NCBI GenBank assembly: GCA_003427395.1
Contig: BFEA01000013.1
Coordinates: forward strand, 465,326-529,325
Direction of reading: 5' to 3'
DNA length: 64,000 nt
Source: Chara braunii
Taxonomy: Eukaryota; Plantae; Charophyceae
Of the stretch, positions 1 to 64,000 are shown in pieces. The position numbers and the translations under genes were made by a program. How positions within the stretch are numbered: the stretch's first letter is position 1; every line of letters starts with the position of its first letter. The notes under the pieces are model-generated. The model was not told the DNA's origin. It saw nothing but the letters and a program-made list of their open reading frames with translations, and did not search any database.

Positions 1-204
1 CCGTGTGCGAAATGGCTTGGGGCAGTGGTCGAAAACCGCATGGACAATGTACTGTCCACGAATGGACAAGTCCCAACCTGCAAAATTTGTTTCATGGATG
101 ACTTTTCAAGGAACTCGTTGCGTGGTGTTGAATTTGCACATTGTAGCAGGAAAGGACTCTCTGGCGCCTGTGATGTCCGACCGGAAAGTATTGCGTTTTT
201 TTTT

Positions 205-351
205 CTAGGTTGTTTGATTGGACATCCAGGTTCCCCCTAACCGTCCGGGATGTCCGACCGAACGTCTGGTCGGACGTCGGACCGGACAGGGTATGTCCGA
301 ACTAGCGCAAAAAAAATAAAAAAAAAAAATAATAATAATAATATATACATA

Positions 352-394
<43 letters not shown>

Positions 395-1486
395 GGTAAT
401 CGGCGCTCGGGACGGGCGGAACGCCGGAACCCGAACGCCCGAACGTATGGGACCCCTTGGGGATGCGTTCGGCCGTTCGGGCCGAACGCGGACCCAAAAA
501 AAAAAANNAAAAAAAGTCATCAAAAAAATATGAAAACAAGATATGTTATGGAAAAAAATAAATTAAATAAGATTTGCCTGAGCATTACATCCGAATCCCT
601 TACCAAATTTGAAATAAAAATAAAATACAGAAAACATATACTAATAATAAAAATAAAAAGAGAATTAAATTTAGTGAGTGCGCGAGCATGTTTTCGACAC
701 TGCCATCTTTGGCGATTTTTCATTTTTTTTTGGCATAGCCAAATGCCCTGAAAATTTACAGAGGTGTACTTCAAATAATACAAAACCCACTAAAAAAGTT
801 TCAAAAAATAATAAAATTGTTTAGACCATGAACTAAAGTGAAAACAAAAAGTTAAAAGTGAAAAAATACGTGGGCGAACCCGTTTTGACACCGCCATCTT
901 TGGCGATTTTTATTTTTTATTGGGCTCAGCCAAATGACTTGAAAATTTATAGGCATGTACCTCGCGTATTTGGCAAAACAACTATTTTTAGGTCCCGAAT
1001 ATTTTTTGGCGGGAGCCAAACGCCGTCGGGTTCGGACCTCGTACGGGACCCCGAACGCCCGTACGTATGGAGGTCTGCCCGGGGACCTCCGTTTGTACGG
1101 GCTAGTGACCCTGTATATATATATACATTTTGTTTTTGACACAAATCATGTGGCTTTCACCTCGCATTAGGTGTATGCCACCAAATTTTTGGATCATTTG
1201 GGCCAGTAGAATAAATAATAAAAATTTTCACAGATTCTAATCCCCACCCTCCTATCCCCACCAAAACCCATCTAACCCCCCCCCCCCCCCCTCAAATACC
1301 ACCATATCACCAAATGCTTAGAAAAATGCGAAACGTTTTGTGGGGGGTCTCGAGGATATGCGCAACACTGTGATTTTTTTTTATTTTTTTTTTTTAGTGC
1401 CAAAAAGTCGTTATCCGGAAATCCGGACGACGGGGGTACCTGACGTCCGGGGGAGACGTGCGGTCTCCGGACCATTGGTAACGTAG
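205..1486. mobile_element. Putative hAT-like non-autonomous element hosting a nested MITE
   Basis: Weak terminal inverted repeats (CTAGGTT... / ...AACGTAG). GC-rich subterminal GTCCG/CGGAC motifs at both ends. Flanks GCGTTTTT(TTTT) / GTGTTTTT resemble a decayed 8-bp TSD. Confidence 0.4.
392..1113. mobile_element. hAT-like MITE inserted in a (TA)n microsatellite
   Basis: Ends CAGGGTAAT... and ...AGTGACCCTG (CAGGGT-type TIR), with TATATATA on both sides. Subterminal CCCGAACGCCCG motifs. Internal direct repeat at ~690-770 / ~880-960. Confidence 0.7.
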
Positions 1487-2870
1487 GTGTTTTTTCATTT
1501 CGTTTCTTTTTGCGAACCGATTGTATCCTTGCATTTGAGTGTCAGGCTACGCTGCCAGGCGGGCCGCACGGGTCATCTTTTTATTCCGGGGGGAAGGACC
1601 CTGCCCGACTCCCTGTGCCCTGCGAGCTTCACGGCCTGCTATGTGGTTGGTTCCCTACGTTGTTGCATGCCTGCCTGGACTCCTGCTTACCTGCATGCCC
1701 GTCTGCCCGCCCACCTTTTTGTATGTCAAACGTCCACAAACTCTATGTTTACCTGCATGGTTATCTGCCTCTACCTTGCCCTCTGTTCCTGGCTTGTGCG
1801 GAACCCCTTCGTGCATGGGCCGTTATCTGTGTGCCCAACCTGCCCCGGGCCTGTGTCTCACCCCTGCCTGGAGCCTGTGCCCCCGACCTAACCCGGGTCT
1901 GTGTCGCCGACTTGCCCCAAACCTGTCTGCTTGACTTATGAATGGCCTTGGCATGGGTGCAGGGAAGGATTCGCATCGGCACCTGGGCCTGCATGCCTGT
2001 GTCACCGACTAAACCCTCGAGCTATGTCCAAGGCCTCTTTCTTCGTATTGACTGCATGGTTGTCCCGAACCGGTGTCCACAACCTATCCTGGACTTGGGG
2101 TCCCGACCTGTGCATCGCGTTGGGCCTGCCTGCCTGTATCCCTGCGTGCCTGCCTGTGTCTCTGCGTGCCTGCCTGTGTCCCTGCGTGCCTGTCTGTCTA
2201 TGCCCAATTATTAGAGAGACTTTAATTTATGATTTTTTCATGGGAATTTGTGTTTCAATTTCAAACTTCAGAAGGAATAAATAATTTGACAATTTTTTTT
2301 TTTTTTTTAATTGTCGCAAATTGATAGATTAACAAATTGAAAAAAAAACTCATTTGGTTAGAATGAAATTGTGCATGTCATTGCACTTCTGATATGGATG
2401 ATCTTATGTCAATGATTATGGCATAATCTGGTCAATTCAAATGTTGCTTGCTGGAAGTGATTGTGGGCTCTGATGGACCTATTTCTGTCTGGGTCTACAG
2501 GGTCTCTGCTGCTAGTGTTTGTTATGCACCACCTGATGGCAACGTGGACCCTTCCCGACAATCTTTTCAAACCCCTTTCAGTAAAATGATCGTTACTTGA
2601 TTCCAATTATACGCATACATGCAACGATGAGAGAGATCAGGCAAAACTCCAGAAACTTTAAATTACCAACAAAAGAGAGTCGTATTTATAGTCACCAAGT
2701 GACAAGCACATAGCACAAGTCCATAGCACAGCCTCTGCTCCCGGTCCTTTTGTTAATTTTTTTAAATTTTTTACTAGATTGTAAATTTAATCTTTTAATT
2801 ATTGAATAAAAATTCAAAAAAATCGAGCAAAGTTGAGTGAGCTTGTTGTGTTCATGTGTGTGTATGCGTC

Positions 2871-2902
2871 CGTGCGTGCGTGTATGTGTCTGTGTGTATG
2901 CG

Positions 2903-2949
<47 letters not shown>

Positions 2950-3004
2950 AAAGGAGAGGGAGAGAGAGAGAGACAGGTAGAGAGAGACAGAGAGAGAGAC
3001 AGAG

Positions 3005-3048
<44 letters not shown>
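2871..3048. repeat. Compound (GT)n-(GA)n microsatellite
   Basis: Directly visible; many similar tracts occur across the window. Confidence 0.95.
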
Positions 3049-3052
<4 letters not shown>

Positions 3053-4205
3053 AGATAAATCATAAGACTTTCAACTCTAAGCCCAAAAAAAATTAAAAAA
3101 AAAAAATTAAAAAAAAAAAATTATAACTATTAAAATTCAGAACAACAAATTAACTTGAGAAGTTTCGAGTTAGAAAATCAATGGTATGGCATTGTTTTCA
3201 TTGACTGAGGTTATTAGCAAACTGAGTATATGTTGCAAGGACAATGATTGAGACAACATCCAGAAATCCAAATTGCAATTACAAAAAGATAGCAAAAAGC
3301 ATCAAAATGAACCAGTGGGAATAATTTTACTTGAAATCACCAAAGTACAAGAATGAACAATTTTGGCAATGTAGCCCTTCGTCATTATCATAAAAAAGTC
3401 ACAGTTCAGGCGGGTGTTCAACACTCAGTCCCTCCTAGATCATCTACAACTAGCTCATCTATGTTGTCGTCAGTCAGTGCCGCCCATAGCAAACATTCAG
3501 CACATATCCTGTGGACCCCCCCTCTCTCACTCTCTCGTCGCTCCTTTTCCCCCACATGTCCTTATTACCGAGCGACAACCATATGCACCACTAACAACCA
3601 GTCAGGTCGCCTGCCTATGACGCCTAACTGCCTTCTCCTGAAAGCAGATTCAGCAGGTGAGCAACTTGCCCTACAATTTGGGACATACGCTCTCGAGTGG
3701 TGGTCTAGAGCAGCATCACCAGCTTGACCGCATGAGCATACCACCAAGTGGAAGAGTAAAGCTCTTCCCTTCCGCTTTGTTTTATACAATGAACTTATGG
3801 AGACCTAGTACTCAATGTACAAGCCCAGTTTCAAGTTGTTTCAAGGGCCTGGTACCGACATTTAGGCCATTCAACTATGTGATGTGGGCAAGGTTGCATG
3901 CATTGTTTGCATTGCTCGTCGGAGCCTAAATCATGTCATACAGTATGCACCATTCACGTAGGGGGCTTAGGGTGGCGTAGAGTCAATATCGGCGACCTTA
4001 TGTTATGAATTTGGTTGTCTGCAAATTTCATTTCAGACTCACACTGAGACAATCTCACCCACGCCCATACATGTATAAGTAGAAGGGGAGAGGAGACAGA
4101 GTACAAACTGCACACAGCGAAAAACAATTGTGCACATATGTGAAAACACACAGTGTGTTTCTTACCCTCTGACAATACTCCTAACAACCAATCATAGGAA
4201 GATAC

Positions 4206-5070
4206 TGCGAGGATAATAGTAGAACAGTAACCAAGATTAAGCCAATCGATTCAGTTATCGTTACGGAGTTTACCCCAGTATCTCGCCACCACAGAACCTC
4301 ATGCCCCACTCTCTGTACCACACCCAGTTAGTGGCGCTAATCTAAAAATAGCCTCCCAGAGGTCAGCGCCAACCAGCAGGATGCAGAACAACACCAGCGA
4401 TGAAATCCCCAGTGTCGAAGTAGGAACTCTGACGATGAAAGTTGCAACTATGGTTGCAGTGCCACTGTAGAAGCTGCAACAAACCCTGATGAAGATGCAG
4501 CGCAAGTGATCCACCTCACGATCCCTAGTGTAGATCTAAAAAATAGCCCAGCCAATCGCATGCACCCTCAGGGATGGATGCTCAGAGGACGTCCCAACTA
4601 TGGCGAGCTCCTAAAGGCTGGCTATGGCTGACGTCTCTGTAGAGGGTCTCAGAATGCCGCCTGCAGACATTCGCCCCTTGCTTGCTTGGCTCACTCCGTC
4701 CAGTACCAACGAAAAATGAAGCTGCCAAAAGTGTCAACTCTACAACGACAGTTCTATTAATGGAACTACCCTAACCTAACCTAGACTACTGGACCGGTAC
4801 CGCATCAGTTTGGCCTCTTCGGCCTGGACCCTACCCGACTATACGGCGTCTAGACCGTCTCTACAGCGCAAGGCCCAGATGGGCCTGATGTCCTAGTCAT
4901 AGCCCGGCCTGCTAAAGGCAGTAACGGCTAAGGGGAACTCGGGTCTGCAATTATTGTAAAAATTGCAGATGAGTCCCTCACGAATTTCCCTTCGGATTGA
5001 ATTCGCGGTTAGTCCCTGGCATAAACAAAATTACGAATTTGACCCTAAGATACGACTGAACAGCCTCACA
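4206..5070 (-). mobile_element. Solo LTR (Ty3/gypsy)
   Basis: TGCGAGG...CCTCACA inverted ends. The termini resemble the LTR ends at 61468 (TGTAAGGAAT...AACCAAG) and 32161 (TGTGAGGA). No matching TSD (GATAC vs ATCAG). Confidence 0.5.
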
Positions 5071-5157
5071 ATCAGATCTCGACAGTAGAAATCAGCAAAT
5101 CATTGCACTTATGTTTCTGCCGAGCGTCTTACACCTCACAATATGAATCACTCATTC

Positions 5158-5202
<45 letters not shown>

Positions 5203-6288
5203 AATTCACTTTCCTTCGCTTGTATTGCAAAAGTCGATTCCTGATCTTGTTAGCATCTGTTGTCGTTTTTTTCTCACGATCAATTTGACAAATAATTGAT
5301 AAGATGAAGTTGAAGCGTGTTTTGTTCATATACCTGTAGCAAAACCAATTCAAAAGAAGTTAGGAACAAATAGTATAAACATCAACTTAAGTCACACTAA
5401 TCTTAAAAATAGGCTGAGGGTTTAAAATTTTAACAACAAACAACAGATGATATACATGCAGGAAACACACTATGAAACAACATACATAACAGACACGTCA
5501 CCTATGTGGTCTGCGCTTGTTCCCAACACCTCTGGCAAGCCGCAAACACCCCACAATCCACTTGAAGCGTTGCTCACAAATCGACATGTTTGCTGATTTG
5601 AGTTATTCGCAAACCTTTGGGCTTATGTTGTTTTTGCACCAATATCCCATGTGGTTCTTGCGAAAGTGGAAGAAATCAACTGCATCAAAAAATTATTAAA
5701 AAAAACAACAAAAAACAATGTTAACCAGGTGGTGTTCAAGGGGGCGGTGGGGGGTGTTGGTGGGTTCTGTGCGAAAGATTCAGAGGGTTTTTTATTGTTT
5801 ACCAAATGTTTTGGGGGTTAAATAACAAAAACCACATAGAGCATGCACATTTAAAAAACACAAAGAAAAACAAAAATGAAAAAAAGACAGACCATCTCAT
5901 AACTATCGACATACAAACCTGAAATCGATTCCTTAATATATATTGGTGGTCCTCCTCCTCTAGAACATGTATCACGATATCTGGGGTTTTCATAGAGGTG
6001 GGTTATATATGACTACCTCAATATTCTCATGATTTTCACAGACAAACTTCTGGATTTTCCACAACGGACGGTGAAGGCAAACTTTGAAGCCCCATCTTGG
6101 AGACAAAAAAAAGGACACCCGATACCCCCCCAAACCCCGCCTTACCCTACCCAACCAGCCCCTGATTTCAAAATATTTCTCGGCGGATTTTGGGTGTATC
6201 AGCAAGTGCAGTACAACTCCCAACTCCGATCTGAAAAAAAAGAAAGTGGAAGATATTTTTTTTTTATTGGTAGGCTACCGCTAACCAA

Positions 6289-6515
6289 TGTTGTCCAGCC
6301 CCAGGCGCGGGGCCCCGGGGGTACCCCGGGGGTGGCCCCCGGCCCCCGGATTCGGGAGGCCAAAAAAAAAATAAAAAAAAATCATTAATTTAAAAAACAA
6401 AAAAAGCAAATATGGGGGGGTGCGCACGAACAGCCTCCACCCCCTGGGCCAAACTTTGTTTTTGCCTAAAAATACCCCTTGGACCCCCCCCCCCGGGGTC
6501 CCCCCCCCCTCTCGG
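6289..6515. mobile_element. Short GC-rich insertion (truncated MITE) flanked by a direct repeat
   Basis: CGCTAACCAA at 6279-6288 and 6516-6525. A paralogous segment at ~6910-6996 appears to show the empty site. Confidence 0.5.
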
Positions 6516-7112
6516 CGCTAACCAAATGGCCTGTGTGGCCAGCTGCGCATAAGTCTGCAGTCAGCGGCAACGGACAGTGTGGGTGCAACCTTGCCTTTCA
6601 CAAAAAATAAATTATGACTCTATAGTTTCAACAAATCACCTATTGATTGGCAGGAAGAACGAATAATGTAAGGTGGTCGGTGGCCTACGGACTGATGGGT
6701 GACTACTTAAGGTATAATTGTAGTGGTTGTAATACCCAATGAACTCCAGGGATGGGTGATTCGCAAAGAGAGTCAGCAAATAATGATATGCCTGCACGCA
6801 AAATCACACGCAATTTTTTTTTTTTAATTTTTAAGAAAATCAAAATGTGCTTGGAATGGTTCATTGCAAACTGAAGTTTCTCAGTAGACTTGGAGTATAC
6901 TCAGCAAGCACAGTACAACCCCCAACTCAGATCTGAAAAAAAATAAGCGGATGACTGTTTTCTGACCGGTCGGCAAACCGCCAACCGGTCGGCCTGCTAA
7001 CCGTCCCCACAAGACGGTCCTTGTTTGGGGTCATTGGTCGGCGGCCTGACAACCCAGGTTTGCATACATTAAAGAGGAAGAGAGATAGTCATGGAAGATT
7101 ACCTTGACTTAC

Positions 7113-7442
7113 CTGTATACAAGACTCTCTAGGGACCATTTCCGTTGGTGGAAACATGAAACCACAAGACCAAAAGCAATGAACAGTTTCACATCTTCTG
7201 TTGTTTCTCGTCAAATGTCTTTGGAGTACATGAAGTTCTCTGCAGTTTGGCTGCTTTGATTTGTTCTTCATCGAGTTCAAAGCCACGATCTTCCGGAAGC
7301 AGTTGTCCTTGATAAAAGTCAATTGGTAATTGTTTGTCAACTTCATAACTGTGTGTCCTTGCTTTCCATGAAACTCATTGTGATGACACCAAATTGATTT
7401 CACGTAGGGTCCATTTTTCCATTTGAGAAGGTAGAACCACTC
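7113..7442 (-). other. Isolated exon-like segment, product unknown
   Basis: Minus strand TTGCAG| acceptor and CAG|GTAAGT donor bound exactly 330 nt (110 codons, phase 0-0), with no stop in the 7089..7448 ORF frame. Confidence 0.3.
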
Positions 7443-9599
7443 CTGCAATCAATCAGTCGACAAAAAAAGATATGTTAATTATGTTATTTGAAGTTATTAC
7501 CTACCAGCCGGGTCGCTCGGGTCCACGTTCTTTGCTCGGGTGGAAGGTCGCAGCAAAAAAAGAAAAAAACATTAATTTTTTTTAAAATTCAGTAAAAAAA
7601 AAAACTATGTTGTTCAAAAAATATAATTAGAAAAAGTTAATACAACCCATAAGCAACACACCGAGGCCAACGCTCACCGATCCCCCTGTCACACCATCGA
7701 CCATCCCAACAACTAGCTCTACATCAGGCCACACTCAGAGTAGTCACCTGGAGCACAGATTGGACATAGCTCTAAAAACCCAAAACGCACAGGATATTGT
7801 CAAGTGCTCGAGAACCTAACCAGGTACCCTATAAGAACTGGTTACCTCCAAGACTCACTGTGAAGAACTGGCTACCTCCACCAACGACCTCCCAGCCACA
7901 GCCACCAACCACACAAACTAACACTACGACACCCACAGACCACTAACCCAACACACAGAGCCCACACAACCACAAACCTCTCCCCTGACCACTCCTCCCA
8001 GTGCACCAACCCATCTCACAATATCTGCCAAACACATCCTCCCTCACTACCCCATCAGCATAGAACACCCGCTGGAAGCCAACACAAAGGAGATGGCTTG
8101 GTAGGCTCAATACTAAACGAGAGACGCTCGGTCAAGAACTGACTCCCACTAACCCCTGAGAGAGAAGAACACACCAGATTCCACAACAACGAACCTAGCG
8201 TTCCAACCACCCCACAGTTCCCCACTACAATCATCTCATTAAATCCCATACAGCAGCTTCCCGACGGGACAATCTCACCAACCTAACACCTCAATCGACC
8301 TTTGCTCAACCACCTCCAATCAAACCCCCCGATAACACACCTACACACAGTCCAATCTACCCCTTCCCAACACACAAACACAACCCTCACACCCCCTTGC
8401 CAGAGCCAAGCATCAAGAGGAAGCCAAGGAAAGAGAGCTCAACAACCTTGGAGGAACATCCCAAAAGAGAAGGGAAGCAGGCGCCCTACAGGCTACACAA
8501 GAGGGGACGACAGAGAGACAAAAGGTGGACTAACACCAGAAGATGTACAAAGCCAGGAGGTACAAAGAAACCGGAAGAGGAACGGGCCCGTTGAAGAAGA
8601 CGGACGTCTACAGGGTCAAAGTACAACTCACAATGAGGAGGAGTTTCTGCAACAGACATGACATTCCAACCCCAACATAAAAGAGAGAAATGTCTTAAGA
8701 TAGAAAGTAAGAGAAACAAAGACAACACTATGCCCAAACCCAGATCTGGAACAGGAAAATATTACATGCAATCTATTAGACCCTGAAAGCAGCTTGAAAC
8801 TAGGTCTGGAACTCAGACAAGGGGAGGTTAGACAGAACCTTCAGGGTATAGAGCTTAAGCAAAACAGCTTCAAAAGAGGGGTGATGGGCCCACAACCTAG
8901 TTTTCTTAGTTTTAAAGGAGAGATCAGACGGATCCCCATAGGGTCTTCGAGAGGTAACAAGGTAAAGGCAGAGCACCAAGAGACAAACAGCAACGAGAGC
9001 GGTACGCAGAAGGAAAGCGAGAGAGAAAGTAGTAAAAAGTTGGGACTACGGCCCAGTCGCTCTAGCTGACCACAGACGGATTTGACAGAAACTCGAGGGT
9101 TTCTGAAAGGAAATGGATACAGCTGACCTTCAGGATATCAGGGAGATAATAGGACACAAACTTGGGTGAAACTTGAGAGTACTCCGAGAGGATGATGTGA
9201 GGCTTAGATCAGAGCTAGGAGGGTTATTAAACAGGCGGAGCGTGGAAGGTAAGTTGGCTGATGCTGTCAGACACACCCGGGTAGAAATGTGAGGTCCCCG
9301 ACCTTTCTTTTCAGAAGTTTTAATACAAGTTGGTTTTTGTTATTAAAAAAAAAACAGGTACCCTAATCCTACCCCATACTGGGCATACCCTATACACCCA
9401 CTCTCTCAAACCCATGTCTAGACCTTTCCGACTACATCCTCACTTTCAGCCCCAAACACACGCTAAACCAGCCTCTCGCACAATAAGCTTTGAGCTATAA
9501 TAACTTCGATCACAACTCGCCCAACTGGGGCAAACAACAAGGAAGATCCATATAAGAGGGGACAGAAGGATTGCAGTCTAACAAACTTCATTTCCTTGC

Positions 9600-9700
9600 T
9601 CAGAGAGGCACAGTGGACAAAAGAGTTAAGTATGTTTGTCCTATATACAACCCAATGGAGTCGTCAAGCACACAGATAACATAAGCAAAGGGAAGGGGAA
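9600..9700 (-). pseudogene. Possible GIY-YIG endonuclease remnant (Penelope-like element)
   Basis: Translation AYVICVLDDSIGLYIGQT resembles the VYxI...YIGxT motif; no intact continuation. Confidence 0.35.
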
Positions 9701-9769
9701 CAAAATCGGAGCCAGAGCAGAAGAAAAGGGGAGGAGATTGAAGAGAGCACAAGCGGTTATCGGGTAGCT

Positions 9770-10280
9770 GAAAATTCAGGAATGAAAATTCTGAAGTGAG
9801 AGTTTTGGGCAGTCTGAAAATCCTGAATGGTNNNNNNNNNNNNNNNNNNNNNNNNNNNNNNNNNNNNNNNNNNNNNNNNNNNNNNNNNNNNNNNNNNNNN
9901 NNNNNNNNNNNNNNNNNNNNNNNNNNNNNNNNNNNNNNNNNNNNNNNNNNNNNAACCACCTATTTAGGCAGGCTGTATCCTGAAGTCGTGAAGGGTGTTC
10001 TGAAGTGGTCAAGTGAGAGTTTTGGGCAGTCTGAAAATCCTGAATGGTCATGAAGTGGTGAAATGTCCGAAGACCATGAAAACCATCCTTCACCACTTGA
10101 GGATATAGCCTGCCTAAACAGGTGGTTTTCAGGGTCGTCGGAGCTTTCACCACTTCAGGACCATTCAGTATTTTCATACCTAAATGATCCTGAAGTGGTG
10201 AACGGTCGGAAGACCCTGAAAACCACATGTTTAGGCAGGCTGCATCCTGAAGTGGTGAAGGGTGTCCTGAAGTGGTGATG
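9770..10280. repeat. Array of alternating direct/inverted units with core TGAAGTGGTGAA
   Basis: Units at ~9954-9998, ~10085-10137 (inverted) and ~10212-10265. Same core as the 56840-58620 array. Confidence 0.8.
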
Positions 10281-11156
10281 AAAAATACGACTGTTGTTAA
10301 CCTTCTCTCGAAGAGAGCTCACATAAGGGTTCAGGGCTTAGGGCTTAAGAGCCAAGCGGGAGAAAAAGTGAAGAAAGGAGGTAGCACAACACAAGGCATG
10401 AGGTTTTGAGCAGCTCGTTGGAGGACAAGTGATCTCAGTTCATAACCTAGAGCTCCTAGATATTAAAGTAAGTTCTGACAAACTGCCAAAGGGGTGACTG
10501 AGAAGGAACTTCTTGGAATCTCAGTGCGACATACATAGTTCCCACATGCGCGCAGACAAGGCCCGACCAGTAGGCTACGGGTCTAGGAGGTTGAGTACCA
10601 GTCTAGGGGTTGTCTAGGGAGTCTCTGTCATTTCAGTGTAGGGGTTGGGGTTGTGTAGGGGTCTGTGTCGTTTTAGTCTACGAGCTGTCCAGCGGTCCGT
10701 GTCGTTTCATCACGTACCAGCCGCTTGGGCATTGTGCAAGTATCGCAAGTGAGGCCCTGGTACAGTTTGAATGTCGGATCAGAGTTTTGGCGCCAGACCA
10801 CGTTCAGGTTGTTGTAGGCCTTGTAAAATTTAAGGTGCAACCTGATGAGGGTCGCCAATCGCAGGTTAGATCGGACGACCGTATTTTGAGTTGAGGGAGC
10901 CTGGAGGTAGAACCAACGCTATATTTAGCTATTAGCCCAGACACTGCCTAGGCATTCAGTAGGATACACTTCACAAATCAGCAGCAACGCTCAGTTAGCG
11001 GTGTAGCATTATAGCCAACGCTAGGAGTAGTGCGGGCAGAAGAGAGAGAGCAACATGGTGGAGGCCAGGGGACTCACCTGACGACTTACCTCAGCGCCTG
11101 CACTCCGGCTTCGTTCTCAGTTGCCATACCTGCAGCACGACATTCTGCATGTGATT

Positions 11157-11195
<39 letters not shown>

Positions 11196-11282
11196 TCCTC
11201 TTCTTCTTCTTCTTCCTCTCCATCCTGTTCATTCTTCTTCTTCTTCCCCTCCTGCATTCTTTCCTACATCTGATACTGGGTT

Positions 11283-11339
<57 letters not shown>

Positions 11340-11877
11340 ATCTTTCTCTTTCTCTTCTTCTTCTCCTCCTGCTTTCTTTCCTACATCTCCTACTGGGTGA
11401 AGAGAGAAAAAGAGAGAAAGGGGGGGCAACGTTTGTGACTATGAGATATGACGATATTATGGTTCAGACTTTAAATTTGGACAGCAACATTGAGGGGGAC
11501 TATTGTGGGATTGCTATCAACGACATTTTGGATTGCTGACATCTCCAGTCTCATCTCCGCCTTCTTTGTCTCTTCCCCCTCCTCCTCATTTGTGTATGTA
11601 TGTGATGTAGCGCCTTCTTCTTTGTATGGAGCGTCAGGCCCCTTCACACCATGTGAGGATGATGATGATGATGTTCAAACTGGGTCATGGCATTGATTGG
11701 TGTTGATTTGTTTGTATTTCAGTCGTCCGTTGTGACACATTGCTTTATCTTTGAGATGTCAGTTCTTGGTTCTGGTATGTATCATTTATCCATGTATTTC
11801 TCTGACTTAGCAGTGAAATACGAACCGGGCTGATGCTCCCATGAATGGATGAGAAGCCAGAACAATAAGGTTGTGTT

Positions 11878-12386
11878 CTGGGCTACCAGACCCGCACGGG
11901 CCCGGCCGCACGGCCGGGGAGCCGGGGCAGTGCGATTTGGACCCTCTTGCCCGGGTCACCCGGGCAAGTAAAAAAAATAGTCAAAACTTTTTTTTTTTTT
12001 TTTTTNNNNNNNNNNNNNNNNNNNNNNNNNNNNNNNNNNNNNNNNNNNNNNNNNNNNNNNNNNNNNNNNNNNNNNNNNNNNNNNNNNNNNNNNNNNNNNN
12101 NNNNNNNNNNNNNNNNNNNNNNNNNNNNNNNNNNNNNNNNNNNNNNNNNNNNNNNNNNNNNNNNNNNNNNNNNNNNNNNNNNNNNNNNNNNNNNNNNNNN
12201 NNNNNNNNNNNNNNNNNNNNNNNNNNNNNNNNNNNNNNNNNNNNNNNNNNNNNNNNNNNNNNNNNNNNNNNNNNNNNNNNNNNNNNNNNNNNNNNNNNNN
12301 NNNNCCCAGCCCAGTTGCCCGGCCGGTCGTCCCGGGCAGGTCCCGTGCCAGCTTTGGGGACCCGGGCGGCAGGGCTGGTAGCCCAG
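11878..12386. mobile_element. hAT-like MITE (interior is an N-gap)
   Basis: 12-bp TIR CTGGGCTACCAG / CTGGTAGCCCAG. Decayed 8-bp TSD GTTGTGTT / GTTCTATT. GC-rich subterminal CCCGG motifs. Confidence 0.75.
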
Positions 12387-12574
12387 GTTCTATTAATAAA
12401 AAATTATATTTATTTAATAAAACTAATTATTAAAAAAAATTGTCATTAGAGAAAGTTTGGGAGTTTTAATTGTTCAAAAAAACATTTAAAATATGATCAA
12501 TTTTCCAGACTTCAGCAGAAAGCTTATCAGACACATAGAGAACATATTTGGTATCACATTGTTAATAAATAAGC

Positions 12575-13480
12575 TTACCCAGTGAACAGTCGAGAAGCGA
12601 TGATGTAGTTTGCGTTGCTCATACGTGTCCATGTTTGAAAATGTGTCCGACATGCAATAGGATCCTTAATATCTGAAATGGTAATTTGGATTTCTGGTGA
12701 CTTATGGGATTCACTTAATTCTTCTGTGATGTCCTCCAACTCATCTTCGCTATCAGACTCTTGGAGATGGTTTTTACACCATCTGATGTTTCTGGACAAC
12801 CTTTTACAATCGCACCGACAACAGTCTGATAAAGATCAACATCAGTATTAACGTATCTTGAATTGTAAGCTTTGAAGTGACCGTCGACCTGACAGTACCT
12901 TCCACGCAATTCATCCTTACAAATCTTTAGATGGTTGAGCGCTTCTTCCAACAGATGATACCAAAATGGATCTTGGACCTACATTCAAAGAAGAGCCAAC
13001 AAAGTGATTCGTATTAGATTGGAACAAATACCATTTAACCAGCATGGAAGTCCACTTCTTACTATTGACACTATAAGAGATTCAACATTTCCATGGATAA
13101 CATCTTATTCTGTTACTTCAACGATATGGGTATAGTGAGTACACCACATATACTTAGAAAGCTTATAAAAAATGGGAAGTTACCTGTGTCAAGATACCAT
13201 CATATGGCAATGCATAATCCAGATAAGATATAAGATGGTGTGCATGTTTTTGAAGAAACAAGGATGTTCTCCAACGAAACTATGCATCCTCAAATCTTTG
13301 TCGATTCAAACAATATCTTTGTGTTTGCTTGTGTTGTTGAATGTTTTGTTCGAGATCAGTCAGATGTTGAAACCTTGTCTGCTCATCTCGCTTATTATGG
13401 ACTTCAACGGTTGCTTGAAATCTTAAATGAAGTCGATATCTGCATAACGAAAAACACGGACGAAGACATATAAAAAACTT
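12575..13480 (-). pseudogene. Degenerate AT-rich coding-like remnant, unidentified (possibly transposase)
   Basis: Consecutive minus-strand ORF pieces with protein-like composition; no diagnostic motif recognised. Confidence 0.2.
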
Positions 13481-14159
13481 CAATTTGTTAAACTATTAAC
13501 CACTTAAGTTAATGCAGAATGGATCCTGTTATGGAGCCAAGGTGCAAAAACGACTAAAGCTGGGTGAGGAGAATATTAGCAACAACACACAAGTCTGCGG
13601 CAGGAATGTTTGTCATGCTATGCTCCGCTGACAACGAGCACCCTGCAACACTGGTTCCTAGCACGAAGCTTCACAAATAACATCGAAAGAAGCAGCACTG
13701 ATCATTCAAGGTGGCCTTTCCTCTACGGATTCACAAATTGCTCCTCTACCAACATCCAGACGCCCACATATTGCCTTACCTCCGACTAAGCAATGACCCT
13801 TGATTACCTATTAGCAATGCACTGGAGGGTAGACTGGGGGCAAGCCAAGTGAATGATGAAAATAAAGCAAAGCAACTCCAACCTTTCGGCATTTGGGTGT
13901 TGGCAACCATGTGCGGGCATGTTGGTGTTGTTGTGTTAGGTTGACATTTGATCGAGTATGTATGTGGTACGTCTAGTCGAGTGGCTTAGACAGTTGCTTG
14001 GTGATAGGGCAGTCCGATGCCATAGCCAGGCGCGACCTGATTGACGTGGATATGGTGGGTGCTTGGTGTTAAGGCGTTGTGCTTGAGGTTGGCGAAGGTG
14101 GATATGATGGGTGCTTGGCGGTAATGCACTGTGCTTGAGAATGCATGCTCTGTCGGTTC

Positions 14160-14845
14160 TTCAGGACCCCCTCGGTAGACCCATTGCAAGTATAGCTTGT
14201 AGATCCCTGGAGTCCCTGATAACCACAGTGCAGGCACCACCTCAACACTCCGTGTAAGTACATGCAGACCCCCTGCAAGTACCTGCAGACCCCCTGCAAG
14301 TACCTGCAGACCCCCTGTAAGTGACCCTTGGAGACCCCAACATCCACGTGCAGATCGCCTGCAAGTATCCCTTGCAAACGGCTTGAACAGTCCATTAAGA
14401 CCCCGTTGCAGACCCCTTGCAAGCACCTCCTCGAAAGGCCGTACACTCCCTCAAAACCACACAACAGGTACCCTCTCAAGGCCTGTTGTAAGTACCCTCT
14501 AACACTCCCTGGAAAAAAACCTGAGAACCCCTCACCCAGAAAGCTTCCCCCCTCGTACCCCCTGCAAAGCCCCTTAATGGCCCCGCAAACAACCACCCAC
14601 AGTACGCTCAAACAGTCCCCCAAAAGCCCATTCAAGTCTGTGTTTTCATCTGCAATACTGTTGACAGGTGCTCTGTCACAGTCCTTCAGGACTCCCGCTG
14701 CAACCCCCCTGCAAATATCCCCTGGAAACCCCTTCCACTCCCTCTAAACCACACAGCAGGTACCCTCTGAAGGTCCCCTGTAAGTACCCTGTAAGAATCC
14801 CTGAAAAAACCTCTGAGAACTCCTCAGCCAGCAACCTTCCACCCA
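14160..14845. repeat. Minisatellite (21-bp GACCCCCTGCAAGTACCTGCA units) plus a ~300-bp-period duplication
   Basis: Near-identical 21-mers at ~14255-14325. The block at ~14440-14550 recurs at ~14735-14840. Confidence 0.8.
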
Positions 14846-17033
14846 TTCTCTGATTCTTTTGAAAAATCAAGACAGACAGAGCCGGAAGTGTCGGCCATAG
14901 TTGGGACCTGCACTGTGCTCTGACAGCACGTGGGGCTGTTTAGGGGTCCGGGCTATCTGAAGTCTGCTAGAGGCAAGAGAAGTTCGTTCCTTGCTGAACC
15001 CTCCTCAGGAGGAGGGTGTCAGGATGTGTGGCGCTGCAACCATAGCTGCAGCTTCCTTCCTCAGAGATCATCTTTGTAAGGAGAGGTGGCGCTGCTACAG
15101 ACTTCCACCCGGGAAGTCTTCTGGCACTTCATCTTCATCAGATATTGTGGCGCTGGTCTTCTTCTTCATCCTTTGAGAGGCGCTTGGCCTCAGAGGCCTG
15201 TTTCAGCGTGGTGCTTCCCTGTGCAGACAGTATCAGGGTGGCCTAAGAGGCCTGTTTGAGGGTGGTGCTTCCCTCTGGAGGCAGTATCTGGGTGGCGCTG
15301 GTTGTTTCAGGGGCTCAGGGGTAGTATATAGGTTACTCAGGGTTGGGGAGTGAAGCGCTGCTCATCACCATGGTTAATAAACAGTGTGTATACTGTGTGT
15401 GGACTATCATTGCTTCATTGTTTCCTGGATGTGATCTACTCGGCTTTCCTTTGTGACTGGTTGTGAGGATTTTGTGGAGCGAATTGCACTCTCAGTGTTT
15501 TCAGTCATATCGCATGGTCAAGTCTTTCGCTGAGTTTATCTCTCCCTGTGCGGTGTGATACTCCCACCCTCTCCCCTTCCTTTTGTGTGTGTACGGGCAT
15601 ACGTGGAAGTCTATGTGAGCGAGTGTTGGTCTTCTGACAACAAACAACCAGGATCATAACACATCCATCCATCTTCTTTTTCTTCTTCTAGTTCTTCTTC
15701 ACCATTGGTTAGCAGCCTTCCTCCATCCCTCCATTTGCCCATCTCGCCATCCCTCCCCGCCTCCCTCCCTCCATCCATCCATCTTTTTCTTCTTCAGAGC
15801 AGCAGGCAACAAACATGCAGCAGACATCAGAGCAGCAGGCAACAAACATGCAAAGCCCCCAACCCAGTACATATCAGATGACAAACATTCCACCCAGTGA
15901 AACGGATTCCACCTTTCGCAGTAGCCAATGAAGATCGCAGGGCTCGATTCCTAGTCCTCACTTCACCTGTGTGCAGTATCTGGGTCGACCCCGAGAGTTG
16001 AACCCGTGACTTGTGTATTCGCAATAGTTGGTAGGCTGTCATAGGTCCGTAGGTCGTAGGGGCTCGATTTGAAGACCTGTTGTGTGTAGGCCTTAGCAAG
16101 ACCTAGGAGTCATAGCTGTAGCTCATAGATACTATAGGCCTGAAAGGTCAAGGTCGTAGCTGCTAATGTACCGAAAGGCCAAGTCTACGGACTTCCGGAA
16201 GGTTCGAAAGTGGTGTTTCGAAGCTTGCTCACGTTTAGACAAGGGCAAGTGGGCAAGTGGCGAGGCCAACTGCAGTACGTCGGCAGTGCGACTGCGGTGA
16301 GTTGGCAACGCGTCCCCATGCAGTCAGTGGTATCCGTCCCAGTCAGTCAGGGTCCAGTCAAGCAAGTATCGGGTGAGACTGTGTGCACCCAGGGCATGGG
16401 AAAGGAGCAGACCAATAAGCTACAGAAGTGGAAATCAAGAGGCAGCGACCAGCCATTCATTCATTCTTGTGTAATCCATGAGGAAGTGTTGCTTGAGCGT
16501 CTTGTGCGAGGTGGTCTGCAGATATGCCTGAAGTCGAAGTGGGCTGAAGGAGATAGCATAGCCATAGTTGTAGGTAGGGACAGCGGCTAGCGCCGCCATA
16601 GCTGTCGGTGAGTGCAGTGTGCGTGTGTGTGTATACAGAGTGTGTTGCATATGGGATATCCAGGATGATCTAGAGTTGAGGGTGTGTGAACGGTGAACTC
16701 GAGCATTGTGACGAACAAAGTTGTTGGGCGCTATCGCGCCATAGCTTATCTGAAGCGAGTTGTTGTTCGTGGTTCTATATCTCCGAGTTCTGAGTTGGGC
16801 GCATATCGCCAGTTTACTGTGTCACCTGTTTGCATGCATGTAAAGCAAGAAAGAAAGCAAGTCTGATTGTACTGGTATCGACGATGGTACCCGCTATCCC
16901 ATGCGCCATCGCCGTTGCAGCAGGAGAGAATGCGCGCAGTAGGGCGCCATAGTTGAAGAGCGCCGTTAAAGAAGGAAGTCCGCCATAGTTGTACTGCAGA
17001 CGAAGGTGTCGTGTACCTGCACAGAAGACAACT

Positions 17034-17087
<54 letters not shown>

Positions 17088-17760
17088 GAGCGCTACAAGA
17101 TTGGTTGTGTGGTGACTGTGGGCCAAAAGGAAGTGGCGGCCATAGTCGCAGAGCTCGAACATGGAGTAATAGAGAAGGAAGGAGGAGACATAGCCGAGGA
17201 AGAAGAAAGGGGCGAGATAGAAGAAAGGTGAAGAGAAGGGAAGTTGGCGAGGAAGAAAGTGCCGGCAGCCATAGCCGACTTGAGGGTTGACTTCGGTGTT
17301 GACCAATAATTGACCAGGTGTTGACCAGAGGGTTCATCGGAGCATTGACCAAGTTTTGGCCGTGTTGACCAAGTGTTGACCAAGGCGTTGACCGGAGCTA
17401 TTGACCACGATGTCGACCAAGGTGGAGTTGGTATAATCTCGCCAGGCCCTTAGCCTATCCCCTCGCCCTATGGATGTACACTCACCCTCTGGTACTTGCA
17501 GAGTCTGAGTCTATCCGTCGCTTCTTTCTGCATTTGAGTCTCTTCTGTCCAGGTGATAGGACTCCGTGTATGAAGGATAGGGCCTCGTTGACCAAACCCA
17601 CACTGGCTTAGTAGGGCTAAAGGTTGTGTCTGGCGACTCGACTGTCCCGGAGGACACGAACCCTCCCAAGGACCGGTACTGATCGGCGGGCTGCTCGGTG
17701 TTGTACGGTAGGCCCAAAATCTGAGTTGTGGGCTGCACAACGGCCCGTCTAAGTCTTGAG

Positions 17761-17858
17761 AGAACCTCCTGATCAAGTTGTCCTGTCTGCGACGTTAAAG
17801 AATTCCTGAGGTGTTACGGGGTATCTCCTTAAATGCCTCTTGATCAGCAATAGGTTCT
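17761..17858 (+). ncRNA. Conserved structured RNA motif in Ty3 leader (copy A)
   Basis: Outer stem AGAACCT-CTGATCAAG / CTTGATCAG-AGGTTCT. It encloses hairpin GTTGT-CCTGTCT-GCGAC, linker GTTAAAGAATTCC and a second hairpin with a GGGG loop. Homologous to 33903-34011. Confidence 0.6.
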
Positions 17859-18020
17859 GTAGTGACGGCTATAGTTTAAAGTCCAGGTTAAAGACCATAG
17901 TTGGTAGGGTTCTGTACGGACCCTGTCGTCCTTAGATTGAGTCGGTCTTAAGCCGAGTTAGTTAGGGGGAGAGTCTAAGTGGTGAGGAGTGAAACCGTTA
18001 CTTGGTTCTGCGTCTATCGT

Positions 18021-20447
18021 CATGGTTGACACACGTACCGAAACGAACACCTCCCCTTACACAGCAGAACAGGATGCAAAAGCCGTTGCCATTTTGAAAG
18101 AGAGAAGGAAGAAGAAGGAGGCCAAGAAGAAGGCCTTGCTGAAAGAACAGACGGCGAAGAAGAAGAAGGTTGAGGAAGAGATGGCGAAGGAACTGGAGAG
18201 GTTGACAAAGGAGGAAGAAGAAAAACTTAGAGCGGTAGAGGCAGAAGAAGATCCGTTGGAGAAGAAGATTACGGAACGGGTGGCCAATTTATCCTTGGGA
18301 GAAGAGGAGGCATTAATGTATGTAACCAGGGAAAAGCAGAAGGCGGCCATGAAAGAGTGGGATGCAGAGGAAGTCCCACTCAAGCGGCAGACTATAGAGA
18401 ATGAAAAGAGCATGGAGTTGAAGCTGCGGCTGATGAGGGAAAGGAAAAAGAGAGTGAAAGCAGTGAGCCAAGCGGCAAGGGAATTGGAAGAAGTAAAGAA
18501 ACAGAGAGAGCACATGGAGGTGCAGGCGGACCTGTTAGGGAACATGCAGGTCATGGCACATAGAGCGCCTAGCCCAGATCGGAAGAGCAATATCAGTTTG
18601 GTAGGAGTCAGGACTTAGCCTTGCGATTTATACGGCTGGGATTCAGAGACTTCGCACGTGAGTAGAGAACACAGGGCGTCATTGCACAGGGCGTCAGAGG
18701 TGAAGGCGCGCCTAGAGAACACAGGGCGTCATTGCACGGGCGCCATAGAGGGTGCCAAGCTGGCTGCACCCAAGGAAGAAGAAGCACGTCCTCGTAGGGA
18801 GCCTATTAAACTGAAATTCCCAGACTCCTATAGTGGAAAGAAGGAGGAGAACTTCGACAATTGGGAAGGCAATATTAAAACGTATGTGCACTTGCAGAAA
18901 GTCACCCCAGACGAACACGTCCTGATAGCTATCCACGCTCTTACAGAGAAAGCAGCAAGCTTCCCCCGTTCCCTGTGTCGCGCCGCCAATTGGACCGATG
19001 ACTTAGTTATGTATTCAACGTTTACCCCTCTCAACGATTTCCTTAAGTTATTGAGCGAACGGTTTGCAGACGTTACCCGTAGTGTGAAAGCCTCACATAA
19101 GTTGCAAACCATTCTCACCAATGGAAGAGTGTCAGGGCACTCGGAGGTGTGATGGACGAGTTAGTCGTCGTTCCCGACCATGGGGTCACTGAGACCCAAT
19201 TGGTCAACTTCTTCTACCGTGTCATGCCCGAACAGCTACGCGGGCATTTCTTTGAAAAAAGTCAGCAGCCTATCATGAACTATGATGCTTTGAGCAGGGA
19301 AGTGGTAGCGTTCGAAGCGCGGTCCATGTCAGTCTCCACCTATGAATCCCCCGCGGTCATGATCGCGGGGTCAATGTCGGCCCGCGGTCGGGATCCCGAC
19401 CGCCGAGGTCGGCCGCGGGCGAGGGCCACAGTCGGAAAACCTTGACATTTTTAATTCGTAGGATAATAGGCAAAAAAAACACAAAAAAATATAGGGTTGT
19501 AGGTTTTTTTGCCCTCTACACCCGTATATTCTTTGTTTTATTTTTTTACTTCATTTAGATTTTTTTTAAAATGAAAAACAGAAATCCCTCGAGCAAAAGT
19601 TCTTCACTTTATTCTTTTAGTAAGAAAAATAAAGGATTTTGTTTGTTTGTATATCTCAAATTTGGTAACGAATTTTGATATGACGCCAAGGCAAAAGTTG
19701 TTCAGTTTAGTTTTTGGCATAACATATATTTGTTTCAGAGTTTTCTGAATTTTTTTTTTTTTTTTTTTTTTCCTTTTTTCTTCACCGCGGACTGCGGTCA
19801 TGACCGCGGGCCCGAGGTCGTGCCCGAGGTGACCGCGGCCGTGGGGGATTCATAGGTCTCCACTTTCTGACACAAGGACCTGGATAAGGGCAAAAAGTGG
19901 AAAGTTGTACCATATCGGGTCAGGTCAAGGCAAAGGATCGCCTGATCCTTTCATTAGATGAAGGTGGTATGGATGAAGTCCCCTACGACCAGATAGAGTG
20001 GGGACTAGAAGAGGAGGAGGACAGTAGCGCTAGCCAGGGGAGGACTTGCACTGTTGTCGCGGCCGGAGAAAGGCCGCAAGGAGGAGGTAGAGGGCCAAGG
20101 GGGTCGGGCCTCTGGTGGTCGTTTCCAGGGCGATCAAGGGGTTGGAGGTAGGGGCAACCGCCAAGCGGGAGGCAGGGGTCAAGGTCCCTCGCAAAACCGT
20201 TCTGGAAATAGTTCATCGAATAGGGGGAATAGGTCACCCTATAGGAGAAGTGGTTGGCACCCAGGTCTGCCACAAGGCCGACCTTGGGAAGATTTGGGCC
20301 TGGACCAGCGCGTCTGGCAACAGCGTTTGGACCAGGGGTAGTGCATATATTGCGGTGACCCTGGTCACATCATCAAATATTGTCCAAAGTATAGAGATGC
20401 CCGATCGGCTGCCCAGGGGTCAAAAGGCAGCCGCCGACAGGGGTTAG
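18021..20447 (+). pseudogene. gag: Gag of element A (coiled coil, capsid-like region, CCHC zinc knuckle), interrupted by a MITE
   Basis: KLKFPDSYSGKKEENFDNWE retrotransposon-gag motif. Knuckle CIYCGDPGHIIKYC at ~20342-20383. Confidence 0.85.
19340..19855. mobile_element. hAT-type MITE inserted in gag of element A
   Basis: TIR CTATGAATCCCCC / GGGGGATTCATAG. Perfect 8-bp TSD GTCTCCAC at 19332-19339 and 19856-19863. Subterminal CCGCGG motifs. Confidence 0.92.
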
Positions 20448-20659
20448 AATTGCCCCTACCATAAGACCATGTGGGTAAACGAGCGGGAGTCGGTAGAAAA
20501 CTCCCACACCATATGCGCCTATGGCAGAGGTTGTAGGTCGGTGCTTAGATAGTTGTCCAGAGACTACATGTGTTAGAGTCTCTTTAGGCACCTCCCTCAC
20601 ATGCGTGGTGGACGAGCTAAAGGAGAGAATGCCTGTCTGGACCAAGATGTAGAAAGAGA

Positions 20660-23092
20660 GTAGAGAATAGCAAATACTAGTAGACGTAGAAGTCTTTAAG
20701 AGCAGAGTAGGGGCCCTCGTAGATAATAGGGTCACACGCAGCTACATTAGTAGAAAGGCGCTGCAAAAGTTAAAGTTTGGATTGAAAGTCCAAAAGTTAG
20801 TAGACCCCATAGTAAGTATCATCGCAGCACAATGTGAGTAGAGGATTACGTAGAGGGAGTCCAGGCGTACTTCCGCCTAAAGAAAAATGGGAAGGTGGAG
20901 AGAGTTCTCCATTCCCTGACTCTCCTCATAGAGGACAACCTCTCATTTGACATAGTCCTAGGAATGGACTGGGGAGAGGCAGTAAGGGTCATACTCCTAT
21001 TGAGAGAGCATGAGTGTAGGCTCCATAGTCCATCAGGCGAGGTGAAGATTGCTCGTCTGTTTCATGTGTCAGGAGTAAACAACTCCTTAACACATGGTTG
21101 TTTTAGCGCTCCTGCATTTGCGAGGCTAGTGAAGGAGTAACTAGTAGAACAGGTTATTGTAGCCTACGTTAGACCAGTTACTGAGCCTAAACAGGAAAAA
21201 CCCATAGATCCCGCTATTGCCAAGCTGCCGGAAGAATACACAAATTTAGCTAAGCCGCCAACAGGGGTAGTCCCGCGGCCTATCCAGCATCGCATTGAGA
21301 TAGAGTCTGGGGGGAGCAGTGTATAGGATGTCCCCGTGGGAGTTGGAAGAGCTACGCAAGCAGTTAGATGAACTCTTAGAGAAGGGTTGGATTAGGCCCA
21401 CTTCGTCTCCATTTGGGACACCTATTCTATTAGTCCCCAAAAAGGAGGGAGAACTTAGAATGTGCATTGACTATAGGGGTCTCAATATTGTCACAGTGAA
21501 GAATGCGGAGCCACTGCCCCGTATAGATGATCTTTTAGATCGGGTGTAGGGTTGCAAGTATTTTTTGAAGATAGATTTGAAGTTCGGATATCATCAGATA
21601 GAGGTTCATCCTGCTGATCAGTATAAGACCGCATTCCGGACTAGGTATGGGCACTACAGGTTCATAGTTATGCCCTTTGGACTAACTAACGCGCCAACAA
21701 CTTTTCAGCGATGTATGAACGACTTATTTAGGTCGTGGTTAGATAAGTTTGTAGTAGTCTACTTAGATGATATTCTAGTTTTCAGTAGGACCCTCCAGGA
21801 GCACGAGGGTCATTTGAGGCAGGTCTTGGAGAAGCTGAGAGAGGCTAACTTCAAGATCAACGCAAAGAAGTGTGAATGCACAAAGACCCAAGTTTTGTAT
21901 ATAGGCAATGTCTTCGACGAAAACGACATTAAACCAGAAGATAAAAAGATCGCAGCGATTACAGATTGGCCTACACCCCACACGTTGACAGAGTTGCGAT
22001 CGTTCTTAGGCCTAACTAACTATTACAGGAAGTTTGTGAGGAACTTCTCCACCATCGATGCCCCCCTTCGCAAGTTGCTAAAGAAAGAAACAATCTGGAA
22101 GTGGGACAAGGACTGCACGCTTGCCATGAAGAAACTGAAGCAGGCATTGATAAAGTATCAAGTCCTTAAGGTAGCCGACCCGTCCTTACCTTTCGTTGTC
22201 ACCACTGACGCGAGCCAGTATGGTATAGGTGTCGTATTACAGCAAGACGATGACAATGGATATAGACCCGTAGAGATCATGTCCGCTAGGATGCCTTCGG
22301 AGAAGGTAGCGACATCCACCTACGAAAGAGAACTCTACGCTCTCACGCAAGCATTACAACACTGGAAGCACTACTTGCTTATGAGACACTTCAAAGTTTA
22401 TTCGGACCACGAGACGTTACGGTGGCTCAAGACTCAGGCCACGATGGCACCTAAGCATACTAGGTGGGCCACAGAGTTGGGCTAATATGATTTTGAGCTC
22501 AAGCTAGTAAAAGGGAAATATAATGTAGTCGTGGATGCTCCGAGTAGGAAAGCTGACTACTTTGGAGCAATAGTTCACTATCTGGATATAGGCAAAGACC
22601 TGCAACAGAAAGTTAAAGAGGCATATGCGCAGGACCCTATCTATAGTAACCTCCTCAAGAGAGTAAAGAAGGCCCCTGAGTTCGAACCAGACTACCGCAC
22701 CACTGATGAAATGCCATTTGAGAAGACTAATGGTGACCGATTGTGCGTTCCTAACAGTGAGGAGATCCGTAGTCTGATCCTAGGGGAATGCCACGATACT
22801 GAGGGACATTTTGGTTGACAAAAGACTCTCGCTAACCTTATGCGCGCATACATATGGTCTGGGATGAAGGCCGACTGCATAGACTATGTTCGCAGTTGTA
22901 ACGTCTGCCAAAGAAACACGACCTCTAAGCGTGCCCCTCTAGGTCTTCTCAAACCCCTGCCTATTCCTGACCAGCCGGGAGACTCGGTGTCCATTGACTT
23001 GATGGACACCCATGTTAGGAGTAGGCACGGCAAGAGCCAAATCATGGTTATAGTCGATAGATTTAGCAAGTATGCAGTTTTTGTTCCTCTGC
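20660..23092 (+). pseudogene. pol: Pol of element A (protease, RT, RNase H, N-terminal half of integrase)
   Basis: [40 protein letters not shown]...CNVC, SIDLMD...IVDRFSK. In-frame stops present. Confidence 0.95.
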
Positions 23093-23567
23093 CTGTGTCA
23101 CCTGTTTGCATGCATGTGAAGCGAGAAAGAAAGCGAGTCTGATTGTACCAGTACATATCAGATGACAAACATTCCGCATACAGCAGGCACCATACATGCA
23201 CCCCCCCCAACCCCCAGCCAACCCCCCAACCCCAGCATCCCCACCCAGACCACCCCCCCCCAAAAAACAAAAAAACCGATATTCTATTGCAGCTTCGGAG
23301 TCCTCTCGCCGAACGCAGAACGACCTCGGTTTCAAAAAAAAATAAAAAAAATTATGGGCGTTTTTTTGGCCCGCCTGGTTTACCCGGATGCCCCCCCTGG
23401 GCCCAACCGGTCGGGCTGAGCCCGGCCGGGCGGCGTCCTCACTCCGGTTTTAACCATACTTGCAGTGCACTTGTGCGGTGCGCCATGCGCCATTTGGAAA
23501 TAAGTGTTGGGCTGAAGTTTTGCATTTTTTTTTCTGGCAGGGAATATGTGTACATACACGAGAGACG

Positions 23568-23647
<80 letters not shown>

Positions 23648-23761
23648 AAAGTCCACCTTGCACATAAATTAGAGAGCCCCTGCAGAGAATCCGAGGGGTC
23701 CTTCCAGTAAATCAGTAAGTTCCTACCCTCAAGCAGAGAGAGGCACAAAATTCACAAAGTG

Positions 23762-24101
23762 CAGGAGCGTGCCAATAATATATGGTCTGGATTGGAATTC
23801 AGGTCTGTGTTTCAGCAGTTATGGGTCACGAACTTAGCTAGGCCCTGTTGGTCTCTGCACGTGATTCTCAGGACTCGCCAAATGTGCAAAACTAAAACAA
23901 ATCTTCCCCTAGAACAGGGAACCATATGCTGCCATATGTTTGTCTTTTGTGCAAGTGGCCAGTAGTACTCATAAGAAAAGGACAACAAAACCAAGAGAAC
24001 CATGTGCCGAGACCAGCAGGGCCTAACTGAGTTCGTAACCGGTAACTGATAAAACACAGACCTGAATTCGAATCCAGACTATAAATTTTTGGCCTGCTCC
24101 C
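23762..24101. repeat. ~105-bp inverted repeat with tRNA-like arms
   Basis: 23762-23868 is the reverse complement (imperfect) of 23996-24101. The arms carry GGCCTAACTGAGTTCGTA and GAATTCGAATCC (Pol III A/B-box-like). Confidence 0.75.
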
Positions 24102-25232
24102 GTCTTTTTAATAATTTAACGACCAACTCTCTCTGGTGACGATCCCTTGTGAATGTTTTTGCAGGGGCTTGTCCGCAAAGAGACAGGATTCAATTAGAAT
24201 ATGCACACACCCACACACACACATGCACACACAGTTTTTGGGCGCGGTGGGGCCCCAATTTTATTTTATTTTTCTGTACTTCGAATTATTAAAAGGTAGG
24301 GGCACGTTTGGTCAGCAAACGCTGCCCTTCTGGATTTTTTTTGCCGACCCCTATTTAATGGGGGGGGGCCCATCACGTGTGCGCACATGAGTGTGCGTGC
24401 GCTATGCGTCACACGTGATGTGACGCAAGTATGGCTTTAGCCTTTGCTCGAAATCCACCTGCACACCTTCCTCTGCCTATCAGCCCGGCAATAGCGCATC
24501 TACCTCAACAACGGAGACCATTGCCGCATCCTCATCTCCTGCACCTTCCTTGCTGCTCAAAGAGTTATCTTCTTGTACTCTGCTTTCACAGACCCAACCA
24601 TTAGAGTCTTCCGAGAAAAAGAGCTGGACAAAAACCATGCATGTACGCGGAGATAGCATGGGAGAACAAATACTCCACCTCCAGCCCTCCCTCCCTTCCC
24701 TGAGTCTGGTAACTTCTTCCTTTGAGAATGTATCACAGCTCACGACTTTCGCTCAGACAACTTGCTGGGTGCAGTTCCAGCCTCCCAATCCTCAAAGTCT
24801 TGCTCCTCAACTTCTGTGTCACCGCCTACCTGCTTTGCTATCTTGCCTGCCTCCTCCTCGGTCCCACCACCATGCCCATCTTCTATATATCCTCCTCACC
24901 TCTGCCTCATCCTCTGGAATCTCCTCCTCTTCCTCCATGCCCATCTTCTATATATCTATCCCCCCCCTCTGCCGCATCCTCTGGAATCTCCTCTTCCTCC
25001 ATGCCCATCTTTTATATAACCCCCCCCCCTCCTCCCCCCCCCCCCCCCCCCCCCCCCTGCCTCACCCTCCCTCACCCCCTCACCCTCCCCCTCCTCCTCC
25101 CTCTCTTCTTCATCCTCTTTCTCCTCATCATCTACATGCTCTGCAAGCCAGGCTTCCAGCTTTTCACTTGCAAACTCCTTCCACACAATTTATTCAAAAC
25201 ATTGACGAAATAATGTTTTTCCAACTTTTTGT

Positions 25233-25643
25233 TTTGATTTGTTGCATATTTCTTGCGCAATCAAAGAAGCACTTCGATAAACAGAAGCTACTGTCAACAG
25301 CCGCCTGTTCCCTTGGACTGCCATAAGCTCTCTAGAGACCCATATTGATGACCTGCTCCTCTAACATTCCCAGGATGTCTTTCATCATCGCTTGCGCTCG
25401 ATAAACCTTCATCTCCTGATGTCCTCAAGCTTCCCTGTTTTAATTTGTTGCATATTTCTTGCGCAATCAAAGAAGCACTTCAATAAACAGAAGCTACTGT
25501 CAACAGCCGCCTGTTCACTTGGACTGCCATAAGCTCTCTAGAGACCCATACTGATGACCTGCTCCTCTAACATTCCCAGGATGTCTTTCATCATCGCTTG
25601 CACTCGATAAACCTTCATCTCCTGATCTCCTCAAGCTTCCCTC
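25233..25643. repeat. Tandem duplication, period ~206 bp
   Basis: Two near-identical copies, each starting ATTTGTTGCATATTTCTTGCGC (25237 and 25443). Confidence 0.9.
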
Positions 25644-26251
25644 TACACTCTCGCCACCTGGTCGACCCTCAGATCCTGAGCTGCCATCATACTCATTGCT
25701 ATGGTTCTCACTACCAGAAGCACCTTCTTTGCGGTAACCATCCTCGTGGTCCAACGGTGTATCTCCTATGTCCTCTCCTTGCCAGAAAGCATTCAGCGCC
25801 AACTTCGGCCAGCGCTGGAATTATCCTTGTTGCAGGCAGTTCCTCGTACCCTTGCGCCCGGTGGCCCACAATATCTGATATTGCGCTCCAACAAAAGCTT
25901 GCACCCGTCTTCTAGGCCTGGGGATCGAGGACTATGGCCTAGGAGGGTTCAGAACCCAGTCCATAGGACTTCTCACAGCCACAATTTACGGAAGATTGGG
26001 TGAGTGCAAGCCCGCACTAGGGTTGTCAGTCAAAATCCTGTGGTGGTCCCTCTTTGCCAGCCACACCTTTCTGATCAATGATTGGTAAACTTCCATCCGT
26101 TTTCTAATCTTCAAAACTGACTCGCGTCTTCTCCTGCATCTGGATTTCTGCACATTCGTCTTCCAGTGGAGTGCCAATACCTGACTCTCCTACCAAGCAA
26201 GGTAGATGTATATAAGTTCCTTCGACTCGAGCGGCACAGTATCTTCTCCTC

Positions 26252-26329
26252 AACATGTGGGAAGTATTCGGACATATCCTTTCCCAAGGACAATGCCATT
26301 ATCCACTTTATCGCATCTGTTTTATTCCG
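26252..26329 (-). pseudogene. Possible beta-adaptin (AP complex beta subunit) N-terminal fragment
   Basis: NKTDAIKWIMALSLGKDMSEYFPHV resembles the KxDAxKxxIAxMxxGKDxSxxFPxV adaptin-N motif; match is by eye only. Confidence 0.4.
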
Positions 26330-26823
26330 TTGGGCATCAGTGCCCATAAAGCACGTGATGACCAATTCATCTCCATCTACTTTTCCTCGCAATTCTCACC
26401 ACCTACTCATCAACCACACCCCACATTTCCTCTCTTCTCCACACTCCTCCCCTTCCTCCTTCATACCCTGACCTTCCCCCCCTTCCCCCCCTTGCCCCCT
26501 CTCTGCCCCCCCCGCTCGTGAATATACTGAACACAATTAACTCTCACCCTTATCTTGTCATTGCATCCATCTCGTCTATCGAGAGAGGTGTTTCATCATC
26601 ATTAAGGTCTAAGTGTGTGCAAGTGCTTCAGGACATCCATCAAACTGGACCGATACAAAGGTGTTCCGAAATGCAAATCGCCATCACCAAGCTGGACGAA
26701 CGCCATCGCTCTCATCAATCTAACAGCGCACCTTCCTGCACACACAATAGGAGCACAGGTCCACAAGGAATGACAGAGCTGATCCTCTTAGCAGCAAATC
26801 ATCCTTAGCGGTGCTGGTGATCC

Positions 26824-26931
26824 ATAATAGAGTCCTGGACTACGTAGAATTTGGTTAACTATAACTCTACAAGCTCCATTAATAATAAAATTCCCTCTGG
26901 CCGTCATTATTGGAATGTTGCCGATTAGTAT
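26824..26931 (-). pseudogene. rpoB: Plastid-type RNA polymerase beta subunit fragment (NUPT)
   Basis: [36 protein letters not shown] matches the conserved RpoB GxIPxMTxxGxFIING...RVxVxQxxRSPG motif. Codons are AT-rich and organelle-like. Confidence 0.85.
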
Positions 26932-27038
26932 TAGTTCACTTAGCAGACACTGCCCCACCAATAGCAGCAAATCATCCTACAGAGGTAGTAACAGAGTTCA
27001 GATCAACATGGAGGAAGGTCAACTCCTGCGTTCTGCCA

Positions 27039-27132
27039 CCGTCTTCATCCGAATAGAACGCCCGGTCATTACAGCTGTATTTGGTGCAACTTTCAGTTCA
27101 GGTATGGCAATTATCTATTTGGGTGAAGAAGG
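27039..27132. mobile_element. Decayed copy of the ~100-bp hairpin MITE at 28220
   Basis: CCGTCTTCATCCGAATAGA...TCTATTTGGGTGAAGAAGG. Confidence 0.6.
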
Positions 27133-28219
27133 GTGCTCGCCGATTCACAGGGGCTGAACACAAAACCACCCCAAGATTGGCAGAGCATAAACTGCAGACA
27201 GGTTCATATTGCGTGGACCACTATGAGGAGCAACCACCAAGCCTTTGGTCACATCTGCAGATTTAGATAGCCAGGCAAGATCATACTGACACCTACTCCA
27301 CTTCCGAAATTTTCGGTGCATCCCCATTACACTCAGCTCATAACCACACAAGGACTTTCCAGGATGTATCTGATCACTTTTTAAGCTCACGCTTGGAATC
27401 ACCTGACTGCAATCCCATCCACATGCAAGTTGAAAAAGTCCTCGTGTGAGTATGTCCTCCGTTTTCTGCACAAAGAAGGCTGGCAGAAGTCCATGCAAGT
27501 TTCTGTTTTCACACGTTTGATGACAGTCAACATTGCACTCATGTACGGCACCCCGACATGTCACGTCCAATTTGTAGACAGGGGCTGGAACAGCAATGTT
27601 TACACAACTGCTGAGAGAGCCTCTGTGTTCCTAGCATGTTGGAGCCACGTAGCTTGTGATATCTGTCTATGCCGTGCCATTCGATGCAGCAACTGTAACT
27701 GCGAGAATTGGATGCGGTGCTTCCACAGGCCACACCCAAACAGCTCCTGTCCAGTCTGTACGGGTGGCCACTTCCGATAGGCAACGTTTGGTCCTCAACT
27801 CTAATATCCTGCAACCCATACACTGACTACCATCTTCCCCTGAACATAACGCATAACGTGTTGTAAACAAATACAACGCATAGGATGCTTTCTATTGGAA
27901 TGCAGCACACATGTGTTCGAACAGTCCAGATTTTCAAATACAACGGACATGTGTTCTATTCGAAATTAAAGATTTTTTGGAAACTCAAATACGAGTATGC
28001 GTTATGTTCAGTGGAAGACAGTAGCCTCTTGAGCCGTTCTGGAGTATTCCGCCCCATCTGTGAGTATTAAGAACCCTGTGAAGTTTGTTACTCTTCTGTT
28101 CTGTTCTTTGCCACTTCCTCCTCTGCCCCTTCTTCCTCCCCCATCCCTCGCCTCCTATAAAACACATCGTTCCCTTTCAAATCTTCCCTTTCATTCCTCC
28201 CTCCCCTTGTGTATTACTA

Positions 28220-28323
28220 CCGTCTTCACCCGAATAGAGCACCTGGTCATTGTAGCTGTATTTGGCCAACTTTTGGTCTAGATACAACGATAATGACCAG
28301 GTGTTCTATTTGGGTGAAGACGG
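28220..28323. mobile_element. Tc1/mariner-like hairpin MITE
   Basis: ~32-bp TIR CCGTCTTCACCCGAATAGAGCACCTGGTCATT / AATGACCAGGTGTTCTATTTGGGTGAAGACGG, with TA on both sides. Confidence 0.8.
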
Positions 28324-28980
28324 TAGTGAATACATACGAACGAGCGTCATTAAGAGAAAAGACAAAATATAAGCTGAAGACCTGAAGAAAAATGAACAGG
28401 AAAATACCTCCCCCTTTACTCTGCCTCCTTTCATAACGTGCACACAGACTAAATATAAGCTGAAAACCTGAAGAAAGATGAACAGGAGTATACCTCCCCC
28501 TTTACTCTGCCGCATTTCACAATGTGCACCTCCGCCATGATGGCACATGGGGTTGTGGGCAGCTGGCCCTCAACCATCATCAACGTGGCCAGCCTTGTAC
28601 GTGAGAGGCACAGTAGGAGGGGAGCTGTAAGAACAAATAAAATGGGGGGCTTGCCAACAATAGCCGAGGTAAACATAATCAACAAAACGATATAGTGGAT
28701 CTATTGCGTTTCATATTGCTAACTGTTTCATTGTTGGGTTGGCTCATCTCAAGTGTGTCGCATTGCTAGTATAAAGGTCAGATTTCTACAATTTTGGATA
28801 CATATTGTGCTTCATGTTGCTGATTATAGAGGCAAAACTGTTTCACTGGTGGATTGGCTCATCTTAAGCATGTTTCATTCTTTGCAATAGTGGTAGAGTT
28901 GCTGTGATTTTGGATCTACTAATCTGGGTGGAACAGGGGATGTTGTGGTGAAAATTCATAACACGCACACAACACACACA

Positions 28981-29034
<54 letters not shown>

Positions 29035-29908
29035 GATGTATCTGTTTCTCTTGTTGTTTGTTCCTTCTCTGCTTTTTTTCGTATTTTGTCTGCCCAACTG
29101 AGCACCTTTAAGCAGTGCCAAATAGTCGGTCATTCCTGGTTTGGAGTGCCTGCAGCAATCTTAGGGGGGGCGCTCAGTTCGGGATGTCTGTCTGGCTTAC
29201 GGGTGCTGAAAGATGGTCGTCGGAGTGACTCCCTAGCTCAGTGGGTGGCGGGAACCAACATCCTGCGTGGTTCACCCGCGATGTGAGTAGGTGATGTGTC
29301 ACTTTGCTCCATGTTGGATGTGTGGACTGCCTTGTCTGCGCTCTGCTGCTGCCTTGCTGCCCATCCCGCTTGCTTCGCAGGTCATTCTTGGCAAGCTGCT
29401 GTGTTCACTGTGTGGTGGTGTGGCAGTGTTGTTGGTGTTGCCTTGCTCTTTGCTGCTTCGCTGCCTTGCCGCACATTTGCTGGCCGTGACCTTCGTGTCC
29501 TTTGCTTGCGTGTCTTGTAGTTTGTTTGCCTTGTTGCTGTTGCCCTGCACGGTCGCCGTGCTGCTCATCCACTCGCCCTGTCAATCCTTGCAGTAGTCAT
29601 TGTCATTGTGCAGTTAGGTTGCTCCCACAATCTTACCTGGTGCTTCGTTGAGTTGTTGCCTACTGCTATATGTGTGGCTGCCTCGCTGGTGTTGCCTTGT
29701 GCTTCACTGCGTAGTTGCCACGCTGCGTGTCCGCTTGCCGTGTCGTTCCTTCCAGTAGTCTTTGGCGTTGAGCAGGTGTGTTGCCTCTACAGCGTTGCCT
29801 GCTGCTTCGCTGGGTTGCTGCCCGCTGCTGTGTTCCGTTTGGGAACAGTCTGCCTTCAACATGGGTCAAAGGGTTCATGACCCAAACCATCAAATACGGA
29901 GATTCCAC

Positions 29909-29964
29909 AGATTGTCGATGGTTCAGCCTCCTGATGAGTCAGTGCAACTCCGACGAAACAATCT
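29909..29964 (+). ncRNA. Type III hammerhead ribozyme
   Basis: AGATT-GTC^ (cleavage after 29916); stem I GA(T)GG-TTCAG-CCTC; core CTGATGA; stem II GTC...GAC; GAAAC-AATCT closing a 7-bp stem III. Confidence 0.88.
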
Positions 29965-30630
29965 TGTTATTATCAGTTTCTACTTTTTTCGTCTTTCGTG
30001 GTTTTGGGGACTTGTATTTTTTTTTGGTTTGCCTGTTTCGTCTGTTTAAGTGTCGTCTGCCCTCCCGCCTCCTCTGTGCCCTCTAGCCTTTGCTCTTTGC
30101 TTCTGCCTCTCCTCCTATGCCTTGTTGTCTTATACCTTTGTGCGCCTACCCACCTCCCCCTTGCCCTCCAGCCTTTGCCTCCCCAATGCCCTGCAGCCAT
30201 TGTCCTTGTTGCTGCCTATCGTTCTACGCCTTACCTTTGTAAGCCCACCCACCTCCCCCTTACCCACCTGCCTTTGTCCTACGTTGTTGCATGTCATTGC
30301 ATGCTTTGTTGCCACATGCCTTTTCCTTCGCCATCTTTGTCTACCTTCCCTTGGTTGCCTTGTACTGTTTGTTTGCCCGCCAGCCTACCCCGTGCCCTCC
30401 AGCCTGTGTGACCTGTTGTCGTTAATTGCCTTCCTGTTGGTTGTGCAGTTTGCTGCTTGCTGTCCTTTGCCTTGTTCCTTGTAATTGCTGCTTTTGGCTC
30501 ACTGTTTTTTGGCTTTCTGGTCTAGTGCCCTCGGCCTCTAGTCCTTGTGTCTTTGTAGGGTCGGTGAAAGATAAAGGCCACTGTATGCACATTCTTATGC
30601 TTTCTTTTTTGGGATGTGTACCTCCTCTGG

Positions 30631-30983
30631 TGTAGCATACCGTAACGGTGCAGACCAGAACAAGCACCGACCTCTCTCACAAAGTACAAGATAGCGTAGC
30701 GGAAGACTTAGATACCAATGGTCCGAACAATCAATGTTGCAATGCAGCCCCAAGCATACATCATCATCATTCCATGGTGTGAAGGGGCCTGGCGCTCACA
30801 CAGGAAGAATGCGTCACTCCCCAACCATACACAGACGAAGAAGAGGGGGGTCAGACGAAGAAGAGGGGAAGATGGGAATGTCCTCAACACCAAGTCTTTG
30901 GCACAGGCCCCAAATAATCCCTCGTCAAATGTCTGAATCCCAATGTCGAGTCTGGACCCAATGTCGTCAAGTCCCAAAGTCAC

Positions 30984-31026
<43 letters not shown>

Positions 31027-31836
31027 NNNNNNNNNNNNNNNNNNNNNNNNNNNNNNNNNNNNNNNNNNNNNNNNNNNNNNNNNNNNNNNNNNNNNNNNNN
31101 NNNNNNNNNNNNNNNNNNNNNNNNNNNNNNNNNNNNNNNNNNNNNNNNNNNNNNNNNNNNNNNNNNNNNNNNNNNNNNNNNNNNNNNNNNNNNNNNNNNN
31201 NNNNNNNNNNNNNNNNNNNNNNNNNNNNNNNNNNNNNNNNNNNNNNNNNNNNNNNNNNNNNNNNNNNNNNNNNNNNNNNNNNNNNNNNNNNNNNNNNNNN
31301 NNNNNNNNNNNNNNNNNNNNNNNNNNNNNNNNNNNNNNNNNNNNNNNNNNNNNNNNNNNNNNNNNNNNNNNNNNNNNNNNNNNNNNNNNNNNNNNNNNNN
31401 NNNNNNNNNNNNNNNNNNNNNNNNNNNNNNNNNNNNNNNNNNNNNNNNNNNNNNNNNNNNNNNNNNNNNNNNNNNNNNNNNNNNNNNNNNNNNNNNNNNN
31501 NNNNNNNNNNNNNNNNNNNNNNNNNNNNNNNNNNNNNNNNNNNNNNCTCTTGCCAATGCCAGAACGTGCTAGCCCCTGAGGAAGCTTCCGGGTAGTTTCC
31601 AGGTAGCTTCTGGCTAAAGACTGAGGGCCTATAGGCCCTTGTTTTCAGGCTTGTCAGGCTGAACCGACCCAGGGCCTGTAGGCCCTCATTTTCAGGCTGT
31701 CAGTCTGACACGACACAGGGCCTGTAAACCCTTGTTTTCAGGCTTTCAAGCTGAAATCGACATAGCGTCCGAAGAGCCCTTACTTTCCTTGTTTGGTCGG
31801 GCCTTGCAGGCCCGTGTGGATGCGCCGTATGCCACA
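30631..31836 (-). repeat. 3' LTR of element D (partly N-gap)
   Basis: On the minus strand it begins TGTGGCATAC immediately after the polypurine tract AAGGAGGGGGGGG. Confidence 0.75.
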
Positions 31837-31859
31837 CCCCCCCCTCCTTGAAAGACCGA

Positions 31860-32160
31860 GCTTACCTGCGAGGGCGAAGCTGCCTGTCGGAGGGAGGGAC
31901 CAAAGTCTGGGTGGGAGGGGCAGGTTTGCGAAGCTTCCTTAGCTGGTCTTCGTCGCTTGTAGTTGGCGTAGATCAGTGGTGCAGATGCTTGCAAATCTGC
32001 GAACTTGGTGTCCAAAATGTCGAAGGGCACAGCCTCGCTTACATGCGGAGCGAAATACACGGGGACGGGGTCAATGCACCAATCAATTGACTTGTGCGTG
32101 TGACTGTCAGCCAATGTGACTTGCATGGGCTGCGACTTCCTCCGAACGCGTGGCCCCAAG
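31860..32160 (-). pseudogene. Element D protease-region remnant fused to a chromodomain-like tail
   Basis: QVTLADSHTH...FDILDTKF joined directly to ADLQASAPLIYANY, then the PPT. RT, RH and IN are absent. Confidence 0.55.
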
Positions 32161-33221
32161 TGTGAGGATTGAGCCCTCAAGTAGGGGCCTTGCCATGATG
32201 TACATGTTCTGGGCTAAGGCCCCAACAAGCCTAGTGCCCGCCCTAAGTGAAGGCGGGCCAGCAAGTCAACAAGAGCCCTCTGTGCCAACATTTCACGAAG
32301 TGGGGTCTATACAGTTGCAGCACGCCAGTTGGTTGGAGTGCACCGAGTCTCGGATTTCAGCAAATGCTGAAATGCCCAGGGCCTCTGAGTTAGTTAGGCC
32401 CTGGGCACTCGAACGTGAGGCCGACAATGCATGCTGGGTAGAGAGGCCGAAAATGCAAAAGGGAAATTGGCCCACTGTCTGAATCTGGCCGCAGGCCTTG
32501 ATGAAGGAGGCGCAACTGCATTGCCCCGGGGCCCAACTGTATCGAGTTGCCTTCAGCCTCTGGGCCCCGGTCACAGGCTGAAGGGAGGCCGCCCACACGC
32601 TGCACTGGCATATAGGCAAGCAGGGCGAGGCAGCGGGGACCTTGGCCATTGCGGGCAATGCCGGCACGCTGCGCAAATGCAAGCTGCTGGCTGCTGCGCT
32701 GCGCTAAGAGGTAGTGCAAGGCAGGCATGCGCTAGACGGTAGGGCACTGCCTGTGCACTGGGCGCTTGGCGGCCATAGCCGGGCTGCAGAGGCTGCAGAG
32801 GGGTGAAGGGCGAAGGTGGTACTTCGGAGGTGAAGGACGCTGTGTGGGTAACAAGGGAGAGTGTGGGGAAGAGGACACGTACCTGGTGATGGTGGAGGTC
32901 TGCATTGGTGTTGACATCATCACTCGCTGGTAGTCAAGTTCGTAGTCAAGTTCTCTGGTTGCTGTTCATTGCTGTAGTTGTAGGATAAGCTGTAGAGTAC
33001 ATAGGGCGCCTGGCGCCATTCACAAGAGAGAGCTACATTTGGGTTATGCTGTTGGTGTTGCCCTGTTGGGCATGGACATTGACTCACGATTCTTCTGTAT
33101 CATTCTCAATGGGATGGTTACTCGGTTCCATGTGCTATCTGCTTTAGCTTTGAATACTTGGACTTCAGTGTGATCTTGCATTCTGGATTTCTGTGCTTCG
33201 TCCATACTCATATTCCTTGCA
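32161..33221 (+). repeat. 5' LTR of element B
   Basis: TG...CA ends, followed by the PBS. Homologous to the LTRs at 60247-60952 and 61468-62160. Confidence 0.85.
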
Positions 33222-33224
33222 ATT

Positions 33225-33236
33225 TGGTATCGGAGC
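33225..33236 (+). promoter_or_regulatory. Primer binding site (initiator tRNA-Met)
   Basis: TGGTATCGGAGC, one mismatch from the canonical TGGTATCAGAGC, 3 nt after the LTR end. Confidence 0.9.
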
Positions 33237-33902
33237 TGGTTTGATCGCCACTTACCTTCGGCATCCTGGCGTAATACAGATATGGTGCGTTGATGATGCT
33301 TCTTCGCAGTTGGTACTTGTGACGTCAGGCCATTGATAGGTGCACGCCCTGGGTAGAGAGGAGTGCACCGGAAGGATATTACGGCATTGTTTGCCGTGGG
33401 ATACAGCGGAATGTTTGATTGATGATGACAGCATGCTGATGTGACATTGGACTAAGGTGGCACTGCATTGCGTTGTGGGTGGCACCGAGGTCATGACCAG
33501 TCATCAAATGCAACATCAGCTCAATTGGTGAGAAATCTGTGGTTGGGGGCAGCTATCTCCAGGTATGTTGTTCCCTTACCTTATCTAAGCTCTCAATCTC
33601 TTCTTACCGTGAGGAAGTGAGTCCAACTTGAGAGTCCTCTCTTTTGGTGAGGTGTCGTGAGCGCGCTACCTTGAGAGACGTCAATCTTCCCGGAAGCATA
33701 CTGGAAGGAGAAAGGGGGGTGCCTCTGAAGGGCCCTGGTCGAAGCACTTGGGTCACGGTCACCATGCCAACCCACAGGGAGTAGTGCACGCATGCGATGG
33801 CTGCTGTCCTGTTTGGCACTTGCTGCGCTAATAGAAGTTCCTCCGGGTGTGCCAGCCCATGACAGACACTACCAGACCGTCTATAAATATTTCTGGTTGG
33901 GA

Positions 33903-34011
33903 GTTCATTGTGAATCTGGCTGTGATCGTCGTCCTGACTGCGACGTTAAATAATCCCTGAAGAGATGGGGGCGCTCTATGAATTCCTCCTAATCAGCCAG
34001 ATCACATGGAC
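33903..34011 (+). ncRNA. Conserved structured RNA motif in Ty3 leader (copy B)
   Basis: Outer stem GTTCAT-TGTGA-TCTGGCTG / CAGCCAGA-TCACA-TGGAC. It encloses hairpin CGTCGT-CCTGACT-GCGACG, linker TTAAATAATCCC and a second hairpin with GGGG. Confidence 0.6.
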
Positions 34012-34499
34012 AGGAAGGCTCGTCGTCGTACGAGGGTAAATAAGAGTGGTTGGGCTGGCTTGCTCGGTGACAATTTGGGCACAGGGGTGGGCCGATACAC
34101 ACACGAAGACACTGCTCGCTCAATGATGCTGTTCGGTATGTTATGGAGGGGAGGGTAGGTTCTTATTGGTGCTCAACTGCATACACAACCATACCCATCA
34201 ATCATACATCTGCTACATTGTCTTTTTGTACCTTTGATTAGTTGGTTGACGGACTGCTAACCTCACAGACAGAATTAGTGTAGGAATCAGTTCTAACTAA
34301 CGCTGCTGTAAGTGAACCATTCAGGGTGCATGTAGACTATGTAGACCATCTGTGTGAATGTTGTAGACATGCCACTTGATTCGGTACAGTAGGATACTTG
34401 CCGGACACAACTATTGATAGAAAATTAGGTGCCGGTCAGATACATGTTGTGGTAGGATTCCACTAGGGGATTCTAGTGCAGAAACTATCTGCCTAACTA

Positions 34500-36361
34500 A
34501 TGAGTGGATCAGATCCTGTTGATGATAGAGCTGAACATAGGAGACTTACACGTTCGGAAGCATCAAGGGTTCCACACATGTTCAGGACCTTGGACGAGGG
34601 AGAAGAAAGACGGCTTCGTGCCGAACGTAGAGCCCGTGCTCTAGCAGCAGGACTACAGGAAGCAAACAGAGTAGCAAGAGAGCGGGCAACAGCAGCCAGA
34701 GCAGCAGCAATGGCTAACGGTACCAGCTCTGCTGCGTCATCGTCTGCGTTCTCGTCAGGGACTAGTGGGACTCAGTTGGGAATGCCACTGAGTTCCACGA
34801 GTTCCTCGGGCACTTCCGGTTCAACAGGGTCTAGACAATCTTCTAGTCAAATGGCAGGATCGCAGTTCAGCCCGTTGACCCCACATGAGAGGGAGCTCAG
34901 AGAAATCCAGCAGGTCGAGAGGCTCCGCCAGCAATTAGGAGGATCTGAAGAAAGCAACCGATAGAGAAAAAGAGATAAAAAGGAGAGCAGCCAGACTTGA
35001 TACGTTAGAGGCTGACAAGGCTGCGTTAGAGGGATTGGACGAATCGAGTTTGTCTGATACCCTGAAAGTGTTGAGGGACAACATGTTGTCACTGCATGCG
35101 CACGTAGACAGCAGGATGGACCTCATGCAAAGCACTTTGAACCAGATCTTGGATGCATTGACAAAGCCAGGATTCCGACCACCAGCACAATCGTCGTTGC
35201 CGTTAACGGCGATGTCAGGCCCCTTTGCCGTACAAGCTGGCACACAGCCAAGTGGCACATCTGCAGCAGCAGCAGACTGTTGCATCTTCTTCTTCGGGTC
35301 CAGTGGTGATTGTTGCATCACCACAACAACCTGTTCAGCCAATTGGACAGCCGCAAGGTCAATGGTATCCCAAGACCCCAATGAAACCGCCTCTGGCCTT
35401 CTCAGGCGAGAGAAAGGACGAGGAACTCAACACTTGGTTGAGGACAGTCCCGGTTTGGGTGAAGGCCAAAAGGACCTTGCCTGAGGACGAAGTGGTAACT
35501 ACGGCGTCTGACCTTGAGGGTAAGGCAGCCAAGTGGTTAGATGGTGTAGTTGTGAAGGCCAGGTACGGGAGACGCATGGCGGATTGGGCTAAGTCTTTGA
35601 CTTTAGACCAATTCATGGAGATGGTAGAAGCTCGGTGGCATAACCCACAGGAGGCTCAAAGGGCCACTGATGCCATTAACAAACTGGACCAAAGCAAGTT
35701 CAGGTCAGTTAGGGAGCTTACGACTACCATCGAGAGCCTGATCCTCGTCCCAGGTATCAACTACAGCGACCAGCTCCTGTTGCTTACGTTTGTCAGATGT
35801 CTCCCAGAGAACATGAGGAACTTACTAGCCAGTGAGGCACGCACCGAGTACCACTCGTTTGAGACATTGTCTAGGAAAGCCTTAGACTTAGAGGCCACNC
35901 TAGGCAATGCTCAACCCACCTCAGGGAATGACTCAAAGAAGAAGAAGAGTCCTCAGGAGTGGAAGAAGAAGGGGGCGAAGTTGATGATGGTTGCGTCTGA
36001 TGGGACTCAAACTGAGATTGATGAGCTCTCTAACCTGATGGACTACTCAGAGTATGACGGCGAGGAGGTAGCTGAGGGTAGCACCCTCACCGCGGTAGTT
36101 AAGGCTAAGACGGCAGGCCGAGGGAAGGGCCAACCTAGGGGTCAAGGAAAGGCCGCCTCCAATCAGACCAAACAATCTGAGTGGGTAAAGGCAGGTCTTG
36201 ATCAAGACGTGTGGCGTGACCGCCGAATGCGTGGCGCTTGTATCAACTGCGGAGAGTACGGACACACGCAGTGGAAGTGTCAGAACGCGAAGGTTGCGCA
36301 AAAGGTTGCGCCAAAAGTGGGGGCAACTTATTCCCACGCTTCTAGCTCGGGAAACGCGTAG
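34500..36361 (+). pseudogene. gag: Gag of element B (frameshifted)
   Basis: PPLAFSGERKDEELNTWL...AAKWL capsid-like region. CINCGEYGHTQWKC knuckle. Spread over ORFs 34500, 35035 and 35225. Confidence 0.88.
36349..36355 (+). promoter_or_regulatory. -1 ribosomal frameshift slippery heptamer G_GGA_AAC
   Basis: Correctly phased in the gag frame one codon before the gag TAG. The pol ORF (36367) is in the -1 frame and open from the heptamer. Confidence 0.7.
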
Positions 36362-38445
36362 GGCCAGTGGAAGTAGTAGCGGCATTTACTCAAGATGAAG
36401 TGGGCATGATACCCTTCTCGCTTCATGACAAGGCCGAAGCTAATGACTCCTTAGTCACCCCGCAGACGCATCTAGACCAAACTATGCTCTGTACGTTAGA
36501 TGTGTCTGAGGCCTTAGAAGACTTAGAAGGCGAGTGGTCAAACAAGGACCCTCGCGAGTCTTGGGTGGCGCTAAAGAAGGGTCCTAGAGGGGAACATTTC
36601 GTGGTGGAAGTGGATGTAGGAGGCCGCAAATGTGGAGCCTTCATAGACAACGGATTCACGCGAAATTACATAAGTCGCGATTGTTTGGAAAGGCTGCACC
36701 TACAGGACCGGGTACGGCACCTTAACAGACCAGTAGCATCTAGTTTGGCCAACAAAGAGCGCATGATTGTCACAGACTACATCAAGGACGTAGTCTGTAC
36801 CTTCTCCTATGGAGGAGGAGAGCTTGCCATTCGAAATGTTGTTAGGCATGTACTACCTCGAAGTTGCTAAGCCCCAGTTCGACTGGGATAAGAAGGTGCT
36901 TAAGCATAAGTTGCCCAATGGCCGAACTGTCAGATTGACTAAGTTCAAGGCCAGCAGTATTATAGATACCTATGGCTGCTTGTGTGCATCAGTGTTCTAT
37001 AACTACTACAAGCAAAACCAAGAGGAAGGTATGTACCTCGTTTACGTCTCTGAGAAGGGGGAGGCCATTAAAACACCTCCAGATATTGAAAGCGTCGTTG
37101 CTAAGTTCCCCGATCTGTTCGAGGAGCCCTCAGGAGTTGTTGATACTGAAGTCGTCCACGCTATAGAAATCATTCCAGGGAGTAAGACCCCAAAGGGAAG
37201 GATCTACAGGATGGCCCCTGCCGAGTTAGATGAACTTCGGAAGCAACTCAAGGGGCTGACAGAGAAGGGATGGATTCGGCCTAGTACTTCCCCTTACGGA
37301 TCACATGTGCTATTCGTGCCAAAGAAGGGGGGTACTTTGAGGATGTGCATTGATTATAGGGGCCTCAATGCCATCACGGTGAAAAACGCAAAGCCTCTAC
37401 CTCGCATAGACGACCTATTGGATAGGGTGCAAGGATGCAAGTACTATACAAAGATAGACTTGAAATCCGGTTATCACCAGATCGCAATAAGACTTGAGGA
37501 CCAACACAAGACAACTTTTCAGACTAGATATGGTCTGTATGAGTTTGTAGTGATGCCTTTCGGTCTTTGTAATGCGCCGGGTACGTTCCAGCACGCCATG
37601 AATCGGATCTTCCATGACCATTTAGATAAGTTTGTCGTGGTCTACTTAGACGACATTCTGATCTTTAGTAAGTCTGTCGAGGAGCACGCACAGCATGTTG
37701 AGAAAGTTTTCTCACTCCTGCGACAACACAAGTATAAGGTCAACTTAAAGAAGCACGAGTTTGGCCGCATTAAGATACTATACTTGGGTCATGAAGTATC
37801 CGCGGAGGGGATTAGGCCGGAAGATGCGAAGGTGGCTAGTATTCGAGAATGGCCACGACCTCAGACAGTCACTGAGGTCAGATCATTCTTAGGAATGTGC
37901 GGCTACTATAGGAACTTCGTCAAGAACTATTCTACAGTCGCCTCTCCTTTGACTGATCTAACTCGACTTGACACATCGTGGGACTGGAGTGATGAGTGCG
38001 AGGGTGCTTTCAAGAGATTGAAGCATGCACTCATGAATCATGGAGTTCTCATGGTTCCCAATTCGCAAAAGTCATTCATAGTGACCATTGACGCAAGCCA
38101 ATACGGCATTGGCGCAGTGCTGGCTCAGCAGGATGGGAAAAATTGGAGACCGATTGAGTACATGAGTAAGAAGATTCCATCGAAGATGTTGGCTAAGTCC
38201 ACCTACGAAAGGGAACTCTATGCTCTCTACAAGGCACTTGTCCATTGGAGACACTTCCTTCTGGGAAGGTTATTCTATCTGAGGACTGATCATCAGACCC
38301 TCAAATGGATCAAGACTCAACCGGCTTTTTCTGATGCACTCAAGCGATGGATTGAGTTCATAGATCAATACGACTTCAAGCTTGAGTACCTGAAGGGAGA
38401 GTACAACAAGGTTGCATACGCGCTATCCCGTAGAGCAGACTACCT
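36349..38445 (+). pseudogene. pol: Pol of element B (protease, RT, RNase H)
   Basis: [47 protein letters not shown]. Frameshift/deletion near 36825; integrase missing. Confidence 0.95.
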
Positions 38446-39410
38446 ATCTCGTACGGCATGGCAACTCAACGCCAGATGGCTGAGCCAGATCTAGCATCCG
38501 CCTTTTGAGTTGAGGAACAGCGCGCCGATGTACGAGTGCTCGGGGACAAAAAGAATCCGAAGTTCCGTCGTAAAGCCCTCCCACCAGGGGACCGGGTCTT
38601 GATGCGTATAATCGTCGAACTTTTCGATGCAGAATGTCGGCATCTTGTAGTGCTGCGCACTGGTGTTGTCATCCTTGTTGGGCAGCTGGTGCAGTTGCTG
38701 AACCTCGGTCTTCAAGGTGTCCAACTGCTTGCTGATGGTGGCTGGTGCAGCGAAGGTGCTGATGTCGTCGAGCATTGCGACTACATGGTCAACTCGTTCC
38801 CCCAATTGGCGGGTAGAGGGNGCATTGCTGGACTCGCCAGCATCTGGTCTTGGTGTCACTTGCTCCAAGTCCTGTACACGGGAATCAAGTGCCCGTGTAG
38901 CATCCTCGTGCAGATCCTTGTGGTTCCGCACCGCCCGTCGGAGATTCGCCAACTCGGACTGCAGGTGGTTACAAGTGTAAACCAACCGGGTCACGAGTTT
39001 GGCAAGGAACTCCTTGTGCTGCTCTTCCGGTGTCGCATCCTCGTGGTGCTCGGATGGTTCAAAATGCCAGAACTAGAGCTTTTCGATGCTGGTGGCTTCA
39101 TGCCACTGTAGCAGATCTTCGGCCTCCTTGCGGCGTGCCTAGGTATCTACGTCTACTTCGGCCTGAAGCCCTTGTGTTTCAGTTGCTGCCACCGCTTCAG
39201 CTTGTAGGCGGGCAGCTTTGGCTGCCGCCTGACACTGTTCCTCAGCCTCGGCACTGCTGACGTGGCTCTGTTGCTGACGTGGCACTGTTGCTGATGTGGC
39301 ACTACTGACATGGCACTGCTGACTTGGCATTGCTGACGTGGCACTGTACCAAACTGGGGATGCAGGCAAAGGGTTGGGTGGGAGGGAAAACGCAGGTAGG
39401 TAACCAACCA
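38446..39410 (-). pseudogene. gag: Gag remnant of element D
   Basis: Coiled-coil region followed by YKMPTFCIEKFDDYTHQDPVPWWEGF (retrotransposon gag-like). Confidence 0.7.
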
Positions 39411-39918
39411 AGCTATACTTTCCTCCCGGTCCTAATCAACAGGATAAAATAAAATAAAAAAATAAAAGAAGAGGATCAACCCCCCCCCTTTTTTTGTTTT
39501 TTTTTGTATATTTGTCGATCTGTTATCGGTGAGGCATGTCAGAGGAGTACTATGAGCGAGATCTAGGCCAGGAGTAGAGATGCGATTTTCAGAAAATATG
39601 ACAACCTCCTAATATACCTAAAAACGAAATGCTGATAGGCTTCGCAAGATTTAGGTTTTCAAAAAAAATTAGCGAGATAGAATGGAGATTCGATTTTCAG
39701 AAAAGAATAAATCTCGTTTCCGAGAATATGACCACCTGTATGGTTATCCCAATATGCCTAGAAAACGAAATCCTAACATCAGAAAAATGTATGCGAATAT
39801 CAGAAATTTTCAGATATTTGTTGCGTGAAAACGAAATGCTAATATCAGAAATTTTCAGATAAAACGAAATGCAATTATCAGGAATTTTAAGAGATGGTGG
39901 ACTTATAAGAGGAAGAAG

Positions 39919-39919
<1 letters not shown>

Positions 39920-39987
<68 letters not shown>

Positions 39988-40872
39988 CGCTCGTAGTCCG
40001 CAGATACTGAGAAGTCAGGTAGCGAGAGGGTGAAGAAGAGATGGTGGACTTATAAGAGGAAGAAGAACTCTCTCTCTCTCTCTCTCGCAATCCGGTACTA
40101 ACCTGTGAAGTTGGCGCCTTGATGCAGGTATCACGAAGATGAAGCTGGAGCTATGGCGCCACAGGTACGTCTCTCTGGCCTCCGCCAGCCATCTCTCTCT
40201 CCAACACTACTCTACTCCTACCAGCGCCCAGTGCTGAAGACTACCACTACCGCTACTAGCGCCCAGCGCTGAAGACTACTGCTAGCTCTAAAGCTACTCC
40301 TGCAGCGCTCCTCCAGAGTGCTGCTGCCGAATCCTGCCTTCTGCCTCCTGAACTGCACGTTAAGTGCCTGGCCAGTCCTTATGAACTACCTCCTTCCTGT
40401 AGGGCGGGCCAGTCTTATATAGTGCTGGCCCGTCCAGGAGGCTGCTCTTGCCAATGCCCAAACGGGCTAGACCCTGAGGAAGCTTCCGGGAGGCCGCTCT
40501 TGCCAATGCCAGAACGTGCTAGCCCCTGAGGAAGCTTCCGGGTAGTTTCCAGGTAGCTTTTGGCTAAAGACTGAAGGCCTATAGGCCCTTGTTTTCAGGC
40601 TTGTCAGGCTGAACCAACCCACGGCCTGTAGGCCCTCGTTTTCAGGCTGTTAGTCTGACACGACACAGGGCCGGTAGGCCCTTGTTTTCAGACTGTCAGG
40701 CTGAAACGACACAGGGCCTGTAGGCCCTTATTCTCAGGCTGTCAGGCTGAACGACACAGGGCCTGTAGGCCCTTGTTCTCAGGCTTTCAAGCTGAAAACG
40801 ACACAGGGCCTGTAGAGCCCTTACTTGTTTGGTCGGGCCTTGCAGGCCCGTGTGGATGCGCAGTATGCCACA
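39920..40872 (-). repeat. 5' LTR of element D (left boundary uncertain), with internal ~40-bp tandem units
   Basis: Near-identical to 31547-31836. Repeated ACACAGGGCCTGTAGGCCCTTGTTTTCAGGCT units. Confidence 0.7.
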
Positions 40873-41165
40873 TCTAGTTATCATAATACTATGTCGATCA
40901 ATTTGCTCTGGTATGATTCTGATTGCATATTTAAACGCAGCTCGCCATGATCTGCATCACGGTGGCCCTAAGACTCATTAAACACACGCACACACACTGG
41001 TGAAAGATAGAGGCAGCTGTATGCACATTTTTATGCTTTCTTGTTTGCGATGTGTGCCTTCTGTAGTTACCATACAATGTGGATCACTCTGTTCTGGTAT
41101 GATTTTGATCGCATACTTAAATGCAGCCCGCCGTGGTTTGCATCACTGTGGCCCTATGATTCATT

Positions 41166-41209
<44 letters not shown>

Positions 41210-41382
41210 CGTTTCCAAGAAGTGTAAAACACAGGTAACATCAGGGTCTACTTAATGATGTACCCCTGAGCCGTAAGCTGTCAGATTTTATGCATCTGAC
41301 CACCTTCACTGCATCAATGCTGACTAATGGAGGCCTGTGGTAACTGCAGTTTTCACGGTGGCCCTATGATTCATTAAAAACA

Positions 41383-41429
<47 letters not shown>

Positions 41430-41530
41430 TTTCCAAGAAATGTAAAATGTGGGCAACATCAGGGTATATTTTATCATGAACCCCTGAGCCGTAAGCTGTC
41501 AGATTTTATGCATCTGACCACATTCACTGC
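40873..41530. repeat. Degenerate tandem repeat with (CA)n spacers (insertion target of element D)
   Basis: GGTGAAAGATA...TGTATGCACATT at ~30563 and ~40999. GGCCCTATGATTCATTAAA-(CA)n recurs three times. Confidence 0.75.
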
Positions 41531-41899
41531 ATCAATGCTGACTAATCTTTTTTGCGCAGGGGGCCATGCTAATCTTGGCTGCATCCTTCCACTTTCGCAG
41601 AAACGCCTTGTGCATGCAGGCACATCTGGCGGGGTGTATCAAGGTGCCATTTCACCCGACATCCATCCAGGCAAAACGGAGTCATTCTGCAGAAACCATC
41701 CACGCATGCAGGCGCATCAGGCGGGATGTACCAAGGTGCCATCCAGGCCAAACGGAGCCATTTTGCAGAAACGCGCTGTGCATGCATGCAGGTGTACTGA
41801 GGGGCGAATCATGCAGGCGAAAACCATCCAGACAAAACAGCTAAAAGCAAGGCCCAATTTGCATGGACCTGGGTACATACTGCCCGAGGTTCTGCAAAA

Positions 41900-42119
41900 C
41901 GGCTTGGAAACGTACTGGTGGTTTACCGGACCCCCGGCCCTAGGTCCCACAAGTTTTCGAGTATTTTGTACTGCTGGTTTAACGGATGGCCCAGGCCTAG
42001 GTCCCACTAGTTTTCGAATATTTTTCACTATGGCCACAGTACGACCGTCAGATTCTCAGATGGGATGGCAGGAACCTGTGCGTACACGAAACCAAGTTTA
42101 AACCCCCGTTAGTGTAGTG
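41900..42119. mobile_element. Possible right end of a CACTA element
   Basis: Ends ...GTTAGTGTAGTG (CACTACACTAAC on the minus strand), preceded by tandem subterminal repeats CCTAGGTCCCAC(A/T)AGTTTTCGA. No left end found. Confidence 0.4.
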
Positions 42120-42980
42120 CGACTTAGCCCCTCAAAAATTCGCTGACAAATACCGCCGTCCTTTTATTTGAAATCACATCAATTACTAACACAAAACAGC
42201 GAAGAGCGAGCATGTATATCTCCACCAAAATAGGCTACGGTAGGTAACACAGGGAAAGCAGCAGTTACTTGTATATCGCCACCAAAATAGGCTACCGCAG
42301 GCAAGGCTTGGATCCCACAATCTTTAGTGGGGGTACTTCCGTTAAGAAAAAGAAATCCCACACGTTTTCGGCTGTTTCTTCTCTGGGCCTCCTTCGTGGC
42401 AGCACGGGAGAGAGTCACGGCTGGTTCGTGAACGAATTTCCAAAAGCTCCCGACCCCTACCCCCTCCCCCTGAAAGTAGGTGCCTCTGCAAAATTGGGTT
42501 TTCCCTTTTTTCTGTTGTCGGTTCGTGGTCGTTGGCCGTTGGATGTCCGTAGATGGAGTGCATATCGGCAAAATTTGTGGAGAAGTGCCTTCCCCGTCGG
42601 GCCTATGGGATGCAAATTCGTTCTTACGAACTGGTTGGCGCGGGCACGAGTTTCAGGGTACTTTTCCGACTTTTTCTTCAAAACGCACTGTGGGATCCAA
42701 GCCTACCACAGGAAAAGCAGCAGATATGTGTATATCGCCACCAGAATAGGCTACCGTAGGTAACACAGGATAGCAGCAGACACCACTTGCACCGTTGAGT
42801 TGAGCTACCTCAACGGTGTGACAGCTTTTCAAGCATTTTTTTATTCCGTAGAAAAGAAAAATGCATTTGTTTTTTGTTTTTTTTTTCCACCTACACATAT
42901 CTTTGGAATTTTCGTTTTCTTTCCCATGGAGCAAATCGATCCATGTCACTTGCCCAATTAGGAAAGTCGACAGGTCTTTT

Positions 42981-43025
<45 letters not shown>

Positions 43026-43064
43026 ATGCCCAATTAGGAAAGTCGACAGGTCTTTTTCCATCTG

Positions 43065-43149
<85 letters not shown>

Positions 43150-43150
43150 N

Positions 43151-43184
<34 letters not shown>

Positions 43185-45113
43185 GACGTGAGGGCTGAGA
43201 GAGGAGGTATGCCCAGCTGTACGAATTTAGGGGAGTTGGCCGGCGGAAAGCCTTCCCTGTGCCTCAGGTTGTTTAATGTTAGCAAAGCTGGTTTCCGGCA
43301 GTTTTGGGGAATCATGCAATGTGTATTTGTGCTTCGATGCGAACTTTTTTTGTCAATTTTGGAAAGTAATTTACCAGCAGGGGACGCTGGACCCGGTTTC
43401 CAGCAAGTTCAAGACTCAGTTGCATCGTTTTTAATGGATTCGAGCGTTGCTCGTAAGCTAAACTGGCTGACGCTGCCAGGATAACTCCGGGTTGAATTGT
43501 GAGGTCCCCGTCCTCTTGATTGCTATAATACAATTTGTCAAGCTTTCCAAAAAAAAAAAAAAAAAAAAAAAGTCGACGTCGGGACATCCGTTAAAATCGA
43601 GAAACGGTCCAAATGAAAATGAAAGGATAATAATGAAATGTAAAGATAAGGGAGGACGGGCTTTAGCGCTGCGGTAACGCAGTGCGCCTCCAGGGGAGGC
43701 ACTAGCAGCTGCGTGCCGCTAAGTGACCTAGCGCTGAGTGCCCGAAGTTGCTGGAGCTAGAGCTAGGGTTTAGCCCAGGCTAAGGCCACCATACCTAGTC
43801 GGCTCTAGTGGCCCACGACGACCATGTCTATGCGTTGTGGATGTGGAGCTTGTCCGGCATGCCCCGAGGAGGAGTGCCTGCTGGAGGTGGGTGTGGCGTG
43901 TTGCGTGTGATAAATGGATACTTGGAGCGCTGGTGCATCTCTCCTGTTATACGCTATATGCAACCAAGATCAGGGCGTGATTGGCGCTGCTGGTCTCAGA
44001 TATAGAGCTTTATTTTTCAACAACATATTGATATTGCCAACGTTTTTCATTCCATCGAGACAGCTGTGAGCTTCCTTGATTGGCACGGATTGGGTTTCCT
44101 GTACGCTGAGTCGCTTGGCCAGGGGAATTGTGGTTTCCCGTACGTCTTGTTCCTTTGCCAAGGAAAACTACGTGCTGACTTGCTGAAGACGAGTGGCGCG
44201 GCTGATCTCAGATATGGAGTTTTGTTTCTCAACAACACATAGATACAACCAAGGTTTTTTCCATCGAGACTCTGCCTGTGTGTATGTGACGGATGTAAAT
44301 ATTGTGAACCTGAATGGGAAGTTGTCCACATTCAGGGCACACAAACAGGCAGTACAGCCGCGGATAAACAGCTATAGAAAGAACATTCCCGTGAATTGCG
44401 GATCAAAAAAAGCTAAAGAACGCGCGGACAACGGATGACTGAAACGTCAACAGTCAACAAAAGATGAAAGAGGTAAGTAACAATGAAAATTTCACAACTC
44501 AAAAAAAAAAAAAAAAAAAAAAAAAAATGCGTTGAACTGGCTACAACGCAAAAAAAAAGGCAGCTAGCTCAACGCTAGGGCGCGAGGGTAGGGGGCTTTA
44601 TATTCGAGTTTTTTAAGTTTCTTTGAGGTTATGGCTCTCGTTAGACACTCCTAAAGGAATCCTAAATTATCTAGGACGAGTCCTAGAAGAATTTTAGGAT
44701 TTGCTGAGGCGGCGTCGCACGCAATCCCAAAAAACTTCTTTTAGGAATCCTCCTAAATGGTCTCCCGCGGCCAGTTCTCATATACGTATACACAGCCGCG
44801 CCGTCGATGTCCGCCCTTTGCAGCCTGGTGTCCGTGATGCAGACGGTGGAGGGCCCTGCCGGTCGAGGAGGGTGAGGTGGGAAGCGTGGGAAGGACGGCG
44901 TTCGAAAATTCGAATTCGAATTTTCACAGACGCAGGGAGGTGGGCTGGAGGACTTGCAGGCGACGTGTGGGACGTACAAATGACGGCGGTGGTGATCCCG
45001 TTGGCGCGGAGCTCCATCTTTCGCGTCTGTGCGAGTCAAGAGCGGCGTGCGCAGTGTCGTGTGGGAGGGAAGAGCAGCGGGGTCATCTTCGGCGGAAGTC
45101 GCAAGTGTTATCC

Positions 45114-45740
45114 ATGAGAGGCGAAAGGGTGTCGGGGATGGCCGTTCGCGGTGGCGGCCATGGGTTGCGTAAAGAAGAGAGGGAGGCCGTGGCGATGGCA
45201 GTGACTGCCGTGGTCCTTAACTCGGTGGGCGACATGTCGTCCACGGAAAGCCAGAAGCGTTCGCAGTTGCGCGTCGTCGAAGCACCAGATTGCATGGCGG
45301 CGTATGAAGTGGTCCTGCAATTGTGCACGACGCTCTACTCCGGTGTCTTCCCGCGGGAAACGCCACGATGGTGGACCAAACGAAGGACTGGCGGAACTTG
45401 GGAAGATCTCCGGTTGCGTGACGACACGACGGAAGACTACTTCCGCGACAAGTTGCGTATGTCCAGGGCTGTCTTCATGCAGATCATTGCCGCATGCGCC
45501 GCTCACATCGAGAAGAAGGTAACACATTACAGGATGCCATTGCCTGCGGAGCAGGTCATTGCTTTCACGTTGTATAGGTGGGCCTCCGGGAAGACGTTCG
45601 AGAGTGGCACGTCAGCCTTTTGCATCGGCAGGGCCACTGGACTGCAGGCCGTCGGCGATGTAACTTCGGCGCTGTTGATGGCGTACCCCGAATCCATCGA
45701 GTGGCCTGTTGGGCGGAGACGTGTGCAGATACTTCGGGCC
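45114..45740 (+). pseudogene. Harbinger transposase, N-terminal half (HTH region)
   Basis: FRDKLRMSRAVF...LPAEQVIAFTLYRWASG...IEWP; stops just before the first catalytic Asp. Confidence 0.85.
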
Positions 45741-46454
45741 AACTTTATCATCTATTTCAGAACTCACAGTAAGCACATGGACAACGAACCGCTGCAAACC
45801 ATTCCAGCACTTCAAGGTAATCATCAACTCAAAATGAATTAGAAAACGCATGTCCCGTTCTGTAAGGTTGGAGACCATCTACTCTAAACAACAGCTACAC
45901 GGCACGACATCGCCGGTGAAAGACCGCACTCCCTCCGGAGGCGCAACACAAACCAACCCTAAACCGTGCAAGGACTAATGGCGACACAGGGCACCCGCGA
46001 ACTTGACGTCGTCGATCATGGACCGTTGGACGACAACCTGCACACCGGTGGCGATCCGAGAACACGCGGAAGCACAAAACAAACCCGAAGNTGCAACGAC
46101 TACTGGCGACACACGGCACCCGCGAACTTGACGTCGTCGATCATGGACCGTTGGACGACAACCTGCACACCGGTGGCGATCCGAGACAGACTCGAAGTCC
46201 ACTCTCGATGCACCACGACACACTCCCACCTATCATCCCAAAGAACCACCAACTTCCCCCCCCTCCCCCCCCCCCCCCCCCCCCCCGTGCGAATGGGCGG
46301 ACTACTGACCATCCCACGGTAGGCTAATCATCGATGACATCAACCCTACGGTGCCTCCCGCCATACCGAACGTGGCGCTCCCACATTCTTCACGACCCAC
46401 ACCCCGCAGCTGCACGCGCCTACATCAAAGCCAGCCGGTCGCGAAGTGCATCCC

Positions 46455-47177
46455 TCAACAGGTCCCCGTCGACGTTCGTGCTTTGTTCTTTCCCGCCCGC
46501 ACCGTTTCCCACCATACCCAAGTCCACTCTACACCGAACGCCGTTTTCATCCACCTCCCACAGCAGGTCTCGTCGAACTCGATCCCTGCGTCCAGGAGGA
46601 TGTTGTGGAGAGTGCATACCGCGACGAATTGCTGCGGCAAGGTCTCCAAGTTCGTTTTGTGGGTGCGCAGGAATAGACGCCACATGCACTTCAACCGCCC
46701 GAATGCCCTCTCCACACACCGCCGTGCCACCTTCTGCTGCGTGTCGAAACGTTCCCCGTCAAGACGTTGCTCGATTTCTCCATACGGCTGGACGATCCAT
46801 GGACAGGCAACGGGGTACCCGTTGTCCCCGAGAAGGTAACCTCGTGTGACGACACCGTATAGCAAATTCTCCGGAGGGGCATCGAAAAGCTCGCCACTTT
46901 CTGCGCGCCTCCACAAATCGGAGTTCTGCAGGACACGGACGTCGTGCACACTTCCCGGGTATCCGACATGGACGTCCAGGACTCGCAGATCCAAATCGAC
47001 TACCACCTGCTCCGTGTATCCGACGTGGACGTCCAGGACACGCAGATCCAAATTGACTACCACCTGCGCTTGAACGGAGAACTTCTGTTTGCGGTCGTAG
47101 TAGTTAACTGGCGGCGCGCTGGCGGGCTTGTAAATGTACACGTGCGTGCAGTCAATTGCGTCGAAGCAGTTAGGGAA
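46455..47177 (-). pseudogene. Harbinger transposase DDE domain, inverted relative to its N-terminus
   Basis: FPNCFDAIDCTHV, YYDRKQKFS, GSVHD, LLGDNGYP, VERAFGRLK, CTLHN. Confidence 0.93.
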
Positions 47178-47856
47178 ACAGTCGTTCAATGTCGGTCGTC
47201 GCATTGCAAAGGTTCGTCTTATTTTGTCGTTGTTGTTTCTTCTCTTCGATTAAGAAAACTTGCATCAAAAGTTGTCAATTAACAATTGTTGTCTTCAATT
47301 AGCGAATGATGTATTTCAGTTTCATGATCCACATGTTCATTTATTCACACTTTCCTTTTATGCCAAAAAAAAAATAAAAAAAATTCAATGCAATGCACTG
47401 TTCATGGAATGCAGAGATGACAACATCATCGAATGCAGAGACGACAACATTCAAACATGTATGAAGGCGACGACAAGCCTGGCAAGGTCTTCTGAAAATG
47501 ATACACCAAAAGAAGTCGCTAAACTGCAGCAATTAAAATCGTTCACACACACCACCCGTTCGTCTGGACGCGAACTTCGAATGGGTGATTGTCCTCCAAA
47601 ATAAAAAGGCCCCCCGGCTGCCACACCAATGCACGTCGTCATCATCAATGTCTTGGGAAGGGATAAACAGGCACACGAAGCGAACCTTTCATACCAAAAA
47701 CAAAAACAAGCATTGGCCCGCCGTAATGACCTTACGCAGAAACTGACCGTCTACTGCAATGCCCGCCAAACCAAAATTACGGAAAATATAGTGCCACCTA
47801 CAACCAATGACGAGCACCATGCAGGGCCTTTCGCAGCTTCTCCCACATCGCTAACT

Positions 47857-48024
47857 CGTCATCACGGTAGTCATCATCATCGTCGTCATCATCATCATTA
47901 TCATCATCATCGTCATCATCATCATCATCATCGTCGTAGGGATGAAGTTCATTGTCATTCCCATCATCATCATCATCATCATCATCATCGTCGTCATCAT
48001 CATCATCATCGTCATCGTCATCAT

Positions 48025-48055
<31 letters not shown>

Positions 48056-48100
48056 AGCATCGTCATCTTCATCATAATCATCATCATCATCATCGCAGCA
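47857..48100. repeat. (CAT)n/(CGT)n trinucleotide microsatellite
   Basis: Directly visible. Confidence 0.95.
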
Positions 48101-48159
48101 TTTTCATCATCCCGACACCGTCACGTTCGTCCTCGCCGCACACCCCCCTCTCCACTCGT

Positions 48160-49230
48160 CATCTTCGTCGGCAGCGGCGGAGGCTGGCCCTGTCCCCAAC
48201 CACTGAAGCCCTCTCGCCTCGTCGGGCCCTGACAAGCTGGCGTCATGTTGGAACTTAACGCCGCAAGGCGCCCAGTCTGGCAGGAAGTTCGGGGAGTGCC
48301 CCAACGTCACCTGCGCCTTCCCCAGCCGTTCGGTCGCGGAGTTGGCTGCGGACATGATGTGTCGTCAACGATCAAACAGACGGTGCATTGACGCGACGAG
48401 CAGGGGCTTGGCGAGCATGTTGGCGAAGTAGAAGGCTTCATAGTGCAAGCGCAGATCATCTCCCGCCATTCGCATGATCCACATGCACACCGCCAACAGC
48501 TCCTTGAAGCTTTCAGCCAGACGAGAGAGACGTTCATGTGCGACGCGTCCCCCATCGAGGTTTTGGGCCGTTTCGACCGCCGTGCTGAATGCCGCGATCA
48601 GTCGCATCACAGTTGCCTCCTGGTACGCACCATCTCGTCGTTTGCCGGCCTGTCTTCGATATGAACCCCAGCAAACCACAGCGGGAGGTCCATCCCCATG
48701 TCTAGCGTGTGCGCGCAAACGGCGGGGCTGACGACGTTACTCTACTCCTCACCATGCCACATCGCGCGCGCGATGTCGGTCACCACAGATTCCAGTACGT
48801 ACTAGAAGGCGACATTGTATCCTCGATTTGAAGACCCAACCATACAAAACCCGCAAGGCCACACTCTAGACTTTCGATGCGCGGCTCAATGCTCCTTGCA
48901 ACTGCCCTGCATCCATGATCCTGATCTGCGCGATGTTGGATCTGGGCATGGCGACGCTTCTCGGGACGTTCGGGAGTGGAAGCCCGTTTGCGACGGCGAC
49001 GAGGTGCTCACGTGTCTCGTTGATGATATTGTAGAGTCTGCGCCCCTCTCCTGACGTCCAGAATGATTTGTCGTCGACCCACAGTCTCGCCCGCTCCGCC
49101 AGATCTTTCGCCAGTCCGCCTTTGCGCACCTGTTGACGAGAGGTTCGTCATCCTCGCCCGCCGCAGTACCTTCATATGTCGTTATACGCACAAGACGACA
49201 CAAGCGGACGCCTGCAGTTCAAATTTCAAC
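48160..49230 (-). pseudogene. Remnant of a second Harbinger ORF
   Basis: GC-rich coding-like ORF pieces (ARLWVDDKSFW..., CMWIMRMAGDD...) inside the TIRs. No Myb motif recognised. Confidence 0.5.
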
Positions 49231-49889
49231 CGTTGGGGCCCATCCACTGGCCGTTCATCGTCGGTATGTCGTGCTGCGCCAGTCGGCATCCTCGTCCGCG
49301 TTTCGCAACGAAGCCAACAGTCGACTACGGACAACAGGGCACCCCCGCTCGCCCTCCGCACTCCACCCCGCCCGCCAACGGCTACCACTGGTGGTCGTTG
49401 CCCCCCTCCGCCCGCCAAATGCCTCCGAGTGGCCCGACGGACAACTTCTGCACCACTGAGTCCGAGACGGCGGTGCCATGCACGTGACGCCATGACTCCG
49501 CCAAACGCGGTTTCCTAAATTTTTCAGTAGGTCGGCACGACGCCGGTGCCATGCACGTGACGCCACGACTCGTCCTAAAGAATTTAGGACTCCGCCACGA
49601 CTTCGCCAAACGCGGTTTCTTTAGGACGAGTCCTAAGGCCGTTTTCACATTTTCGATCTCAAAACCGGATTTAGGAATGCGTGCAACCACGAAGCAATCC
49701 TAAAAACTGGCACTTTTAGGGGTGTCTAACGAGACCCTATGTTATAATTTAACAAAACAACAACGACGTGGCTTTGCAGGAAAAAAAAGAACCAATGGAT
49801 TCTCCTACTACTTTGCATCCCCGACGTCGCGCTTTGTCCCACGTGATAGAAATCTCAACTAACTCAACGGTGCAAGTGGGACGAGGCCC

Positions 49890-50024
49890 GGCCTAGTTCA
49901 GTTAGTATACCTACGAACTGTTGAGATGCAGACCTGAGTTCGAATTCCAATTGAATCTGATGAGCGGAAAAAACTCTGAATTTACCTGGTGCTGGTCAGC
50001 TCAAAGATGATATCTCAAGGCCAT
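49890..50024 (+). mobile_element. tRNA-derived SINE-like repeat
   Basis: A-box-like TAGTTCAGTTAGTA and B-box-like GAGTTCGAATTCC. Tail GATGATATCTCAAGGCC is shared with the 52700-52790 copy. Confidence 0.55.
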
Positions 50025-50254
50025 CCCCGTTCTGAAAACTGAAAAAAAGGAGGGGTAAGAAGAAAGGGGGGAAAAAAAAAAGGAAAAGGGAAAAGCAGCA
50101 GGGCTATGCTTCTACTACCGCGGATTCTTTGTTTTTCCTCCTTTTCCCCTTTTTTTGCCAATCTCCCGTTCCAGTAGGTGGTCACCCAAAAGAGAAAGCA
50201 CCACATTTTCTTCACATACTGTTGCAAATCACTCAGCCTCCACACGCGGCATGC

Positions 50255-50337
<83 letters not shown>

Positions 50338-50665
50338 CCCATCACAGTCCGCACAGAGAGAACAACTGGCACCAGGCGGATCAGAGAGGAAAGAAGGACA
50401 CGAACAGGACAAGAGGAAAGGAGAGGGGATGAATGTGGAAGAGCAGAACTGGTAATAAGAGAAATAGCGAGTGGTAGGGGTGGAGCGGGGAGGAGGAGGG
50501 AAGGGGGAAAAGACAGAAGGAGAAGAAAGGAGGTGAAGGGTTGGGGGAAGGGGGGGGAAGGGGAGGAGGAGAAAAGGGCATTGTAAACGAGGACAAGAGA
50601 AAAGGAGACGCGAGGAGGACTGGACATGAGGACATGACAAGACAGAGACAACAAACCTGCATAAT

Positions 50666-50711
<46 letters not shown>

Positions 50712-50756
50712 CTCTCTCTGCCTACGGTTTACCGGGCAGTTCTGTTTGTGACGATA

Positions 50757-51664
50757 TCTGCCGAGGTGGGGGCAGGTAAAGAAAAAAAAAAAAGAAAAAA
50801 AAAAAAAAAGAAAAAAAGATACGTTGATCTGTGGGATGTGTTATTTGCTTTGTGATAATTGGATTATCTTTCTTTCCCTATCTTTCTTTCCCTGTCAGGT
50901 TTGGTTTCCTCCTCCCCTTCTTTACCTCTTTGCCTTTTGGCAGCGTGCAAGTGGGTCCTTGTGACACACGGGGATGGGGGCAGCCAGCGCTCAACCTGTC
51001 ATCCACGTGGCTGGCCTTGCACGTAAGAGGTTATGAACAGGTGGAGCTTTCCTTACCTCTTCTCTTTCCCTTTTTTCCTTTTCCTTTTTTTCTTTTCCTT
51101 TTTTTCGCTTCTGCGCTCTGATTCACAATGTGACAATATATATTGTCACATTGTGACAATATATTTATATGTGACGATATAAGAGGTTATGAACAGGTGG
51201 AGCTTTCCTTACCTCTTCCCCCTCCCCCTTTTTTCCTTTTCCTTTTTCTTTCCCCTTTTTTGCGCTCTGATTCACAATGTGACAATATATATTGTCACAC
51301 TGTAAATCAGAGCGCGAAGGCAGAAAAAAGCAAAACAAGGAAAGGAAAAGAAGGAAGGAAAGCCCCACCTGTTCATCACGTCTTACGTACAAGGCCGGCC
51401 ACGTGGATGACAGGTTGAGCGCTGGCTGCCCCCATCCCGGTGTGTCCCAAGGACCCACTTGCACGCAGCCAAAAGGCAAAGAGGTAAAGAAATGGAGGAA
51501 ACCAAACCTGACAGGGAGGATAATCCAATTGTCACAAAGCAAATAACACATCCCACAGATCAACATATCTTTTCTTTTTCTCTTTTTTTCTTTTTTTCTC
51601 TTTTTTTCTTTTTTTCCCTTCGTCTTTTCTACTTTTTTTCTTTACCTGTCCCCACCTCGGCAGA
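50757..51664. mobile_element. ~0.9-kb foldback (palindromic) element
   Basis: Arms ~50757-51140 and ~51290-51664 are imperfect reverse complements centred on TGTGACAATATATATTGTCACA. TA flanks both ends. Internal duplication at ~51150-51290. Confidence 0.9.
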
Positions 51665-52134
51665 TAGGACAGCTACGGTGAGGATGACGTGGATGTTCAC
51701 AAGGATGCCCAAGGAGAGCTGCGCCAGCACCGCATTCAGCAGGACGGCTAGCACGAACCATCCCATCAAAACAGTCCTGACAGAGGACATGTTGTCCACG
51801 TGTCAAAAAAACAGCAGGACGTTCATCACAGTGCGGCATCATACAGTTCTGATAGCGTCCTTGGGCACAAAAGGGACAACCGTATATCTGGGTGATAGGG
51901 ATGTGTACAATGAGGAAATGTTGGACACCCTTCAGAACAGACGGCGGCAATCGCAATAGATTGATAATGGCTATGGCATAGATGATGCATTCCACAGCCG
52001 AGGCGCACCGCGTCTCTGTCCCGACAGGTGTCACACGAGAGTCGGTCAATAATCCAGAATAAAATATGATTCGACAATGCTCGCAAAAATTCATTCACGT
52101 TGAAAATGACCTGACTCATCGTCCCACCATCCTA

Positions 52135-52174
<40 letters not shown>

Positions 52175-52699
52175 TGAAGTGGTGGGGAAGGGGAATATTA
52201 TGCTATCCAGAAAAGCAAATACCCGCTTGATAAGCAACTAGCCGAAGGCGAATGGAAGACAATGGGAAAGAGGGGGGAGAATGACGGAAACGAATGGAAG
52301 AGAAAACCAACAAAAAATGACGACGAAATAGAATGGACGAAAAAGGAAATTAAAAAAATGCCGGCGACAGAGAACGGAAGGGAAAATAAAACACAACGAC
52401 GACAAGAGGAAGACAAAAGCGCGGTAAACCAAATTAAGGAGGAGGAGGAGGAGGAGGAGGAAGAACAAGAAGCAGACCATTCACCCAGAGAATTCATATA
52501 ACCGCATGACGGAGGGAAGGGGGCGGGGGGAATCCCGACTTCGTTATGGCAGTCATGTAAGAACGTCGGGGGGGAGGAGGAGGAGGAGGAAAGAGGAGAA
52601 CGGACGGGAGGTAGAAATGGAGAACAACCTTTTACAGAGCAAAAAAAAAAAGAAGTAACAGATCGGAGGAACTCACCTCTGAAACAGGTGATGCGCCAA

Positions 52700-52790
52700 G
52701 GGGCGTAGCAGCCATGAACAGTCGAAACACGGGCCTGAGTTCGAATCCCGGCGCCGGTCAGATCGACGATGATATCTCAAGGCCGTGCTG
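52700..52790 (+). mobile_element. Second tRNA-derived SINE-like copy
   Basis: CCTGAGTTCGAATCCC...GGTCAGATCGACGATGATATCTCAAGGCC. Confidence 0.5.
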
Positions 52791-53154
52791 GGCCCTCCAA
52801 TAAGGGGGGGAGAAATTAAAAAAAAAAAACAGGCGACGCCAAGCGTCAGATGAGCAGCAAGCGCACGAGCGCACGCGTGTAACAGCGTACTCCCACAGTG
52901 ACATTTCCGGACGTACCTGACGCCAACTACGACTATGTTCATTACGATTACTACAAAGCTCTCATCGATCTCAGTTTGAGCAGCATACCCTAATCCGCAT
53001 TTTTGCCAACCCACCACCACAAGTCAAGCACACGCGGGAGAACGAGCGGGCTGGTAGGTCATAGGCTAAAAATGATGCGCAGTTTCAGCACGGCTAAAAA
53101 TGCTAAGGTGAGAGAGAGCAGAAATAGAAAACTCAATGACAATTCCCCCAGCCG

Positions 53155-55818
53155 CTAAAACGTCTCCGCCATAATCAAAACTATCAAGGATGTCCATCCG
53201 GTGAAGGGATGAGCTCCTTTCCCCTTGCCACTCCTCATGTGGTCGTAGTTCTCCCAAAGGTACCCACTTTCCTGATATCGTTGGACGACATTCCTGATGA
53301 CATTCTCTCTGAGCTCCGCGTACAGCCTCTGCGCCTCCTGCTTCGAATGCCCTTCCACTGATGCATAGTGTTTCAGCGCCGACAACGCTAAGTAGTTGAC
53401 GTTGATCCACACCGGTCCTCTCCAGTACGGCGCGTCATGTTCCGTGTTGCGCTTGTTGTAAAGAGAGCTTGTGGTGGCAAGCGATCGAAGCCCAAACTTT
53501 GTCCAGAGCAATGTCTCATCCCTCAGGAGCTGCAGCTGCTGCCTGAGATTGTCAGAGTTCGGTGGAAGGAGTTTGATCAGGAGTGGGAAGAGAGAGACAT
53601 AGCCGAAGTGTGGGACCAGAGCGGGACCTGGCGCCTTCAGAACAACGCGTTCAAACGAACGGTGAAAATACCCGGTTCTCGCATCAACGTACTCTCTTGG
53701 CTGAAGATAAACCTTGTCAGAGTGGTTGCCATAGTCATAGTACCTGCCTGACTCCAGATCCAAGTGCAGCGAGTTCAGCAAATTGATGTCAGACAACCAT
53801 GCTGCAGTTGCTTCGTAGTGTTCGTGGCGTTCGCCGACCATTTTCGCAATAACCGCCAAGGAATCTGCTGCCAGTGCCATCCAACAGCGCAGATCGAGGT
53901 GGCGCTCCTCATTGCCTGGATGTGAAGCGCGCGGGTAATCGTCCAAGCCGGACATCAGGGTCTTTGGGTTGAGCTCGCTGTTGGTGTTTGCATCTCTGCC
54001 GTGCCAAAAATAGCTTCCTGGCAATTGCCCTATCTGGCTGGTATTGAACCAGTGGAACCAGGACTGGAGGCGAGGGAAACTCCTCTTCAGGAATGTGCGC
54101 ACCGCCTCTCTCTCCCCTTCTTCAGCAGCAAGAGTGTCGGAAGAAGCCAGTTGCTTCGCAAGCTCCTGGATGGGAAGAAAGAGGGTTGGTGGATTGGCAT
54201 TGGAAGTGTGCTGGAGAACGAATTCCGCAGGCACTTTCATCCGTGCCTCTTCCCCAAGAATCTGCTCTCGTGGGATCCATCCATCGACATTCATCAGGTC
54301 TAACCAACTAGCCATAGCGTCCATGCTAATATTGCGATCCCACTTGCCAATCAACAACTGGTGAAATCCCTCGTCCCAAAGGAACCCGCGAGGGAACATG
54401 GGACGGCTTGGCACTGCTGTGTACAAGGATGCAGGCCAGTAGAGGAGGTGATCCTGCGTGCCACCGCCATGTTCTTGACCGGGCGCTGCGATCTTCGATT
54501 GCCCATAGAAGAAGCCCATCCCCCCAAGCAGGTTGCTGAGGGCAGCCTTGGCCACCTCTGCTTCAGCATCCTTCACACCCTTCCCGTGAAGCTCGAACGT
54601 GTCGTCGAATCTTTTGTCGAAGGCAGCCTCCTCGTCTGCGAGCTTGGCACTCAATTGAGCCCCGCTCAGTCCATCCACGCGCCCAGCGGTAGATCGCTCG
54701 TCTCCGACAACATTGGAGATAAATATGATATCCAGCTTGAGAGGAAACTCGGCTGTAATCTGATACACAACAAGATTTGATCTCTTTGAAACAGAGTTTG
54801 GCAGGTTCACTTTGCCTGACAACTTGGAATTCTCCACGAGAGTTCCCCACACAACCTCTGTCAAATTGTGAACGTGAAGAGCCTTCAGGCCAACGTAACT
54901 CTCATCTGCTGCTCCCTTCTTTCCTCGGACATGAAGCTGCCACGTGCCCACTTCTCCCCATTTCCCAACAGCAAGCAGCCCTTTCCCCGCGGATTTGGCA
55001 GGACTGGTTGAACCGCGCTCACCCGCAGATATGTCAAAGGATTTGCCGGACTCATCCGTGAAGTAAAACAGCAAAGAGACTGTCTTTTTCTTCGTCACCA
55101 TATCCTCGTCCCCTGATGCCGTAGTGGTAGGCGTGCCATTTTCGGTGGCGACGATTCTCACAGCCCAGTCGCCTCCATAACCAGAACCATGACCATGATG
55201 TTTAAGGAAATAAGTGGCGAGATGTAAGTTCCCATCAATGAGCTGCTGCCGACCAAATTTGGAACCGTCGTGACGAAGCCAGCCATACTTCTGCAGCCCA
55301 TCACCATCTTGACACGTGTGCCGCAGATGATAGCGCCCTTCCTTTCTCTGCACCCACATAAGTCCACCCAACAAGGATTCAGGCACCCTTGCTCGGATGC
55401 CCAAATAAAGATGAGGACGGTATGTACCCCAGAAAAGCCGCTCGCGGTGCACTCCTTGGAACAGCGGCAACGTCGAAACTGGGGGAGAAGGATGGCGGCG
55501 CACAGCTCGTGGTCCTCCTCCCTTCAGCGTTTCCACCATTTCCCACCATGCTCGGAAATTGCCGATACGAACAACGCCGGTCATGACGAAAAGAGCGGCG
55601 ATGAACGCCCACATCAGAGCCGTGCCTAGCCAGCTGGGAGGCGCGGAGGCGCCGGCGCGACCCGCCCGATTAGCCGCGCAGCGCTTACCCTTCCGAAGTC
55701 CCGCCATAGCCGGAGGCTGATTGCGCAAGGACGCGCGATAATCGCCATCCCTGACCTCGCCCGAGTATGGCGGCTCTCCGCCTTCCGCCCAAGAGCCGGC
55801 ACGACGTTGGCGCACCAT
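53155..55818 (-). CDS. GCS1: Mannosyl-oligosaccharide glucosidase (ER alpha-glucosidase I, GH63), ~887 aa, single exon
   Basis: Uninterrupted ORF from the ATG at 55818 (MVRQRR). Type II TM helix. LFWGTYRPHLYLG, VPSRPMFPRGFLWDEGFH, SGLDDYPRA, YWRGPVWIN, WENYD, FTGWTSL. An alternative ATG lies ~110 nt downstream. Confidence 0.97.
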   Translation of the reverse strand: MVRQRRAGSWAEGGEPPYSGEVRDGDYRASLRNQPPAMAGLRKGKRCAANRAGRAGASAPPSWLGTALMWAFIAALFVMTGVVRIGNFRAWWEMVETLKGGGPRAVRRHPSPPVSTLPLFQGVHRERLFWGTYRPHLYLGIRARVPESLLGGLMWVQRKEGRYHLRHTCQDGDGLQKYGWLRHDGSKFGRQQLIDGNLHLATYFLKHHGHGSGYGGDWAVRIVATENGTPTTTASGDEDMVTKKKTVSLLFYFTDESGKSFDISAGERGSTSPAKSAGKGLLAVGKWGEVGTWQLHVRGKKGAADESYVGLKALHVHNLTEVVWGTLVENSKLSGKVNLPNSVSKRSNLVVYQITAEFPLKLDIIFISNVVGDERSTAGRVDGLSGAQLSAKLADEEAAFDKRFDDTFELHGKGVKDAEAEVAKAALSNLLGGMGFFYGQSKIAAPGQEHGGGTQDHLLYWPASLYTAVPSRPMFPRGFLWDEGFHQLLIGKWDRNISMDAMASWLDLMNVDGWIPREQILGEEARMKVPAEFVLQHTSNANPPTLFLPIQELAKQLASSDTLAAEEGEREAVRTFLKRSFPRLQSWFHWFNTSQIGQLPGSYFWHGRDANTNSELNPKTLMSGLDDYPRASHPGNEERHLDLRCWMALAADSLAVIAKMVGERHEHYEATAAWLSDINLLNSLHLDLESGRYYDYGNHSDKVYLQPREYVDARTGYFHRSFERVVLKAPGPALVPHFGYVSLFPLLIKLLPPNSDNLRQQLQLLRDETLLWTKFGLRSLATTSSLYNKRNTEHDAPYWRGPVWINVNYLALSALKHYASVEGHSKQEAQRLYAELRENVIRNVVQRYQESGYLWENYDHMRSGKGKGAHPFTGWTSLIVLIMAETF

Positions 55819-56387
55819 CGCGGGGTGAGCACCGAAGGATCTACGCTCCGCAAACGTCCAGTGCAGAAACGTCACGCCACGTGATGCTTCTGTCCAGGTG
55901 TACTTCTACTCTGCCTAGCGTTCTCTCCTCCTGCCACAGCATCAATCAACCGGAAGACTCTGCTAACCTTTCCTTCGCCTTCAGCTCCCCAAGGCTAGCC
56001 GAACCTACAGCTGCAGCGTCTGCCCTCACAACGGAAACTTCCACTATGTCACAATAATGCAAAGACTGGCTGTGACTGCCACGCGGCAGTCTCGGGTATA
56101 AGGTAAATTTGCACTATACCTCTCAAAGATGCATAGCTTTCCGTCACAACCCTGCAAAGCCTTACCCTGTCCTGTCCCCCAGACACTAGTTCAACTTTGC
56201 GAAAACACCCCAGTTTCATCTGGGCATGATATCTGTCCATGATGCTCCCACAGGCACCAGTCAAACTTTTCAATATACCCCACATGGACGGCAGTTGGGA
56301 ACCTGGACCGAATTTTGGGTACAACCCTACCGTAGCATTCTTCTTTGGCGATGACCCTGAAGCCGCTGGACACCAGCAGCGACCCTC

Positions 56388-56486
<99 letters not shown>

Positions 56487-56722
56487 NNNNNNNNNNNNNN
56501 NNNNNNNNNNNNNNNNNNNNNNNNNNNNNNNNNNNNNNNNNNNNNNNNNNNNNNNNNNNNNNNNNNNNNNNNNNNNNNNNNNNNNNNNNNNNNNNNNNNN
56601 NNNNNNNNNNNNNNNNNNNNNNNNNNNNNNNNNNNNNNNNNNNNNNNNNNNNNNNNNNNNNNNNNNNNNNNNNNNNNNNNNNNNNNNNNNNNNNNNNNNN
56701 NNNNNNNNNNNNNNNNNNNNNN

Positions 56723-56756
<34 letters not shown>

Positions 56757-56839
56757 TTGCCCAATGGAGGGGAGGAAGGATGAAAATATGGCACGGTGGA
56801 CAGGCACATGATGAAAGATGGTTAACGGGTCCTCTAATA

Positions 56840-58620
56840 TTCAGCGTGTACATAAAGTGCGTTCAACGTTCATACACACTCGGACATATTAAACACTCGA
56901 ACAGGGGAGGTGTACTCTAACATTTCGAAGACTCGGACAGGGGAGGTACAAGCCTAAAGACGTGGGGTCGGTTCAACGTCGTCAATGGATTCACCACTTT
57001 AGAAAGCTAAAACAATTCAGCAGTTTTACAAGCCTAGAGAGGGGGGGGGGTTCAAAATCTTCAACCTTTTCACCACTTCATAATTTTTAGAATTTTCAGC
57101 GTTCCAACATACTCGGACGAAAGGGGGTGTAGTTAAGAGTTTTCAGCATATTCACCACTTCAGAATCTTCAGAATCTTCAACATTATTACACACTCATAC
57201 AAGGGGACGAGCGCTGAAAATTCTGAAAATTTTGAAGTGGTGAAAACGCTGAAGATCCTGAACTCCCCCCCAACCTCACAGGGGTAGGTATCGGGGGGGG
57301 GGTCAGAATCTTCAACGTTTTCACCACTTCATAATTTTCAAAATCTTCAGCGTTCCACACACTCGAATAAAGGGGGGTGTACTGTAGAATTTTCAGCATC
57401 TTCACCACTTCAGAATTTTCAGAATTCTCAACGTTTCTCTACACTTAGATAGAGGGGTACACGCTGAAGATTCTGAAGTGGTGAAAACGTCGAAGATTCT
57501 GAACCCCCTCCCCTTTAATAAACAAAACAGGCGGAGGCACGGGGGGAGGGGCGGGGGGGGGGTCAGAATCTTCAACATTTTGACCACTTCATAATTTTTA
57601 GAATCTTCAGCGTTCTTACACACTCGGACAAGGGGGGTGTACATAAAGTGCGTCCACCGTTCATACACACTCGGATATAAACAATCGAACAGAGGAGGTG
57701 TACTGCAACATTTTAAAGACTCGGACAGGGGAGGTACAAGCCTAGAGACATGAGGTCGGTTCAACGTCTTCAATGGATTCACCACTTCATAATGTTAAAA
57801 AACTTCAGCCTTTTTACAAGCTTAGAGAGAGGGGGGGTCATAATCTTCAACTTTTTCACCACTTCATAATTTTCATAATTGTCAGCATTCTTACATATTC
57901 GGACGAAAGGGGGTGTAGTTCAGAGTCTTCGGCATCTTCACCACTTCAGAATTTTCAGAATCTTCAACATTTCTAAATACCCATAGAAGGGAACGAACGC
58001 TGAAGATTCTGAAAAATTTGCAGTGATGAAAACGCTGAAGATTTTTTAACCCCCCCCACCTTAGAGGAGGAGGCATGGGAGGGGGGTCTGAATCTTCGGC
58101 GTTTGCACCACTTCAGAATTTTCAGAATTTTCAGCGTTCTACACACTCGGATAGAGAGGGGTGTACTTCAGAATTTTCAGAATCTTCACCACTTCAAAAT
58201 CTTCAAAATCTTCAGAGTTTCTATCCACTTAGATAAGGGGTTAGATGCTGATGATTCTGAAAATTATGAAGTGGTGAAAATGTTGAAGATATTGAACCCC
58301 CTCCCCTTAAAAAAACAAAACAGGAGGAGGCAGGAAGGGGGGGGGGTTCAGAATCTTCAGCATTTTCACCATTTTCATAATCTTCAGCGTTCCTACACAC
58401 TCGGACAGGAGGGGTGTACTTCAGAATTTTCAGCATTTTCACCATTTTATAATCTTCAAAATCTTCAGCATTTCTATAGACTCAAACAGAGGGGCAAACG
58501 TTGAATATTTTGAAGATTTATTCAATGTAGAGGCATTCAACATTTTCAACACTTCTGAAACCGTTGAAAGTCGACTTCAAAGAACTTCAAAAATGTTGAA
58601 AGTTCTCCACTTCATAATTA
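56840..58620. repeat. Complex direct/inverted repeat array with core TTCACCACTTCA and a ~790-bp higher-order duplication
   Basis: GTACATAAAGTGCGT block at ~56848 and ~57639. Core motif occurs many times in both orientations. Confidence 0.88.
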
Positions 58621-60246
58621 GTTTCAACGAAGTTTCGGAGTGTCGTTGACCACGTGTGTTTTTTTCCTGCGACACTCGGCCTCAGGGTATTATTTTCTTG
58701 GCGGTCCCCTTTCTTTGATAAGGAGGGTTGCCTTTACTAATTTTCGGCAATACTTTGTCGACCGTCTCTCCGTTGATTTATTCCTGGTCCCAGGACTTAT
58801 AGGGCATGAGGTCTCCCATTGGGTCCTCAGCGTCGTCAATCCTCCCTTAACTTTTTTTTTTTTTTAGCCTCCTTGCTCTGGATTCCTCTGTCGTGCACAT
58901 CTTAGCCATACATCACATCTCAAGGGTCATGACTTGCTTCGGGAACCACATGTCACAATAATGGGCGGTAACGTGATCACACCGAAGCCTTCTCTGTGAC
59001 TGGTTTCTTGCCTCAGTAATTGTCGTCTGCAGCTTCTGATCTTGCCGCATTTCAGATACTCTATTATCCTCAACGTTAATCTTTAGCTTAGCAACATCCC
59101 TGTCAAAATTGAGGATCGTCGTGATCATGGATCCTCTTCCGATGCTAAGGACCAGCGGGTCACCAACCTTCAGCAGTCGGGTCTGTAACTTTCTAGTCCT
59201 TTACGGCACGTCATAGCCACTCCCCTTCTGAAAAGACTGAAGCTTAGCATTAACGTTCGTTGAAACCCACTCTCGTGAATAGCCACCTCCCTGGTACTTC
59301 ACCACCACAATGTTATCTCAGGTTAGCAACCTCGTGAATGCAACGAAGTCTTCAGACATTGTTGGCCGATCGTAGAAGGTCTAACAACAATCTTTTTACA
59401 ACTTCAAGAATCACGAAATACAATGCGTTTTAAACGATGACTTATGAGTCCATTTTAAATAAGATAATAGTTTGAGTTATAAACAATTCATTATAATAAA
59501 ATTTTAACATAAATAAATAACAGTATTCAATATTTGTTAAATACTCCAGCGGTCACTTCTAGAACGTGTTCCTACGGTCTACCCTTGCTATCTTCTCAGT
59601 TTCAAGTTTGAAAAGACAGTGGGGTGGCACGCGGTGGTCCCATAATGACATCGACCGATTTTTTCCCTTCCTTTAAGAAGGGCCATCAGACTACTCCTAG
59701 TTAGTACCCGTGTCTGATGGCAAGGAGGGGGTTTATGACCTTGTGTTAGGGGGTGATAGACCTTCTACCAAAGCGGTCACAGGTCGCCCCTCCTTAGGGG
59801 TCCTTCCCGACATTTAGTAGGTTGCGCCTGATCGAAATGCGATGGGCCGACCAGTCTAGGCCACCCGCTTTCGAATCATAATTCGAAACTCGGATCGTTT
59901 GTTCCTTCGCGAAGTGACTGGGCGGGGAACTAAAATCCGTAAAGACTGAATAAAAGCACCACTAGAACTATGGGCCGTTTGATTTGACATCATAAAAGTA
60001 ACGGTCCGAATTCGGATGCAACCATGAAACGTAAGATTTCCGTTTTCATTTTCTCCTTTCCCTTTATTTTATTTTTCTTTCCTTCTTCTTTTCAAATTTC
60101 TACAGCATCTCTGCCTATCTCATAACCCGACTATCAAGACTTGGCGTGCAGTGGAAAAGACTGCGCCAAGTTTTCATTGTCGCGTCCTTGGGCGAGCATG
60201 GCGATTACCACGGCCACAAGTCGGTCGTGCTCTGCTGTACAGTAGG

Positions 60247-60952
60247 GCATTTAGCCTGCATGAACCAATGGAAAGTTCAGTGACTCACCCACCCTTTTTG
60301 CTGTGAATGCGCCCGCCGGACTAGTCTGAGGGCAAGATGTGCAATACTAATGCACTACCACGACTGGAATGGGAATGTGCCTTGCACAACGCCGAGATGG
60401 ATGGTCGACGATTAGGGTGAGCCTGGTTAAACGTGGAGATCCGGGACACCGTGCCCTCCGACAACTCGGGCGCTATGAGGTGGCAGGGGCACTGTAGGGA
60501 AGCGGGCGCACGACAGCCATAGCTGGGCTGCAGGGCCGCATGTGGGTGATTGGCGAAAGGGGTCTTCTCGTAGGAGGCACATGAGTGGGTGGTCAAGGTC
60601 TAACGAGGGGAGGAGAGAGAACGTAGTTGGTATAAATGGAAGGTCAACATTGGTGTTGACGTCATGTACATTGATCTTCAACGTCGGAGTGATCCTGTTG
60701 TAAATGTACATAGGCAAGATAAGCTAGGGAGAGTAGGTTGGGCGTTGGGCGCCAGACATACGTAAGCGACATTGAATGTTGTGTGAGTGAGGCCTGAGGG
60801 CGATAACATTGGCACACAAGTTCACTGCTTTGCTCTAATTTGAATGGAATCTTTGTGCATTTTAGCTCTCTGATTCGTACATTACTATCTGGATATCTAT
60901 ATGATTTTGCAACTTTGTTTTCTGTTAATCCCTCTCGCTTGTATTCCTTGCA
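60247..60952 (+). repeat. Solo/5'-truncated Ty3 LTR
   Basis: Homologous to the element B LTR and ends ATTCCTTGCA. GTAGG occurs on both flanks. 5' boundary uncertain. Confidence 0.7.
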
Positions 60953-61029
60953 GTAGGTTTCTTTTGGCTAATTTATTTTGAAAATTGATGAAACTATAAA
61001 AAAACGTTAATTAAAAATTATGTTTCCTC

Positions 61030-61200
61030 CTAGGCTACCATAGTCGTCCGAGATAACTTGCTCGCTCGGGCAAAAAAGAATAGAAAATTAAAAATTAAAA
61101 AAAATATTTTTTGATTGTTTTTTCTTCAACTTTTTCGGCCCTTGCACGACCAGGCTGCCCGGGTAAACAAGGTGACTTGGTTGGCCAGCAAGTAGCCTAG
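61030..61200. mobile_element. Short hAT-like MITE
   Basis: TIR CTAGGCTAC / GTAGCCTAG, related to the 11878 element. TSD poorly preserved. Confidence 0.55.
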
Positions 61201-61467
61201 GTCCCGTAAAAAATATATATATTTTTAACACGTAATCTCAAGGCCTTGGTCGTTCCTTCTAAAAGACGGTGCAAACATTTTCAGTTCTCAATTATTTTTT
61301 AAAATTATCTTCAAATGTTGGAATAAAACATGTGCTCGAGATAAACTTTCTGGGGGAAAAAAAAAACTACGATTTAAGTTTTTTGGGTCCTAAAGCATTT
61401 TAAATTTTAAGGAACAGACTTTGGAGTATTTCAAATTTTGATTTTTTTTTTAATTATGAATTAATTA

Positions 61468-62160
61468 TGTAAGGAATATGAGCGAGAGCAATATACAGAT
61501 AACCAAGTTGCAAAACCACGTAGAAGTCCAGATAGTCATGTAACAAGCGGAGAGCTCAAAAGCACCAAGATTTCATCTAAATAAGAGCAATACAATAAAC
61601 TCCTGAGCCAATGTCCATGCCCTCAGGCCACCCCAACGCAATATTCAATGTCGCTCCTATTGTCTGGCGCCCAGCGCCCAGCCTACTCTACTCGTCCTAC
61701 CTAGGCTCACTTCAACTCCAAAGATCAATCTACCTGACGTCAACACCATTACCTACCTCCCACATACACCAAGTACGTACTCTTGACTCCCCTCATCACC
61801 CCTTTTCCACCCACACCTACGCCTCCTTCCTGAAGACCACCTTCGCCTCCACCTACCCACGCCCCTGCAGCCCAGCTATGGCCGCTTGGCGTCCTGCACC
61901 ACCCCACACCACCCAGCGCCCGCGCACATTCAGCCAGCACTGGTGCATGCAGACACTCACGTTGTCTCGCAATAGCATATCCGCATTCCCTGCCTAGGCC
62001 AGAATGTCCAAGACTGATTGGCCTCTTCGCTATATGGGAGATGTTGTTGCTGGACTGTTTGGGCCTGGTTGTGGAAGTTTTCAGTACCTTCTGGTCGGGC
62101 CCCAGTGTCTGCGCCTAGGCCCATGTCTACAATTAAGGGCCTGGGTCCTTTTCAGTTGGG
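61468..62160 (-). repeat. 3' LTR (partial) of Ty3 element C
   Basis: Minus strand ends ATTCCTTACA. Homologous to the 60247-60952 and 32161-33221 LTRs. Confidence 0.75.
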
Positions 62161-64000
62161 TCCATCTCTGGTGAACCATTGGTCTTCTTTTGGATCCATG
62201 TAACGCCTAAATATGACGCGGTATTCCCTCTTGGGTTTTGGCGGTCTTCCTCTACCGACACGCTTAGGAACAAGCATGTCTTTGTGCTCCAAAATGTTGT
62301 CGACGTCCACGTGGTCTCCCATGGTTAGGGACAACATTTATCTCATTGATGCGAAATGTTGTGTCTCAGCAAAAGATGCAAGCTTTGAGCAGTGAAACAC
62401 AGGGTAAGTGCGTAAGTGACCAGGGATTCAAATCACATACGATGGGCCATCTTACCCAAAATATCCAAGACTTCCCAATGACCAAAATATTGAGGCATCA
62501 GTGTTTCTGGAGATGCCGAATTTTTGTCCTAACTCACTAGACTTAACCCAGACACGTTCCCCTTCATGAAATGTGGATTGTTGCTGATGTTTGTTCTCAT
62601 AAGCAATCATTGGTTTTTGAGATTTTTGAATGTGTTTGATAGTTTGCTGCAGCAACTTCTCATACTGGACTCCAAATTCTATAGTTCCAAGAGTTGCAGA
62701 AGATCGGTTTTTAGGCAGGACGAAGTCTAGAACAGATATAGACTTTCATCCGAGGTTCAACTGATTCGGAGTGACCGCGATGGTGTTGTGCACAACATTG
62801 TTGTACAGGCTGGCAATTAGAGGTAACTTATCATCCCAATCATCTTAATATAATGCCTCAATAGATGCTGCATCATTCGGTTCATTTGTTCAGCTTGCCC
62901 GTTAGCTTTGGGATGAATCCCATAAGTCATATGTAGTTGGCTGCCCATCTGTTCTGTAGCCTTCTTCCACATTTCACTAGTGAAACGGACATCTCTATCA
63001 CTAACAATGGTCTTTGGCAGTCCAAAGTCACGCACCCAGTTATCAACAAATAACTTAAGAACGTATTCAATCCTTATGGTCTCCGACATGGCAATCAGTC
63101 CAGCGTACTTAGTAAACCTATCAACTATGACGAAGATATCTCTCTTGTCCCTCTTGCAGGTCACGAGGCTATCCATAAAGTTCAAGGAAACACTCCGTCC
63201 CAAACTCACAAAAATGGGCAAGGGTTTGAGTAACCCAAGCGGAGCTTGAGTTCACGATTTGTCCCGCTAACAGACTTGAGAAGCCTGTACGTACTACTTG
63301 GCTTCGTCTAGCATACCTGGCCACGAATCGTCGTATCGGATTTGCACTAGTCTTTTTATAGCCAAAATGTCCCATTGCGTCATGGCATTCTCCTAAGAAC
63401 AAAGTACGCATAATCTCACTAGATGGAACAACCAATCCCTTAAGCCCTGCCTTTTCAAGAAAGAGTAACCATTCCACCATCACAAACTCATCAGATGTGG
63501 TTTTGTCTTGGGCCTGAAGTTTTTGTATGATGTCCATCGTGACGGGGTCTTCCTTATAGGCTTCCACCATCGACCGAGTTACATCGTCAGATAATCCAAA
63601 CTCAGTTATTAGCGCACCTAGGTGGTCTGCCCTTCGTGACAATATATCAGCAACCTTGTTATACTTTCCCTTCACATAATTTAGCTTGAAGTCATATTGG
63701 TCTATGACCTCAATCGAGTCTTTGAGTGCATCAGAAAGGAAAGGGTGTTTCTTAATCTACTTCGGCATCTGATGGTCAGTTCTCAAGTAGAAGAACCTTC
63801 TCAATAGATAGTGTCTCCAGTGGACAAGTACTTTATAAAGGGTATAGCGTTCTCTTTCGTAGGTGGACTTCACCAACTTTTTTATGACATTTTCTTACTT
63901 ATGTACTCGATCGACCTCAACTTCTTCCCTTTGTGTTGACCCAGCACCACGCCAGTGCCATATTGGTCTGCGTCGGTGATCACAACAAATGGCTTCTCTC
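62160..64000 (-). pseudogene. pol: Ty3/gypsy chromovirus element C pol: RNase H, integrase, chromodomain (continues beyond the window)
   Basis: KGKYNKVADILSR, HDAMGHFG, IVDRFTK, IVSDRDVRFTS, GQAEQMN, chromodomain DVDNILEHK...EYRVIF...DQW. Multiple stops and frameshifts. Confidence 0.93.

Follow-up and report, generated by a model that had tools for sequence, protein, structure and literature searches.

A predicted three-way junction RNA in the leaders of two divergent Ty3/gypsy lineages of Chara braunii

LTR retrotransposons make up most of many plant genomes, and to our knowledge the cis-acting RNA signals of such elements in the plant lineage are almost uncharacterised. A 64 kb stretch of Chara braunii DNA (the window, meaning the whole stretch that was analysed) raises the question of what such a signal might look like: the original prediction from its letters had recognised, in the leaders of two divergent Ty3 elements (here A and B), two copies of what appeared to be a single selected, structured cis-acting RNA. 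Both copies are indeed present, at positions 17761-17858 and 33903-34011, and the 13-mer CUGCGACGUUAAA has exactly two occurrences in the 64 kb window. What kind of RNA is this motif, and what could it do for the elements that carry it?

Two divergent elements and the distribution of their leader motif

Both elements are Ty3/gypsy by their Pfam domains (RVT_1, RNase H-like domains and integrase in A; Ty3_capsid, aspartyl protease and RT-RNase H in B), and both are decayed with many frame breaks. They are as divergent as had been thought, since their capsid domains are only 22% identical at the residue level and their RT/RNase H regions 53% (62.5% at the DNA level over 1139 nt). Their leaders likewise turned out to be unalignable outside the motif: sensitive blastn aligned nothing but the RT region, microsatellites and the motif itself, which with 75% identity over 79 nt is better conserved at the DNA level than RT. 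The gag open reading frame of element B at 35225-36361 has 66 protein matches, all labelled Chara braunii and ranging from 49% to 93% identity, and a CCHC knuckle is present in its Gag protein.

The position of the motif within these elements could be mapped from the LTR to gag. The 5' LTR of element B spans about 32161-33221 on the forward strand, with its end placed by comparison to another Chara locus (L013) whose LTR pair is 96.6% identical. Three nucleotides past this end, at 33225-33236 (+), lies a primer binding site (PBS) of the tRNA-iMet type, TGGTATCGGAGC, which matches the plant site for this tRNA at all but one position. The PBS of element A at 16873-16884 (+) is decayed but can be aligned to the intact sites of the related elements at loci L015 and L019. 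Seven further copies of the motif have a tRNA-iMet-type PBS 605-1134 nt upstream; no tRNA genes were found in the window or in the fetched loci. Downstream of the motif, gag of element A begins with a first open reading frame piece at 18022-18618 (+), 164 nt past the motif, and the N-terminal gag frame of element B lies at 34500-34964 (+), about 490 nt past the motif, with protein conservation from residue 1 in other B-like copies. The motif therefore sits in a leader of 1.1-1.3 kb and not in the LTR, which explains why there is one copy per element.

Using an HMM and then a covariance model on the window and on 12 Chara loci (about 281 kb and 87 kb), all fetched from assembly GCA_003427395.1, we collected 13 full copies of the motif from 11 genome stretches; besides the copies of A and B, eleven copies lie elsewhere in the Chara braunii assembly. 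All 13 lie on the sense strand of a Ty3 element, between PBS and gag and once per element, as would be expected of a packaging or dimerisation signal in the leader. They fall into two lineages, an A-like one (A, L015 and L019) and a B-like one comprising the other ten copies. The copy at L016 is rearranged, with its 3' half in place at 9094-9198 (+) and its 5' half inverted at 8371-8447 (-), about 700 nt upstream. Judged by gag, L013 is the locus most closely related to B. It has no motif, and the internal sequence that should follow its 5' LTR has been lost or exchanged for other DNA. Metagenome contigs were scanned with two exact patterns, the first of them too narrow for most B-like copies, and neither gave a match. 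The 12 pattern matches in viral contigs were all dismissed as chance because the rest of the motif is absent there.

Several further observations concern the surroundings of these elements. At L018 (8814-8924), a B-like leader with its motif occurs at a locus that had been found via an A-like capsid fragment (P0068, 73% identical to A), a combination that suggests mosaic or recombinant elements. Two blocks at 31547-31836 and 40497-40872 that are 88-92% alike, consist of short internal repeats and lie about 8.95 kb apart flank element B; the comparison with L013 puts the beginning of the LTRs of B near 32161 and shows these blocks to be distinct from them. The leader of element A contains about ten imperfect tandem copies of a GTTGACCAAG-like unit of 10-12 nt (17290-17420), preceded by a (GA)n microsatellite at 17040-17086. 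Elsewhere in the window, an uninterrupted open reading frame of 906 amino acids at 53155-55875 (-) with N- and C-terminal domains of glycosyl hydrolase family 63 (E 1e-205) probably represents an intronless host gene or retrocopy for mannosyl-oligosaccharide glucosidase, and the frame at 46455-47204 (-) with a DDE_Tnp_4 / Plant_tran domain points to the remnant of a PIF/Harbinger-type DNA transposon.

A predicted three-way junction on the sense RNA

The RNAalifold consensus is a three-way junction, in keeping with the multi-way junction that had been proposed from copies A and B. The model is that of a domain of about 90 nt on the + strand leader RNA in which a closing stem (P1) would enclose two hairpins (P2 and P3), connected by the joining segments J2/3 and J3/1. 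Copy A comprises the whole junction with an extended closing stem at 17761-17858 (+) and scores 91.3 bits in cmsearch over 17752-17862. In its MFE fold, the P1 5' strand (17761-17776, +) pairs with 17840-17858 and is composed of an outer part, AGAACCU (17761-17767), and an inner part, CUGAUCAA (17769-17776). The P2 hairpin follows at 17777-17793 (+; GUUGU/GCGAC) with a loop of 7 nt, CCUGUCU, at 17782-17788, and then J2/3 at 17794-17806 (+; GUUAAAGAAUUCC), which is unpaired and conserved by per-column analysis. The P3 hairpin, as defined by RNAalifold and covariation, lies at 17807-17831 (+; UGAGGUG/CUCCUUA) and exposes a GGGG-bearing loop (17814-17824), before J3/1 AAUGCCUC and the P1 3' strand, UUGAUCAG ... 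AGGUUCU, complete the domain at 17832-17858 (+).

The leader RNA domain of copy B (33903-34011, +; 105 bits) has the same architecture. Its P1 5' strand at 33903-33922 (+) is made up of GUUCAU, GUGA and UCUGGCUG and pairs with 33994-34011. It is followed by the P2 hairpin at 33927-33945 (+; CGUCGU/GCGACG) with loop CCUGACU, the similarly conserved J2/3 at 33946-33957 (+; UUAAAUAAUCCC), the P3 hairpin at 33958-33980 (+; UGAAGAG/CUCUAUG) with loop AUGGGGGCG, and J3/1 with the P1 3' strand at 33981-34011 (+).

How far does comparison across copies bear this fold out? The + strands of A and B are both more stable than dinucleotide shuffles (z = -3.0 and -2.7, respectively), and across the 13 copies 93.1% of the cells of the alignment pair, which drops to 27-58% when the 3' partners are slid by 1-3 columns. 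Changes on both sides are seen at 4 pairs, a number equalled by 1 of 500 shuffles, and the covariation score of 0.133 compares to 0.059 for shuffles and was reached by none of 500. These figures have to be read with care, since the 13 copies are related and in decay, the double changes that arose independently number only four or five, and the counting alignment was fitted to the model. Two G.U pairs, the loop-closing pair of P2 and the second pair of P3, are present in every one of the 13 copies; on the opposite strand they would be A.C mismatches, which argues that the functional strand is the sense RNA.

The closing stem was predicted to change in sequence between copies and nevertheless to pair, and this is what the larger set of copies revealed. 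P1 has a conserved core, (G/U)GCUG/CAGC(C/A), in which one pair changes from G-C to U-A (A and L015) and another from C-G to U-A (L023), and an outer part that is lineage-specific yet complementary: AGAACCU/AGGUUCU in A, GAACCAA/UUGGUUC in L019, GUUCAU/AUGGAC in B and GUCUGA/UCAGAC in the L014 type. Between B and the L014 type, four consecutive outer pairs differ and all are compensated in an alignment read by eye, and in L015 one base has been lost from each strand relative to A, so that the stem is one base pair shorter. Since plain duplex energies between the flanks gave too noisy a matrix, we used a hairpin test against shuffled 3' flanks instead, in which the cognate flanks of B and L014 reached z = -4.85 and z = -3.45, respectively, and most, though not all, cognate flank combinations beat the non-cognate ones.

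The interior of the domain varies far less than the outer stem. P2 (5-6 bp, loop CCUGNNN) is near-invariant apart from single-copy damage, and its stem displays no covariation in the 13 copies, so that its conservation could reflect sequence rather than structure. The segment J2/3, UUAAAUAAUUCC, is conserved, A/U-rich and unpaired; its GUUAAA, which the original prediction had called invariant, is found in 12 of 13 copies and reads AUUUAA in L015, making it near-invariant. J3/1 is a conserved junction with CCUC and the palindrome UGAUCA.

The second hairpin stood the comparison less simply. P3, a 7 bp hairpin with a GGGG loop, is supported by covariation in the form UGAGGNN/NNCCUUA, with a top pair that is C-G in 8 copies and G-C in 5 and with a G-C to A-U double change at another pair in copy B alone. 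Yet P3 is the single-sequence MFE pairing of none of the copies, and enforcing it costs 0.3-6.7 kcal/mol; the MFE structures, which vary between copies, usually pair GAGG with CCUC and GGGG with CCUU. Comparative data nevertheless appear to favour P3 over this alternative, because GAAG in copy B disrupts the alternative pairing whereas in P3 it is matched by a compensating change, and GGCUC, found in two copies, is likewise incompatible with the alternative. According to the model, GGGG probably pairs either with CCUC, which would create an H-type pseudoknot on P3, or with the loop of P2. The two pairings, the GGGG-UCCUG pseudoknot of the original prediction and GGGG-CCUC, look the same in comparative data because all positions involved are invariant. 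A GGGG/CCUC pseudoknot could repay the energetic cost of P3, and the domain may switch between nested and pseudoknotted forms. Beyond the domain, no conserved long-range partner for J2/3, J3/1 or the P2 5' strand and loop was found within -2.5 to +8 kb of the copies, and complements of the GGGG loop occur in this range only at scattered, non-conserved places.

The conservation of the motif depends on the distance over which it is viewed. Between lineages, the core is 0.73 identical (range 0.67-0.79) and the adjoining 11-13 columns on each side 0.17-0.21, and the motif is the only non-coding stretch conserved between the two lineages. Within lineages, core identity amounts to no more than 0.82-0.87, from which it follows that much of the difference between lineages is probably private decay of individual copies. 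At this shorter distance, the motif does not exceed the upstream leader in conservation, since identities there are 0.80-0.89 for the blocks at 33523-33782 in B-like copies and reach 0.96 for 17661-17700 in A-like ones. The predicted selected cis-acting RNA therefore holds in one respect and not in another: we find what appears to be a constrained, structured RNA on the + strand of the leader that alone is conserved between lineages, but no excess of conservation over the flanking leader within them. The leader blocks at 33523-33782 and 17641-17720 are conserved within their lineage (0.80-0.96) and unalignable between lineages, and they may be further, lineage-specific cis elements.

This pattern also bears on whether the motif needs an RNA-level function at all. 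It could instead be a patch of recombination between co-packaged elements or an element acting at the DNA level, such as an internal promoter, with its base pairing being incidental. The limited within-lineage conservation fits such a view, as does the mosaicism suggested by the A-like capsid and B-like leader of L018, and a TATAAATA box lies 14-20 nt upstream of the outer stem in B-like copies. However, this TATA box is absent from the A-like lineage, and the conserved block coincides exactly with a domain whose bounding flanks are complementary without being homologous. A DNA element would not be expected to show compensatory changes or G.U pairs that are invariant and strand-specific, and the core identity between lineages (0.73) approaches the one within lineages, which reflects the decay of individual copies. 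On balance, we consider it quite unlikely that the motif has no function as RNA.

The sequence around the TATAAATA box merits a description of its own. Just upstream of the closing stem, B-like copies share CCAGACCGUCUAUAAAUAUUUCUGG (33871-33897 in B, and L014, L017, L018, L020 and L022), which contains a perfect TATAAATA at 33882-33889 in the loop of a CCAGA/UCUGG hairpin, and of which the A-like copies share only CCGUCUA. This stretch might serve as an internal promoter or form an additional hairpin in the RNA.

Comparison with catalytic and exonuclease-resistant RNA families

A comparison of the window with Rfam 15 gave no match to any family at gathering score, and the best sub-threshold matches of permissive scans (221 nt, E<=10) were RF02467 with 16 bits for copy A and the SAM-II riboswitch family RF00521 with 19 bits (E 0.026) for copy B. 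The likeness to SAM-II comes from the hairpin of copy B followed by GUUAAA.AA...CU.AAGAG, but the match needs P3 substitutions that are specific to B, copy A has no such match, and RF00521 is an alpha-proteobacterial family according to its Rfam description; with 19 bits compared to a gathering score of 36, we regard it as chance.

A self-cleaving ribozyme, either pistol-like or of a new class, might trim the leader. The pistol ribozyme has a P1 + AAA module that resembles a hairpin followed by a GUUAAAUA-like linker, a similarity that had already been pointed out and that is accompanied by the two invariant G.U pairs of the domain. This resemblance did not survive closer comparison: no ribozyme family of Rfam 15 matches either copy at E<=10, the pistol model RF02679 matches neither around the copies at this threshold nor, at gathering score, anywhere in the window, and the likeness of the GUUAAAUA-like linker was not reproduced by the covariance model. 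Pistol requires a pseudoknot between its P1 loop and a downstream segment as well as a P2/P3 arrangement with a G-U cleavage site, whereas the Chara domain is a three-way junction that has neither. None of the aligned copies contains NNNCAGG, the complement of the P2 loop CCUGNNN, within the domain, and the only pairing open to this loop is a weak, G.U-rich one with GGGG. A hammerhead-like sequence elsewhere in the window indicates that ribozymes occur in this genome, but self-cleavage by the leader domain itself seems to us highly improbable.

The hammerhead-like sequence is of type III and lies at 29909-29964 (+), about 2.2 kb upstream of the LTR of B and not part of the motif. It has a complete CUGAUGA...CGAAAC...GUC core and reaches 36 bits with RF00008 (E 1.3e-06 when 181 nt are searched); as this falls short of the gathering score of 48.5, a default scan overlooks it. 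For the motif itself, hammerhead and HDV-like topologies were rejected by eye, given that CUGAUCA/CUGUGAUC are near-misses to the CUGAUGA box and that there is neither a GAAA box nor an Rfam match.

A resemblance also exists to coremin, the Xrn1-resistant motif of plant and fungal RNA viruses that the original prediction had also named. Like coremin, the Chara domain has a hairpin, an A-rich spacer of about 10-13 nt and a second hairpin, and the two have the 9-mer GACGUUAAA in common. In functional coremin, the first hairpin has a stem of 3-5 bp with a pyrimidine-purine closing pair and the second one comprises 4 bp or more (PMC6546385, PMC10520033), and functional variants tolerate loops of 6-8 nt (PMC10520033). 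In the Chara copies, the loop-closing U.G pair (13/13), the P2 stem of 5-6 bp and the P3 stem of 7 bp agree with these features. One could therefore imagine that P2, the GUUAAA spacer and P3 stall XRN4/Xrn1 so that a stable, 5'-truncated RNA starting at P2 would accumulate, and the shared 9-mer and layout, the closing pair with its 5' pyrimidine and 3' purine the size of the second hairpin and the tolerance for loops of 6-8 nt (PMC10520033) all point in this direction.

The finer sequence requirements of coremin argue against it. The loop of its first hairpin is YGAD or YGNNAD, with G as the second nucleotide, A as the penultimate one and a last nucleotide other than C (PMC6546385, PMC10520033), and loops such as CCGAAA and CCGAA fail to stall Xrn1 (PMC10520033). 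By contrast, the Chara loop reads C-C-U-G-N-N-N in 12 of 13 copies, so that the second nucleotide is C rather than G and the penultimate one is C or U rather than A. In the coremin spacer, (G)UUAAACUAC, A16-A20 are essential and the changes C18A, U19A and U19C abolish stalling (PMC6546385), but the Chara equivalents of C18 and U19 are U/G and A, since GUUAAA (12/13 copies) is followed by (U/G)AAU(U/C)CC, and the spacer is 2-3 nt longer at the sensitive 3' end (PMC6546385). Furthermore, the match of a 9-mer can be chance, the Chara hairpins are part of a three-way junction whose conserved P1 has no role in coremin, and coremin belongs to viral 3' UTRs whereas the Chara domain lies in a retrotransposon 5' leader. 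The proposed resemblance thus extends to the layout and the 9-mer but not to the loop and the spacer. Judged by these features, the domain is not a member of the coremin/xrRNA-C family, and we think it distinctly unlikely that it resists exonucleases as coremin does.

A looser relationship would be that the domain is a retrotransposon relative of coremin xrRNAs that blocks exonucleases and ribosomes around GACGUUAAA with a different solution for its loop. We consider this a long shot. If true, it would be the first such element outside RNA viruses and would point to either a common origin or a common structural principle of viral and retroelement motifs.

Candidate roles on the genomic RNA

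Since the motif is the only non-coding stretch common to both lineages, it is probably a signal on the genomic RNA of these elements. Among the functions that such a signal could have, we tentatively favour packaging and/or dimerisation, with the leader domain as a candidate Psi-like signal of the full-length genomic RNA, a reading that we regard as possible and short of an even chance. It is favoured because the domain lies between PBS and gag in one sense copy per element, displays invariant GGGG and CCUG loops, and contains GAUC/UGAUCA palindromes, and because the Gag of B has a CCHC knuckle. A precedent comes from the related plant pararetroviruses, in which the coat protein binds a purine-rich packaging signal exposed at the apex of a large stem-loop in the leader (PMC5902531). 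Under this hypothesis, the domain would act in cis on the full-length genomic RNA, with the junction holding out its G-rich and UG-containing loops for putative binding by the CCHC zinc knuckle of Gag, and with the palindromes (GAUC/UGAUCA) that both strands of P1 carry at its inner end being able to pair either within one RNA or between two.

Known packaging domains such as the core encapsidation signal of HIV-1, Psi of MoMLV and the leader-top structures of CaMV/RTBV resemble the Chara domain in several ways: they belong to reverse-transcribing elements, in whose genomic RNA they occupy the untranslated leader, and combine multi-helix junctions with G- or purine-rich loops, nearby short palindromes and a CCHC knuckle in Gag. 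They are not similar to the Chara domain in sequence. The Chara palindromes lie in junction or stem strands, whereas the classical dimerisation sites of retroviruses lie in a hairpin loop, and the Chara PBS is located upstream of the structure, unlike in caulimoviruses. As the upstream leader is as conserved as the motif within each lineage, other parts of the leader could also carry the packaging function.

The main rival to a packaging/dimerisation signal is translation control, for which the domain could be an IRES-like platform, part of a shunt structure or a roadblock to scanning that helps ribosomes to reach gag. Such help would make sense for a leader of 1.1-1.3 kb that has 27 upstream AUGs between PBS and gag in B and 8 in A, though these counts are inflated because the copies have decayed, and no AUG lies between the motif and the gag AUG in A. 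Pararetroviruses use leader stem-loops for ribosome shunting (PMC5902531), and coremin-type two-hairpin motifs can block scanning ribosomes in vitro, which provides a precedent for a roadblock (PMC10520033). The spacing speaks against a role of this kind: the distance from motif to gag is about 60-165 nt in A-like but about 480-500 nt in B-like copies, so that the spacing to the gag AUG differs about four-fold between the lineages, and in B this interval holds 9 AUGs. There is also no conserved short uORF that ends before the stem, given that the AUG of the uORF in B is absent from L014. Taken together, we judge control of translation to be unlikely, if less so than the other alternatives considered here.

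A role in RNA processing or transport, with the domain regulating a splice donor in the leader or exporting unspliced RNA from the nucleus, would be another possibility for a signal at this place. Retroviral major splice donors lie in the leader beside the packaging domain. Directly 3' of the closing stem, most B-like copies have GUAAGG, which is similar to a 5' splice site and which we found at 12585-12592 in L014 and at the same place in L016, L017, L018, L020, L021, L022 and L024. However, B itself (AGGAAGG) and the A-like copies have no good GUAAG there, and the sole gene model across the region is plainly artificial, with P0024 spanning the motif as an "intron" that we rejected as an artefact. 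We hold a function in processing or transport to be improbable, on a par with exonuclease resistance.

What would the domain be good for beyond the elements described here? Already as a marker, it would be useful for annotating this group of elements in Chara. Should the resemblance to coremin turn out to be functional, it would link an exonuclease-resistance motif of viruses to endogenous retroelements. Above all, a compact and well-delimited domain that is common to lineages with capsids at 22% identity could be an entry point to understanding how the genomic RNA of Ty3/gypsy elements is committed to either packaging or translation in streptophytes.
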